In this document: positions 1-64,000 of the stretch, piece by piece
Position numbering within the stretch: the stretch's first letter is position 1
Layout of the letters: the number at the start of each line of letters is the position of its first letter
Assembly (NCBI RefSeq): GCF_044704955.1
Contig: NC_091982.1
Location: forward strand, 146,630,001-146,694,000
DNA from: Pristiophorus japonicus
Taxonomy: Eukaryota
Length of the DNA stretch: 64,000 bases
Reading direction: 5' to 3'
Translations under genes and position numbers: made by a program
The notes under the pieces: generated by a model
The model's database searches: none
Told to the model about the DNA's origin: nothing
The model's input: only the letters and a program-made list of their open reading frames with translations

Positions 1-305
1 TAGATTGTAAATAGTTGAGGCCCCAGCACCGATCCCTGCGGCACCCCACTAGTTACTGGTTGCCAACCGGAAAATGATCCATTTATCCCGACTCTGTTTT
101 CTGTTAGTTAGCCAATCCTCTATCCATGCTAATATATTACCCCCAACCCCGTGAGCTTTTATCTTGTGCAGTAACCTTTTATGTGGCATCTTATCGAATG
201 CCTTCTGGAAATCCAAATACACCACATCCACTGGTTTCCCCTTATCTACCCTGCTCGTTACATCCTCAAAAAGCTCCAGCAAATTTGTCAAACATGATTT
301 CCATT
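1..305 (-). mobile_element. CR1-type LINE fragment (RT region), cut by window edge
   Basis: Translation TNLLELFEDVTSRVDKGKPVDVVYLDFQKAFDK matches the other CR1 RT copies in the window. Confidence 0.9.
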
Positions 306-504
306 AAATATTTAATGGAGTTGTTGACCAATCACAGCCATCAATCTCGATCAATGAGTCTACAACAGAGCCAGACATGAGGTGAGGAAAACCCCAGTGG
401 TGGAGAGCTTTGGGAACCTTGGGTCCACAGTCACCTGTTCCTCTCAAGCACGCTACACTCACCACACGTTAAGTCTCAAATTACTCATCAGATAAAAAAG
501 AAAA

Positions 505-692
505 AAAAGACTTGCATTTATATAGCGCTTTTCACGACTTCAAAATATCTCAAAGCACTTTACAGTCAATGAAGTACTTTTGGAGTGTAGTCACTGTTGT
601 AATATGGGAAATGCAGCAGCCAATTGCGCACAGCAAGCTCCCACAAACATCAATGTTATAATGACCAGATTATCTGTTTTGCTATGTTGATA
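505..692 (-). mobile_element. 3' part of Deu-domain SINE
   Basis: Reverse complement of the tail of the full copy at 45742-46182. Confidence 0.8.
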
Positions 693-1479
693 AAATAGAT
701 TTTATCAATGTCAATGGAAGCACTGAGTATTTCTGTATCTATTTCAGAGGAACAGATTCTGTGAGGTGTTGTTCAGGGCGAGTTAGAGGGAATGCTGTTG
801 CGAGGAGGGGGTGCTGTGATATGGAAGTGAGGAAGGTGGAAGAGAAGCATAGCTTCACCAAAATGATTTCGGAAGAAGTTTCTAAGAGTTCTGCTTAAAG
901 GCTGTGAAGATAATTGCTTTCTGATTGGCTACTGGAAAAGATACTGTGTTTGCTTTGCTCACCTCAGATCGAATCTAGGTGCACGGGGCACAATTTCACA
1001 ATTTGCAGATGACATGAAACTTGGAAATATAGTGAAGAGTGAGGAGGGTAGATGTGCCCGTGGTCAGGTGCTCCTTACATGTTTAAAAGGTGAGACTTTG
1101 CGCATCTTGGGTGAGTACAGCCCCGGGAGTAGGCATTCAAGATTGAATTGATCCAGGTTAGCAGACTGGTAGCTCCGAGATTGTTCTTTTTGGCATATTG
1201 AAGATAGCTTGTTTACAGGACTTTATGACCTGTTTCACTGTTGAATCGGTGACTTATCAATAAAGCCTATCGAAAAGGACAATTGTGTGGAGTGACTTCA
1301 GCGAGCACTCCAAACCAAAATATAAACAAACAGTTTAAAGATCGATCTGATAAATTAGTTTAACAACTGTGAATGGCCGGTCTTTCTGTCAATCATTAAA
1401 TATTCTGGGAGTTGTTGATACAAATGCATATTGGAAAATGCAGCACCCCATGTTGCTATGGTAAGCCCAGTGGATGGCT

Positions 1480-2790
1480 TCTCTTCTTAGGCAGTTCCTC
1501 GGAGTCGAGGACGACTTGCTTCCACACTAACAATGAGTTCTCAGATGACTGGTGAGACCAATGCGGGACCTACAGTCTCTGTCACAGTGGCGCAGACAGT
1601 GGTTGAAGGGACGGGTGGATGGGGAGCCTGGGTTGCCGCGCACTCCTTCCGCTGTCGACGCTTGGCTTCAGCTTACTCTCAGCGAAGAGACTCAAGGTGT
1701 TCCCGGATGCTTTTCCTCCACTTTGAGCAGTCTTGGGCCAGGGATTCCTAGGTGTCGATGGGGATGTTGCACTTTTTCAAGGAGGCTTTGTCCTTGAAGC
1801 ATTTCCTCTGCCCACCTGGGGCCCGCTTTCCTTGTCGGAGTGCTGAGTAGAGCGCCTGTTTTGGGAGTCTTGTGTCGGGCATGCGGACGACGTGGCCCGC
1901 CCAACGGAGCTGATTGAGCGTAGTCAATGCTTTGATGCTGGGGATGTTGGCCTGAGCGAGAACACTGACATTGGAGCGCCTATCCTGCCAATGGATTTGC
2001 AGGATCTTCCGGAGGCAGCGTTGATGGTACTTCACCAGTGCTTTGAGATGTCTGCTGTGCATAGTCCATAACTCTGAAGCATATAGGAGGGCGGGCATCA
2101 CTACAGCCCTGTAGACCATGAGCTTGGTGCTGGGTTTGAGATCCTCGTCTTTGAACATTCTTTTCCACAGGCGACTGAAGGCTGTGCTGGCACACTGAAG
2201 GTGATGTTGGACTTTGTCATCGACATCTGCCCTTGTTGACAGCAGACTCCCGAGGTATAGGAAATGGTCCAAGGCTTCTTCGTGGATTTTGATAATCAGG
2301 GAGCAGTGTTGTGTGGCGGAAGGAGGTTGGTAGAGGACCTTTGTCTTACGGGTGTAAGGCCCATGCTTTCGGAGCCCTCGGTGAAGGTGTTGACAATGGC
2401 TTGGAGTTTGGCCTCCGAGTGTGCGCAGATGCAAGCGTCGTCTACGTACTGTAGTTCAATGACAGAGGATGGGACAACTTTGGATCTGGCCTGGAAACAG
2501 CAGAGGTTGAACAGTTTCCCGTTTGTTCTGTAGATTATCTCCACTCCAGCGGGAAGTTTACTGACAGTGAGATGGAGCATTGCAGCGAGGAAGATCGAGA
2601 AGAGCGTTGGTGCGATGACACAGCCCTGTTGACCCAGTCCGAATGTGAATTAGGTCTGTAGTGGATCCGTTGGTCAGGGTCACGGCTTGCATGTCATTGT
2701 GAAGCAGGCCCAGGATAGTTACAAATTTTTAAGGGCAGCTGAATTTGAGGAGGACACTCCATAATCCCTCACAGTTGACAGCGTCTACAA
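1480..2790 (-). mobile_element. RTE-clade LINE, 5'-truncated and frameshifted
   Basis: ORFs contain ELQYVDD (YADD-like), FLYLGS and LRWAGHVVRMPDTRLPKQ; the 3' tail matches the other RTE copies. Confidence 0.9.
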
Positions 2791-2917
2791 ATCCAAAATT
2801 GGCAGTCAGCGGGAACTACCAACAATAAAAGGAGAAGGGAACCAATTAAATCACTCCATATTTTGTGTTTGGTTGCCACATTGCTTTCCCCACCAAGCTG
2901 ATGGCTTGTAACATAAT

Positions 2918-3653
2918 GGCCCTGAAATTCCAGCCTCCCCGGCTCCGTACGAAGTTTCTACGGACCCGGGAAGGCATCTGAAAAAACGGCTTTTCCGATC
3001 TGTCAAGCTGGAGCCTGACAGATCTTCTGCATCTCGGGAGCGAGGACATTTGCAAGGGCAAGATGGCGGGATTTACCCATATCTTGCCCGGCAAATGTCC
3101 TCAAAACTCTTGCGCCTGATAAAAGCAGTCACATAGCCTACTTTTACAGGTGTAAGAGTTTAAAAACATACAAAAATATAATTAAATTTAAATTTAAAAA
3201 CACGTATTATTTTAAAAACTCTGCCCACTACGTTACATTTATTTTTAACCATAATTTTAAAAAACGTTTTAAAAACTCGGGGAAAACAAATTTCTCTCAG
3301 ATATTTATTAACTTTAATTTCAATTATGTGAGGTGTGTTTTTTATTTTTTATTACCTGTGTGTCGTATCTTTGCTATTAATGAAAAAAAAACAATGAGAA
3401 CTTGTAGATACGGAGTTCCCATTGCTATTAATGAGAAAGCTGCGGAATACTGTACCTGATTGGCTGGGCAGTCACACGTGACTGCACCGTCTCCGTGGGA
3501 ACCTGGAGGACAGGAGCGTGCTTCGCAGTGCGGGAAGAGAAGGCCTCCCCACCGGAGTCATACGCTCCTCCAGGACCACCAGGTAAATTTGTAGAAATGT
3601 TTCAGGTCGGAGGCAATTGCCCACAGGAAGCCTCCGACCGCAATTTCAGGGCC
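2918..3653. mobile_element. PIF/Harbinger-like MITE
   Basis: TIRs GGCCCTGAAATT...AATTTCAGGGCC; 3-bp direct repeat AAT on both flanks (2915-2917, 3654-3656); no coding capacity. Confidence 0.8.
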
Positions 3654-4124
3654 AATTTAAGAACATAAAAATGACAATATTTACAAGAAAATGATTAAAG
3701 CCCCCAACGCCGGAGCAGTCGTTGTGTTTGAAGTGCCCGTAACAAGATTCTCCATCAGAAGCCTGTGCATCTCTGAGAAACCCATGGCTTGATTTCCAGG
3801 CTCTTTGGTTGTGGGCATCCCAAGCAATGGAGTCCAGAGGGCATTAAGTGTCATCCACTGAGTGGATCAGTTAGGTTTTCACAACAGTCCAGCAGTTTTC
3901 ATGGTCATTCATCATCATCATCTGGTGCTGGCCCTCAAATGACCAGATGTTTTGAGATTGATGTTGCAATTTGCCTGCTGTAATTTGAAGTCAGGATCTC
4001 TGGATTTCCAGTGCAGTACCAGAACTACTAGCCAACATAGGATGCTGCATTTTCCAATATGCATTGGTACCGACAACCTTCATCTCTTGCCCCTTTGTTG
4101 AAGGTTGGATACACGGGAAGACAG

Positions 4125-4900
4125 AAGAACTTAAGAAATAGGAGCAGGAATAGGCCATTTGGCCCCTCGAGCCTGCTCCGCTATTCAATAAGATCACGGT
4201 TGATCTGATCCTGGACTCAGCTCCACTTCCCTGCCTGCTCCACCATAACCCTTTACTCCCTTTATCGCTCAAAAATCTGTCTATCTCCACCTTAAATATA
4301 TTCAATGACCCAGCCTCCACAGCTCTCTGGGGCAGAAAATTCCATAGATTTACAACCCTTTGAGAAGAAATTTCTCCTCATCTCAGTTTTAAATCGGCAG
4401 CCCCTTATTCTAAGACTATGTCCCCTAGTTTTAATTTCCCCTATGAGTGGAAATATCCTCTCTGCATCCACCTTGTCGAGCTCCCCCATTACCTTATAAG
4501 TTTCTATAAGATCACCTCTCATTCTTCTGAACCCCAATGAATATAGGCCCAACCTACTCAACCTATCTTCATAAGTCAACCCTCTCATCTCTGGAATCAA
4601 CCTCGTGAACCTTCTCTGAACAACCTCCAATGCAAGTATATCCTTCCTTAAATACGGAGACCAAAACTGTACACGGTACTCCAGGTGTGGCCTCATCAAT
4701 ACCCTGTAGGTTGTAGCATGACTTCTCTGCTTTTATACTCTTTCCCCCTTGCAATAAAGGCCAACATTCCATTTGCCTTCCTGAATATTTGCTGTACCTG
4801 CATACTAACTTTTTATGTTTCATGCACAAGGACCCTCTGTACTGCAGCACGTTGCAATTTTTTTCCATTTAAATAATAACTTGCTCTTTGATTTTTTCCT
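4125..4900 (-). mobile_element. CR1-type LINE 3' fragment
   Basis: RPHLEYRVQFWSPYLRKDI...RGDLIETYK C-terminal ORF2 motif plus the family 3' UTR. Confidence 0.9.
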
Positions 4901-5336
4901 GCAGAGGCAGAGCATCACCGTTCAGCTCATCCCATCAGGCAAGTCCATGGCCCACGTTTCCCTCACGCCCACCGACACCTGTTGCTCTTGGACATTCAGT
5001 ACCATTCCCCTCTCCTGGCATCACCGGCCCCACTGCCCACCCTCACCCTCTGCCCATTCTCTGAAATTGTATTGAATAATAGGTGCACCTGGACCAGCCC
5101 ACTCCCACCATCAAGCCCTCTAAAGTATAATGACATTCACTATCTGTTGTCTTTATTTCATTCCATAATCCATCTTGGGTCTCGCTCATCTCTCCCCCTA
5201 CCCCTCCCAACCGCTCCTCTCACTCACCGGATTGCAGGCCTGCTAAAAAAATGGTCGTATATACATTTCCGGACAATATCACAGTGATGGGATGTAATCA
5301 TCTAGAGCATTGCAGAAATTCACCCCGCCCCTACAT

Positions 5337-5547
5337 TGTTACGTATGTAAACTTTATTAGTGTGTAAGACTTGCCACCAGGGGGCGAACCTGTGGGAGAC
5401 CTAAGGGTCACCTGCACACTCCGGGCAAGCAGGTATAAAAGGCAGTCCACCATGCTGCCTCCTCACTCTGGAATTACATTAAAGAGACCAAGGTCACAAC
5501 AGTTTGAGCTTACAATATTCAGTCATGCAATTACTCTGAACATAACA
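5337..5547 (+). mobile_element. short solo LTR in AQP12 intron 1
   Basis: TGTTA...TAACA termini, TATAAAA at 5434-5440, ATTAAA at 5478-5483. TSD is degenerate (TACAT/TATAC). Same layout as the LTR at 19563-19815. Confidence 0.65.
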
Positions 5548-5647
5548 TATACCTTCCCTGATCCTTCCCCTCCCCATCTTCCCACTCTCCTCGAGCAGTT
5601 TGATGGATCATACATTATACGTGTATAATGCTTTCGAAGACTCTCAC

Positions 5648-6254
5648 CTATGTGCACCAGGACAGAGATGGTTAGGGCTTTGGCCAGGATCCTGTATCCA
5701 AAAGCTACTCCCTCGAATCTCATCACAACTAGGTGGAACAGGAAGGCACAAGCCGCTTCGACAAAGGCTGCTTGGCTGACTGATGTCTGGATGGCTGAGC
5801 TGCAGTCCATGTCCATCATGTTCTGGATCAGGTGCAAATCCGTCAGCTCCCAGGACCAGTACAGTTTCGCAGCTGCCTTGGCCAAGTGCATCCCCCCGAA
5901 CTGGGCCGAGATCTTCAGAATGCCGGAGAGCGCAGCACAGTTGGAGCGGAGCAGTCCCTGAACGGTGACCAGCGGGTTGGCCTCAGCTCCGTCGAACGTG
6001 GCTTCGTGGATCGAGTAAAGGAGAAACAGCAGAGTCATCACCACGTCCATCCCAAACCCACCGCCCCATGGCCCGATAATGACCAACATCTGCAGCTCAA
6101 ACCAGCAGGCCCCCAGTTGGAAACACGAGGCCAGCTCCACCAGTAAGCTGGAGTAGACCTTCAGTGGCAGAAGCTTTTTGGAGATCCTCCTGATCACCTC
6201 ACACAAAGCCACAACAGCAAAGAAATACCCGAAGGAGACATTGAGACCAGCCAT
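5648..6254 (-). CDS. AQP12: Aquaporin-12 (unorthodox aquaporin), coding exon 1
   Basis: MAGLNVSFGYFF...GPWGGGFG...FDGAEANPL...YWSWELTDLHLIQ...CSSAIQTSV...VEAACAFLFHL closely resembles vertebrate AQP12. ATG at 6254-6252; phase-1 donor G|GTGAG after 5648. The downstream exons, including the second NPA, were not found in the window. Confidence 0.93.
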
Positions 6255-6643
6255 AATTTGCTCGAGACCTGATTCTGTGCGGCTTGTCGTTACTTTTAAA
6301 TCAGATGGTATGGTAACGTGTACATTCAACATCAACTCAAGGACAGTACGAATAAATACACGTGTACAAAGCAGCAGTGAGCAGCCGCTGGTCAATTATC
6401 AACTGGGTGTTTACACCTGGCCACGACTGCCTATTTAGAATAATGGCATCGAACTGCAAGTCTGAGGGTTTTTCTCCCAAAGTAGATATTCTGTTCATAA
6501 AACATTAAGGGTGTCGGAATTCCCGTTATAACGTTAGCACCGGTGCTAGGCGGCTAACGGGCAGCAGAGGCCTACCGTCGGCGATAAGCGGCATCCGCGG
6601 CACTGGGGAAATTCAGTCCGCTCTTTGGTCGAGCCACCAAGAG

Positions 6644-6988
6644 ATCATCATCATCATAGGTGGTCCCTTGTATCGAGGATGACTTGCTTCCACGCCAAAA
6701 AAGGTATGAGTTCACAGGTGTTTCAAGGAAGGACCTAATATTCCAGATCCCGAACTATATCCTGAAGGGTGGAAGATGCCTGTGTGTGGATTTTTTTAAC
6801 GTGTGATGGCCGTTGCACACCAGCCACCACACGGGCTTGACAGAGCTAGGCCTTGGTCCAGTGGCAAGGATTGAACCAAGACAACTGGAGACCAGCTCTG
6901 CTGCACGGGCCTAGTGCGCACACATTTCGTAGTGTGGGCTGGCCCGTGCTGCCCCTGGGCCCTCGGCTCTTCTGTGCCCCGAACTCAC
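6644..6988 (-). mobile_element. non-coding retroposon with RTE-type 3' tail
   Basis: Near-identical in reverse to part of 9366-9827; (TGA)n tail preceded by the TGGAAGCAAGTC motif shared with RTE 3' ends. Confidence 0.75.
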
Positions 6989-7194
6989 GCGCCACCCACG
7001 TGGTGACGTCATCCAGCGTGCAATGCCCCCTTGGCGCCACTCCCGCGATATTCGGTTTGTACAGATGCCTAACGGTCAGGCGTCCGTACTGCCCGGGGAA
7101 CATGGAGGGAACATCACGATGCTCGAGCGTATTCACCCAGAGAGCAAGATAAGTTTTGTTCTTTAGCTATTTCATCTTTTCATTCGTTGTGACA

Positions 7195-8510
7195 GTGGGG
7201 AAGTGTGTGTGCGGGTGGGGGGAGTGTGTGTGTGTGGGTGAGGGGAGTGTGTGTGCGCGGGTGGGTGGGGGGAGTGTGTGCGCGGGTGGGTGGGGGGAGT
7301 GTGTGCGCGGAGTGTGTGCGCGGGTGGGGGGGGGGGAGTGTGTGCGCGGGTGGGGGGAGTGTGTGCGCGGGTGGGTGGGGGGAGTGTGCGCGCGAGCGGG
7401 TGGGGGGAATGTGCGAGCGGGTGGGGGGAGTGTGCGCGCGGGTGGGGGGAATGTGCGAGCGGGTGGGGGGAGTGTGCGCGCGCGCGGGTGGGGGGAATGT
7501 GCGCGCGCGCGGGTGGGGGGAATGTGCGCGCGCGCGGGTGGGGGGAGTGCGCGCGCGCGGGTGGGGGGAGTGCGCGCGCGCGGGTGGGGGGAGTGCGCGC
7601 GCGCGGGTGGGGGGAGTGCGCGCGCGCGGGTGGGGGGAGTGCGCGCGCGGGTGGGGGGAGTGCGCGCGCGGGTGGGGGGAGTGCGCGCGCGGGTGGGGGG
7701 AGTGCGCGCGCGGGTGGGGGGGGGAGTGCGCGCGCGGGTGGGGGGGGGAGTGCGCGCGCGGGTGGGGGGGGGAGTGCGCGCGCGGGTGGGGGGGGGAGTG
7801 TGCGCGCGGGTGGGGGGGGAGTGTGCGCGCGGGTGGGGGGGGAGTTTGCGCGCGGGTGGGGGGAGTTTGTCTGTGGGTGGGGGGAGTTTGTGCGTGGGTG
7901 GGGGGAGTTTGTCTGTGGGTGGGGGGAGTTTGTCTGTGGGTGGGGGGAGTTTGTGTGTGGGTGGGGGGAGTTTGTCTGTGGGTGGGGGGAGTTTGAGCGC
8001 GGGTGGGGGGGGGGGAGTTTGAGCGCGGGTGGTGGGAGTTTGTGCGCGGGTGGGGGGAGTTTGTCTGTGGGTGGGGGGAGTTTGTGCGCGGGTGGGGGGA
8101 GTTTGTCTGTGGGTGGGGGGAGTTTGTGCGCGGGTGGGGGGAGTTTGTCTGTGGGTGGGGGGAGTTTGTGCGTGGGTGGGGGGAGTTTGTCTGTGGGTGG
8201 GGGGAGTTTGTCTGTGGGTGGGGGGAGTTTGAGCGCGGGTGGGGGGGGGAGTTTGAGCGTGGGTGGTGGGAGTTTGTCTGTGGGTGGAGGGAGTTTGTGC
8301 GTGGGTGGGGGGAGTTTGTCTGTGGGTGGGGGGAGTTTGTCTGTGGGTGGGGGGAGTTTGTCTGTGGGTGGGGGGAGTTTGTCTGTGGGTGGGGGGAGTT
8401 TGTCTGTGGGTGGGGGGGGAGTTTGAGCGCGGGTGGTGGGAGTTTGTGCGCGGGTGGGGGGAGTTTGTCTGTGGGTGGGGGGAGTTTGTGTGTGGGTGGG
8501 GGGAGTTTGA
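7195..8510 (+). repeat. G-rich minisatellite, ~21-25 bp unit (GGGTGGGGGGAGT + GTGCGCGC or TTGTCTGT)
   Basis: Directly visible tandem units. Confidence 0.97.
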
Positions 8511-8796
8511 GGGTTTTTTCTTTCTTGCCTTTCCTTCCCGTTTTCCAGCGAGCACGGCCTGGCGGTAAAATCAGCACTCGGGCGGTATCGAATTTCGAGC
8601 CCTAAGAACCAACATTTTTTAAATGTCCTACGTGCAGATTCTTTTAAAATTGCATTGCAATACCCATCTCCGAGACGCGGGACTGAGGCAGGGAGTCGAG
8701 ACTGAGAATCAGGGTCTGCCATTGCACTGGGGAAGAGCAGGAAAGTGTGCAACGATACAACAACTTGCATTTATCTAGCACTTTTAACGTAGTAAA

Positions 8797-9042
8797 ACCG
8801 AGGATGGGGAGGTCAGGGTGGGTGTGGAGCGGGGAATTGAAGTGACAGGCGACTGGAAACTCGTAGTTACACTTGCGGACTGAAAGGAGATGTATGTTCT
8901 GCAAAGCAATCGCCCCACTCCCACTCTGACCCCTCTGTCGTTGGCCTCTCACTCAGTTCTAACCCGAAACGTTAACTCGGTTTCTCTCTCCACAGATGCT
9001 GCCTGACCCGCTGAGTGTTTTCAGCAATTCCTGTTTGTATTT
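8797..9042. mobile_element. Penelope-like element remnants (GIY-YIG C-terminal piece and terminal repeat piece)
   Basis: Minus-strand translation HLLSVRKCNYEFPVACHFNSPLHTHPDLPILG, followed by the CCCGAAACGTTAACT...CACAGATGCTGCCTGACCCGCTGAG motif I recognise from shark Penelope termini. Confidence 0.65.
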
Positions 9043-9365
9043 AAGGATATATCAAGACAGATGACCAAAAGCTTGATCAAAGAGAGAGGTTTTAAGGAGC
9101 TTTTCAAAGTAGGAAAGAGAGGTGGAGAGGTAGAGGTTTAGGGAGGGAATTCCAGAGCTTGGGTCTTGGCAGCTAAAGAGTGAAGACTGCGAATGATGCA
9201 TTGTAGAAAGCGGATGGCCGTGAATATCGAGAAGCCCCAAGAGCCAGTGGAAAATGCTGGGAAAGGTGCATCAGTGTGACGTGAAAGATGTACGAGGGTC
9301 TGATGCAGATACCTACTTGGGTTCAATGCCGTTAGTTATTCCTTTAAGGGGTCTCATACTTTTAC

Positions 9366-9827
9366 TTTAGGGAGCAGCGCATGTTGCTGCAGGGGGGGGC
9401 GACGGCTGACTGCAGCGCGGGCAGGTACAACAGGAGCGGCGAGGTCAGGGCGAAGGAGCGGCAAGAGTTCATAGAGGGAAGTGATCGGGGCCCAGGAGAG
9501 GCGAGAGTTTGGGCCCAGAAGAGGCGAGGGCCCAGGGGCAGCACAGGCCAGCCCACACGACAATATGTGTGCACACTGGGCCCATGCAGCAGCGCAGGTC
9601 TCCAGTCGTCTTGGTTAATCTTTGCCACTGGATCAAGACCCAGCTCTGTCAAGCCCGTGTGGTGGCTGGTGTGCAACGGCCACCACACATTAAAAAAAAT
9701 CCACGCACAGGCATCTTCCACCCTTCAAGATTTAGTTCGGGATCCAGAATATTAGGTCCTTCACTGAAACACCTTTTTGGCGTGGAAGCAAGTCATCCTC
9801 GTTTTGAGGGACCACCTATGATGGATA
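9366..9827 (+). mobile_element. non-coding retroposon with RTE-type 3' tail
   Basis: 8-bp TSD ACTTTTAC at 9358-9365 and 9828-9835; GC-rich head and RTE-like tail. Confidence 0.8.
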
Positions 9828-10079
9828 ACTTTTACCGGAGCAGACATTGCCCGAGACCGACTTGTACAGGGGCACAGCCCAGAGATGTTACAGTAACATC
9901 TCCTCGTGATCCAGACCAAATACTCCTGCCTTTGCCACCTGTATTTCTTCAACCTCTCCAAAGCTGGGCCAAGCAACAGCTGGCAAGACTGGACTTGATG
10001 CTAAACCTCCAGCTTGTTTACTTCAGTCACTCGGGACAACAGTTCTGATTGGATTCACTTCTTTGCATCAATATAACTT

Positions 10080-10860
10080 GAGGCCGAAAATCAGGATCGG
10101 GATGAGGCCCGTTACCCCCGTTTTGCGGCGGAATTGAGGGGCCGTCACGACCCAAATTCAGCTCGGGGATTTTTCTGATGGTCCTCACTTCCGCCCCGCT
10201 GCTGCCGCAAGCGCGTCATCGAAGTGTGCACCGCCGCTCCCCCGCACCTCCAGAACAATCCGACCTAAATTCACCTCAACAAATCGCCGATCCAACGCGC
10301 GGTGCCCCCGACACCAACTTCTGTACGTGCACCTTAGCCTGTGCGCACGCAGCGGCCCTTCAAGGGCAGGGCGCACTGCTGCGGCCGCCATGTTTTTATT
10401 TTTGCCGGCCGACTTCCCGATCGGCTGGACAATTATACCCCCGGGTTCGGCCGGGACGCCACCAGGCAGCCCGGCACACCCCCCCCCCCCCCCCCCCCCA
10501 CCCTCTCGGGTGCCAGGTCGCTGGCCCGGCCGAAACCCTCCCTGATGGCCCAGTGGCCGAAGCTAAAAGATCCCCGATTTGCTCCCGTTTAACGGAGGGG
10601 AGAGAGCGTGGTGACGCACACGCGCTGTGACATCACCACCGCTCCGCCGCTGAGTGACAGCGGAGGAGACTCGATCCCACCTCAACCTCCACCCCGCAGC
10701 AGGACTTAACACCACACTTCCGCCCCCAAATGAGCGACTTCCAGTCCGATGTAAAAAACATTTCGAAAGTCCAGAAAATCACTCATTGATCCCAACAGTA
10801 AAACCAGGTAAAAAAAATCATAGGTGGGCCAGCTTTCTGATGTCCCTGAATTTCGGCCCC
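10080..10860. mobile_element. PIF/Harbinger-like MITE
   Basis: TIRs GAGGCCGAAAATCAGG...CCTGAATTTCGGCCCC; CpG-rich interior with a poly-C run; TSD imperfect. Confidence 0.7.
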
Positions 10861-11005
10861 TTTGTCTTTACGCAGTCATTTAAAAGTGATGTAGTGGAGA
10901 GCTCCTCTTAGCACACTACTGCTCCAACTAGTGGACTACTGTGGTAATGCAACTGCTGATGTGACAACAATAAGGGGTCATGTGACAAGTTCCTGTAGCG
11001 ATATC

Positions 11006-11006
<1 letters not shown>

Positions 11007-11036
<30 letters not shown>
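11007..11036. repeat. (TG)n microsatellite
   Basis: Directly visible. Confidence 0.95.
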
Positions 11037-11037
<1 letters not shown>

Positions 11038-11469
11038 TGCTGCACAGAAGATATCACAATGAACAAGATACATTATCCCACTTTGGTGGGCTGCCTTGCT
11101 CAACTGACTAACTGCTCCACATTCTGACTCTGAGTCTGCCTCAGCAGCTTCTGTGTTGCAAAAAATAGACTTTTTTTTTTGATGTCTGTAACTTTGCCTC
11201 ATTCCTGACTTTTCACAGTCAGAAAGTGATCGGAAACCTCCCAACAAAATGGCTGTGATGTATTTATTAATTGTAGACACAAGCTACCAAATTGTCTATT
11301 GCTCACAGTCCATGAGGGTACAATATCGCAGGCTGCTCATCAGCATCTGAATAACCACTGACTCAGGCACACTGGCAGAATATATCGTTTTTAAATACAC
11401 TTTCTGTCCCCACAACAGTCCCGACTCCCTCTCCGTCATTCCGCATGTGGGAACTGCTCAACATGCCCC

Positions 11470-14400
11470 ACTCACACACCCCCACCCCACCCAAACACTA
11501 CCCCCACAACCAGACATTGCCATCCCTCCCCACCCAGACACTACCCCACCGATCACCCAGACACTCCCACCACCCCACACCGACACTCCCCCCTCCACAC
11601 CCAGACACTCCCCCTTCCACACCCAGACACTCCCCCCTCCACACCCAGATACTCCCTCCCCCACACCCAGACACTCCCTCCCCCACACCCAGATACTCCC
11701 TCCCCCACACCCAGACACTCCCCCTTCCACACCCAGACACTCCCCCCTCCACACCCAGATACTCCCTCCCCCACACCCAGACACTCCCCCCCCTCCACAC
11801 CCAGACACTTCCTCCCCCACACCCAGACACTCCCCCCCCCCCCTCCACACCCAGACACTTCCTCCCCCACACCCAGATACTTCCTCCCCCACACCCAGAC
11901 ACTCCCTCCCCCACACCCAGATACTCCCTCCACCACACCCAGACACTCCCCCCCCCTCCACACCCAGACACTCCCCCTTCCTATCCCAGACACTCCCCCC
12001 TCCACACCCAGACACTCCCCCCCCTCCACACCCAGACGCTTCCTCCCCCACACCCAGACACTCCCCCCCCTCCACACCCAGACACTTCCTCCCCCACACC
12101 CAGACACTCCCCCTTCCACACCCAGATACTCCCTCCCCCACACCCAGACACTCCCCACCCCACACCCAGAAACTCCACCCCCCCATACACCTACACACTG
12201 CCTTCTCCACACTCAGACAGTCCCCCACAACCGCCACACCCAGACACTCTCCACCCCCCCACACCCAGACACTCCCTCCCCCACACCCAGACACTCCCTC
12301 CCCCACACCCAGAAACTCCCTCCCCCACACCCAGACACTCCCCCCTCCACACCCAGACACTCCCCCCTCCACACCCAGACACTCCCCCCTCCACACCCAG
12401 ACACTCCCCCCTCCACACCCAGACACTCCCCCCTCCACACCCAGACACTCCCCCCTCCACACCCAGACACTCCCCCCTCCACACCCAGACACTCCCCCCT
12501 CCACACCCAGACACTCCCCCCTCCACACCCAGACACTCCCCCCTCCACACCCAGACACTCCCCCCTCCACACCCAGACACTCACCCCTCCACACCCAGAC
12601 ACTCACCCCTCCACACCCAGACACTCACCCCTCCACACCCAGACACTCACCCCTCCACACCCAGACACTCACCCCTCCACACCCAGACACTCCCCCCTCC
12701 ACACCAAGACACTCCCTCCCCCACACCCAGAAACTCCACCCCCCCCTACACCTAGACACTGCCTTCTCCACACCCAGACAGTCCCCCACAACCCCCACAC
12801 CCAGACACTCTCCCCCCCCCACACCCAGACACTCCCTCCCCCACACCCAGACACTCCCTCCCCCACACCCAGAAACTCCCTCCCCCACACCCAGACACTC
12901 CCCCCTCCACACCCAGACACTCCACCCCCCCTACACCTAGACACTGCCTTCTCCACACTCAGGCAGTCCCTCACAACCCCCACACCCAGACACTCTCCCA
13001 CCCCCCCCACACCCAGACACTCTTCCCCCCCCCACACCCAGACACTCTTCCCCCCCCCACACCCAGACACTCTTCCCCCCCCCACACCCAGACACTCCCT
13101 CCCCCACACCCAGACACTCCCCACATCCCCCCACACCCAGACACTCCCTCCCCCACACCCAGACACTCCCTCCCCCACACCCAGAAACTCTTCCCCCCCC
13201 CCCACACCCAGACACTCCCTCCCCCACACCCAGACACTCCCTCCCCCACACCCAGACACTCCCCCCCCCACACCCAGACACTCCCCCCCCCCCACACCCA
13301 GACACTCCCCCCCCCCCACACCCAGACACTCCCCCCCCCCACACCCAGACACTCCCCCCACCCAACACCTAGACACTGCCTTCTCCACACCCAGACAGTC
13401 CCTCACAACCCCCACACCCAGACACTCCACCCCCATCACACCCAGACACTCCCTCCCCCACACCCAGACACTCCCCCCCCACACCCAGACACTCCTTCCT
13501 CCACAACCTGACACACCCCACACCGAGACACTCCCAGCACCCCCCCCCCACACCGAGACACTCAGCCCCCCAACACCCAAACACTCCCACCCCACACCCA
13601 GACACTCCCCCGCCCCCCCCACACCCAGACACTCTCCCCCCCCCACAGCCAGACATTCCCCACCCCCCACAACCAGACACTCCCCCCCCCCACCACACCC
13701 AGACAATCCCCACCACCCCCACACCCAACACCCCCCCACCCAACACCCACCCACCCCCCCCCAACACCCCCCCAAACCCACTCTCCCCCCACACCGACAT
13801 ACTCCCACCACCCCCCACACCCAGACACATTCCCGCCCCCCCCCCACACCCACACACTCCCCCGCCCCCCCCACACCCACACACTCCCCCTACACCCCAC
13901 ACACCCAGACACTTCCCCTCTCCCCACACACCCAGACACTCCCCCCCCCCCCACACCCAGACACTCCCCCACCCCCACACCCAGACACTCCCCCCGCACA
14001 CACACCCAGACACTTCCCCCCCCGACAGCAGACACTCCTCCCCCCCCACAACCAGACACTCCCCCCCCCCCACAACCAGACACTCCCCCCCCCACAACCA
14101 GACACTTCCCCCCCCCCCCCACACCCAGACACTCCCCCCCTCTCCACACCCAGACACTCCCCCCCTCTCCACACCCAGACACTCCCCCCCTCACACCCAG
14201 ACACTCCCCCCCTCACACCCAGACACTCCCCCCCTCACACCCAGACACTCCCCCCCTCACACCCAGACACTCCCCCCCTCACACCCAGACACTCCCCCCC
14301 TCACACCCAGACACTTCCCCCCCCACACCCAGACACTCCCCCCCCCACACCCAGACACTCCCCCCCCCACACCCAGACACTCCCCCCCCACACCCAGACA

Positions 14401-17153
14401 CTCCCCTCCCCACACTCTCCCCCCCCCACACACTCCCCCCCCCCACACAGACATTCCCCCCCCCACACCCAGACACTCCCCCCCCACACCCAGACACTCC
14501 CCCCCCACACCCAGACACTCCCCCCCCCCACACCCAGACACTCCCCCCCCCCCCCACACCCAGACACTCCCCCCCCCCCCCACACCCAGACACTCCCCCC
14601 CCCACACCCAGACACTCCCCCCCCCCCACACCCAGACACTCCCCCCCCCCACACCCAGACACTCCCCCCCCACACCCAGACACTCCCCCCCCACACCCAG
14701 ACACTCCCCCCCACACCCAGACACTCCCCCCCAACACCCAGACACTCCCCCCCCCCACACCCAGACACTCCCCCCCCACACCCAGACACTCCCCCCCCAC
14801 ACCCAGACACTCCCCCCCCACACCCAGACACTCCCCCCCCCACCCAGACATTTCCCCCCCCCACACCCAGACACTCCCCCCCCCCACCCAGACACTCCCC
14901 ACCCCCACACCCTCCCCCCCCACACCCACACCCTACCCCCCCACACCCACACCCTCCCCCCCCCACACCCACACCCTCCCCCCCCGACACCCAGACACCC
15001 CACCCCCCACACCCAGACACTCCCCGCCCCCCACACACCCAGACACTCCCCCCCCCACACACCCAGACATTCCCTCCCCCACACACCCAGACATTCACCC
15101 CCCCACACACCCAGACATTCCCCCCCCACACACCCAGACACACCCCCCCCCACACCCAGACCCCCCCCCCCACACCCAGACACCCCCCCCACACCCAGAC
15201 ACCCCCCCCACAACCAGACACCGCCCCCCCCACACCCAGACACCGCCCCCCCCACACCCAGACACCGCCCCCCCCACACCCAGACACCGCCCCCCCCCAC
15301 ACCCAGACACTCCCCCCCCCTCACACCCAGACACTCCCCCCCCACACCCAGACACTCCCCCCCCCCACCCAGACACTCCCCCCCCCCACACCCAGACAAT
15401 CCCCCCCACCCAGACACTCCCCCCCCACACACCCAGACAATCCCCTCCACCCAGACACTCCCCCCCCACACACCCAGACACTCCCCCCCCCACACACCCA
15501 GACACTCTCCCCCCCCCACACACCCAGACACTCTCCCCCCCCCACACACCCAGACAGACACTCCCCCCCCCCCACACACCCAGACAGACACTTCTCCCCC
15601 CCACACCCAGACACTCCCCCCCCCCCACACCCAGACACTCCCCCCCCCCCACACCCAGACACTCCCCCCCCTCAACACCCAGACACTCCCCCCCCCCACA
15701 CCCAGACACTCCCCCCCCCACACCCAGACACTCCCCCTCCCCAAACCCAGACACCCCCCCCCAAACCCAGACACTCCCCCCCGCAAACCCAGACAATCCC
15801 CCCCCCACACCCAGACACTCCACCCCCACACACCCAGACACTCCACCCCCCCACACCCAGACACTCCACCCCCCCACACCCAGACACTCCCCCCCCACAC
15901 CCAGACACTCCCCCCCCACACCCAGACACTCCCCCCCCACACCCAGACACTCCCCCCCCCACACCCAGACACTCCCCCCCCACACCCAGACACTCCCCCC
16001 CCACACCCAGACACTACCCCCCCACACCCAGACACTCCCCCCCACACCCAGACACTCCCCCCCCACACCCAGACACTCCACCCCCCCCACACCCAGACAC
16101 TCCACCCCCACACACCCAGACACTCCCCCCCCACACCCAGACACTCCCCCCCCCACACCCAGACACTCCCCCCCCCACACCCAGACACTCCCCCCCCCAC
16201 ACCCAGACACCCCCCACCCCCACACCCAGACACTCCCCCCACCCCCACACCCAGACACTCCCCACACCCCCACACCCTCCCCCCACCCCCACACCCAGAC
16301 ACTCCCACCATCCCCACACCCAGACCCTCCCCCCCCCCACACCCACACCCTTCCCCCCCCACACCCACACCCTCCCCCCCCCACACCCACACCCTCCCCC
16401 CCCCGACACCCAGACACCCCCCCCCACACCCAGACACTCCCCGCCCCCCACACACCCAGACACTCCCCGCCCCCCACACACCCAAACATTCCCCCCCCAC
16501 ACACCCAGACACCCCCCCCCCCACACCCAGACACACCCCCCCCCACACCCAGACACCCCCCCCACACCCAGACACCCCCCCCCACACCCAGACACCCCCC
16601 CCCCACACCCAGACACCCCCCCCACACCCAGACACCCCCCCCCACACCCAGACACCGCCCCCCCCCACACCCAGACACCGCCCCCCCCCACACCCAGACA
16701 CCGCCCCCCCCCACACCCAGACACCGCCCCCCCCACACCCAGACACCGCCCCCCCCCACACACCGCCCCCCCCCACACCCAGACACTCCCCCCCCTCACA
16801 CCCAGACACTCCCCCCCCTCACACCCAGACACTCCCCCCCCCTACCCAGACACTCCCCCCCCCCCCCCACACCCAGACACTCTCCCCCCCACACACCCAG
16901 ACAGACACTCCCCCCCCCCACACACCCAGACAGACACTTCCCCCCCCACACCCAGACACTCCCCCCCCCCCCACACCCAGACACTCCCCCCTCAACACCC
17001 AGACACTCCCCCCCCTCAACACCCAGACACTCCCCCCCCTCAACACCCAGACACTCCCCCCCCCCCACACCCAGACACTCCCCCACCCCAAACCCAGACA
17101 CTCCACCCCCCCACACCCAGACACTCCACCCCCCCACACCCAGACACTCCACC
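11470..17153 (+). repeat. C-rich minisatellite, ~21-24 bp unit CCCCACACCCAGACACTCCCC, running into the gap
   Basis: About 5.7 kb of visible tandem units with variable poly-C length. Confidence 0.98.
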
Positions 17154-17353
17154 NNNNNNNNNNNNNNNNNNNNNNNNNNNNNNNNNNNNNNNNNNNNNNN
17201 NNNNNNNNNNNNNNNNNNNNNNNNNNNNNNNNNNNNNNNNNNNNNNNNNNNNNNNNNNNNNNNNNNNNNNNNNNNNNNNNNNNNNNNNNNNNNNNNNNNN
17301 NNNNNNNNNNNNNNNNNNNNNNNNNNNNNNNNNNNNNNNNNNNNNNNNNNNNN
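17154..17353. other. assembly gap (200 N)
   Basis: Exactly 200 N, typical of a placeholder gap of unknown true size. Confidence 0.99.
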
Positions 17354-17672
17354 CGCGCCTCGCTCTCCCAATCCCACCCGCGCCTCGCTCTCCCAATCCC
17401 ACCCGCGCCTCGCTCTCCCAATCCCACCCGCACCTCGCTCTCCCAATCCCACCCGCACCACGCTCTCCCAGTCCCACCCGCACCTCGCTCTCCGAACCCC
17501 TTTCCACCCGCACCACGCTCTCCGAACCCCTTTCCACCCGCACCAGGCTCTCCGAACCCCTTTCCACCCGCACCAGGCTCTCCGAACCCCTTTACACCCG
17601 CACCAGGCTCTCCGAACCCCTTTACACCCGCACCAGGCTCTCCGAACCTCTTTACACCCGCACCAGGCTCTC
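17354..17672 (+). repeat. C-rich minisatellite (26-bp unit grading to 30-bp unit)
   Basis: CGCGCCTCGCTCTCCCAATCCCACCC units, then CACCCGCACCAGGCTCTCCGAACCCCTTTC units. Confidence 0.93.
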
Positions 17673-18241
17673 CCTCTCCTCCCCCTAGATTTGGTTGATT
17701 TCTCGGAAAGCGTGTGTGGCAAGTGACATCATTGGTCTGGACAAAATCCAGAAGTCACAACACTGTCATTATTCACTTGATACCCAATAAACCCTTTAAC
17801 AATCTGTGACCCACAAACAATGCTCCATCTATGGAGCGGGGAGGCAGGGAGAGGTCAGGAGCTTGTTGGTGGGTGGGAGGCGGTCATGAACCTAGGGAAG
17901 GAACTTGGGTAGCAGGGGCTCAGGAACCTGGGGGGAGGAACTTGGGCAGGGAAGAAGGTTAAGAACTTTGGCGGGAGGGTGGATGACGTGAATTTGGACG
18001 GGGGCGCGTGGGGTCGGTCAGGAACGTGAACAGACGGAGAAGGTCAGGAAGATGGTGCGTGGAAGGTCAAAACGCAGGGGTGTGAAGATGTTTAGAACCT
18101 TGTTGGAGGTTACATGAACTTGTTTGGGGTGGGGGAAGGGGGAGAGAGATGGTCTTAACCCGTGAGGGGAGAGCCCTGACTGTTCTATGTGAGCTCTGTT
18201 CTGTCTGGAGCCTGGCAGTCAAAATGGCTCAAATTACACTT

Positions 18242-18916
18242 TAGAAACATAGAAACATAGAAAATAGGTGCAGGAGTAGGCCATTCGGCCCTTCGAGCCT
18301 GCACCGCCATTCAACAAGATCACCCACACCCCCTCCACACCCCCGATCCCCCCAGCCGCAAGGACCACATCCAACTACATCCCGAACACATCCAATGAAC
18401 TGGCATCCAACAACTCTCCGCGGCAGGGAACCCCAAAGGCCAACAACTCCCCGAGTGAAGAAGTCTCACCCAATCCCAGCCCCAAACAGCCTACCCTCCA
18501 TCCCAAGAGTGTGCCCCCCCCCCCCCCCCCACGGCTCCGGACCCACCCAGCACCGGGAACACTCCCCCCGCACCCAACCCGTCTCGTCCCGTCCTAAATG
18601 CCGAACACTCCCGGATGTCGAGCCCCCAGCCCCCGCAATGCCAACCACACCACATCTACCAATCGCCATCTGCGCAGTCAACCCGTCCACCCCACTCTGA
18701 ACACTCTCCGCACCGAGGCACAGAGCCCCCAGGCCCGCCCCTCCAACACACTTCGCCCCCCCAGACCTCCGCTGCAATGTGGCCCCTCCTGTCCCACGCC
18801 CTGGGTTTATCCGCCCCCCACCTCCACCACTCTCCCCTACCTCCACCACTCTCCCCTACATCCCCCATCCCCGACTCCCCTCCACTTCCCTCTGCCTCCC
18901 CGCACAGGCTCCCATC
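18242..18916 (-). mobile_element. internally deleted, A-to-G hypermutated CR1 LINE
   Basis: (TTTCTATG)n tail and 3' UTR align with the copy starting at 34701; 18594-18916 matches the endonuclease N-terminal region (compare 48800-48950); pervasive T>C on the + strand. Confidence 0.85.
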
Positions 18917-19562
18917 TTGGGGGCGGTAACCTTCTGGGGCTGGGAATTTTAGCCCCCAGCATGGAAGTCCTGCTCCTGCCGCAGAATTGGCCTTACCACC
19001 CCTCAATGGAAGCGGAGTGCAATTTCCCACACTCCACTTCCTTTGGGGGCAGTTACCATGGCACGACTGGATGCTCCTGTGACAGTTTGAACTGGTGCTC
19101 TCCACTCTCCCATCCCCCATCCTGTGACAGTTTGAACTCTCTTTCGGTAATGTTTTCAAAGTCTCTTTTGGTAATGTTTTCACCTGTTGGTAGGTTTGTC
19201 TAGTTCCAGATTCAGTGGAAGGAGATTGCAAATCAGGAGCATTCCTTCAATACACAGTTACTAGTCAATACAGCAGCACCTAGAGAACATTAATGACCTG
19301 AATGTAAATCCTGATCAATCATTCATTTGAACATGTCAGTTCAACAATTCATTACCACATGCAAACTACTAGAAGCTTGGATAGCATGTGTGTTATTCTT
19401 AAACTGCCTTGTAAATGATACTGCAGAAAAGCTGCTTACAGACGTTACGTGTAACCAAAGGTAAAGAATTTCTCAAACATAAACACAATTTAAGAGGAAA
19501 AAGAATGAAAAAGTAAAATATTTTCTGCAGGGACAAACAAGCTGCAGAGTGTGCTTCGATTT

Positions 19563-19815
19563 TGTGGTGTCTCTGCACCGTACTACAAACTCAGTCACTA
19601 CGTGACCTTAACCTTTATTCCCAGGACCAAGGAGTGCTGACCCTGGGTGGGACCTCCCCTTTTATACCTGGAAACCCAGGTGAGGAGTGTCTCCCATAAG
19701 TTCACCCCCTATGGTCAGGATGTGCTTTTCTAGGGTATAAGTACAGTGTACAGGAGTTGCATGAAGGTTACAGTTACATGAAGATTACCGTTGCATGATG
19801 GTTACATACATGACA
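19563..19815 (-). mobile_element. short solo LTR
   Basis: TGT...ACA termini; perfect 5-bp TSD GATTT (19558-19562, 19816-19820); minus-strand TATAAAA (19660-19666) and AATAAA (19614-19619). Confidence 0.85.
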
Positions 19816-21099
19816 GATTTCCAAACCAAAACATTCCAAGCCATGTGCTAAATACAATGCCTGGTCTGTGTCAAGGTACTGATCTCAATTGAGGTCGCAA
19901 TTGGCTCAGAGTCCCTGAAGTGGAGAAAAAACAAAGAAAATTGGCAAGATTCCCACTTGCAAAGTATTTGATTTCTTGGGCAGGCAAGATCTACTGCTGG
20001 GCGTGTCTGGTTCCCTTAGAGGACAAATCAGAAATCAGGTGTTGCCTTCAAGGTGACCAATATCAGAGATCTGGTGTTCGAAATAAACACAACCTTTTTT
20101 ATATATCTCAACTTCAAAGGGAAGCTTCTTACATTCACTTGACCAGTGGGAGTGGTGTATATCAATCAGGTTCCCTCCTTTTCCTGCTAATTATCCGAAC
20201 GATCAGTAAGTGCTCTGGGAGATCTTTTGAAACACAGAAGAAAGAATTTCTAGACAGGCCGGCTCAACTTTACAACGCCCTTGCCATCCAGTCTCATTTG
20301 AACCAAGGATCCTTCACCGGACCAGATAAGTTGTGAAATGTTTGTCACCTCCTAGGCTGTTCGATAGACCCGAGTCTCCCAAATAACTTTTAATACTACC
20401 CTCCTAGTGTAATTAACTCAATAGCTTGATTTTATGTCCTTTGTTTGACTACCTTGTCAGCTTATGTTGACCAGCTACTTCCTCGCATTCAATTCAGCCG
20501 ATGAACTTCATATTGCGCGGGCAGCTTTTAAACTAAAACTAATTTTAGGCAGTTTGCAGGGCATTTCTTCTACGATTCTCTTGGGCAACTTTGCACAATT
20601 TAAGGGGCACTTTTGCTACACTATAGGCAAACTATTCAACTGCAGGATGTATACCAATCCTGTCTTCATACAATAACTCACATCGGTACTCAGTAACTGG
20701 TCATTAGTAACTGATAGTGCAGCTAATTCCTCACATCACCAAGCTTTGGGATATCAATGCCCGTTGTGGTCCCCGATGTTAATATTGGGTGAAAACAGGT
20801 AACAGTAACATTTCTCATTTATTTATTTTACTATCAGGTTAGGCTCCTCATGTGTAAATTTGTTTGACGATAGCTTCTAGAGCTTCACTCGAGCCATACA
20901 ATCATCGCATTCTCTTTAAAGGCTTCGGCTTGTCAAACCTCCTGACTTTCTTCATTCTCCACCAGGAACAGTTGTGCAGTCTTGCCTTTGGAATCAGTTG
21001 GTGACTGCTGTATTTTTGCCATTGTCTCTTCTATGTATGGCCAGGTAACTGTGGTACAGATTTTTACTTTGCACAACTGTCCATATTATTTGTGCTTTT

Positions 21100-23050
21100 A
21101 AGAACATAACATAAGAGATAGGAGCTGGAGTAGGCCATTTGAACCCTCAAGCCTGCTCCGCTAGTTAACAAGATCATGGTTGATCTGATCATGGACTCAG
21201 CTCCACTTCCCATCCCGCTCCCCATAACCCTTTACTTCCTTATCGCTCAAAAATCTGTCTATCTCCGCCTTAAATATATTCAATGACCCAGCCTCCACAG
21301 CTCTCTGGGGCAGAGAATTCCATAGATTTACAACCCTCAGAGAAGAAATTCCTCCTCATCTCAGTTTTAAATGAGCAGCCACTTATTCTGAGACTATGTC
21401 CCCTAGCTTTAGTTTCCCCCGTGAGTGGAAATATCCTCTCTGCATCCACCTTGTCGAGCCCCCTCATTATCTTGTATGTTTCAATAAGATCACCTCTCAT
21501 TCTTTTGAACTCCAATGAGTATAGGCCCAACCTACTCAACCTATCTTCATAAATCAACCCCCTCATCTCCAGAATCAATCTAGTAAACCTTCTCTGAACA
21601 GCCTCCAATGCAAGTATATCCTTCCTTTAAATACGGAGACTAAAACTGTATGCAGTACTCTAGGTGTGGCCTCACCAATACCCTGTACAGTTGTAGCAGG
21701 ACTTCTCTGCTTTTATACTCTATCCCCCTTGCAATAAAGGCCAACATTCCATTTGCCTTCCTGATTACTTGCTGTACCTGCATACTAACTTTTTGTGTTT
21801 CATGCACAAGGACCCCCAGGGCCCTCTACTGCAGCACATTGCAATTTTTCTCCATTTATTTTGCCAAAATGGATAATCTCACATTTTCCCACATTATACT
21901 CCATCTGCCAAATTTTTACACACTCACAATTTACAATTCACAATTAGCCTTTCTGTATCCCTTTGCAGATCTTTTGTGTCCTCCTCACAATTTACTTTCC
22001 CACCCATCTTTGTATTATCAGTAAACTTGGCTACATTGCACTCGGTCCCTTCATCCAAGTCATTAATATAGATTGTAAATAGTTAAGGTCCTAGCACTGA
22101 TCCCTACAGCACCCCACTAGTCACTGTTTGCCAACCGGAAAATGACCCATTTATCCCGACTCTCTGTTTTCTGTTAGTTAGCCAATCCTCTGTCCATGCT
22201 AATATATTACCCCCAACCCCGTGAACTTTTATCTTGTGCAGTAATCTTTTATGTGGCACCTTATCGAATGCCTTCTGAAAATCCAAATACACCACATCCA
22301 CTGGTTCCTCGTTATCCACGCTGCTCGTTACATCCTCAAAAGAACTCCAGCAAATTTGTCAAACATGATTTCCCTTTCATAAAACCATGCTGACTCTGCT
22401 TGATTGAATTATGCTTTTCCAAATATCCCGCTACTGCTTCCTTAATAATGGACTCCCAGCATTTTCCAACGAAGATGTTAGGCTAACTAGTCTATAGTTT
22501 CCTGCTTTCTGTCTGCCTCCTTTTTAAATAGAGGCATTACATTTGCGGTTCTCCAATCTGCTGGGACCGCCCCAGAATCCAGGAAGTTTTGGTGGATTAC
22601 AACCAATGCATCCACTATCTCCGCAGCCACTTCTTTTCAGACCCTAAGATGTAAGCCATCAGGTCCAGGGGACTTGTCTGCCTTTAGTCCCATTATTTTA
22701 CTGAGTACCACTACTTTAGTAATAGTGATTGTATTACGTTCTTCCCTCCCTAAAGCCTCTTGATTATCCATTAATGGGATGTTTTCGGTGTCTTCTACCA
22801 TGAAGACCGATACAAAATATTTGTTTAATGTCTCTGCCATTTCTCTGTTCTCCATTATTAATTCCCCAGTCTCATCCTCTAGGGGACCAACATTTACTTT
22901 AGCCAATCTTTTCCTTTTTATGTACCTGTAGAAACTCTTATATTTCGTGCTAGTTTACTTTCACAATCTATCTTCCCTTTCTATTATTATTTTTTTTAGT
23001 TCTTTGCTGACTTTTAAAAGATTCCCAATCCTGTGGCCTCCCACGAGTCT
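21100..23050 (-). mobile_element. CR1-type LINE, 5'-truncated, decayed
   Basis: Fragmented ORF2 (KVNVGPLEDETGE, VYLDFQKAFDKVPH, RGDLIETYK) and 3' tail. Confidence 0.92.
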
Positions 23051-23599
23051 TTTGTGAGTAGTTCTCATTCAATTTCCATACTGGGCTTTGTCCGTCACAC
23101 ACACTCCATTATGAGCTAATTCTAGCTGCAGGTAGCCACCCACAGTTGCTGGGGCTCAATTTTTGAGCAGTGTGTCACTTATCTTCTATTGACAAGGACT
23201 CGTTGGTAGCAGTCCTCGGTCCTATCAGTTAACAAATTAAGGTACAGGAAGTACTTCCAGTAGACTGCTGCATTGGTACCTAGTAGGATTGCTGCACAAA
23301 TGTAGTTTGATCCAGTACATGTCAAGAAGCTACTGTATTTCTCATTGAGAACATCTTCCTTGTTGCTCGTCTGTAACACATCTATCCTGTTGACCCTGTT
23401 GTCTCATAAGGTATTTAGTTCATGCAAACATTCCTGACTCAGGCATTTAGCAAGGCTCCCAAAGCTCAGAATTTGATGGCTGACTTGCTGTTTAAAAGCA
23501 ACAACTTACTCGTGCAGGAGGGCTTTGTGAGTGCTTTACAATGAAGAGGATGAGGGGATGCCCAATATGAGGAAAAGGGAGAGAACAGAGAATCACTGA

Positions 23600-24043
23600 C
23601 CACACATGATCAGCTCCACTGGACAGGCCACATTGTTAGCATGCCAGACATGACTCTCCCAAAGCAAGCGCTCTACTCTGAACTGCTTCACGGCAAACGA
23701 GCCAAAGGTGGGCAGAGGAAATGTTACAAGGACACCCTCAAAGCCTCCCTGATAAAGTGCAACATTCCCACTGACACCTGGGAGTCCCTGGCCAAAGACC
23801 GCCCTAAGTGGAGGAAGTGCATCCAGAGGGCGCTGAGCACCTCAAGTCTCATCGCCGAGAGCATGCAGAAATCAAACGCAGGCAGCGGAAAGAGTATGCG
23901 GCAAACCAGTCCCACCCACCCCTTCCCTCAACAACTATCTGTCCCACCTGTGGCTCTCTTATTGGACTGTTCAGCCACCTAAGGACTCATTTTTAGAGTG
24001 GAAGCAAGTCTTCCACGATTCCGAGGGACTGCCCATGATGATG
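23600..24043 (+). mobile_element. RTE LINE 3' fragment
   Basis: MPDMTLPKQALYSELLHGKRAKGGQRKCYKDTLK; (TGA)n tail. Confidence 0.88.
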
Positions 24044-25222
24044 ATAAGATGGGATACTGAAGGTGCAGTCAAAGAGGAGGGCTTTGAAAGGGAGGCAGGT
24101 GGCAAGGCAGGTAGAGAATTCCAGCAGGCAGGAGCGTATTGACTGAGCAGCTGGCAAGGGACATGGAGACTTCTGGTGTTGGAGGAGTGCAGAATGCGTG
24201 CAGGGATAAAAGGTAGAAGATTGCTAACATCTAGCAGCTGTTTGTGCGTCAATAGAGCTGAGCTTCAAATGCTACCTTCGTTTGTTTTCTAAGGTTATAA
24301 CTTATTCAGGTGTAAGAACTGGGAAAATAAATGCTGGGTAACATTTATTAAGAAGCAGTAAAGTATATTTCTTGATGGGAAGTTCAAGCAATCGCAATTT
24401 CCCCAAATACACGGAGGCCATGCGAGGTATGTAAAGGGTGATGAGGAACCGAACTGTAAATATTCATAGTGCAGAATTTAAAGAAAATGTTTTCAATGAG
24501 GGAGTGACTCCTGCCAACAAATCGGAAACTGCCCAGAAGCATTTTGCACATAATGGACAGGTCGAAAATTTAAAAACTAACATTCACCACAACAGACGGA
24601 AGATCTCCAGCATCCACTGTAATTTACTGCTCGGTACAGTTACAGGAAAAAATCCTGGCAGATCACATACACCTCTTTAAATGTCTGAAATATCCACTAA
24701 TCATTCCGTTCCAGTCATTCTCTCCTTTCCCACCATCTCCAGTTCTGCATTAGTGGCATTGCTTCTGATAGTTGGAATAGGATCACACGGATAATTTACA
24801 TTCTCACCAAATGTTCATACAGTCAGATTTCAGTATATTTATTTCCCATCTTTACTTTGAATCTACAATTCAGCCCCATGCCTGTCCATCACAGTTCAGT
24901 GGATCTCTCACTTCGAATTTTATTTAAAATTAATGGATCTAACAGAATTCTCTAAATTCGTTTTTTTATTCCTCACTTTGGGAAGTCCGGTGACAACAAA
25001 CAAAAAAAATCCACGAACTGCGCACACGTAACTATTTCCGGTTCGTTGCCAGCAGTCACGTCCTTTCAATTATTGACTGATATATAATTGGAAAGCTGAG
25101 AAAGTTTCTATTGCTCAGCAATGAACCAGCAAACTGCTGTTTAATATTGTCAATAAATTCAGATACAAAACAATATAAAGGTTTTTTTTTTCTTTCATTC
25201 CCTTCTCACCCGCCCTTTTCAG

Positions 25223-25350
25223 GTCAAAAGCTAGTTGAGTGGCGCAACTTGGATGTGAATTCCTTCCTGGAACAGGTGACGGGGTTTTTAACAGAGCACG
25301 GTCTGTTAGATGGGCTCTCCTGTAGCCCACCAAAGAAACGTCTACGTTCA
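25223..25350 (+). CDS. UBXN7: UBX domain protein 7, internal exon (end of UAS domain)
   Basis: CAG acceptor, GTAAGT donor; encodes (G)QKLVEWRNLDVNSFLEQVTGFLTEHGLLDGLSCSPPKKRLRS, matching vertebrate UBXN7. Confidence 0.93.
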
Positions 25351-25682
25351 GTAAGTATGCAGAGGCACAGATGCTACCTGGGGGTGTGTGTGTGTGCTGA
25401 ATGCAATGCATGATGCGAGTACCTTGATGTTGGCTTTGTGGGGCAGGGAGGGAAAAGAGGCTGGTGTTCCATGGAGACTAGTGTGTGTGTGTGGGGTGGT
25501 GGGATGCCAGGCTACGGGTAGGGTGGGCAGGAGAATGCCAACTTGAGGGGTGGTGGGAAAGGAAGTCTGTTTCAGAACTTTGGGAGATAATTTTTGTTTT
25601 CAAGAGTTTTGATCCATTATATGATGGCCTGTTTACATTTCTTGTTGGATTTATTGCTGGTCTGTTTCCCATGATCTGTTAG

Positions 25683-26085
25683 GAGAGTTTAATTGATGCC
25701 AGCGAAGATAGCCAGCTAGAAGCAGCAATCAAGGCATCTCTACAAGAGACGCACTACGAGTCCTCGAGCCCCGAGAACGAGGATCAGTCGGACGAGGAGT
25801 CGGAGGCAGAAGCATTTTCGGATAGCGAGGGGTTCATCTCAATCAATGGATCAGATGAAGAAAGGGAAGAGGAAAGTAGCACAAAAAAGAAACCGTCTCC
25901 CCGCAAGGACCTGAGCTGTAAACAGACACGTGTAGAATTAACTGAAAGGACTGAGGCAGGGAAAGACACTGGTTTGGAATTTTCCTACAAGGACAGGTCT
26001 GAGAAAATTCGGTCAGGGGGAGACGCAGAAACCTCAACAAAGCAGCAAGAGATAGAAGACACAACAGAGTATTTTGATACTAGTG
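25683..26085 (+). CDS. UBXN7: UBXN7 exon with UIM and acidic linker
   Basis: TAG acceptor; ESLIDASEDSQLEAAIKASLQETH...; open for 403 bp; phase-1 donor G|GTGAG. Confidence 0.93.
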
Positions 26086-27284
26086 GTGAGGATCTTTTTC
26101 TGTTTTCCCTTAAGAAATTCATGAATGTATATATACGCTGATGAGAAGCAGGTGAGCTGTTGAACAGATTCCCATCAACAATTTCATTCTTTTTACTTTG
26201 AAGCTGAACGATCAGGTGCGTATAACTGCTATCTTCATTATTGCACGTAAGATTAGATCTCTGGTAAATGAAGCTGTTGCGGTGTTAGACAATCCTGAAA
26301 AAGAGAGGTTTGTTCAGGTTTTGTTTTGAAGGAAAACAACTCCTTGATGTCTAGGAAAATCCAGGATGTTAGTGCCCTTGGTGTGGCCTACAGAGACATT
26401 CAAGTTCCTGTTTTGATTAAATTGCTGGATTTTACCCTATCTATCAAAATACAGAAAATTTAAAATAATGAAAGCTTATATTTTGATATACTAGCAGAGC
26501 ACCTGTGGCCTTGCTCACAATGAGCTGGAGGTTTTATAAGATCCGGACGTGTTACTCAAAATAGTATTTCCAGGGACGCTGTATCGGGGGCAACTCTGGG
26601 ATCTGGCAGTTACTGAGATGCAATCTCTGGGATTAGCGGTGTTCTCGGGTAGCCTCCCAAGCTGTGCTGTTAGAGTCCCAGGTTTCCAAGAACATTGCCG
26701 TCAGAGATTCTAGGAACAAAGAAACCGATTCTGGGATCTATGGATTCTTGGGAACTAAAGGCATAGGAGAGAGGGTTCTCATGGTCTGGGATTATTGGTG
26801 GCAGTTCGGGGATCAGGGAGCACTGCGACTGCAGGCTGCAGATTTGGGCGCTCTCAGAGAATGTCCTGGGATTCAGGAAGAGAGCAATCCTGCAGGACTG
26901 GGAAGGGAGTGATTTGGAGCATTGGGATTTCTGGGACCTGTCAGTACTGGAGAGGGAGCAGGGATTAATAGCTTTGTGGGGGGCCCAGGAGAATGGGACC
27001 TAAACTGCTGTTGGCCTCTTTCAAGCTATTGGACTTCATATGAACCATCAGCCCACTCCCCCACACACATTCCCGCCAGTCACCCCTCCTTCCCTGACCT
27101 AACCACAGCCTATTTCACACCCTCAAGTGCCCCCATTACCGCTGTCTGCCAGTTCATGTTATGTTCCTGCCTTAAAGCATTTAAACGTAAATTTTCTGCT
27201 TAAAATTAATGGATGGAAAATCATAAGCTGGGTTGTGCAATTGGTTGATGTGCAGTCACCTACTAGCGAGTTTACACACATTGC

Positions 27285-27620
27285 CATTTATTTATATAGC
27301 GCCGTTAATGTAGTAAAATGTCCCAAGGCGCTTTACAGCGGTGTTATAAGACAAAACAAATAAACTTGACCAAGCGACATAAGAAGAAATGACGGCAGAT
27401 GAGGAGTTAAGTTTTAAGGAGGCTAGGGAGGCGGAGAGGTTTAGGCAGGGAGTTCCAGAGCTTTGGGGCCTAGGCAACAAAAGGCACCGCCACCAATGGT
27501 TGAGCAGTTATAATCAGAGATGCTCAAGATGGCAGAATTTGAGGAGCGCAGACATCTCGTGGCGTTGTGAGGCTGGAAGAGATTACAGATAGGGAGGGGC
27601 GAGGCCATGGAGGGATTTAA
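27285..27620 (-). mobile_element. L2-like LINE 3' fragment
   Basis: Similar to 32110-32780 and, in reverse, to 44565-44850. Confidence 0.7.
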
Positions 27621-28805
27621 GCAGACAAAAAGTACCTCAAAGGTTTATTGCTCGTACAGTTCCCAGTTCATTAAAACATTTTTTAAAAATTGTATGGGAG
27701 AGATTGTTTAAATATATACAACCAAAAGAGATAATTGATTTAAAAAATAATCTGTTCTGCAGAAGCCCCCACTTCATTGTCTTTACACTCATCAGTGATA
27801 AAAGCTGCGACTCTTCATCTTGTGCCGTTGTTTTTCTTTGAGGAGTTAATAATAGAAAAGCATAGTTGTAATATTTATATAAATTCATCACTCACCTGAA
27901 GTCAAAGCTTTGAGAATTCAACCTTCAATTTCTTTCAAAGTCTTTTAGAAAGAGCAAACCCTCACTGGAGGTAAGCTAACAGTCCCCTCTTCCAACTCCT
28001 GCTAATGCAGTTGCATGTTAGAACATTCTGTGATCGGCATATGCACGGATGTGATTGAAAGTCCCATCACAACTGTTGAGCTAAAAATATCCGATCGAAC
28101 GCTAGGCTTTTGAGATAGGCTGATATCTTGAAGTAGCCTCACTAATAAAGATATTAAAAAACATAAAGGACAATATAATGGTTCACTTAATCATGTTATT
28201 GTGAAATATGCATTTTCTTGCATTTGTTTAAACCTTTATTTTGGACAGTTGCTGAGGCAGAAAAATTGGCTGAAAAGTTTTCAGAAAGCATTTTGAGCGA
28301 TTTGTGGAGAAACAATTATACATTACCACCTACTGGTCAGAGCCTGTAACTGAGTAATGACACTGGTGCTACGTAAAACATGGCAACCGGAAGTAAGGTT
28401 CTGCAGACAGGAATTGTGCATGGATGTAAGAAAACATTAGATAAACTCAAAGGCTTCTAGAAATGAAGCAAATGAGGGGTGACATTATAAAATATACCTG
28501 CAGGGTTACCAACCTAGAACTGGAAAATGGGATTAGGCTGGATAGCGTCTTATTGGCTGGCACGGACACGATGGGCCGAAATGGCCTCCTTCCGTGCTGT
28601 AAACGTCTATGATTCAATTGGAATAGAAAAGGTTATTCCAGAGCACTATTTCTACTTAAATTGGAGATATAGGCCACAGGTAGAAATGTAAAAGGCGAGT
28701 TCAGAATTGCCGTCAGAAAGCACTTCTGCACAAACAATGTTTAATAGCTGGAATGGTCTCCTGAGTCGTAAGCATTGGACAGTTATTGAAGGGAAGACTA
28801 TAGGT

Positions 28806-31325
28806 TTAAGAAATAGGAGCAGGAGTACGCCATTCGGCCTCTCGAGCCTGCTCCACCATTCAATAAGATCATGGCTGATCTGGTCATGGACTCAGCTCCA
28901 CTTCCCTGCCTGCTCCCCATAACCCTTGACTCCCTTATCGCTCAAAAATCTGTCTATCTCCGCTTTAAATATATTCAATGACCCAGCCTCCACAGCTCTC
29001 TGGGGTAGAGAATTCCATAGATTTACAACCCTCAGAAGAAATTTCTCCTCATCTCAGTTTTAAATGGGCGGCCCCTTATTCTAAGACTTAGTCCCCTAGT
29101 TTTAGTTTCTCCTATGAGTGGAAATATCCTCTCTTATGCACCCTGCTAGTTATATCCATCTTGTTGAGCTCACTCATTATCTTAAGTTTTAATAAGACCA
29201 CCTCTTATTCTTCTGAATTCCAATGTGTATAGGCCTATCCTCATAAGTCAACCCCCTCATCTCCGGAATCAACCTAGTGAATCTTCTCTGAACAGCCTCC
29301 AATGCAAGTATATACTTCCTTAAATACGGAGACCAAAACTGTACGAAGTACTTCAAATGTGGCCTCACCAATACCTGTACAGTTGTAGCAGGACTTCTCT
29401 GCTTTTATACTCTATCCCCCTTGCAATAAAGGCCAACATTTCATTTGCCTTCCTGATTACTTGCTGTACCTGCATACTAACTTTTTGTGTTTCATGCATA
29501 AGGATATCCAGGTGTCTCTGTACTGCAGCACTTTGCAATTTTTCTCCATTTAAATTATCATTTGCTTTTCTATTATTTCCTCCAAAGTGGATAACCTCAC
29601 ATTTTTCCACATTAAACTCTATCTGCCAAATTTTTGCCCACTCACTTAGCCTGTCTATATCCCTTTGCAGATTTTTTGTGTCATCCTGATAATTTGCTTT
29701 CCTACCCCTCTATGTATCATAAGCAAACTTGACTACATGACACTTGGTCACTTCATTCAAGTCATTAATATAGATTGTAAATAGTTGAGGACCCAGCACT
29801 GATCCTTACGGCACCCCACTAGTCACGGTTTGCCAACCGGAAAATTACTTATTTATCCCGACTCTCTATTTTCTGTTCGTTAACCAATCCTCTGTCCATG
29901 CTAACATAATGCCCCCAACCAAGTGAGCTTTTATCTTGTGCAGTAACCTTTTATGTAGCACCTTATCAAATCCCTTCTGGAAATCCAAATACACCACCTC
30001 GCTTATCCACCCTGCTAGTTACATCCTCAAAGATTTCCAGCAAGTTTGTCAAACATGATTTCCCTTTCATAAAACCATGCTGGCTCTGCCATTGAATCAT
30101 GCTTTTCCAAATGTTCCGCTACTGTTTCCTTAATAATGGACTTCAGCATTGTCCCAACGACATTTGTTAGGCTAACTGGTCTATAGTTTCCTGCTTTTTG
30201 TCTGCCTCCCTTTTTTAAATAGGGGCGTTACATTTGCAGTTTTCCAATCTGCTGGGACCGCCCCAGAATCCAGGGCATTTTGGTAGATTACAATCAATGC
30301 ATTCACTACCTCTGCTGCCACTTCTCTTAAGACCCGAGGATGTAGAGCATCAGGTCATGGGGCTTGTCCCATTATTTTACCTCGTACTACCTCATTTGTG
30401 ATGGTGACTGTATTAAGTTCCTCCCTACCTATAGTCCCTTGCTTATCCACTATTGGGATGTTTTTAGTGTCTTCTACCATGAAGACTGATAAAAAATATT
30501 TGTTCAATGTCTCTGCCATTTCCCTGTTCTCCATTATTAATTCTCCAGTCTCATCCTCCAAGGGACCAACATTTACTTTAGCCACTCTTTTCCTTTTTAT
30601 GTACCTGTAGAAACTCTGACTATCTGTTTTTATATTTCGTGCTAGTTTACTTTCATAATCTATCTTCCCTCTCAATCATTTTTTTTAGTCGTTCTCTGCT
30701 GGTTTTTAAAAGTTTCCCAATCCTCTGGCCTCCCACTAGTCTTGGCCACATTGTATGCCCTTGTTTTCAATTTGATACCATCCCTTATTTCCTTAGTTAG
30801 CCACGAATGGTTATCCCTTCTCTTAGTCTTTCCTTCTCATTGGGATATATTTTTTTGTGAGTTATGAAATAAGTTCCTTAAATGTCTGCCACTACTCTTC
30901 AATCATCCCATACCTTTAGTCTATTTTCCAAGTCCACTTTAGCCAACTCCGCCTTCATGTCTTTGTAGTCCCCTTTATTTAAGCTGAGGACACTGGTTTG
31001 AGAACCAACTTTCTATCCCTCCAACTGAATTTGAAATTCAATCATATTGTGGTCACACATTCCTAGAGGATCTTTTACTACGTGATCATTTATTAATCCT
31101 ACCTCATTACACAGTACTAGATCTCAGATCGCCTGCTCCCTGGTTGGTTCTGCCACGTACTGTTCAAGGAAACTATCCCAGATACACTGTATGAACTCCT
31201 CCTCAAGACTACCCTGGCCAATTTGCTTTGTCCAATCAATATGAAGGTTAAAATCACCCATGATTATTGCTGTTCCTTTTTTACTAGCCTCCATTATTTC
31301 TTGATTTATACTTCGTCCAATAGTG
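28806..31325 (-). mobile_element. CR1-type LINE, long decayed copy in UBXN7 intron
   Basis: Endonuclease piece IIMGDFNLHIDW...EPTREQAI through the RT and 3' UTR. Confidence 0.92.
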
Positions 31326-32109
31326 TTGTAGAGATTATACTGATGTACTGTGGGACAGGGCAGGGTGTTGTCGAGATTACACTGTGATGGATGGGCTGAA
31401 TGGCCTCCCGTTCTGCGTCTTTGTGATGACTGACTGCAGGTTGGCCCCCCTGCCTGCCAGATCTTCCTGGTGCACACTGCAGAGCTGAATGGACATACCC
31501 AGAATGATGGCCAAATTTGGAATGCAGACACTTTTATGGATAAGGGTGGTACTGAAAACAGCAAGAGAGAGAGGGCCTACTTCTGTCAGCCATTATCATC
31601 AGTACAAGTGCCGTGACTCCCTGCCTTTCCACAAATGTTGCTGCAGTGTGTGTGGCAGCTTAAGACATTGCCCTTTCAAATTACAAGAGGAGATCTGATC
31701 CTGTCTAAAAGCAGTGTACAGCACTGGAAATTCAGTGCATTGCCTTTAATATGGAAATGGAAACGTCTCAAAAATGGTAAACTGTTGGTATCTATGTTGG
31801 TGCTTTTGTTCATCAGCTACATTGTACAAAACTCTCAGCCTTTACAACTAGTTGCTGCATGACGTGATGACGAATAAGGGTGTTTCTACTTTTACCTCGG
31901 TTATTTTTTTAACTAGCTAGATTTAAAATAAAAGTTATCTTTCCTTTGCCCAAAATGCCTGTGAGAAAGCAGTGAATTCCTTTGTTCAGAAATCAATTTA
32001 AATAAATGTTGTGTTGGATGGCTGAAACAAATAATTTCAAATGTTATTGTATGCTGATTGACAGACAGTGGAATAGATGATAGAAATACTGACCCATGAA
32101 TTCAACAGT

Positions 32110-32780
32110 AACAACAACTTGTATTTAAATAGCATCTTTTAATGTAGTAAAACATCCCATGTCACTTCACAGCAGTGTTGTAAGACAAAACAAATAAATT
32201 TGACACCGAGCCACATAAGAAATTATGGCAGATGACCAAAAGCTTGGTTAAAGAGGTATGTTTTAAGGAGCGTCTTAAAGTCGGAAAGAAAAGTAGAGAG
32301 GCGGAGAGGTTTAGGGAGGGAGTTCCAGAGCTTGGGGCCCAGGCAGCAGAAGGCACGGCCACCGATGGTTGAACAATTTTAATCAGAGATGCTCGAGGGC
32401 AGAATTTGAGGAGCGCACACATCTTGGGGGGAGGGGGGGGTTGTTGTGAGGCTGAAGGAGATTCCAGAGCTAGGGAGGGGGCGAGGCCATAGAGGGATTT
32501 GTAAACCAGGATGAGAATTTTGAAAACGAGGCGTTGCTTAACCGGGAGCCAATGTAGGTCAGCGAGCACAGGGGTGATGGGTGAGCGGGACTTGTTGCAA
32601 GTTAGGACATGGGGCTGACGAGTTTACGTAGAATAAAATGTGGAAGGCCAGCCAGGAGTGCATTGGAATAGTCAAGTCTGGAGGTAGCAAAGGCATGGAT
32701 GAGGGTTTCAGCAGCAGATGAGCTGGGGCAGAGACGGGCGATATATTACGGAGGTGAAAACGAGGCGTTTTAGTTATACA
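32110..32780 (-). mobile_element. L2-like LINE 3' fragment
   Basis: LADLHWLPVKQRLVFKILILVYKSLYGLAP is a typical L2 ORF2 C-terminal motif. Confidence 0.85.
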
Positions 32781-33322
32781 GTTTGCTAAAGGGGGAAACA
32801 CCATCTAAGAGAAATGTATATAGCAAATGGCAATGCCCAAACCTTAGAAAGCTTCACTGCAAATGATAAAATCGCTTAAATTCCTTACTTGAAAAGTAGT
32901 AGTATGAGTCATAGCTCTGACTTACTTCTTGTTCAGGCATACTAAACTCTATGGGTAAACTAAGGGTTATCTGTGTACTCCAACTTTTATTAAAAATCTA
33001 CAAAGAGACAAGCTTACCTGTTTTTATCGAAGTTCTAGTTCCTTTCAGACTATTTAAGAAATGCCATTTTCAAATTGACAGTATTTAAATACTTTTAAAA
33101 GAATGATGCTGTTGGGTATCTTGATGTATCCCTTGACCACTGTGTATTTTACCTGTAAACAAATCAGGCCAAGTAGTTTAGCCAGTATGCATTGGTCTAT
33201 GAAAGTTATATTGGGCCTTTTGGCAGGGTCGTCCCATTGATTATCCAGTGAGCAATGTGCTGCAATTAGGGATAAATTGGTGCACTTTGGCACTCAAACC
33301 TATACATATAAATAAGAAAGAA

Positions 33323-33730
33323 AGAAAGACTTGCACTTATATAGAGCATTCCACGACCACCAGACCAGTGAAGTACTTTTTGGAGCGGAGTCACTGTTGT
33401 AATGTGGGAAACACGGCAGCCAACTTGCGCACAGCAAACTCCCACAAACAGCAATGTGATAATAATCAGATAATCTGGTTTTGTTATGTTGATTGAGGGA
33501 TAAATATTGGCCAAGACACCAGGGATAACTCCCCTGCTCTTCAAAATGGGATATTTTACGTCCACTTGAGAGAGCAGACGGGGCCTCGGTTTAAAGTCTC
33601 ATCCAAAAGACGGCGCTCCCTCAGCACTGCACTGGAGTGTCAGCCTAGATTTATAAACTCGAGTTCCTGGATTGGGACTTGAACCCACAATCTTCTGACT
33701 CGGAGGCAAGTGTGCTACACAGCTGACACT
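33323..33730 (-). mobile_element. Deu-domain tRNA-derived SINE, near full length
   Basis: Reverse complement of 45742-46182. Confidence 0.85.
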
Positions 33731-34700
33731 GTGTCACAGTGGCACAGGAAGCTGGAGTGATGACAATTATATTTTTAATGGGACTTTGATCTTTTCATAT
33801 TTACAGTCTATTTTATTTCCTGTTACACTGGCCTTTGAAGAGGCTGGTGCTGCAGTGTCTCCCTTGTTTTCCAGGCTCTGTGAGAGTGGTTGCATAGTTT
33901 GAGACTTATTTTCATTGACCATTCTGTATTCAGAAGCTGCCTGCAATTGGGTATGAGCGTGACATACTTTTGCTAGTTTGGCAGTTATCTTCTAACTTCA
34001 CTATATATGGGCAGAGGCTAGCTAAGGACTCCCAAGTTATCGTTCTCAAATAAAGCTTCCCATCATGGTCCAAACAAGAGACCACTGCTAAAGAATTCTT
34101 GAATGTTATTGTTTTGAAAAGCAAATTGAGTTATGTCAGATATTATATCCTCACTAAAATCTGCCATTTAGTAGGAAAATTAAAAGATTTGAAACAAAGT
34201 TTATTTGCAGTTCTGGTCTAAGATCCAAGGTCTGTCAACATTTGTCTGTCAGTCAGAGAGGCCAGGGTTTACCTGTTATTCCAAATTACTTAGTACATTC
34301 GGTCATATATTATGGTCTGTGAGCATTGGGGGCTTGTATTGGGCATGAAAACACCATCTAGAGTGAGCTTGAATCACAACAAAGGCCATGGACCTCTCCT
34401 GTGTGTTCCACAAAAAAGGAATTCATCTGTCCAGCTGTCTTGAAATCTGTAAGCCTCTAAATCTATTTCCATTACTTGGAATCCTTTCCTTCTACTTCGA
34501 ACAGACAAACAATAATAATAGTAGCAGAAGTTGAACAATCTGACTGTTAGAAATGTTGCAACACTATCTTTTGGTAATACTGAAAGATTAAGCAATCCTG
34601 ACTGATTTCCAGTAGCCCAGCTCACAAGCTGGGTGCCACTGCCACCTTTCAGCTCCCAGCTCCTCCGCATTGTACCACCAGGGCTCCCAGCAGCCAGGAC

Positions 34701-36420
34701 ACATAGAAACATAGAAAATAGGTGCAGGAGTAGGCCATTCTGCCCTTCAAGCCTACACCGCCATTCAATAAGATCATGGCTGATCATTCCTTCAGTACCA
34801 CTTTACTGCTTTCTCTCCATACCCCTTGATCCCCTTAACCGTAAGGGCCATATCTAACTCCCTCTTGAATATATCCAATGAACTGGCATCAACAACTTTC
34901 TGCGGCAGGGAAATCCACAGGCTAACAACTCTCTGAGAGAAGAAGTTTCTCCTCATCTCAGTCCTAAATGGCCTACCCCTTATCCTAAGACTGTGTCCCC
35001 TGGTTCTGGACTTCCCCAACATCGAGAACATTCTTCCCGCATCTAACCTGTCCAGTCCCGTCAGAATCTTATATGTTTGTATGAGATCCCCTCTCATCCT
35101 TCTAAACACCAGTGAATAAAGGCCCAGTTGATCCAGTCTCTCCTCATATGACAGCCCAGCCATCCCTGGAATCAGTCTGGTGAACCTTCGCTGCACACCC
35201 TCAATAGCAAGAACGTCCTTCCTCAGACTAGACCAAAACTGAACACAATATTCTAGATGAGGCCTCACTAAGGCCCTGTACAACTGCAGTAAGACCTCCC
35301 TGCTCCTATACTCAAATCCCCTAGCTATGAAGGCCAACATACCATTTGCCTTCTTTACCGCCTGCTGTACCTGCATGCCCACTTTCAGTGACTGATGAAC
35401 CATGACACCAGGTCTCGTTGCACCTCCCCTTTTTCTAGTCTGCCATTCAGATAATATTCTGCCTTCGTGTTTTTGCCCCCAAAATGGATAACCTCACATT
35501 TATCCACATTATACTGCATCTGCCATATATTTGCCCACTCGCCTAATCTGTCCAAGTCACCCTGCAACCTCTTAGCGTCCTCCTCACAGCTCACACCGCC
35601 ACCCAGTTTAGTGTCATCTGCAAACTTGGAGATATTATACTCTATTCCTTCATCCAACTCATTAATGTATATTGTAAAGAGCTGGTGTCCCAGCACTGAG
35701 CCCTGCGGCACCCCACTAGTCACTGCCTGCCATTCTGAAAAGGACCTGTTTATCCCGACTCTCTGCTTCCTGTCTGCCAACCAGTTCTCTATCCACGTCA
35801 GTACATTACCCCCAATACCATGCGCTTTGATTTTGCACACCAATCTCTTGTGCAGGACCTTGTCAAAAGCCTTTTGAAAGTCCAAATACACCACATCCAC
35901 TGGTTCTCCCTTGTCCACTCTACTAGTTACATCCTCAAAAAATTCCAGAAGATTCGTCAAGCATGATTTCCCTTTCATAAATCCATGCTGACTCGGTCCG
36001 ATCCTGTCACTGCTCTCCAAATGGGCTGCTATTTCATCCTTAATGATTGATTCCAACATTTTCCCCACTACTGATGTCAGGCTAACCAGTCTATAATTAC
36101 CTGCTTTCTCTCCCTCCTTTTTAAAAAAAAAAAAAAGTGGCGTTACATTAGCTACCCTCCAGTCCATGGGAACTGATCCAGAGTCGATAGATTGTTGGAA
36201 AATGATCACCAATGCATCCACTATTTCTAGGGCCACTTCCTTAAGTACTCTGGGATGCAGACTATCAGGCCCCGGGGATTTAGTGGCCTTTAATCCCATC
36301 AATTTCCCTCACACAATTTCCTGCCTAATAAGGATATCTTTCAGTTCCTCATTCTCACTAGACCCACTGTCCCCTAGTACATTCGGAAGGTTATTTGTAT
36401 CTTCCTTTGTGAAGACAGAC
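34701..36420 (-). mobile_element. CR1-type LINE, relatively young 5'-truncated copy
   Basis: 305-aa RT ORF ([25 protein letters not shown]) continued after a frameshift by a 203-aa ORF; (TTTCTATG)n tail. Confidence 0.95.
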
Positions 36421-37881
36421 ACGGGTGCAGAAATACTCCATCCACAACACTGTCTGCTTTGGAATGCACAATTATTACATTGAGAAAAACTTTCCTTTTC
36501 TCACATCTTTCACATCATCGGGGCGTCCCAAAGCGATTCAGAGCCAATGAATTACTGTGAAAAGTATCGATGTTGTCTTGTGGCAAACACGGCGGATAAT
36601 TTGTACATGGCAATGTACCACAGATAGTAATGAGATACTGACCCGTGAATCTGTTTTAGTGCCATTGGATGATGGATAGATGCTGGCCAGACCTCTCGTG
36701 CTCCTCTTCAGATAGTGCCGTGGGATGTTTACATCTTTACATCCACCTGAGTAGGCAGTCAGGGCCTGGGTTTAATGTCTCATCTGAAACTTGGGACCGT
36801 TATTAACTACACGTTGATACACTCATGGAGTCCAGCAATTGTCGGAACTATTTTAATGTTTGCGATTCCCATACATTTGTATATGTACATCATGTAAATC
36901 ATAGGCCATTTAAAAAAGAAAACTCTGATTATGACAGGTCTTCTGAGTATGGCACAATCCAATGTACTTGTTGAAATGAGAAACGAGGGAAAAATTTATT
37001 TGTGGATACCAACTGACAATGACATAACTAAAATCTTGGTGAATTGAACCTCTGCCATGCTGACCCTTGCCTTGATCTTTAGGGTAGATTATAGAATCAT
37101 GAAATGATGCACCACAGAAGGAAGCCATTCGGCCCATCATACTTGTGTTGGCTCTTTTAAAGAGCTATCCAAGGGTCTTGTATGTGGCTCGCCTTATATG
37201 TGGATTTATACTGCATATCTAACGGCACATAACTGCTTTGCTTCTGGGAAAAGACTATTGGTACTGAGATGGGATGGTGATTTAGAACAGAGTTGTCGGA
37301 TTCTTCCCCACTGGTAACCTGAACATCCGTGTGCTTTGTGATGAATGATTCCTATTCAAAGAATGACAAACACACTAAGTAATCTATAGTGGGCTTTTTA
37401 TTCCTATGTGGATGGAAAGGATTACAAAAGATACTTGGGAGCACCAATTTAATACCACAATTAAACTGCATTAACTGGACTAGTGCTAGCCCCAAAAAAG
37501 GTGGCATGTTGAGCCTAATTGTGACGACCTACAGCAGTCACTGTCTTGCACTAATTTCCTTTGTGCCTGCACAGTCTAACTGCCACTGATTCCTCTGCAG
37601 TTTGACTTCCATAAAAACCATTGAAAGTTTTCTTTTCTTGAAGACTAGTGTGTTAAAGGGCCACATCCAGACCTGACAGGAGTGGGTCGACAGTTCTCTG
37701 TTGACTATAAGGTTGCCAATTATGTTGCATGTGATCCTTAAGCACTCTGCACCCTGGGAGAAAGTGGCTCAAATAAGTTAGCATTGGCCACATGAATCAT
37801 TTCATAAACTGAGCTGGCACTCTACTGACTGGCATGGAGTAATGACTACAGTGTGTTCTTGTGTATTATTTTCTTAAACAG

Positions 37882-37961
37882 GACCAAAGGCAAGTCTGAT
37901 GCTGCGATATCCAAATGGACAAAGGGAACAGATTGCACTCCCAGCTCAAGCAAAACTACTG
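37882..37961 (+). CDS. UBXN7: UBXN7 penultimate exon (UBX domain start)
   Basis: CAG acceptor; (G)PKASLMLRYPNGQREQIALPAQAKLL; GT donor; phase matches the neighbouring exons. Confidence 0.93.
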
Positions 37962-38629
37962 GTCAGTAATTAGTTTTCCCAGTACCTGCAGTTGAGGGGA
38001 AGTAGGAGGATGGAATAGAATATTTATACTAGCTGAACCAGAAGACGTTTTAGCTGACTTAGTCCATCATTCTGACCTACTGCAGCCACAGGTTCTTGTT
38101 GTGGAGAGCTGCAGTCTCGGATGGTTTGATGGAAATGTGATGCTCGGGTCACAAGTCCATCTTATCCGTGTTCCACACAAATGTACTGAGGAACCGTGTG
38201 CTCAGTGAGTTTCAACCTCTTCCGTTTGGTTCTGTCTGCTTCTTAGAAGTTGCACTGGATGTATGGTTGCAGGGTGCCTAAATTGCACCATAATGAGCGA
38301 GTCTGTAGAAATCAGGAGAGAGTGCATTTCCCTATTTCCACATACAAGTGAAGTCAGAGAAACACTGCAGCCCTGTCCCTGGGATTTCAGCAAACTGGAA
38401 TGGTGGATGTGGAAAGTGTCCACTTGGAGTGTGGGAAAAAACACCCAGCAGTGCAATTATTGAAGAATTTGATTGTGTCTTGAGAGCTTTTTGAGTTGCA
38501 CAACACTGAAGTACTGGTAGTAACAGTTCTCTGTTGGGAAGTTGGGAAGTTGGGAACAATGTGATGTGATGAGTTAAGAGTATCGCACAAAACAACATGC
38601 CAGCAAAACATTGAAGCGTGTTGGCTGAA

Positions 38630-39449
38630 GTGGAAATTTCCGCTTTGGGCGCAATCGCTAATTCTGGTGCAAATTGTGTCCATTTTGAAAAGTCTCTCTT
38701 CTCCCCCCCCCCCCCCACCACCATGAGTTTCTGCTCAAACTCATTTGCATATCACTGAATGCAGGATCTACCATGAACCAGTACAATTGGGCAGCGATTT
38801 GAAATGTAATTTTTTTTTAAATTTGCTTTAAAAAATATTCCTTGATATATTTGAGTGGTAATATTAAGTTAGAATTAAGTTCCCTTTAGGCTATGCATTT
38901 GCGCAGCGCTCTGCAGCTCCCCTGCAGCCGGCTCACCCGCTTTTAAATAGGGAAGGCTGCGCATGCGCGATATTTTGAAGGGATTGCGCACCCCAAAAAA
39001 TTTACGGAAAAATTGGTGGTAACTTGATAAAGTTTGATTTATACAACTGAAAGTGTGTTCCTATCACAAAAAATAAGCAGTTTAAATCAGTGCCAAACCA
39101 CCACCTGTGAGTAACCCAATTTTAAACGACTTAAAAAAAAATATACAAACTATTTTCAAGTTGAATTGGGGTACAGTAGTCAGTTCTTTAGTAAATTTGA
39201 AAAAAATGTCATTCAAGCCCCTATTGGTGTTCCTGTGCCCAAAAGAACCAGCTTCATTTTTACAGCCGTCTCAAAGGCCTGCAAACAAGTGCAATTAAAG
39301 AAAAGTCCCAATGGTGATTAATTCACCCTGGGGGCGTGGTCAGTTTTCTGGGCGGAGCCTGCTTCGAGCGCGATGGTTTTTAAACTAGCATGAACGATCG
39401 CGGAGACTCGAGTTGCACTGAACGCAATTTGCGCTTAAAACCTTTCCAC
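38630..39449. mobile_element. probable decayed MITE with a small nested MITE (~38878-39016)
   Basis: Short TIR GTGGAAA...TTTCCAC; the nested piece resembles the reverse of 43927-44082. Confidence 0.4.
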
Positions 39450-39544
39450 CGGTTGCAAAGATATCGGATGCATTGCGCTGAACAAACCAGTGAGACTCTC
39501 CTATAACTCTGTGTAATCCCTATTTTGCCTTGTTTTTCTCTCAG

Positions 39545-39706
39545 GCACTGGTAAAACACATCCAGTCGAAGGGGTACCCAAACGAGCGGTTTGAGCTGGT
39601 CACCAACTTCCCACGCAGAAAGCTTTCCCACTTGGACTATGAAATTACACTGCAGGAAGCTGGGCTGTGCCCTCAGGAAACTGTCTTTGTTCAGGAGAGA
39701 AATTAA
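39545..39706 (+). CDS. UBXN7: UBXN7 last coding exon (UBX domain)
   Basis: Polypyrimidine tract plus CAG; ALVKHIQSKGYPNERFELVTNFPRRKLSHLDYEITLQEAGLCPQETVFVQERN-stop, including the FPR motif of UBX domains. Confidence 0.96.
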   Translation, partial: ALVKHIQSKGYPNERFELVTNFPRRKLSHLDYEITLQEAGLCPQETVFVQERN

Positions 39707-42385
39707 CTTGGGAGCGCGAAAGATTTTATACAAATATTGGAAGCCCTGGCCTGTTGAAAATGGTGATAACCTGGCTTCAGCCTGAACAAAGAAATATACA
39801 TATTGTCACCTTTTACTGGACCTACTGAGGCCAGTGACCCAGGAAGAAATTTTGAGATCCACACTCATTTCTTAACACTTTTTGATTCCCAAAAGAAGAA
39901 CCTTTTTATTGGACCAGAGAACACTGAATGTGACTTTTTTTGGTTAATAAATGCCCATCGTTCTATGCTTGAACTGTTACCTTTGGCTGTGTCAGGCAAC
40001 GGTACTGTTTATTTTTTTCGTACAACATCTGGTCTTGGCAATGCTCCGAGTTGCCATAACCAAAATTCACAAGAGCACCGCTCTCTGTGACTACCAGAAG
40101 GAAGCATTCCCCCACCAAGACCAGATGACAACACCAAACACTGGGGAAACAGGAAATGGTTTGGGATAAGACCAACTGTCGTCTGAAAAGATTTGACTTT
40201 GTCTCTTGGTAGTGTTACTTATTTAGACTGTAAGTACGTGGTAGGAATTTGCTGTTGTTCACTATGATGTATCTTCAATTGCCCTAATGTCATCAGACAA
40301 CCGAGTTGCAGGCCTGTGTTGAAATTCATGAACCCATATTATGGGCGGGGAGGTTTGCAGCATCGTCTGGTGTTAACCTGGCGGGTCTAAAATCGCAGGT
40401 GAAAAGCTTACTTCAGTCTGCACTTTGGAGCACAAGAGTTGCTGTGGAATGATTGCTTTTGATGAGTTATACACACCATTCCAAGAAGGTCACCATAATT
40501 CTTGAACAAGCTTTTTAGGGACGCCAAGACAAACCATGCCATCTGGCAGAAGGGATGAGTCTTGGCCAGACTCAAGGGATCCCTAACATGAAGCTATAAG
40601 AAATGATAATGTTTCTAACTTCCTTGACAGCAAGATTAGTTCTGAGGGATTCTACACCGCTCCATAATCCCATGCAGTGTTGAGAATTGAATGATTGCGC
40701 TTTTTACCGAGCGTCATCGATTTCGAGGAATTCTGCTCACAGTTCCTGACAGTAAGAGATCCTGCTCATCATTCTGGTGTGCATTGGTAAAAGCTTGAGG
40801 GATTGTATGAAGCATCCCAGGGTCCAGGGTTCCTGATAGTAAGATCAGGTGAGAGGTTTGACTTGCATATCCAGGATCCTTCATGGTTAGCTCGGGGAGA
40901 TCCTGCATGGACCCGCACAGCAAGAGGGGTTTGCGATCCATTCCAACCTTTGACTGTAATGGACGCTGGTGGGGAGGCGGGGTTGATGCACAGATCCTGG
41001 GTTCAACATCCCCAACAGTAAAGAACTCCGGAATTCTCCAACACAGAGCGGCTGAGGGGACGGGGTGAAATGTATACATTGGGAGTGAGCTACATGGGTG
41101 TGTCCTGCAGAGAATGATCAGTATTTCACAGCAGCATTCAGTCTTTCCAACTCGGCCCAGGGTCCTTGATAGAGGAGGGGAGGAGTTTGACAAAAAGTTC
41201 AATGATTGGCAAAATGATATCTGCAGAGTTTGGGGAGCCAAGGTTCTGGTGCGAAGCTTTGTAGACAGTAAGAGTATCGAGCATTGGGATGATTGAGTGT
41301 CTGAATGTTGGGGTGGGGGTGGGGGGGTGGATTGTGTGTTTGGAACAGCTAGTACAACAGTGTACACTTCGGAGAGGGGGAATGACCAAATGCATCGGGG
41401 GCAAACTGTATTGGGGGACAGATAACATTGAGACTGGGTTGTTTGAGGGAAGGCAGGCAACGGTGAGAATAGGTGTGTTACTGTTGGGTCGGGCTGTGTG
41501 TATCTTTGGTTTGAGAACAGGCTGCATATGACTGAGAATGGGCTGTATATATCTTTGGTGGGGGAAGAGAGTCATGTTGGAAACAGACATTGCTGGCGTG
41601 TCTTGGTGGGTGCAATGAATAGTGTTTCATAGCAGTATTTTTTTCCAATTTTGACCCAGCGGGCTTTCTTGATCCCTGTGGTTACCAGCCAGGAGTGTAT
41701 AGCAGTGTAGTGTATTAACATTTCACACTGGACAAAAGTTGTGCATTGTGCGGGCAGTGACCAACATTAAAGAAAGTACAAATCGATGAAAATAAACGAG
41801 TACAAATTAAAGAAAACAAATTTGGATATGATAGTTCTATATAATAAACATGTTGGTGATAATTGTGACTGCGCAAGAGAGATCCGAGGTCTGCTGTTTG
41901 TTTAATCGCAAGAAGATTATTGACAAACAGTTCCCTTTTGCATTCTGGCCACTCAATTTTAAAACCCACTGCCTTCCTGTATTTGGGCTATAACTGTATC
42001 AACTGAATAAGTATGATCCTGCCCGTAATCTCCATCTTGTAACTGTCCTGTAAAACCAGTACTATGCTAAAAGGATGCAGGTCAGTGCTGTTAAACACTG
42101 CACAACCCAGATCCTCGACTCAATTCTTCAACTGAATCTCTACAAAATATTAAATCATGTCATGTAATGTCAGATTACTACTTGGTTTTAATATTGCTTC
42201 AGTTAATGTTCATTGTTTTGAAGTGTGAGATTGTACCCCTATATAGATTCTGCGGGTTGGCTGCTTATGATCTTCTGTGATCGAACAGTCCCCACACACC
42301 TGACCAAGTGAATCAGTAAACTGTTGAGTAATTTGAAGAGAACATTGCAGGATTGCATCAACCAGTGTCACATTTTGTAAACCTC

Positions 42386-42391
42386 AATAAA
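42386..42391 (+). terminator. candidate UBXN7 distal polyadenylation signal
   Basis: AATAAA followed by T-rich sequence at the end of an AT-rich UTR-like stretch; a proximal AATAAA also occurs at 39946. Confidence 0.4.
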
Positions 42392-42661
42392 ATTTATAGT
42401 TTGCTTTTTAACAGGCGCCTCTTAAGATGTATTTTTTATGTAATAGTTCTGCTGAAGAATCGACTAAAGTTGAGCATAAATTATCTTTGATTAGCAATTT
42501 ATTAAAAGAATATCATTGCATTTTCAAGAAACTGATCCAGTTTAGATTTAAGAGCATAAAAATTTGCGGAGCAAGAAAAGGACATTATTTATTCAGTTAG
42601 ATTTAGCGGAACAAATTGACCCAATCGCCAACTACCCAAATTATATGGATGTGATCGGATT

Positions 42662-43884
42662 TGTAAGTGGTTTTTACCCCTGGTGGTTTCGAATCACCCC
42701 CCTTACAACAGTTCTAGACCCGGGAATTACAGTCGTGAACAGAATACACAATTATAGACAGATCTTTCGGTCTCAACTGTCACAATGCTTTTATTCAAGT
42801 TAAAGCACACACCTTCCATTAAAACACACCCTGATGGTGGTGTAAAACAAAAAATACAGTACAACAGACACTGGCCTGTCTGAATAGGCCCCTATCGCGA
42901 AGTACCCACGACTAAAACACCCCTGCTTGGCTCAATAGAGCACCACCGAATCTGTCCAACAGACTGCGTACGCCTATGATCCACGCAGAAACCTCCCCAC
43001 TAACCCCCTATGGCTTGATTGGGACACACGACACCCCTTCACACTATGCGGTGGTCTTGAGGATATGTGGGCTGGGATAATGCTCACCAGTTACCCCTCT
43101 GGCTTACTCGCTGCTTCTCCCGATGAGTGAGGCTCTCTCTGCTCGTAGATGGTTGTTTCTTCTCTCTGTCCCAGACGGAGTGCTTGGTCCTTGATTGCGT
43201 TGAACAAAGCAAGCCAGCGTAGAAGAGGAGAGAGAGGGAGAGATGGCTGCAAACTGCCGAATCTTATACTTGAAAAATGCTTCTGAATTCTTCGTGCCAA
43301 AATCCCGTCCTTTGCCTGAGGCAGTCCAACTAAAGAGCAATGAATTGCATCTTCGGCCTGTGGCCTTTGTTACTGGGCTGTTCCTGGGGATAAAGGCTCC
43401 AACGAGTCTGGGTGGCCGAATAGCTTTCTTTTGTCCTGAGGTTCCCGCACTCCGGGGCTCTCAGTCATTTCGATGGCTTCAGCACTGACCAGTTTACCTA
43501 ATCTCTCACTGATGGGTTCCTATTACATGACAAAAGGGTCCTCCATCTGCTTTCAGCTGTCCCAGACTATCACCTGATGTGTATTCCCGTGGAACAAGTC
43601 TGGGCCTATCCAAAGTCATGCTGTCAGCTCTTTTGAAATATGAAAGTCCAAAATCTTTACGCCAATGCTGTCGATGTTTACGCTGATTCTTAGATTGCCT
43701 CAGGTATCACACGACCTGGAACTTGTGCATTTTAAACCAGTCTCTAGTTATTGTTTCCTATTATCTTCAAGTTGTAACTTCTGTGCCATGTCTTTTTAGC
43801 TCTTGCCCTAATGTATTGATTGGTGGGCGTTGATAATGTTTTGCAGTATCTTGTAAGGGTGCTTGCATGGATCTCCGTTAGACA
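42662..43884 (-). mobile_element. probable long solo LTR
   Basis: TGT...ACA termini, minus-strand TATA-like AGTATAAG near 43263 and AATAAA near 42790; no clean TSD. Confidence 0.4.
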
Positions 43885-43926
43885 GGTGATACCTGCAACT
43901 CTGACTCAACTTTTGTGGGTTCTACC

Positions 43927-44082
43927 CAATGTTCACCCTAGTTTTTTGGGGGGTGCACGGTCCCTTTAATGGGCTGCGCAGCCCATTGGAAATTTCGCAC
44001 ATGTGCAAAATCACCCATTCAAGAGCCGGTAAACGGCCTGAACGGGACCGCCATGCAGCCGCGTGGCTTTGTGGGAACATTG
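43927..44082. mobile_element. small hAT-like MITE
   Basis: TIR CAATGTTC...GAACATTG; flanks GTTCTACC/GTTCAATA could be a decayed 8-bp TSD. Confidence 0.55.
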
Positions 44083-44564
44083 GTTCAATACCCGTTGCAC
44101 TGGTGTGATGTGGGTCATCAGTTGACACATCTGCTCTGCTAACAGTCATGTTAAAGTCCAGATGATTGAGGGAAAACTAGGCTGGCTACGATCATCTTTG
44201 GAACCTGGATGCTGACTTCCAAAAGAAGTACAGATTACACAAGTGTCACTAACCTTTAGCTCTAGTATGTTCCTGAGTGAAGTTTTCCTTTTTTTAATTT
44301 GTAAGATTTGTGGCCAAAATGAGAAGATTGTCTGTCTTGCTTGATCACGCGATGCAGAGTTCGCCTTGGCCATTTGCATGACCCTTTGGCAGGTGGCATT
44401 GGTAGGGAAGAAAACAGTTAAATGATTTTCAAGGAAAAGGGCAACTTTCCTCTCTTGTGGACTTAGCTTGTAACTGAGGATAGTGAAGGATGCAAATGAG
44501 CCAGAACTGAGTGAAGCAATGAACAAATCACAGTTAAAATGTGAGATGGTGCACTTGGTTCTAA

Positions 44565-44850
44565 TTCTGCCCTGCTGAGCACCCCTAATTATAATCGCTC
44601 AACCATTGGTGGCTGTGCCTTCTGTTGCCTGGGCCCCAATCTCTGGATCTCCGCCTAAACCTCTCCGCCTCTCTACTTCTCTTTCCTCCTTCAAGATGCT
44701 CCTTAAAACATACCTCTTTGACCAAGCTTTTGGTCGCTTGTGCTAGCTTCTATTATGCGGCCCGGTGTCAAATTTTTTATCGCATAATGCTCCTGTGAAG
44801 GGCCTTGGGATGTTTCACTACATTAAAGGTGCTATATAAATACAAATTAT
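44565..44850 (+). mobile_element. L2-like LINE 3' end
   Basis: Reverse complement of the 3' part of 32110-32780. Confidence 0.75.
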
Positions 44851-45741
44851 TGGGATGTAAAAAATCAATTTGAGACCAAAATAAATGGTAGGTTTCCTAA
44901 ATGATAACTTGTATTCATATAGCATCTTTAATGTAAAAAAAGGCCCCATGGTACTTTACAAAGGTGGAACGGGGGGAAATGGGTGCTGACCAAAGATGAA
45001 GAGATAAGCAGGATTGATGGGCAAACATAACTTGGTGTGGGATAAGATGCGGGCAGCAGCGTTTTGGCTGAATTAAGATTGTCTGAAGATGGCAATGGCA
45101 TGGGCGAGGGTTTCGGCAGCAGATGGTTTGAGGCAGGGGTGGAAATAAGCAGCCTTTATGATGGAGTTAGATGGGGTTAGAAAGATCAGCTTGAGGTTGA
45201 ATAGGATGGCAAGATTGTGAACTGTCTTGATCAGGCTGAGACCATGACAGGGAGAGGTATGGTGTTACTGGCAAGGGGTTGAAATCTGGATTTGGCCTTC
45301 CAAATCTTGAGAAAATCTAAGATTGGATGGAGGACAAGCAGTCTGACAGCACAGAGGCAGTGGAGGGGTGGTGGAGAGGTCGAACTGTGTGTCAACAGTG
45401 TACATATTGAAGCTGACCCCAGCAAGCTAGGACAAAATCTGTTGGTTTCTGAGCAAGATTGTGAAAAAATGGTACAGTAAAGGTGTACTTTACCGAGCAA
45501 CAACTTGCATTTATATAGTACTGCCAACATAAAAAAAATGTCCCATAGCGCTTCGGAGAAATAATGAGACGACAATGGACTTGAGTCAAGGAGGAAATAT
45601 TAAGGGGGCTGACCACAAGCTTAGTTAAAGAGGTGTGTTTTTAAAAGGGCCTTAAAGGAGAAGAGGATGGTGAAGTGACAAAGCATGTAAGCTGATTCCA
45701 ATGTATAGTTAAGCAGTTTTTTTTTTTTCTTTCTCTTCATG

Positions 45742-46182
45742 TCAGCTGTGGCTCAGTGGGTAGCACACTTGCCTCTGAGTCCGAAGGTTATTGGTTCAAG
45801 CCCCACTGCAGGAACTTGAGCACATAAATCTAGGCTGACACTCCAGTGCAGTGCTGAGGGAGTGCTGCACTGTCCGAGGTGCCTTCTTTCAGATGAGACG
45901 TTAAACCGAGGCCCCGGACATAAAAGATCCCATGTCACTATTTTGAAGAAGAGCAGGGGAGTTATCCCTGGTGTCCTGGCCAATATTTATACCGCAATTA
46001 ACATAACAAAAAACATTATCTGGTCATTATCACATTGCTGTTTGTGGGAGCTTGCTATGCGCAAGTTGGCTGCTGCATTTCCCACATTACAACAGTGACT
46101 GCACTCCAAAAGTACTTCATTGGCTGTAAAGCGCTTTTAGATGACCGGTGGTCGTGAAAGGTGCTACAGAAATGCAAGTCTT
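45742..46182 (+). mobile_element. Deu-domain tRNA-derived SINE (SacSINE1-like), full length
   Basis: A box TGGCTCAGTGG, B box GGTTCAAGCCC, central GATGAGACGTTAAACCGAGG...GTGTCCTGGCCAATATTTAT core and an L2-like tail. Confidence 0.85.
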
Positions 46183-46482
46183 GTTTCTTTCACCCTGAAG
46201 GATCTTTTGTTCTCTGGTCCATGTCTCACGGATGAGAAACAGCAGGACAAAGCCTCCCTCTTCCTATGCTCCTGCTTAAGGACCCAACCAGGTCGTTGTT
46301 TGCTACCTTAAACTTGGAAAAGGCAACTGTGATATGTTTCAGACTTTATTCGTGCACTTGCACCTGCACCCTTCCCCACCAAAAAGGTCAAATGGGCAAC
46401 TGTTGACTGGTAAACGTTGGCATCTTGCACAGATCTTTGATGGAGAGAAAGCCAAAGTGATGATGGTGCTTTACAAGCAAGC

Positions 46483-47626
46483 CATCATCACCATAGGCAG
46501 TCCCTCGGAATCGAGGAAGACTTGCTTCCACTCTTAGGTGACTGAACAGTCCAATATGGGAATTACAGCCTCTGTCACAGGTGGGACATACAGTCGTTGA
46601 GGGAAGGGGTGGGTGGGACTGGTTTGCTGCACGCTCTTTCCGCTGCCTGCACTTGGTTTCTGCATGCTCTCGGCAATGAGATTCGAGGTGCTCAGCACCC
46701 TCCCAGATGCACTTCCTCCACTTAGGGTGGTCTTTGGCCAGGGACTCCCAGGTGTCAGTGGAGATGTTGCACTTTATCAGGGAGGCTTTGAGGGTGTCCT
46801 TGTAATGTTTCCTCTGCCCACCTTTGGCTCATTTGCCGTGAAGCAGTTCTGAGTAGAGCACTTGCTTTGGGAGTCTCATGTCTGGCATGCGAACTATGTG
46901 GCCTGCCCAGCGGAGCTGATCAAGTCTGGTCAGTGCTTCAATGCTGGGGATGTTGGCCTGGACGAGGACGCTAATGTTGTTGCGTCTGTCCTCCCAGGGG
47001 ATTTGTAGGAGCTTGCGGAGAAATCGTTGATGGTATTTCTCCAGCGTCTTGAGGTGTCCATGTCTCTCAGCCATATTACTACAGTCCTGTAGACCATGAG
47101 CTTGGTGGCAGTTTTGAGGGCCTGGTCTTCAAACACTCATTTCCTCAGGCGGCCGAGGCGCTGGTGCACTGGAGGCGGTGTTGAATCTCGTTGTCAATGC
47201 CTGCTCTTGTTGATAGGAGGCTCCCGAGGTATGGGAAGTGGTCCATGTTGTCCAGGGCCGCGCTGTGGATCTTGATGACTGGGGGGCAGTGCTGTGCGGC
47301 GAGGACAGGCTGGTGGAGGACCTCCCGGACCGGGGTCAAACAGGGCTGCCTCAACGCCCCAACCATCTTCTCAATCTTCCTCGCTGCCATGCTCCACCTC
47401 ACAGTCAACAAGCTCCCCACTGGAGTGGAGCTAAACTACAGAACCAGTGGGAACCTGTTCAACCTACGCTGTCTCCAGGCCAGGTCCAAGACCACCCCAA
47501 CCTCTGTCATTGAGTTACAGTACATGGACGATGCCTGTGTCTGCGCATATACAGAGGCTGAACTCCAGGTCATAGTCGAAGTATTTACTGAGGTATACGA
47601 AAGTATGGGCCTTACGCTAAACATCC
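46483..47626 (-). mobile_element. RTE LINE with inverted 5' segment
   Basis: Minus-strand 3' part 46483-~47273, plus-strand upstream part ~47273-47626; TSD TACAAGCAAGC/TACGAGCAAGC. Confidence 0.88.
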
Positions 47627-48769
47627 TACGAGCAAGCAGTAGATTGAAGATACATCATTGTGACAGAGGACTTCAAAACTATGATAGATTGAAGCTTCTT
47701 GATTGGAAGTGCTTCACATCCATGTTCAGTGGCGAGATTACCAGTACTTATTTGATCTGGCATCAGCATAAAGATTGCTTGTCAGTACAGCAGCAACCTG
47801 CAATTGCAGCATCTCCATGTCTGTCTCTATCTCGTGACTTCCCCCGCCCCCCCCAAGTACAATCCACCAAATCTTGAAATTATTAGGAAGGTAAGTTTCT
47901 TGTTAACCTACAGCAATCAAACCTTTGGAGGACTTCATACAAACCCAGTGCCAGACATCCCTTTCCACCTCTTGAAACAGGCTGAACAGAGCCTGGTACA
48001 ACAGTCTGGACCGCCTTCCTTCCCCCAAGAGATTTTCTCCTTTATGCTATCCCTCTGCTCTTGGGAGACAAATGAAACTTGATTAGCGATTATGCAATTG
48101 GGTTTTTTCCTAACAGTTTTAACCTGTGTTTGTAGTAAAAAAATAAGTTCTGTCAGCAGACTAAAACCTGCATTATTGTACGCACTATAAGCAGAATAGC
48201 ATGCCACTGAATTACCTCTTCTGATATGTCAGATCAGAGACTTTGTGAGGTACCCAACATGTTGTCCTGTCTATTCCAAAAGCCAGTAAATAGCACACTG
48301 AAAGATCATTACATTCAGGCTAAAAGAAATGCTCTTGTTTATTTACAGGTCATATGATTACACAGAGGTAGAAATACCCATCCTTTTCCTTCATCCACTA
48401 ATTAAATCTTGAATGTTGACATTAGAGCCATCAAATATAATTTCTATGGCCTTGCCAATTTCCTCCATCATCTGTGTCAGGATCTTAGAATGTATCTGGT
48501 AGGGCCCTGGTGTTTTGTCTTCCTTTAGCCTAACTAACGAATCTAAACATTTTCCTTTTTATCACTCATCTCACCATCAGCCACTTCTGCATTCACCACC
48601 TCAGATATCCTTTTTAGTAAAGCCAATATGAAATATTTATTAATTACCTTTGCCATTTTCTAAACTCAGCAGTATGTTGGTTAATGTTTTGGAGATACAA
48701 ATCTTAATCTTACATATTTTAAGGTGGCATCATGCAATCAGATCTTTTATTTACTATTTAATTGCAAAA

Positions 48770-51700
48770 CCTACAGGAAAAAAGAGTAAAAAAGCAATTT
48801 TAAAGGCACTTTGTCAAAATGCACGTAGCATTCGTAACAAAATAGATGAGCTGACGGCACAAATAGATACAAATGAGTATGATCTGATAGCCATTACAGA
48901 GATGTGGTTGCAAGGTGACCAGTACTGGGAATTAAATATTCAGGGACATTTGACAATCCGGAAGGATAGACAGAAAGGAAAAGGAGGTGGGGTAGCTCTA
49001 TTGATAATGGAATCATTGCAATAGTAAGAAACGATGTATGCTCAAAGGATCAGGATGTTGAAACAGTTTGGGTGTTAATAAGGGGAAAAAATCATTGGTG
49101 GGCGTAGTCTATAGGCCCCCTAACAGTAGCAACTCTGTTGGTCGGAGCATAAACCAGGAAATAGTGGGGGCTTGTAAAAAGGGAGCAGCAATAATCATGG
49201 GTGATTTTAACCTCCATATTAATTGGACAAATCAAATTGGTCAGGGTAGCCTTGAGGAAGAGTTCATAGAGTGTATAAGGGACGGGTTCCTTGAGCAGTA
49301 TGTAATGGAACCAACCAGGGTGCAGGCTATCTTAGATCTGGTCCTGTGTAATGATTAATAAACAATCTTCTAGTAAAGGATCCCCTTGGAATGAGTGATC
49401 ATAGCATGATTGAGTTTCAAATTCAGATGGAGGGTGGGGGTGAGAAAGTTGGATCTCTAACCAGCGTACTAAGCCTTAAATAAAGGAGACTATGAAGGTA
49501 TGAGGGCAGAGTTGGCTAAAGTGTACTGGAAAAACAGATTGTAGGACGGTTAATGAACAGTGGTGTATATTTAAGGAGATATTTCACAACTCTCAAGAAA
49601 AATATAGTGAGGAGGAAAGGGTGCAAGAGAAAAGAAAGCCATCCGTGGCTAACTAAAGAAATAAAGGACGGTATCCGCTTTAAAAACAAGGGCATACAAA
49701 GTGGCCAAAACTAGTGGGAGGACAGAAGATTGGGAAGCTTTTAAAAGCCAGCAAAGAATGACTAAAAAAATGACTAAGAAAGGGAAGATAGATTATGAAA
49801 GTAAACTAGCACAAAATATAAAAACAGATAGTAAGAGTTTCTCCAGGTATATAAAAAGAAAAAGAGTGGCTAAAGTAAATGTTGGTCCCTTAGAGGACGA
49901 GACCGGGGAATTAGTAATGGGGAACATGGAGATGGCATAAACTCTGAACAAGTATTTTGTATCAGTCTTTACAGTAGAGGATACTAACAATATCCCAACA
50001 GTGGATAGTCAAGGGGCTATAGGGGGTGGGGGGGGAGGAACTTAAAACAATGACAATCACTAAAGAGGTGGTACTCAGTCAGACAATGGGACTAAAGGCA
50101 GATAAATTCCCCTGGACCTGATGGCTTGCATCCTAGGGTCTTAAGTAGCAGCTGGGATACTGGATGTATTGTTTGTAATTTACCAAAATTCCCTGGATTC
50201 TGGGGCGGTCCCAGCAGTTTGGAAAACTGCAAATGTAACACCTCTATTTAAAAAAAGGAGGCAGACAAAAAGCAGAAAACTATAGACCAGTTAGCCTAAC
50301 ATCTGTGGTTGTAAAAATGTTGGAGTCCATTATTAAAGAAGCAGTAGCAGGACATTTGGAAAAGCATAATTCGGTCAGGCAGAGTCAGTGTGGATTTATG
50401 AAGGAGAAGTCATGTTTGACAAATTTTCTGGAATTCTTTAAGGATGTAACAAACAGGGTGGATAAAGGGGAACCAATGAATGTATTGTATTTGGATTTCC
50501 AGAAGGCGTTTGACAAGGTGCCACATAAAAGGCTACTGCATAAGATAAAAGTTCACGGGGTTGGGGGTAATATATTAGCATGGATAGAGAATTGGCTAAC
50601 TAACAGAAAACAGAGAGTCGGGTTAAATGGTTCATTCTCGGGTTGGCAATCAGTAACTAGTGGGGTGCTGCAGGGATCAGTATTCAGACCCCAACTATTT
50701 ACAATCTATATTAATGACTTTGAAGAAAGGACAGAGTATAATGTAGCCAAGTTTGCTGACGGTACAATGATGGGAGGAAAAGCAATGTGTGAGGAGGGCA
50801 CAAAAAATCTGCAAAAGAACATGGATAGGCTAAGTGAGTGGGAAAAATTTGGCAGATGGAATATAATGTTGGAAAGTGTGAGGTCATGCACTTTGGCAGA
50901 AAAAAACTCAAAGAGCAAGTTATTATTTAAATGGAGAAAGATTGCAAAGTGCTGCAGTACAGCGGGACCTGGGGGTACTTGTGTATGAAACACAAAAGGT
51001 TAGTATGCACGTACAGCAAGTAATCAGGAAGGCCAATGGAATCTTGGTCTTTATTGCAAAGGGGATGGACTATAAAAGCAAGGAACAGTTATACAGGGTA
51101 TTGGTGAGGCCACACCTGGAATACTGGGCTGCAGTAATACCCACCCTCCTGTATGGCTCAGAGACATGGGTGATGTACAGAAGACACACCAAGTCGCTGG
51201 AGATATATCAACAACGATGTCTCCGCAAGATCCTGAAAATCCCCTGGGAGGACAGGCGCACCAACATTAGTGTCCTCGTCCAGGCTAACATCCCCAGCAT
51301 TGAAGCACTGACTACACTTGATCAGCTCTGCTGGGCAGGCCACATAGTTCACATGCCAGACACGAGACACGAGACTCCATACGCAAATGCTCTATGTGGA
51401 GCTCCTTCTCAGCAAACGATTCAAAAGTGGGCAGCAGAAATGGTACAAGGACACCCTCAAAGCCTCCCTGGTAAAGTGCAACATCACCACTGACACCTGG
51501 CAGTCCCTGGCCCTAGGTGGAGAAAGTGCATCCGGGAGGGCGTTGAGCTCTTCAAATCTCAGTGCCGAGAGCGTGAAGCAGTCAAGGGCAGGTAGCCCCA
51601 CCCACCCCTTCCCTCGACGAATGTCTGTCCCACCTGTGACAGAGTCTGTGGCTCTCGTATCGGACTGTTCAGCCACCAACGAACTCACTTCAGGAGTGGA

Positions 51701-52305
51701 AGCAAGTCTTATTTGATTCGAAGGGACTGCCTATGATGATGACTGCATACAGTTTTGGTTTCCATATTTATGAAAGGATATACTTGCTTTGGAGGCAGTT
51801 CAGAGAAGGTTCACTAGGTTGATTCTGGAGATGAGTGGGTTGACTTACGAAGAAAGGTTGAGTAGGCTGGACTTCTACTCATTGGAATTCAGAAGAATGA
51901 GACGTGATCTTATCGAAATGTATAAGATTATGAGGGGGCTTGACAAGGTGGATGCAGAGAGGATGTTTCCACTGATAGTGGAGACTAGATCTAGGGGCCA
52001 TAATCTTAGAATAAAGGGTTGCCCATTTAAAACTGAGATGAGGAGGAATTTCTTCTCTCAGAGAGTTGTAAATCTGTGGAATTCGCTGCCTCGGAGAGCT
52101 GTGGAAGCTGGGACATTGAATAAATTTAAGACAGAGATAGACAGTTTCTTAACCGATAAGGGAATAGGGGGTTATGGGGAGCGGGCAGGGAAGTGGACAT
52201 GAGTCCATGATCGGATCAGCCATGATCGTATTAAATGGCGGAGCAGGCTCGAGGGGCTGTGTGGCCTACTCCTGCTCCTATTTTTTAGTTCTTATATTCT
52301 TATGT
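48770..52305 (+). mobile_element. CR1-type LINE, nearly whole ORF2 (endonuclease + RT), decayed, interrupted by an RTE
   Basis: LCQNARSIRNKIDEL, IAITEMWL, GVVYRPPN, MGDFN, YLDFQKAFDKVPH, KFADGT and 3' UTR, in order. Confidence 0.94.
51127..51741 (+). mobile_element. RTE 3' fragment nested in CR1
   Basis: CR1 sequence PHLEY-C is split; ACTG is repeated on both sides; LLYGSETW...LCWAGHIVHMPD and (TGA)n tail. Confidence 0.88.
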
Positions 52306-52307
52306 AT

Positions 52308-53170
52308 GTGTCAGCTTGGTTCAGTCTGTAGATCTCTTCTCTTGCCTCTGAGTCAGAAGATTGTGGGTTCAAACCCCAATACAAGATTTGAGCACATAAT
52401 TTACAATCATAATCAGTGTACTATTGAGGGAGTGCTGCTTTTTCAGAGGTACTGCCTTTCAGGTAAGACCAGCTCGGTTGGGCGGGCTACATTGTTCACA
52501 TGCACGACACAAGACTCCCAATGCAAGCGCTCTAGTCGGAACTCCTACATGGCAAGCAAGCCCCAGGTGGGCAGAGGAAATATTTCCTGGGCACCTTCAA
52601 AGCCTCCTTGATAAAGTGCAACTCCCCCACTCACACCTGGGAGTCCCTGGCTAAAGACCACCCTAAGTGGGGGAAGAGCATCTGGGAGGGTGCTGAGTAC
52701 CTCGAGTCTCGTTGCCGAGAGCATACAGCAGGCAGTGGAAGGAGCATGCGGCAAACCAGACTCCCCAGCCACCCATTCCTCCAACGACTGTCTGCCCCAC
52801 CTGCAACAGAGACTGTAATTCTCATATTGGACTGTTCAGTCAACTGCAAACTCACTTTTGGAGTGGAAGCAAGTCTTCCTCAATTTCGAGGGACTGCCTA
52901 TGATGATGATGAAACCTCAAACCCGGTCTGCTTGTGCAGGTGGCTATAACAAAGTCTTACTCCTGTTTCTATGTTCTCATGGCATTATTTGAAGAGCAGG
53001 GACTTACTGAGGTGCCCTGAGCAACCCTTCCCCAACCAACGACCAAAAACATTTAATTGGTCATTTGTTGCATTTGCCGTGCATGGGATCCTGCTATGTG
53101 CAAATTGGCTACACAACAGTAGTGACCACACTTGCCTTTGGGTTATAATAAGGTGGTATGTGAATGCATA
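52308..53170 (+). mobile_element. decayed Deu-SINE interrupted by an RTE 3' fragment (~52468-52910)
   Basis: SINE head, then RTE C-terminus with (TGA)n tail, then remainder of the SINE core and tail. Confidence 0.7.
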
Positions 53171-53430
53171 CTTATTCACCGGTTTGATCTTACATGTAGT
53201 GATGAAGCTGTTGGGGTTCCATTTAAAGGGCAATTGCTGTTTAGGGAGCAGGGGAACTGCTTGGGCTCAAATTTATCTTCATTGCAGCTACCAAGAACTA
53301 GTCGTCTCCTTTCAAGTGTGTGTTGCCCCATTTCAACCCCAGTGCTGTGGGAATGCTGCAGTGTTGAAAGTGCCCTCTTTTAGGTAAGAAGATCCCATCT
53401 ACCCACACAATGGAGGTAAAAGATGCTGAG

Positions 53431-53840
53431 TGTCAGCTGTGGCTCAGTGGGCAGCACTTTGCCTTGTGAGTCAGAAGGTTGTGAGTTCAAGTCCCACTCC
53501 AGAGACTTGAGCACAAAATCTACGCTGACACTCCAGTGCAGTGCTGAGGGAGTGCTGCACTGTTGTGCCGTCTTTTGGATGAGACGTTAAACCGAGGCCG
53601 CTGCTCTCGGTGAGCAGGGAAGTTATCCCTGGTATCCTGGTCAATATTTATCCCTCAACCAACATCACAGATTATCTGGTCATTATCACATTGCTGTTTG
53701 TGGGAGCTTGCTGTGCGCAAATTGGCGGTCGCGTTTCCCTACATTGCAACAGTGACTACACTCCAAAAGTACTTAATTGGCTGTAAAGCACTTTGGGTCA
53801 TCCTGAGGTTGTGAAAGATAATATATTAATGCAAATCTTT
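53431..53840 (+). mobile_element. Deu-domain SINE
   Basis: Close match to 45742-46182. Confidence 0.85.
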
Positions 53841-53979
53841 ATTTTTAAAAAAGATTTCTGGTGCTATTTCAAGAGCAGGGAGTTCTGGTGTCCTGGAAAA
53901 AACATTCCTACCCCAATCAGTACCACCAGTGGAGCATAGCATGGGAGATTTCCCACTCTACCACACACTATACATATCA

Positions 53980-54132
53980 GGCAAACCTGTTCCACCCACC
54001 CCTTCCCTCAACCACTATATGTCCCACCTGTGACAGTCTGTGACTCTCGTATTGGATTGTTCAGCCACCAAAGAACTCACTTCAGGAGTGGAAGCAAGTC
54101 TTCCTCGATTCCGAGGGACTGCCTATGATGAT
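53980..54132 (+). mobile_element. RTE 3' tail fragment
   Basis: GGAAGCAAGTCTTCCTCGATTCCGAGGGACTGCCTATGATGA terminus. Confidence 0.8.
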
Positions 54133-54659
54133 AACATATCAGGAAATGTGGTAGCTCCAGTGTGATTTACTGCCAGCAATTAAAACTGTTGGACAATCAA
54201 GGACCAGAGTGGTAATTGGCCAATGTGTCCTGGCACTCGCAGGAGGGGTGACCTGGCCATTCATTCATTTGCTGTTTGCGGGATCATGTGTGAAAACTGA
54301 TTGCACAACTGATCACATAACCTGCAACCCGTCGCTTTGAGAACTTCTTTGCGTAAGAGTCTATCTTTCAATCCCGGAACATGATCGCAGTGCGGTTGAG
54401 GATGTGTCTTGAACTCGCTGGTGATCGATAGACTGTGGGTTTGAAAGTTGTCACCGCTCCAGGAAATGACAGGAGGAGCCCAGAGAGGACTAGCCATCTG
54501 TTCTGCCCTGGAGATCTGTGCGCTCAGCTCGGACTCACTCCCCGCCCCCGCCACCAGTGCACTCAAGAGAAGCTACAAAGGGAGGGGTTCGGGTCAGCAG
54601 AGCTTCCTGGTGACACTGGCCGGAGATGAAGAAGTCTGACCGGGGGCGAACTGTTAAGA

Positions 54660-54836
54660 ATGTGTCCTGGTCGCTGTGCTCGCATCGTTGGCTTAATCCT
54701 CATCCCTCTGGCTGTCATCGCCCTCGGCGCCAGTGTCACACTGCTCTTCCCAAATGGGGAGACGGAATATCTGATGGACCAACATATCTCCTGGGAGGCC
54801 CTTTTCCTGCCCGGACTATGGGGCAGTGGATTCATG
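54660..54836 (+). CDS. TM4SF19: transmembrane 4 L six family member, coding exon 1 (probably TM4SF19)
   Basis: MCPGRCARIVGLILIPLAVIALGASVTLLFPNGETEYL...GLWGSGFM followed by a GTAAGA donor. L6-family N-terminus is clear; the paralogue call rests on the GLWG motif and on lying downstream of UBXN7 on the same strand, as I recall for human. Exon 2 was not found. Confidence 0.75.
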
Positions 54837-55584
54837 GTAAGACCATCTTCTCACTTTAACCCAAAGTGCATAGACCGTGGGGCTAGGCTCAGGGAACTGG
54901 GGAGCAGCGCTTTACAAATGGTCCATTGAGATCTCCATCGGCACAAGACAAGCCTTCTTCTCCAAGGCTTGGAGGCGTAAGGGAGTTATCAGTTCAGGGC
55001 TGTTCCCTATATTGGCTGTGCCTTGGAGAAGTTTCTTGTGCGGCAGAGTATACCAGGGTGCAATCATACCCCAGTCTGTCCTGGGAACTGGATATCCGCG
55101 TCTTTCGCCCTTCCAACTCCTTCAATCTCTGCAAAAGCAGAGCCAGCATGTGTCGAGATGAGGCTTGATATGAATCGATGATTTGACAGGAAGGTGAATG
55201 TACAGAATGACAGCTGTGACTTGGCGCACTTCTCTCAGTCAGTGTCATAATACAAAATAAACAGCGCGCCCAATGTTGATGAGTTAGGTTTCTTTCCAAA
55301 AACTGTAAACAAGCAGCTCGTTCTCCGCAATCAAACCACACATCACCCCCACATCAGTCTTACTTCACTTCAGCAAGGTGGCTTCTAACTCTTCTCCAGC
55401 ATTTCTAATCGATTTGGCACGGTGAAAGCCCTCACAGCTCTCTCTTTAACAAACCTGACTGTGGTCAAAGCCGCCGTCTTCTTTCTAAGTCTGTGTGTTT
55501 CAGATTCCTGTTGAAAAGTTTGTAATAAGATGGGTGTTATGTGTGGGGTCGGGCTGTGGGGCTACTGCCTTCTTTCACTAATAC

Positions 55585-55680
55585 AAAAGCAAGATACTGT
55601 GGATGCTGGAAATCTGGAATAAAACCAGCAAATGCTGGGAACACTCAGGCTGCAGAAAGAAGCTAAGTTAACGTTTCTGA
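55585..55680. mobile_element. Penelope-like terminal remnant
   Basis: ATACTGTGGATGCTGGAAATCTG...AATGCTGGGAACACTCAG...GTTAACGTTTC, related in reverse to 8965-9042. Confidence 0.55.
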
Positions 55681-56309
55681 CAAATCAACCTCAGTACAAC
55701 TCTGGAGTGTTAGCCTAGATTTTTGTGCTCAAATCGAGAATATGGAGAACGTAAGGACATAAGAAATAAGAGCAGGAGTAGGCCATTCGGCCCCTCGAGC
55801 CTGCTCCGCTATTCAATGAGATCATGGCTGATCATTCACCTCAACACCACCTTCCCGCACTGTTCCCATATCCCTTGAGAAGAGAGTTTACTCCAGGACA
55901 GGAAGTTAGACTCAGTAACAAGGCAAGGATTATTGTGCTGGCACATCTGCTGCTGTTGGGAATAAAATGTATGTTTAAAAATAAATGAAGGTAAAATTGA
56001 TTACATTTTGAAAAAAAAATTGCACAGCAATTGAACTTAACTAAATTAATTGGAAAATTAGAACAACTTACATAAGTTTTTAAACAATTTTAGAGCTGTG
56101 GGAATAAAGGTGAATTAATAACATTAATTGTATATCAATAGGCATCTGATTTATAGTGTTTTATATCATTTGTAGACTATAGTTTAAATAATTTGTATAC
56201 GGTGTATAATTTATACGTAGTGGGTATATTTTATATACTTAAAATATTTATATTTGAGTGAGTTTTGTTTTCCAAGTACACGAACCAACGTCAGCAGAGA
56301 GGAAGAGAG

Positions 56310-56626
56310 AGGAGTCTCGGGGCCATACAGAGGGAGGATGCGGGAGAGAGGTAGGTCTCGGGGAAGGAGGGATGAGGGAGAGAGATGGGTCTCGGGGAAG
56401 GGAGGATGCGGGAGATAGATAATCTCGGGGAAGGAGGGTTGAGGGAGAGAGATGGGTCTCGGGGAAGGAGGGATGAAGAGAGATGGGTCTCGGGGAAGGA
56501 GGGCTGAGGGAGAGATGGATCTCCGGGCAGGAGGGATGAGGGAGAGAGATGGGTCTCGGGGAAGGAGGGATGAGGGAGAGAGATGGGTCTCCGGGAAGGA
56601 GGGATGAAGAGAGATGGGTCTCGGGG
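56310..56626 (+). repeat. purine-rich minisatellite, ~30-33 bp unit GAGAGATGGGTCTCGGGGAAGGAGGGATGAG
   Basis: About ten visible tandem units. Confidence 0.92.
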
Positions 56627-57779
56627 CAGCAGTGGGGCAGGGATTGGGCAGCAGGATTGTGTGCAATCGGAGATAGGTAGAGAGACCAGGCCTAGTGGAG
56701 ACACTCGGAAAAGATGAGATCCTGCTCCTGATATGACAGTGGAGCAAGTAACCTCGTGCAAACATGTGAAGGGTTCATATCTGTTAAGAAAGTCCTTAAC
56801 TTTGGGCTGTCCTGAATCTGTAACCTTAGAGGAAGGAGGCTTGAGCAACTGTGGAATCATTCGTATACATTTATACACAGCGTCATAAACCGCCATGCAG
56901 GTTTTGCGAAAGTCTGTTGGTTTGGAGACTTCTGAAATCTTATGGTCTGGGGGCGGGGTTAGATAAAATGCCGAGCCTCCTGAGCTTCCAGCGGTGACCA
57001 TTTTGCAGCAATGCCCCACAGCGGGCATGAAGGACTTTATGTGACAATGAATCTGTGGTAGAGGAAGTTACAGAATACCAAGAAGGTACAGTAAGAGGGG
57101 GCCTGGTTATCTGAGTGCACCAAAGGTTGATAATATTGTGCCGAGCAAAGCATGAACATGCCTTTCACAGGAGCGGCACAATGTACAATTTCTCTAATTC
57201 TGTATTGTGTAGCTCTGTAGTTTTCAGTACAAGGGCTTGAATCCGAGAACTGTTAAATTTGAACAAGTATATTCTTCATGAATATTACATTGCAACAGCT
57301 ACACAAACTTGTTGTATTCCTGAAAATTAATATATTTGCCCTTTAGCCTTATGATGAGTATGTCCAATTATTTACGAGATGGGGTAAGCAGTTATGAAGT
57401 TATAATTGGATTTAGACGCTGTGTGGGTAGTACCAATTGTAAAACAATATTGCATTTCGATCACTGAATCCATCTCCCTGCTTGTTGGGCTCTGGTTGAA
57501 GTTGAAAGTGGGTTCTCAATCCTACTTGTGCAATTTATGTCTATTTGAACGAGTTCACACTTGAGCATTGCATGTGGACAATCGAAGTAAAATAAGCAAA
57601 TGTGTGGCGGAGGAATAAGCCCGATCGTTTTCAAGAAATAAAGGGAATATGCAAATAGGGCTGTAGTTTCTGGTTCTGAGATCTGAAAATGAGGGCCTAT
57701 ATGAGACGTGGCGATTCAAACATCTCATCAAATGGCCTCGAGTCCAATCAGTATCTTCAGTTCAGCGAGTGAACACACA

Positions 57780-59564
57780 GGAGCGGATTTTGTGCTCTGC
57801 GGCGAAGTGTCGGCGCTGGTGCTGACCTGGAAGAAAGTTGTCCACAAAGATCTAGCGATCTCTGCAGCATCGATTTCACCTGTCCCGACTTTAATTTGAC
57901 TCTGGCGCCCACTCGAGGAGATCTCCAGCAGCAATGATGTCATCAAGAAGGCTAAGTAACCAATCACGTTGAAGAATTAGCACAGACAGCAAACGTGGAT
58001 TGAGAACTGGTTGTCAGACAAAAGCAAAGAGTAGGAGTAAATGGGTACTTTTCAGAATGGCAGTCAGTGACTAGTGGGGTACCGCAAGGTTCTGTGCTGG
58101 GGCCCCAGCTGTTTACATTGTATATTAATGATTTAGACGAGGGGATTAAATGTAGTATCTCCAAATTTGCGGATGACACTAAGTTGGGTGGCAGTGTGAG
58201 CTGCGAGGAGGATGCTATGAGGCTGCAGAGTGACTTGGATAGGTTAGGTGAGTGGGCAAATGCATGGCAGATGAAGTATAATGTGGATAAATGTGAGGTT
58301 ATCCACTTTGGTGGTAAAAACAGAGAGACAGACTATTATCTGAATGGTGACAGATTAGGAAAAGGGAAGGTGCAACGAGACCTGGGTGTCATGGTACATC
58401 AGTCATTGAAGGTTGGCATGCAGGTACAGTAGGCGGTTAAGAAAGCAAATGGCATGTTGGCCTTCATAGCGAGGGGATTTGAGTACAGGGGCAGGGAGGT
58501 GTTGCTACAGTTGTACAGGGCCTTGGTGAGGCCACACCTGGAGTATTATGTACAGTTTTGGTCTCCTAACTTGAGGAAGGACATTCTTGCTATTGAGGGA
58601 GTGCAGCGAAGATTCACCAGACTGATTCCCGGGATGGTGGGACTGACCTATCAAGAAAGACTGGATCAACTGGGCTTGTATTCACTGGAGTTCAAAAGAG
58701 TGAGAGGGGACCTCATAGAAACGTTTAAAATTCTGACGGGTTTAGACAGGTTAGATGCAGGAAGAATGTTCCCAATGTTGGGGAAGTCCAGAACCGGGGT
58801 CACAGTCTGAGGATAAGGGCTAAGCCATTTAGGACCGAGATGAGGAGAAACTTCTTCACCCAGAGAGTGGTGAACCTGTGGAATTCTCTACCACAGAAAG
58901 TAGTTGAGGCCAATTCACTAAATATATTCAAAAGGGAGTTAGATGAAGTCCTTACTACTCGGGGGATCAAGGGGTATGGCGAGAAAGCAGGAAGGGGGTA
59001 CTGAAGTTTCATGTTCAGCCATGAACTCACTGAATGGCGGTGCAGGCTAGAAGGGCTGAATGGCCTGCTCCTGCACCTAGTTTCTATGTTTCTAAACCAG
59101 GAAGTAAAAAGCACTGATTACCCTTCACTTTTTAAATCATTTTACAGAGAGCAAAATAAAGATTGGGGCACACTCATGGGATTAAGGTAGAAGATGAACT
59201 ATCATAAACAACTTTAAAAAAATTATTTTTAAAAAATTGGAATTTTTATCATCATGGAAAAAATTGACATGACACAAATAATTTTTCAGGGCCAGAGAGT
59301 AATTGTGACTTTGTAAGCCATTACTTCACTGAACCATGCTTAACTTGTTTTTTTTAAACAGCAGTGTTACAGGTAAAAGGGGAATTTGACGTCAAATCAC
59401 TAATTCTGTGCGGACCTCCATCTGCAGGGTCGCGGAGCAGCAGGGAATCATTGACAGCAACTTCTAGATTTCCTGCTTAACTGCACATGTGCGGTTGCCA
59501 GAAGTTGCTGTCTGTTTCACAGAGTAGCGATGGGGAACACTGAGAGTTTCGCAAAATCCGGGCC
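57780..59564. mobile_element. probable MITE split by a CR1 insertion
   Basis: Imperfect TIRs GGAGCGGATTTTG...CAAAATCCGGGCC. Confidence 0.5.
57995..59093 (+). mobile_element. CR1-type LINE, young 5'-truncated copy
   Basis: [21 protein letters not shown]...KFADDTKLGG; TTTCTATGTTTCT tail; AAAC on both flanks. Confidence 0.95.
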
Positions 59565-59929
59565 GCGATGTAACAGACATTGCAGACTAAGTGGGCAGTT
59601 TTCAGGAAGTTAATGTCAGTTAAGCAACATTCAAGGTAGAAAAAAGCAGTGGGAAAAGCTACAGTGACTAAAGGAGGAACCGTCAGCTGACAAAGGGAGT
59701 GTGAAAGGCGTTGTCACATAGAAGGAGCAGTGTGCAATTGCTTAAGGATGTTATGATGAAATGGAAAGAGAAAAACAACACATTTCTTCTCAAGTGTTAT
59801 GAACTGTGCAGAAATAGCTGCCGGATCACACTTGCAGCAGTGGGCGAGTGATTTCAGAGTGCAGAGTCCACCTTAATTGTTTTCCCCTTTATTTATCCTC
59901 ATTCATTTAGCTAACGTCCATTAATAACA

Positions 59930-60393
59930 AAGACAGACTTGCATTTATATAGCGCCTTTAATGACCACCGGATGACTCAAAACACTTTACAGCCAATGAA
60001 GTACTTTTGGAGTGTAGTCACTGTTGTAATGTGGGAAACGCTGCAGCCAATTTGCACACAGCAAGCTCCTACACACAGCCATGTGATAATGATCAGATAA
60101 TCTGTTTTTGTTATGTTGATTGAGGGATAAATATTGGCCAGTACACCAGGGATAACTCCCCTGCTCTTCTTTGAAATAGAGCCATGGGATCTTTTAGGTC
60201 CACCTGAGAGGGCAGACAGGGCCTCTGTTTAACGGCTCGTCCGAAAGATGGCACCTCCAACAGTGCAGTGCTCGCTCAGCACTGCACTGGAGGGTCAGCC
60301 TAAATTTTTGAGCTCAAGTCCCTGGAGTGGGATTTGAACCCACAATCTTCTGAGTCAAAGGCGAGAGTGCTACCCATTGAGCCACAGCTGACA
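59930..60393 (-). mobile_element. Deu-domain SINE, full length
   Basis: Reverse complement of 45742-46182. Confidence 0.85.
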
Positions 60394-60439
60394 CATGACA
60401 AGGGAAAGATTCACAGAGCACACAGAAACCAGTTAAAAG

Positions 60440-61590
60440 AGCAATCAAAAGGGCTGCGAGAGACTTAGAATAAAGTGTAGCTACAAAGACAAAATATAAA
60501 TAAAATCGCTTCAGTCCTACTATAGTTGGAGAGCTGTCAGAAGAGGTTCAAACATTAAAAGATGCAAATGGATTTAAACCGAGGACTAATATTTTGAATG
60601 ATGACTTCCTTCAAGTATTCACAAGGGAAGATGTGAGCAACATGGCCTCCCCAAAACTAAAAGCATCAAGGCAGCATTTACGACATTAATATAAATGAGA
60701 TGGAATTCTTAGACAAGCTGAAAGGGCTTAAATCAAATAAATCCCTCAGTTAGATGGTATTTCTCCTAGTGTTGAGAAGTACTAGTGCAGAGATCTGCGA
60801 GGCACTGCCAATCATTGAAGGAGTCAATGGATATTGGGGAAGTACCAATGGATTGGCAACAGGCTAATGTTCAAAGAGGAACAGACACAGGCAATTCCAT
60901 CATAGGTGGTCCCTCGAACGAGGATGACTTGGTTCCACACCAAAAGGGATGAGTTTGCAGATGTTTCAATGAAGGACCCAATATTCCAGCCCTGAACTCC
61001 AGGGGTGGAAGATGCCTGTGTGTGGATTTTTTTTACGTGTGGTGACTGTTGCACATCAGCCACCACATGGGCTTGACAGAAGCCAGGCCTTTATCCAGTG
61101 GCAAGGGTTCACCAGGACGACTGGAGACCTGCTCTGCTGCATGGACCTACAGGCAACTACAGGCCCTTTAGCCTTACTTCAGTTCTGTGTAAAATGATGG
61201 AACTACTTTTCAGGAGTACAGTTGAGGATTATCTGTACAACAATCTAATGAAACATCAGGCAACGCAGCTTTAAAAAGGACAGAAAATGTCTGACCAAAC
61301 TCCTTGACTTCTTTGAGGAAGTGACAATGCAAGTGGACTCGAGGAAATTGTGTCATTTAGACTTCCCAAAAACATTTGATATATGAAAATCTACTCAATA
61401 AAACCAAAGCTGTGGGGATTAAGGGCAAAACGTGGGTAAAGATAAGAAATAAGTTAAAGGATGGAAACATGGGGTAGTGGTTAAAGGGAGGGTGTGGGGG
61501 AATACTGAGTGGGGTGTGCCAGGGTTCATGTTGGGACCACTACATTTTTAATCTACATCAATAACTTGGGTTCTGAAACTCAATGCCAAT
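60440..61590 (+). mobile_element. old, heavily decayed CR1-like LINE interrupted at ~60898-61148 by the RTE-tailed retroposon (minus strand)
   Basis: Residual motifs resembling GNYRP, CLTKLLDFFEEVT, LDFPKTFD and GVCQGSCLGP; the insert matches 6644-6988. Confidence 0.6.
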
Positions 61591-61631
61591 TGGTTAAACA
61601 TACAGATAAAACCAAACAAGGAGGGGCAATC

Positions 61632-62415
61632 AACATAAGAGCATAAGAAATAGGAGCAGGAGTAGGCCATTTGGCCCCTCGAGCCTGCTCCGCCATTTAA
61701 TAAGATCATGGCTGATCTGATCACGGACTCAGCTCCACTTCCCTGCCCGCTCCCCATAACCCTTGACTCCATTATTGTTCAAAAATCTGTCCATCTCCAC
61801 CTTAAATATATTCAATGACCCAGCCTCCACAGCTCTCTGGGGCAGAGAATTCCAAAGATTCACGACCCTCTGAGAGAAGAAATTCCTCCTCATCTCCGTA
61901 TTAAATGGGCGACCCTTTATTCTGAAACTATGCCTCCTAGTTCTAGATTCCCCACAAGGGGAAACATCCTCTCTGCATCTACCCTGTCAAGCCCCCTCAG
62001 AATCTTATACATTTCAATAAGATCTCCTCTCATTCTTCTAAACTCCAATGAGTATAGGCCCAACCTACTCAACCTTTCTTCATAAGACAATACCGTCATC
62101 TCAGGAATCAACCTCGTGAACCTTCTCTGAACTGCCTCCAATGCAAGTATATCCCTCCTTAAATAAGGAGATCAAAACTGTACGCAGTACTCCAGGTGTG
62201 GTCTCACCAACGCCCTGTACAGTTGTAGCAGGACTTCCCTATTTTTATACTCCATCCCCCTTGCAATATAGGTCAACATTCCTGATTACTTGCTGTACCT
62301 GCATGCTAACATTTTTTATTTTATGTACAAGGACCCCCAAATTCCTCTGTACCGCAGCATTTTGTAATCTCTCCCCATTTAAATAATAATTTGCTTTTTT
62401 ATTTTTCCTACCAAA
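61632..62415 (-). mobile_element. CR1-type LINE 3' fragment
   Basis: EAVQRRFTRLIPEM...RGDLIEMYKIL and 3' tail. Confidence 0.9.
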
Positions 62416-62482
62416 TGGACTCAAAGGCTGACGCCAAAGAACAGCAGGAGCCAAACAATGTAGAACAGTGTTGTTCAATACT

Positions 62483-64000
62483 ATAGAATCATAGAATGAT
62501 AGAAATTTACAGCACGGAAGGAGGCCATTTCGGCCCATCGTGTCTGCACTAGCCGACCAAGAGCTATCCAGCCTAAACCCACTTTCCAGCTCTTGGTCCA
62601 TAGTCTCATAGGTTACGGTACTTTAAGTGCACATCCAAGTATTTTTGAAATGTGGTGAGGGTTTCTGTCTCTACCACCTTTTCAGACAGTGAGTTCCAGA
62701 CCTCCACCACCCTGTGGGTGAAGAAATTTCCCCTATATCTCCTCTAAACCTCCCCCCAATTACTTTAAATCTACGTCCCCTGGTTGTTGACCCCACTGCC
62801 AAGGGAACCAGGTCCTTCCTATCCACTCTATCCAGGCCACTCGTAAATTTTACACACCTCAATCAGGTCTCCCCTCGGCCTCCTCTGTTCCAAAGAAAAC
62901 AGACCCAGCATTTCCAATCTTTCCTCATAGCCAAAATTCTCAAGTCCAGGCAACATTCTTGTAAATCTCCTCTGCACCCTTTCCAGTGCAATCACATCTT
63001 TCCTGTAATGTGGTGACCAGAACTGACACAGTACTCCAGCTGCGGCCTAACCAGTGTTTTATACAGTTCATGCATAACCTGCCTGTTCTTGTATTCCATG
63101 CCTTCTTAACCACCTTATCTACCTGGCCTGCTACCTTCAGGGATCTGTGGACCAGCACTCCAAGTTCCCTTTGTTTCTCTATACCTTTCAGTATTGTACC
63201 ATTTAATGCGTATTCCCTTGCCTTGTTAGACCTCCCCAAATGCATTACCTCACACTTCTCCGGATTGAATTCCATTTGACACTGTTCTGCCCACCTGACC
63301 AGTACATTGATATCTTCCTGCATTCTGCAGCTTTCTTCTTCATTATCAACCACACAGCCTATTTTAGTGTCATCTGCAAACTTCTTCATCATACCCCCAA
63401 CATTCAAGTCAAAGTCATTGATATGCACCACAAAAAGCAAGGGACTCAGCACTGAGCCCTGCGGAACCCCACTGGATATAGCCTTCCAGTCACAAAAACA
63501 CCCATCAACCATTACCCTTTGCTTCCTGCTTCTGAGCCAATTTTGGATCCAACTTGCCACTTTGCCCTGGATTCCATGGACATTTACTTTTGTGACCAGT
63601 CTGCCATGTGGGGCCTGATCAAAAGCTTTGCTAAAATCCATATACACTGCATCAAACGCACTACCCTCTTCGATCCTCCTTGTTACCTCCTCGACAAATT
63701 CAATCAAGTTAGTCAGACACGACCTTCCCTTTACAATTCCATGCTGACTGTCCTTGATTAATCCATGTCTTTCCAAATGAAGATTTATCCTGTCCCTCAT
63801 GATTTTTTTCAATAATTTTTCCACCACTGAGCTTAGGCTGACTGGCCTGTAATTACTTGGTCTATTCCTTTCTCCCTTTTTAAACAAAGGTACAACATTA
63901 GCAGTCCTCCAGTCTTCTGGCACCACACCTGTAGCCAGAGAGGATTGAAAAATGGTGATCAGAGCCTCTGCTATTTCCTCTTTTGCTTCTCTTAACAGCC
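62483..64000 (-). mobile_element. CR1-type LINE of a second subfamily, runs off the window
   Basis: 328-aa RT ORF ([36 protein letters not shown]) with a different 3' UTR. Confidence 0.95.

Follow-up and report, generated by a model that had tools for sequence, protein, structure and literature searches.

A CR1-derived retroposon copy on the minus strand of the window (the whole 64,000-nucleotide stretch analysed here, C6:146630001-146694000 of a 5.9-Gb genome) very probably belongs to a family whose founder RNA was hyper-edited once by ADAR, retrocopied into the germline and amplified to about 1,800 copies, a reading built from sequence comparison. The preliminary description of this DNA had proposed that the window copy's own RNA was hyper-edited, and that the copy records ADAR acting against retrotransposition. 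Neither proposal is supported: the edits were inherited from a founder common to ~1,800 copies, and this founder was amplified rather than stopped. The description had also placed a CR1 LINE copy at 18242..18916; the CR1 identity stands, but the extent does not, the insertion occupying 18242-19957. Its parts, together with a reference copy elsewhere in the window, are the following.

18237..18241, no strand: 3' copy of the 5-bp target-site duplication (CACTT on the + strand, read from the sequence)
18242..18314, minus strand: unedited CR1 3' tail, stem-loop and (TTTCTATG)n repeats; 12/12 parent A retained, including 4 in UA context
18315..18593, minus strand: hyper-edited CR1 3' end (end of ORF2 and 3' UTR), parent L129 6997-7292
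18594..18916, minus strand: hyper-edited CR1 5' piece (ORF1/ORF2 boundary, endonuclease start), parent L129 4288-4615
18917..19077, minus strand: non-LINE segment common to the family; its last ~40 bp resemble a DNA-transposon terminal inverted repeat
19078..19138, minus strand: 37/38-bp tandem repeat, ~1.5-2 units (arrays of 1 to >600 units in other copies)
19139..19957, minus strand: 5'-transduced flank from the probable donor locus at C14:56.075 Mb, common to the C14 and C15 loci
19954..19958, no strand: 5' copy of the target-site duplication; 4/5 bases are microhomology with the donor
34698..36440, minus strand: unedited parent-subfamily CR1 copy of at least 1.7 kb, a reference outside the element

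Family elements share one layout from 5' to 3': the 37/38-bp tandem array, a non-LINE piece of ~160 bp, the CR1 ORF1/ORF2 boundary, a 2.4-kb deletion and the CR1 3' end. The two CR1 pieces are joined across the deletion with GAT microhomology, and the window copy carries an extra deletion of ~10 bp at this internal junction. Splicing was considered as the cause of the 2.4-kb deletion and rejected, there being no GT..AG at the junction. The non-LINE segment has no Rfam match of note; its end matches a terminal stretch of a repeat family at 81% over 38 bp, and its last ~40 bp are presumably Harbinger-like.

Once A and G are treated as one letter, the element can be aligned to L129, a member of the same subfamily as the copy at 34698, at its positions 4286-4615 and 6997-7362. 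It is collinear with this parent from the last part of an esterase-type ORF1 into the beginning of the ORF2 endonuclease and then, beyond the 2.4-kb deletion, over the 3' end. Pfam matches of the parent are weak and below cut-off (GDSL for ORF1; Exo_endo_phos, E 1.8e-4); by its anatomy, from which the clade name is taken, the parent is a CR1-clade LINE with an esterase-type ORF1, an endonuclease ORF2 and a repeat tail. A copy at ~48800 had earlier served as the comparator for an A>G bias in the 5' half. The bias is real, but this copy belongs to a different subfamily, only ~81% alike even with A and G collapsed, and is rejected as the parent.

The count from which the editing was first suspected is reproduced exactly. 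The 63-bp block 18345-18407 differs from 34828-34890 at 13 positions, nine of them T>C and none C>T, and the + strand contexts of the T>C changes are TA 6/6, TT 2/2, TG 1/3 and TC 0/6. The pattern extends to the full length of the element, where we compared column majorities of 56 family copies with those of 30+30 parent copies, projected on one natural parent copy and aligned under a matrix that scores the two kinds of transition equally; four of 60 family loci had been left out (a duplicate of the window copy, two near-duplicates and one rearranged locus). Over 620 columns, A>G is found at 143/209 parent-A columns, against T>C 2/123, C>T 5/97 and G>A 3/191; changes other than A>G number 18. 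The low count of sense-strand G>A (3/191) rejects an APOBEC DNA-editing product. In the CR1-derived body of the window copy itself, A>G affects 122/191 parent-A columns, with G>A at 8/175, T>C at 3/116 and C>T at 7/87. The changed sites span the 5' junction, continue across the deletion junction and run to window position 18315, and the bias ends where the CR1 part ends, with no extension into the non-LINE flank.

The changed adenosines follow the base that precedes them. By 5' neighbour, A>G is found at U 31/31, A 55/69, C 28/43 and G 29/64 (1.00, 0.80, 0.65 and 0.45), and the depletion after 5' G against all other neighbours is significant (p=1.6e-6). This order matches the U>A>C>G published for ADAR1/2 (PMC11019741). 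The same source gives a 3' preference of ADAR1 as G>C~A>U, and no comparable effect of a 3' G is seen here (49/68 vs 94/139, p=0.63), which near saturation may flatten. An edited 5' A has no effect on A>G (39/49 vs 15/19). The full-length spectrum, the strand specificity and the neighbour order thus hold on 209 A columns, as the preliminary description had anticipated, and we attribute the strand-specific A>G with high confidence to ADAR-type A-to-I hyper-editing of the sense RNA. The genome contains ADAR-family deaminase domains at six loci, ADAR1/2, ADAD and ADAT taken together.

The same changes might instead have been made in DNA or during reverse transcription, by ADAR acting on the sense DNA of a DNA:RNA hybrid, by polymerase eta at WA sites, or by reverse transcriptase misincorporation under skewed dNTP pools. 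Polymerase eta produces A>G at WA sites, so the placing of U and A first also fits its action; its rates are far lower and its products include many transversions. In the family, transversions occupy only 2/145 changed A columns (one A>C, one A>T), and 68% of all A are changed, CA and GA included. Deamination of first-strand cDNA predicts sense T>C, which is found at 2/123 columns, and there is no 3' or run effect of the dislocation type. ADAR does edit DNA in hybrids in model substrates (PMC12925331); nonetheless, an origin in DNA or reverse transcription is highly improbable on these counts.

All 56 family copies carry A>G at the same columns, with 61-70% of A changed in each. The identity of the pattern indicates that editing happened once, in the founder. 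Ongoing editing within the family was considered and rejected, as private A>G changes are mostly at CA and unclustered. With poorly aligned sites removed, they amount to 40/3114 in the family vs 38/5504 in the parent, and no family copy has more than 3; a higher raw figure is partly alignment noise in G runs. Family copies diverge from their own column majority by 3.3% on average.

Slow compositional drift, through GC-biased conversion or selection for G-quadruplexes, or an error of assembly, would fit a body that is now quadruplex-prone and the position of an assembly gap (17154-17353) 0.9 kb from the window copy. Such origins predict neither a single substitution type on one strand nor the same sites in 56/56 copies across many contigs, and the strand-specific spectrum and the copy number refute them; we give them virtually no weight. 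An artefact of the assembly in particular is excluded, since other contigs carry many copies and the G-rich body also appears in contigs of a different sample and study. In runs X1 (possibly the assembled sample) and X5 (same organism, another sample and study) every bin of this body has contig coverage. Contigs of run X6 (organism B) cover parts of the body and the 5' segment, and those of run X9 (organism C) cover the tail, the body being almost entirely absent. In the contig comparison C>T appears only at 18769 and 18875. No single contig among those compared spans the exact window locus, and the X1 contig across the 5' flank is the C14/C15 version. The assembly gap is flanked by long C/A-rich tandem arrays of ~22-30 bp units (11470-17153 and 17354-17673), with related inverted copies at ~7200-8500.

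The family is dispersed through the genome. A search with 18242-18916 gave 2,740 candidates, of which the 40 scored all match, at 81-88% save for the self-match and mostly at full length; the G content of the element strand is 48-51% in all 30 fetched loci. A search with the non-LINE segment gave 2,002 candidates, and 30/30 fetched loci, the window included, run on into the G-rich body. A 24-nt motif across the internal junction has 868 exact matches genome-wide (reversed control 0). It is exact in only 27/57 sampled copies (3/60 loci having been left out), from which we estimate about 1,800 copies; the 57 were picked by similarity to the window copy, and the family size is an estimate accordingly. 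Copies share a common 3' tail of varying length in varying flanks, and their 5' ends are variable, mostly falling inside the array of 1 to >600 units. Dispersed copies, a common 3' end, variable 5' ends and the lack of coding capacity are the features of a non-autonomous retroposon, and the target duplications at the window and at C15, together with the variable 5' ends and tails, are marks of retroposition. No tRNA or 5S match was found in Rfam across the array, 5' segment and body of one copy, so that the head of a tRNA-derived SINE is not among its features. We take the 37/38-bp unit to resemble polymerase III A and B boxes; a polymerase III promoter in this unit was considered and set aside as lacking support, with no Rfam match. 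At C2:342586104-342610500 an array of this unit extends for ~24 kb (>600 units) before one copy. The family may already be named in Repbase or Dfam without its origin having been noted.

The preliminary description had held that the ~70 nt nearest the tail look unedited, and this is borne out. The last edited site is window position 18315, which delimits the unedited tail to 18242-18314; the probability of keeping all 12 A of this 73-nt stem-loop tail is ~1e-10 under the rates of the body. This tail is likely the recognition site of ORF2p. Stringent LINEs require a 3' stem-loop (PMC3747384). The tail of the unedited copy on C18 is predicted to fold into one at -24.3 kcal/mol; the last 104 nt of the window copy fold no better than shuffles (z -0.73).

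A search for the unedited form of the junction, with at most 2 mismatches, returned seven matches: six family members and one unedited CR1 copy, L175 (C18:40836887-40838579), with ORF1 upstream and the identical internal junction. L175 keeps A at 130/143 of the columns where the family has G. Since it has the junction yet keeps A, the 2.4-kb deletion preceded the editing. A near-full CR1 belonging to the second subfamily (C18:40838849-40843027) faces L175 tail to tail at a distance of 270 bp and is 85-86% complementary to both halves of L175; in a predicted fold of the 1026-nt read-through, 339 long-range pairs form over the 3' half. A 91-bp antisense CR1 tail fragment (C18:40838623-40838713) lies 44 bp behind the L175 tail. 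Farther along, 8 kb from L175, is an edited family member (C18:40846206-40847135); at ~1 copy per 3 Mb, the chance of such proximity is roughly 1 in 150 by estimate.

As a special case of the founder-RNA explanation, the C18 locus may be the literal source, its deleted CR1 having been read through into the inverted neighbour and the resulting hairpin edited in cis. We regard this as a serious possibility, if one we do not quite favour. L175 is the only unedited copy with the junction at this stringency, and it shares with the family both the junction and a rare T>G beside it; the inverted partner covers both halves, and the edited family member lies 3 kb past that partner. Against this, L175 has only 4/18 of the non-A>G differences diagnostic of the family, the T>G being the only one of the four that is rare among parent copies, so that it is possibly not the template but a sibling. 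From its own subfamily the inverted partner diverges by 2.9% (49/1670) against 4.5% (73/1624) for L175 and a family mean of 3.3%, and it looks younger both than L175 and than the edit. The tail is also paired in the predicted C18 hairpin, though it is unedited in the family, and A:C mismatch sites of the hairpin are edited at 5/5 vs 118/172 for A:U, too few to tell. A narrow test for an unedited body behind the 5' segment of the family found 0 motif matches.

The extent of the editing itself is unusual. ADAR converts 40-50% of A in long duplexes (PMC11019741), and the 68% of the family exceeds this end point, so that more than one editing round may have been needed. At least two rounds of editing and retroposition before the amplification, in which an edited copy was transcribed again, G:U-paired with antisense CR1 RNA and re-edited, would account for this excess, for the 45% editing even at 5'-G sites and for one column split 36 G : 20 A among the copies. 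Such a history is nevertheless unlikely: a half-edited intermediate is absent among the seven unedited-junction matches examined, A is kept at a UA site in 0 of the first 100 junction matches listed, and no copy has a later A>G cluster.

Editing of this kind probably also struck the genome outside the family. Among 535 CR1 pieces in 1.16 Mb examined, 153 have a cluster of one transition type at p<1e-5, and in all 153 this type is A>G on the sense strand. The flagged pieces are family members at all loci but one. The one exceptional locus is C14:56074391-56074865, where a 475-bp copy belonging to the second subfamily has 17 A>G, 2 G>A, 0 T>C and 2 C>T changes; 14 other copies have 0-9 A>G over the same stretch, and the 14 nearest relatives fetched each have only 0-3 of its 16 changes in common with it. 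It is likely a second, independent editing event, with small context counts. In an evenly spaced sample of 400 kb, none of the CR1 pieces (0/83) reached p<1e-5 for an A>G cluster; a G>A cluster was found in one old CR1 copy. Events of CR1 A>G hyper-editing are rare.

The immediate source of the window copy can be traced further. Its 5' flank up to 19957 is common to loci on C14, C15 and, over 53 bp, C13, and the C14 and C15 loci have 4.4 kb in common at 96%. The C15 copy is inserted in a DNA transposon with an AAA duplication, the window copy has its 5-bp duplication, and C14 retains flank further upstream than either. The shared flank, the duplications at C15 and the window and the further upstream flank kept at C14 make C14 the likely donor of both copies, presumably transcribed from an upstream host promoter. 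C15:26.92 Mb was considered as the founder site and rejected, being a 4.6-kb retrocopy from C14 in a DNA transposon (C15:26917988-26922601); it includes 3.7 kb of 5' host flank carrying other repeats. The founder's own insertion site was not found among the loci followed (C14, C15). The family member on C14 is without a tail of its own, and the inverted A>G-rich CR1 copy of the second subfamily lies at its 3' end. Within the transduced flank, ~19563-19815 is a high-copy repeat that we take to be LTR-like, in sense orientation upstream of the element and with TATA-like and AATAAA motifs. It is a possible promoter for the C14 donor, though the retrocopies start upstream of the repeat.

Taken together, the founder-RNA explanation implies the following course. 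A CR1 copy first lost 2.4 kb internally, as the unedited junction copy surviving at C18:40.84 Mb shows. A transcript of a C18-type copy or of a sibling would then have become double-stranded, whether it ran on into an inverted CR1 or paired with antisense CR1 RNA, and ~68% of its adenosines would have been deaminated. In human cells L1 RNA is reported to be unedited by ADAR1 (PMC5224506), which counts against the involvement of ADAR at this step. The tail may have been spared because the 3' stem-loop escaped, or because only tail-intact molecules could be mobilised. ORF2p would have reverse-transcribed the edited RNA, reading I as G, and a 5'-truncated cDNA would have landed behind the tandem repeat in a transcribed locus. 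Read-through transcripts of the founder locus and of later copies, as the anatomy of the copies shows, were then retroposed via the intact tail, and the amplification proceeded without further clustered editing. The window copy probably derives from the secondary donor on C14 and brought 0.8 kb of 5' flank along.

Several known systems resemble parts of this course. The composite elements of the SVA type likewise combine a tandem-repeat block, a GC-rich body and 5' transduction; they are driven by L1 and end in poly(A), whereas the family described here is driven by CR1 and ends in a stem-loop tail, and kinship in sequence between the two is not to be expected. The HE1 SINE of sharks and rays shares its 3' tail with the CR1-type LINE HER1 and is likewise non-autonomous (PMC3747384); the present family differs in the absence of a tRNA or 5S head among its matches, in its hyper-edited LINE body and in its 5' tandem array of variable length. 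APOBEC-edited vertebrate LTR retroelements also bear clusters of one substitution made by a deaminase, fixed in the germline in one step and recognised against an unedited relative (PMC4866542). Their changes are G>A, through C-to-U editing of cDNA, in a study of LTR elements rather than LINEs (PMC4866542), whereas here a non-LTR element was changed A>G on its RNA strand, and the edited founder made a large family. Reverse transcription of A-to-I edited RNA is likewise described for Rous-associated virus, avian leukosis virus and HTLV-2/STLV-3 (PMC12925331) and for BLV proviruses (PMC8025556). In these accounts up to ~50% of A are changed, once in an inverted repeat; the changes occur in infected cells and in short patches, and are not described there as germline-fixed or amplified (PMC12925331, PMC8025556). 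In the present case 68% of A are changed along ~620 nt, and the host-LINE derivative that carries these changes has ~1,800 copies in the genome. Restriction of LINE-1 by ADAR1, also a meeting of ADAR with LINE RNA, is reported not to need editing, with 0 edits in >2.5 kb of L1 RNA (PMC5224506), unlike the massive editing seen here, which did not stop mobility. In the searchable open-licence PMC and bioRxiv literature, ADAR-type edits were found reported for no retroposon family of the germline. Retroelements hypermutated by deaminases are thus already known, and an amplified germline family born of ADAR, as the sequences suggest, would be new.

The edited body contains 4-6 quadruplex motifs and 29-35 CpG per copy (3 copies), against 0 and 13 in L175. 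It is our guess that the edited element escaped small-RNA silencing aimed at its parent. On balance we lean towards the view that a single ADAR event made a new transposable element family in one step, rewriting ~23% of the CR1 RNA bases, sparing the tail needed for mobility, possibly hiding the element from parent-aimed silencing and seeding ~1,800 G-quadruplex-rich, CpG-enriched loci. Under this view the unedited template and its hairpin partner would still be in the genome, and the second edited CR1 copy would indicate that the route recurs. The case for a new route of transposon birth is credible.

The family offers a natural archive in which RNA editing was written into the germline of an animal and the result then copied many times over. 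It preserves a 200-site footprint that ADAR once left on a single molecule, and an unedited relative exists to compare it with. It is relevant to the editing of LINE RNA by ADAR in vivo, which is unseen for human L1 in culture, and indicates that editing need not inactivate an element. It also maps which part of the CR1 RNA has to be preserved if the RNA is to be mobilised. Because the alignment of A>G-rich copies with their parents reaches only ~70%, ADAR-edited families would have been missed so far, which suggests that repeat libraries may hide more of them. If the explanation is true, RNA editing would act as a mutagen of the germline with heritable effect and give rise to new retroposon families.
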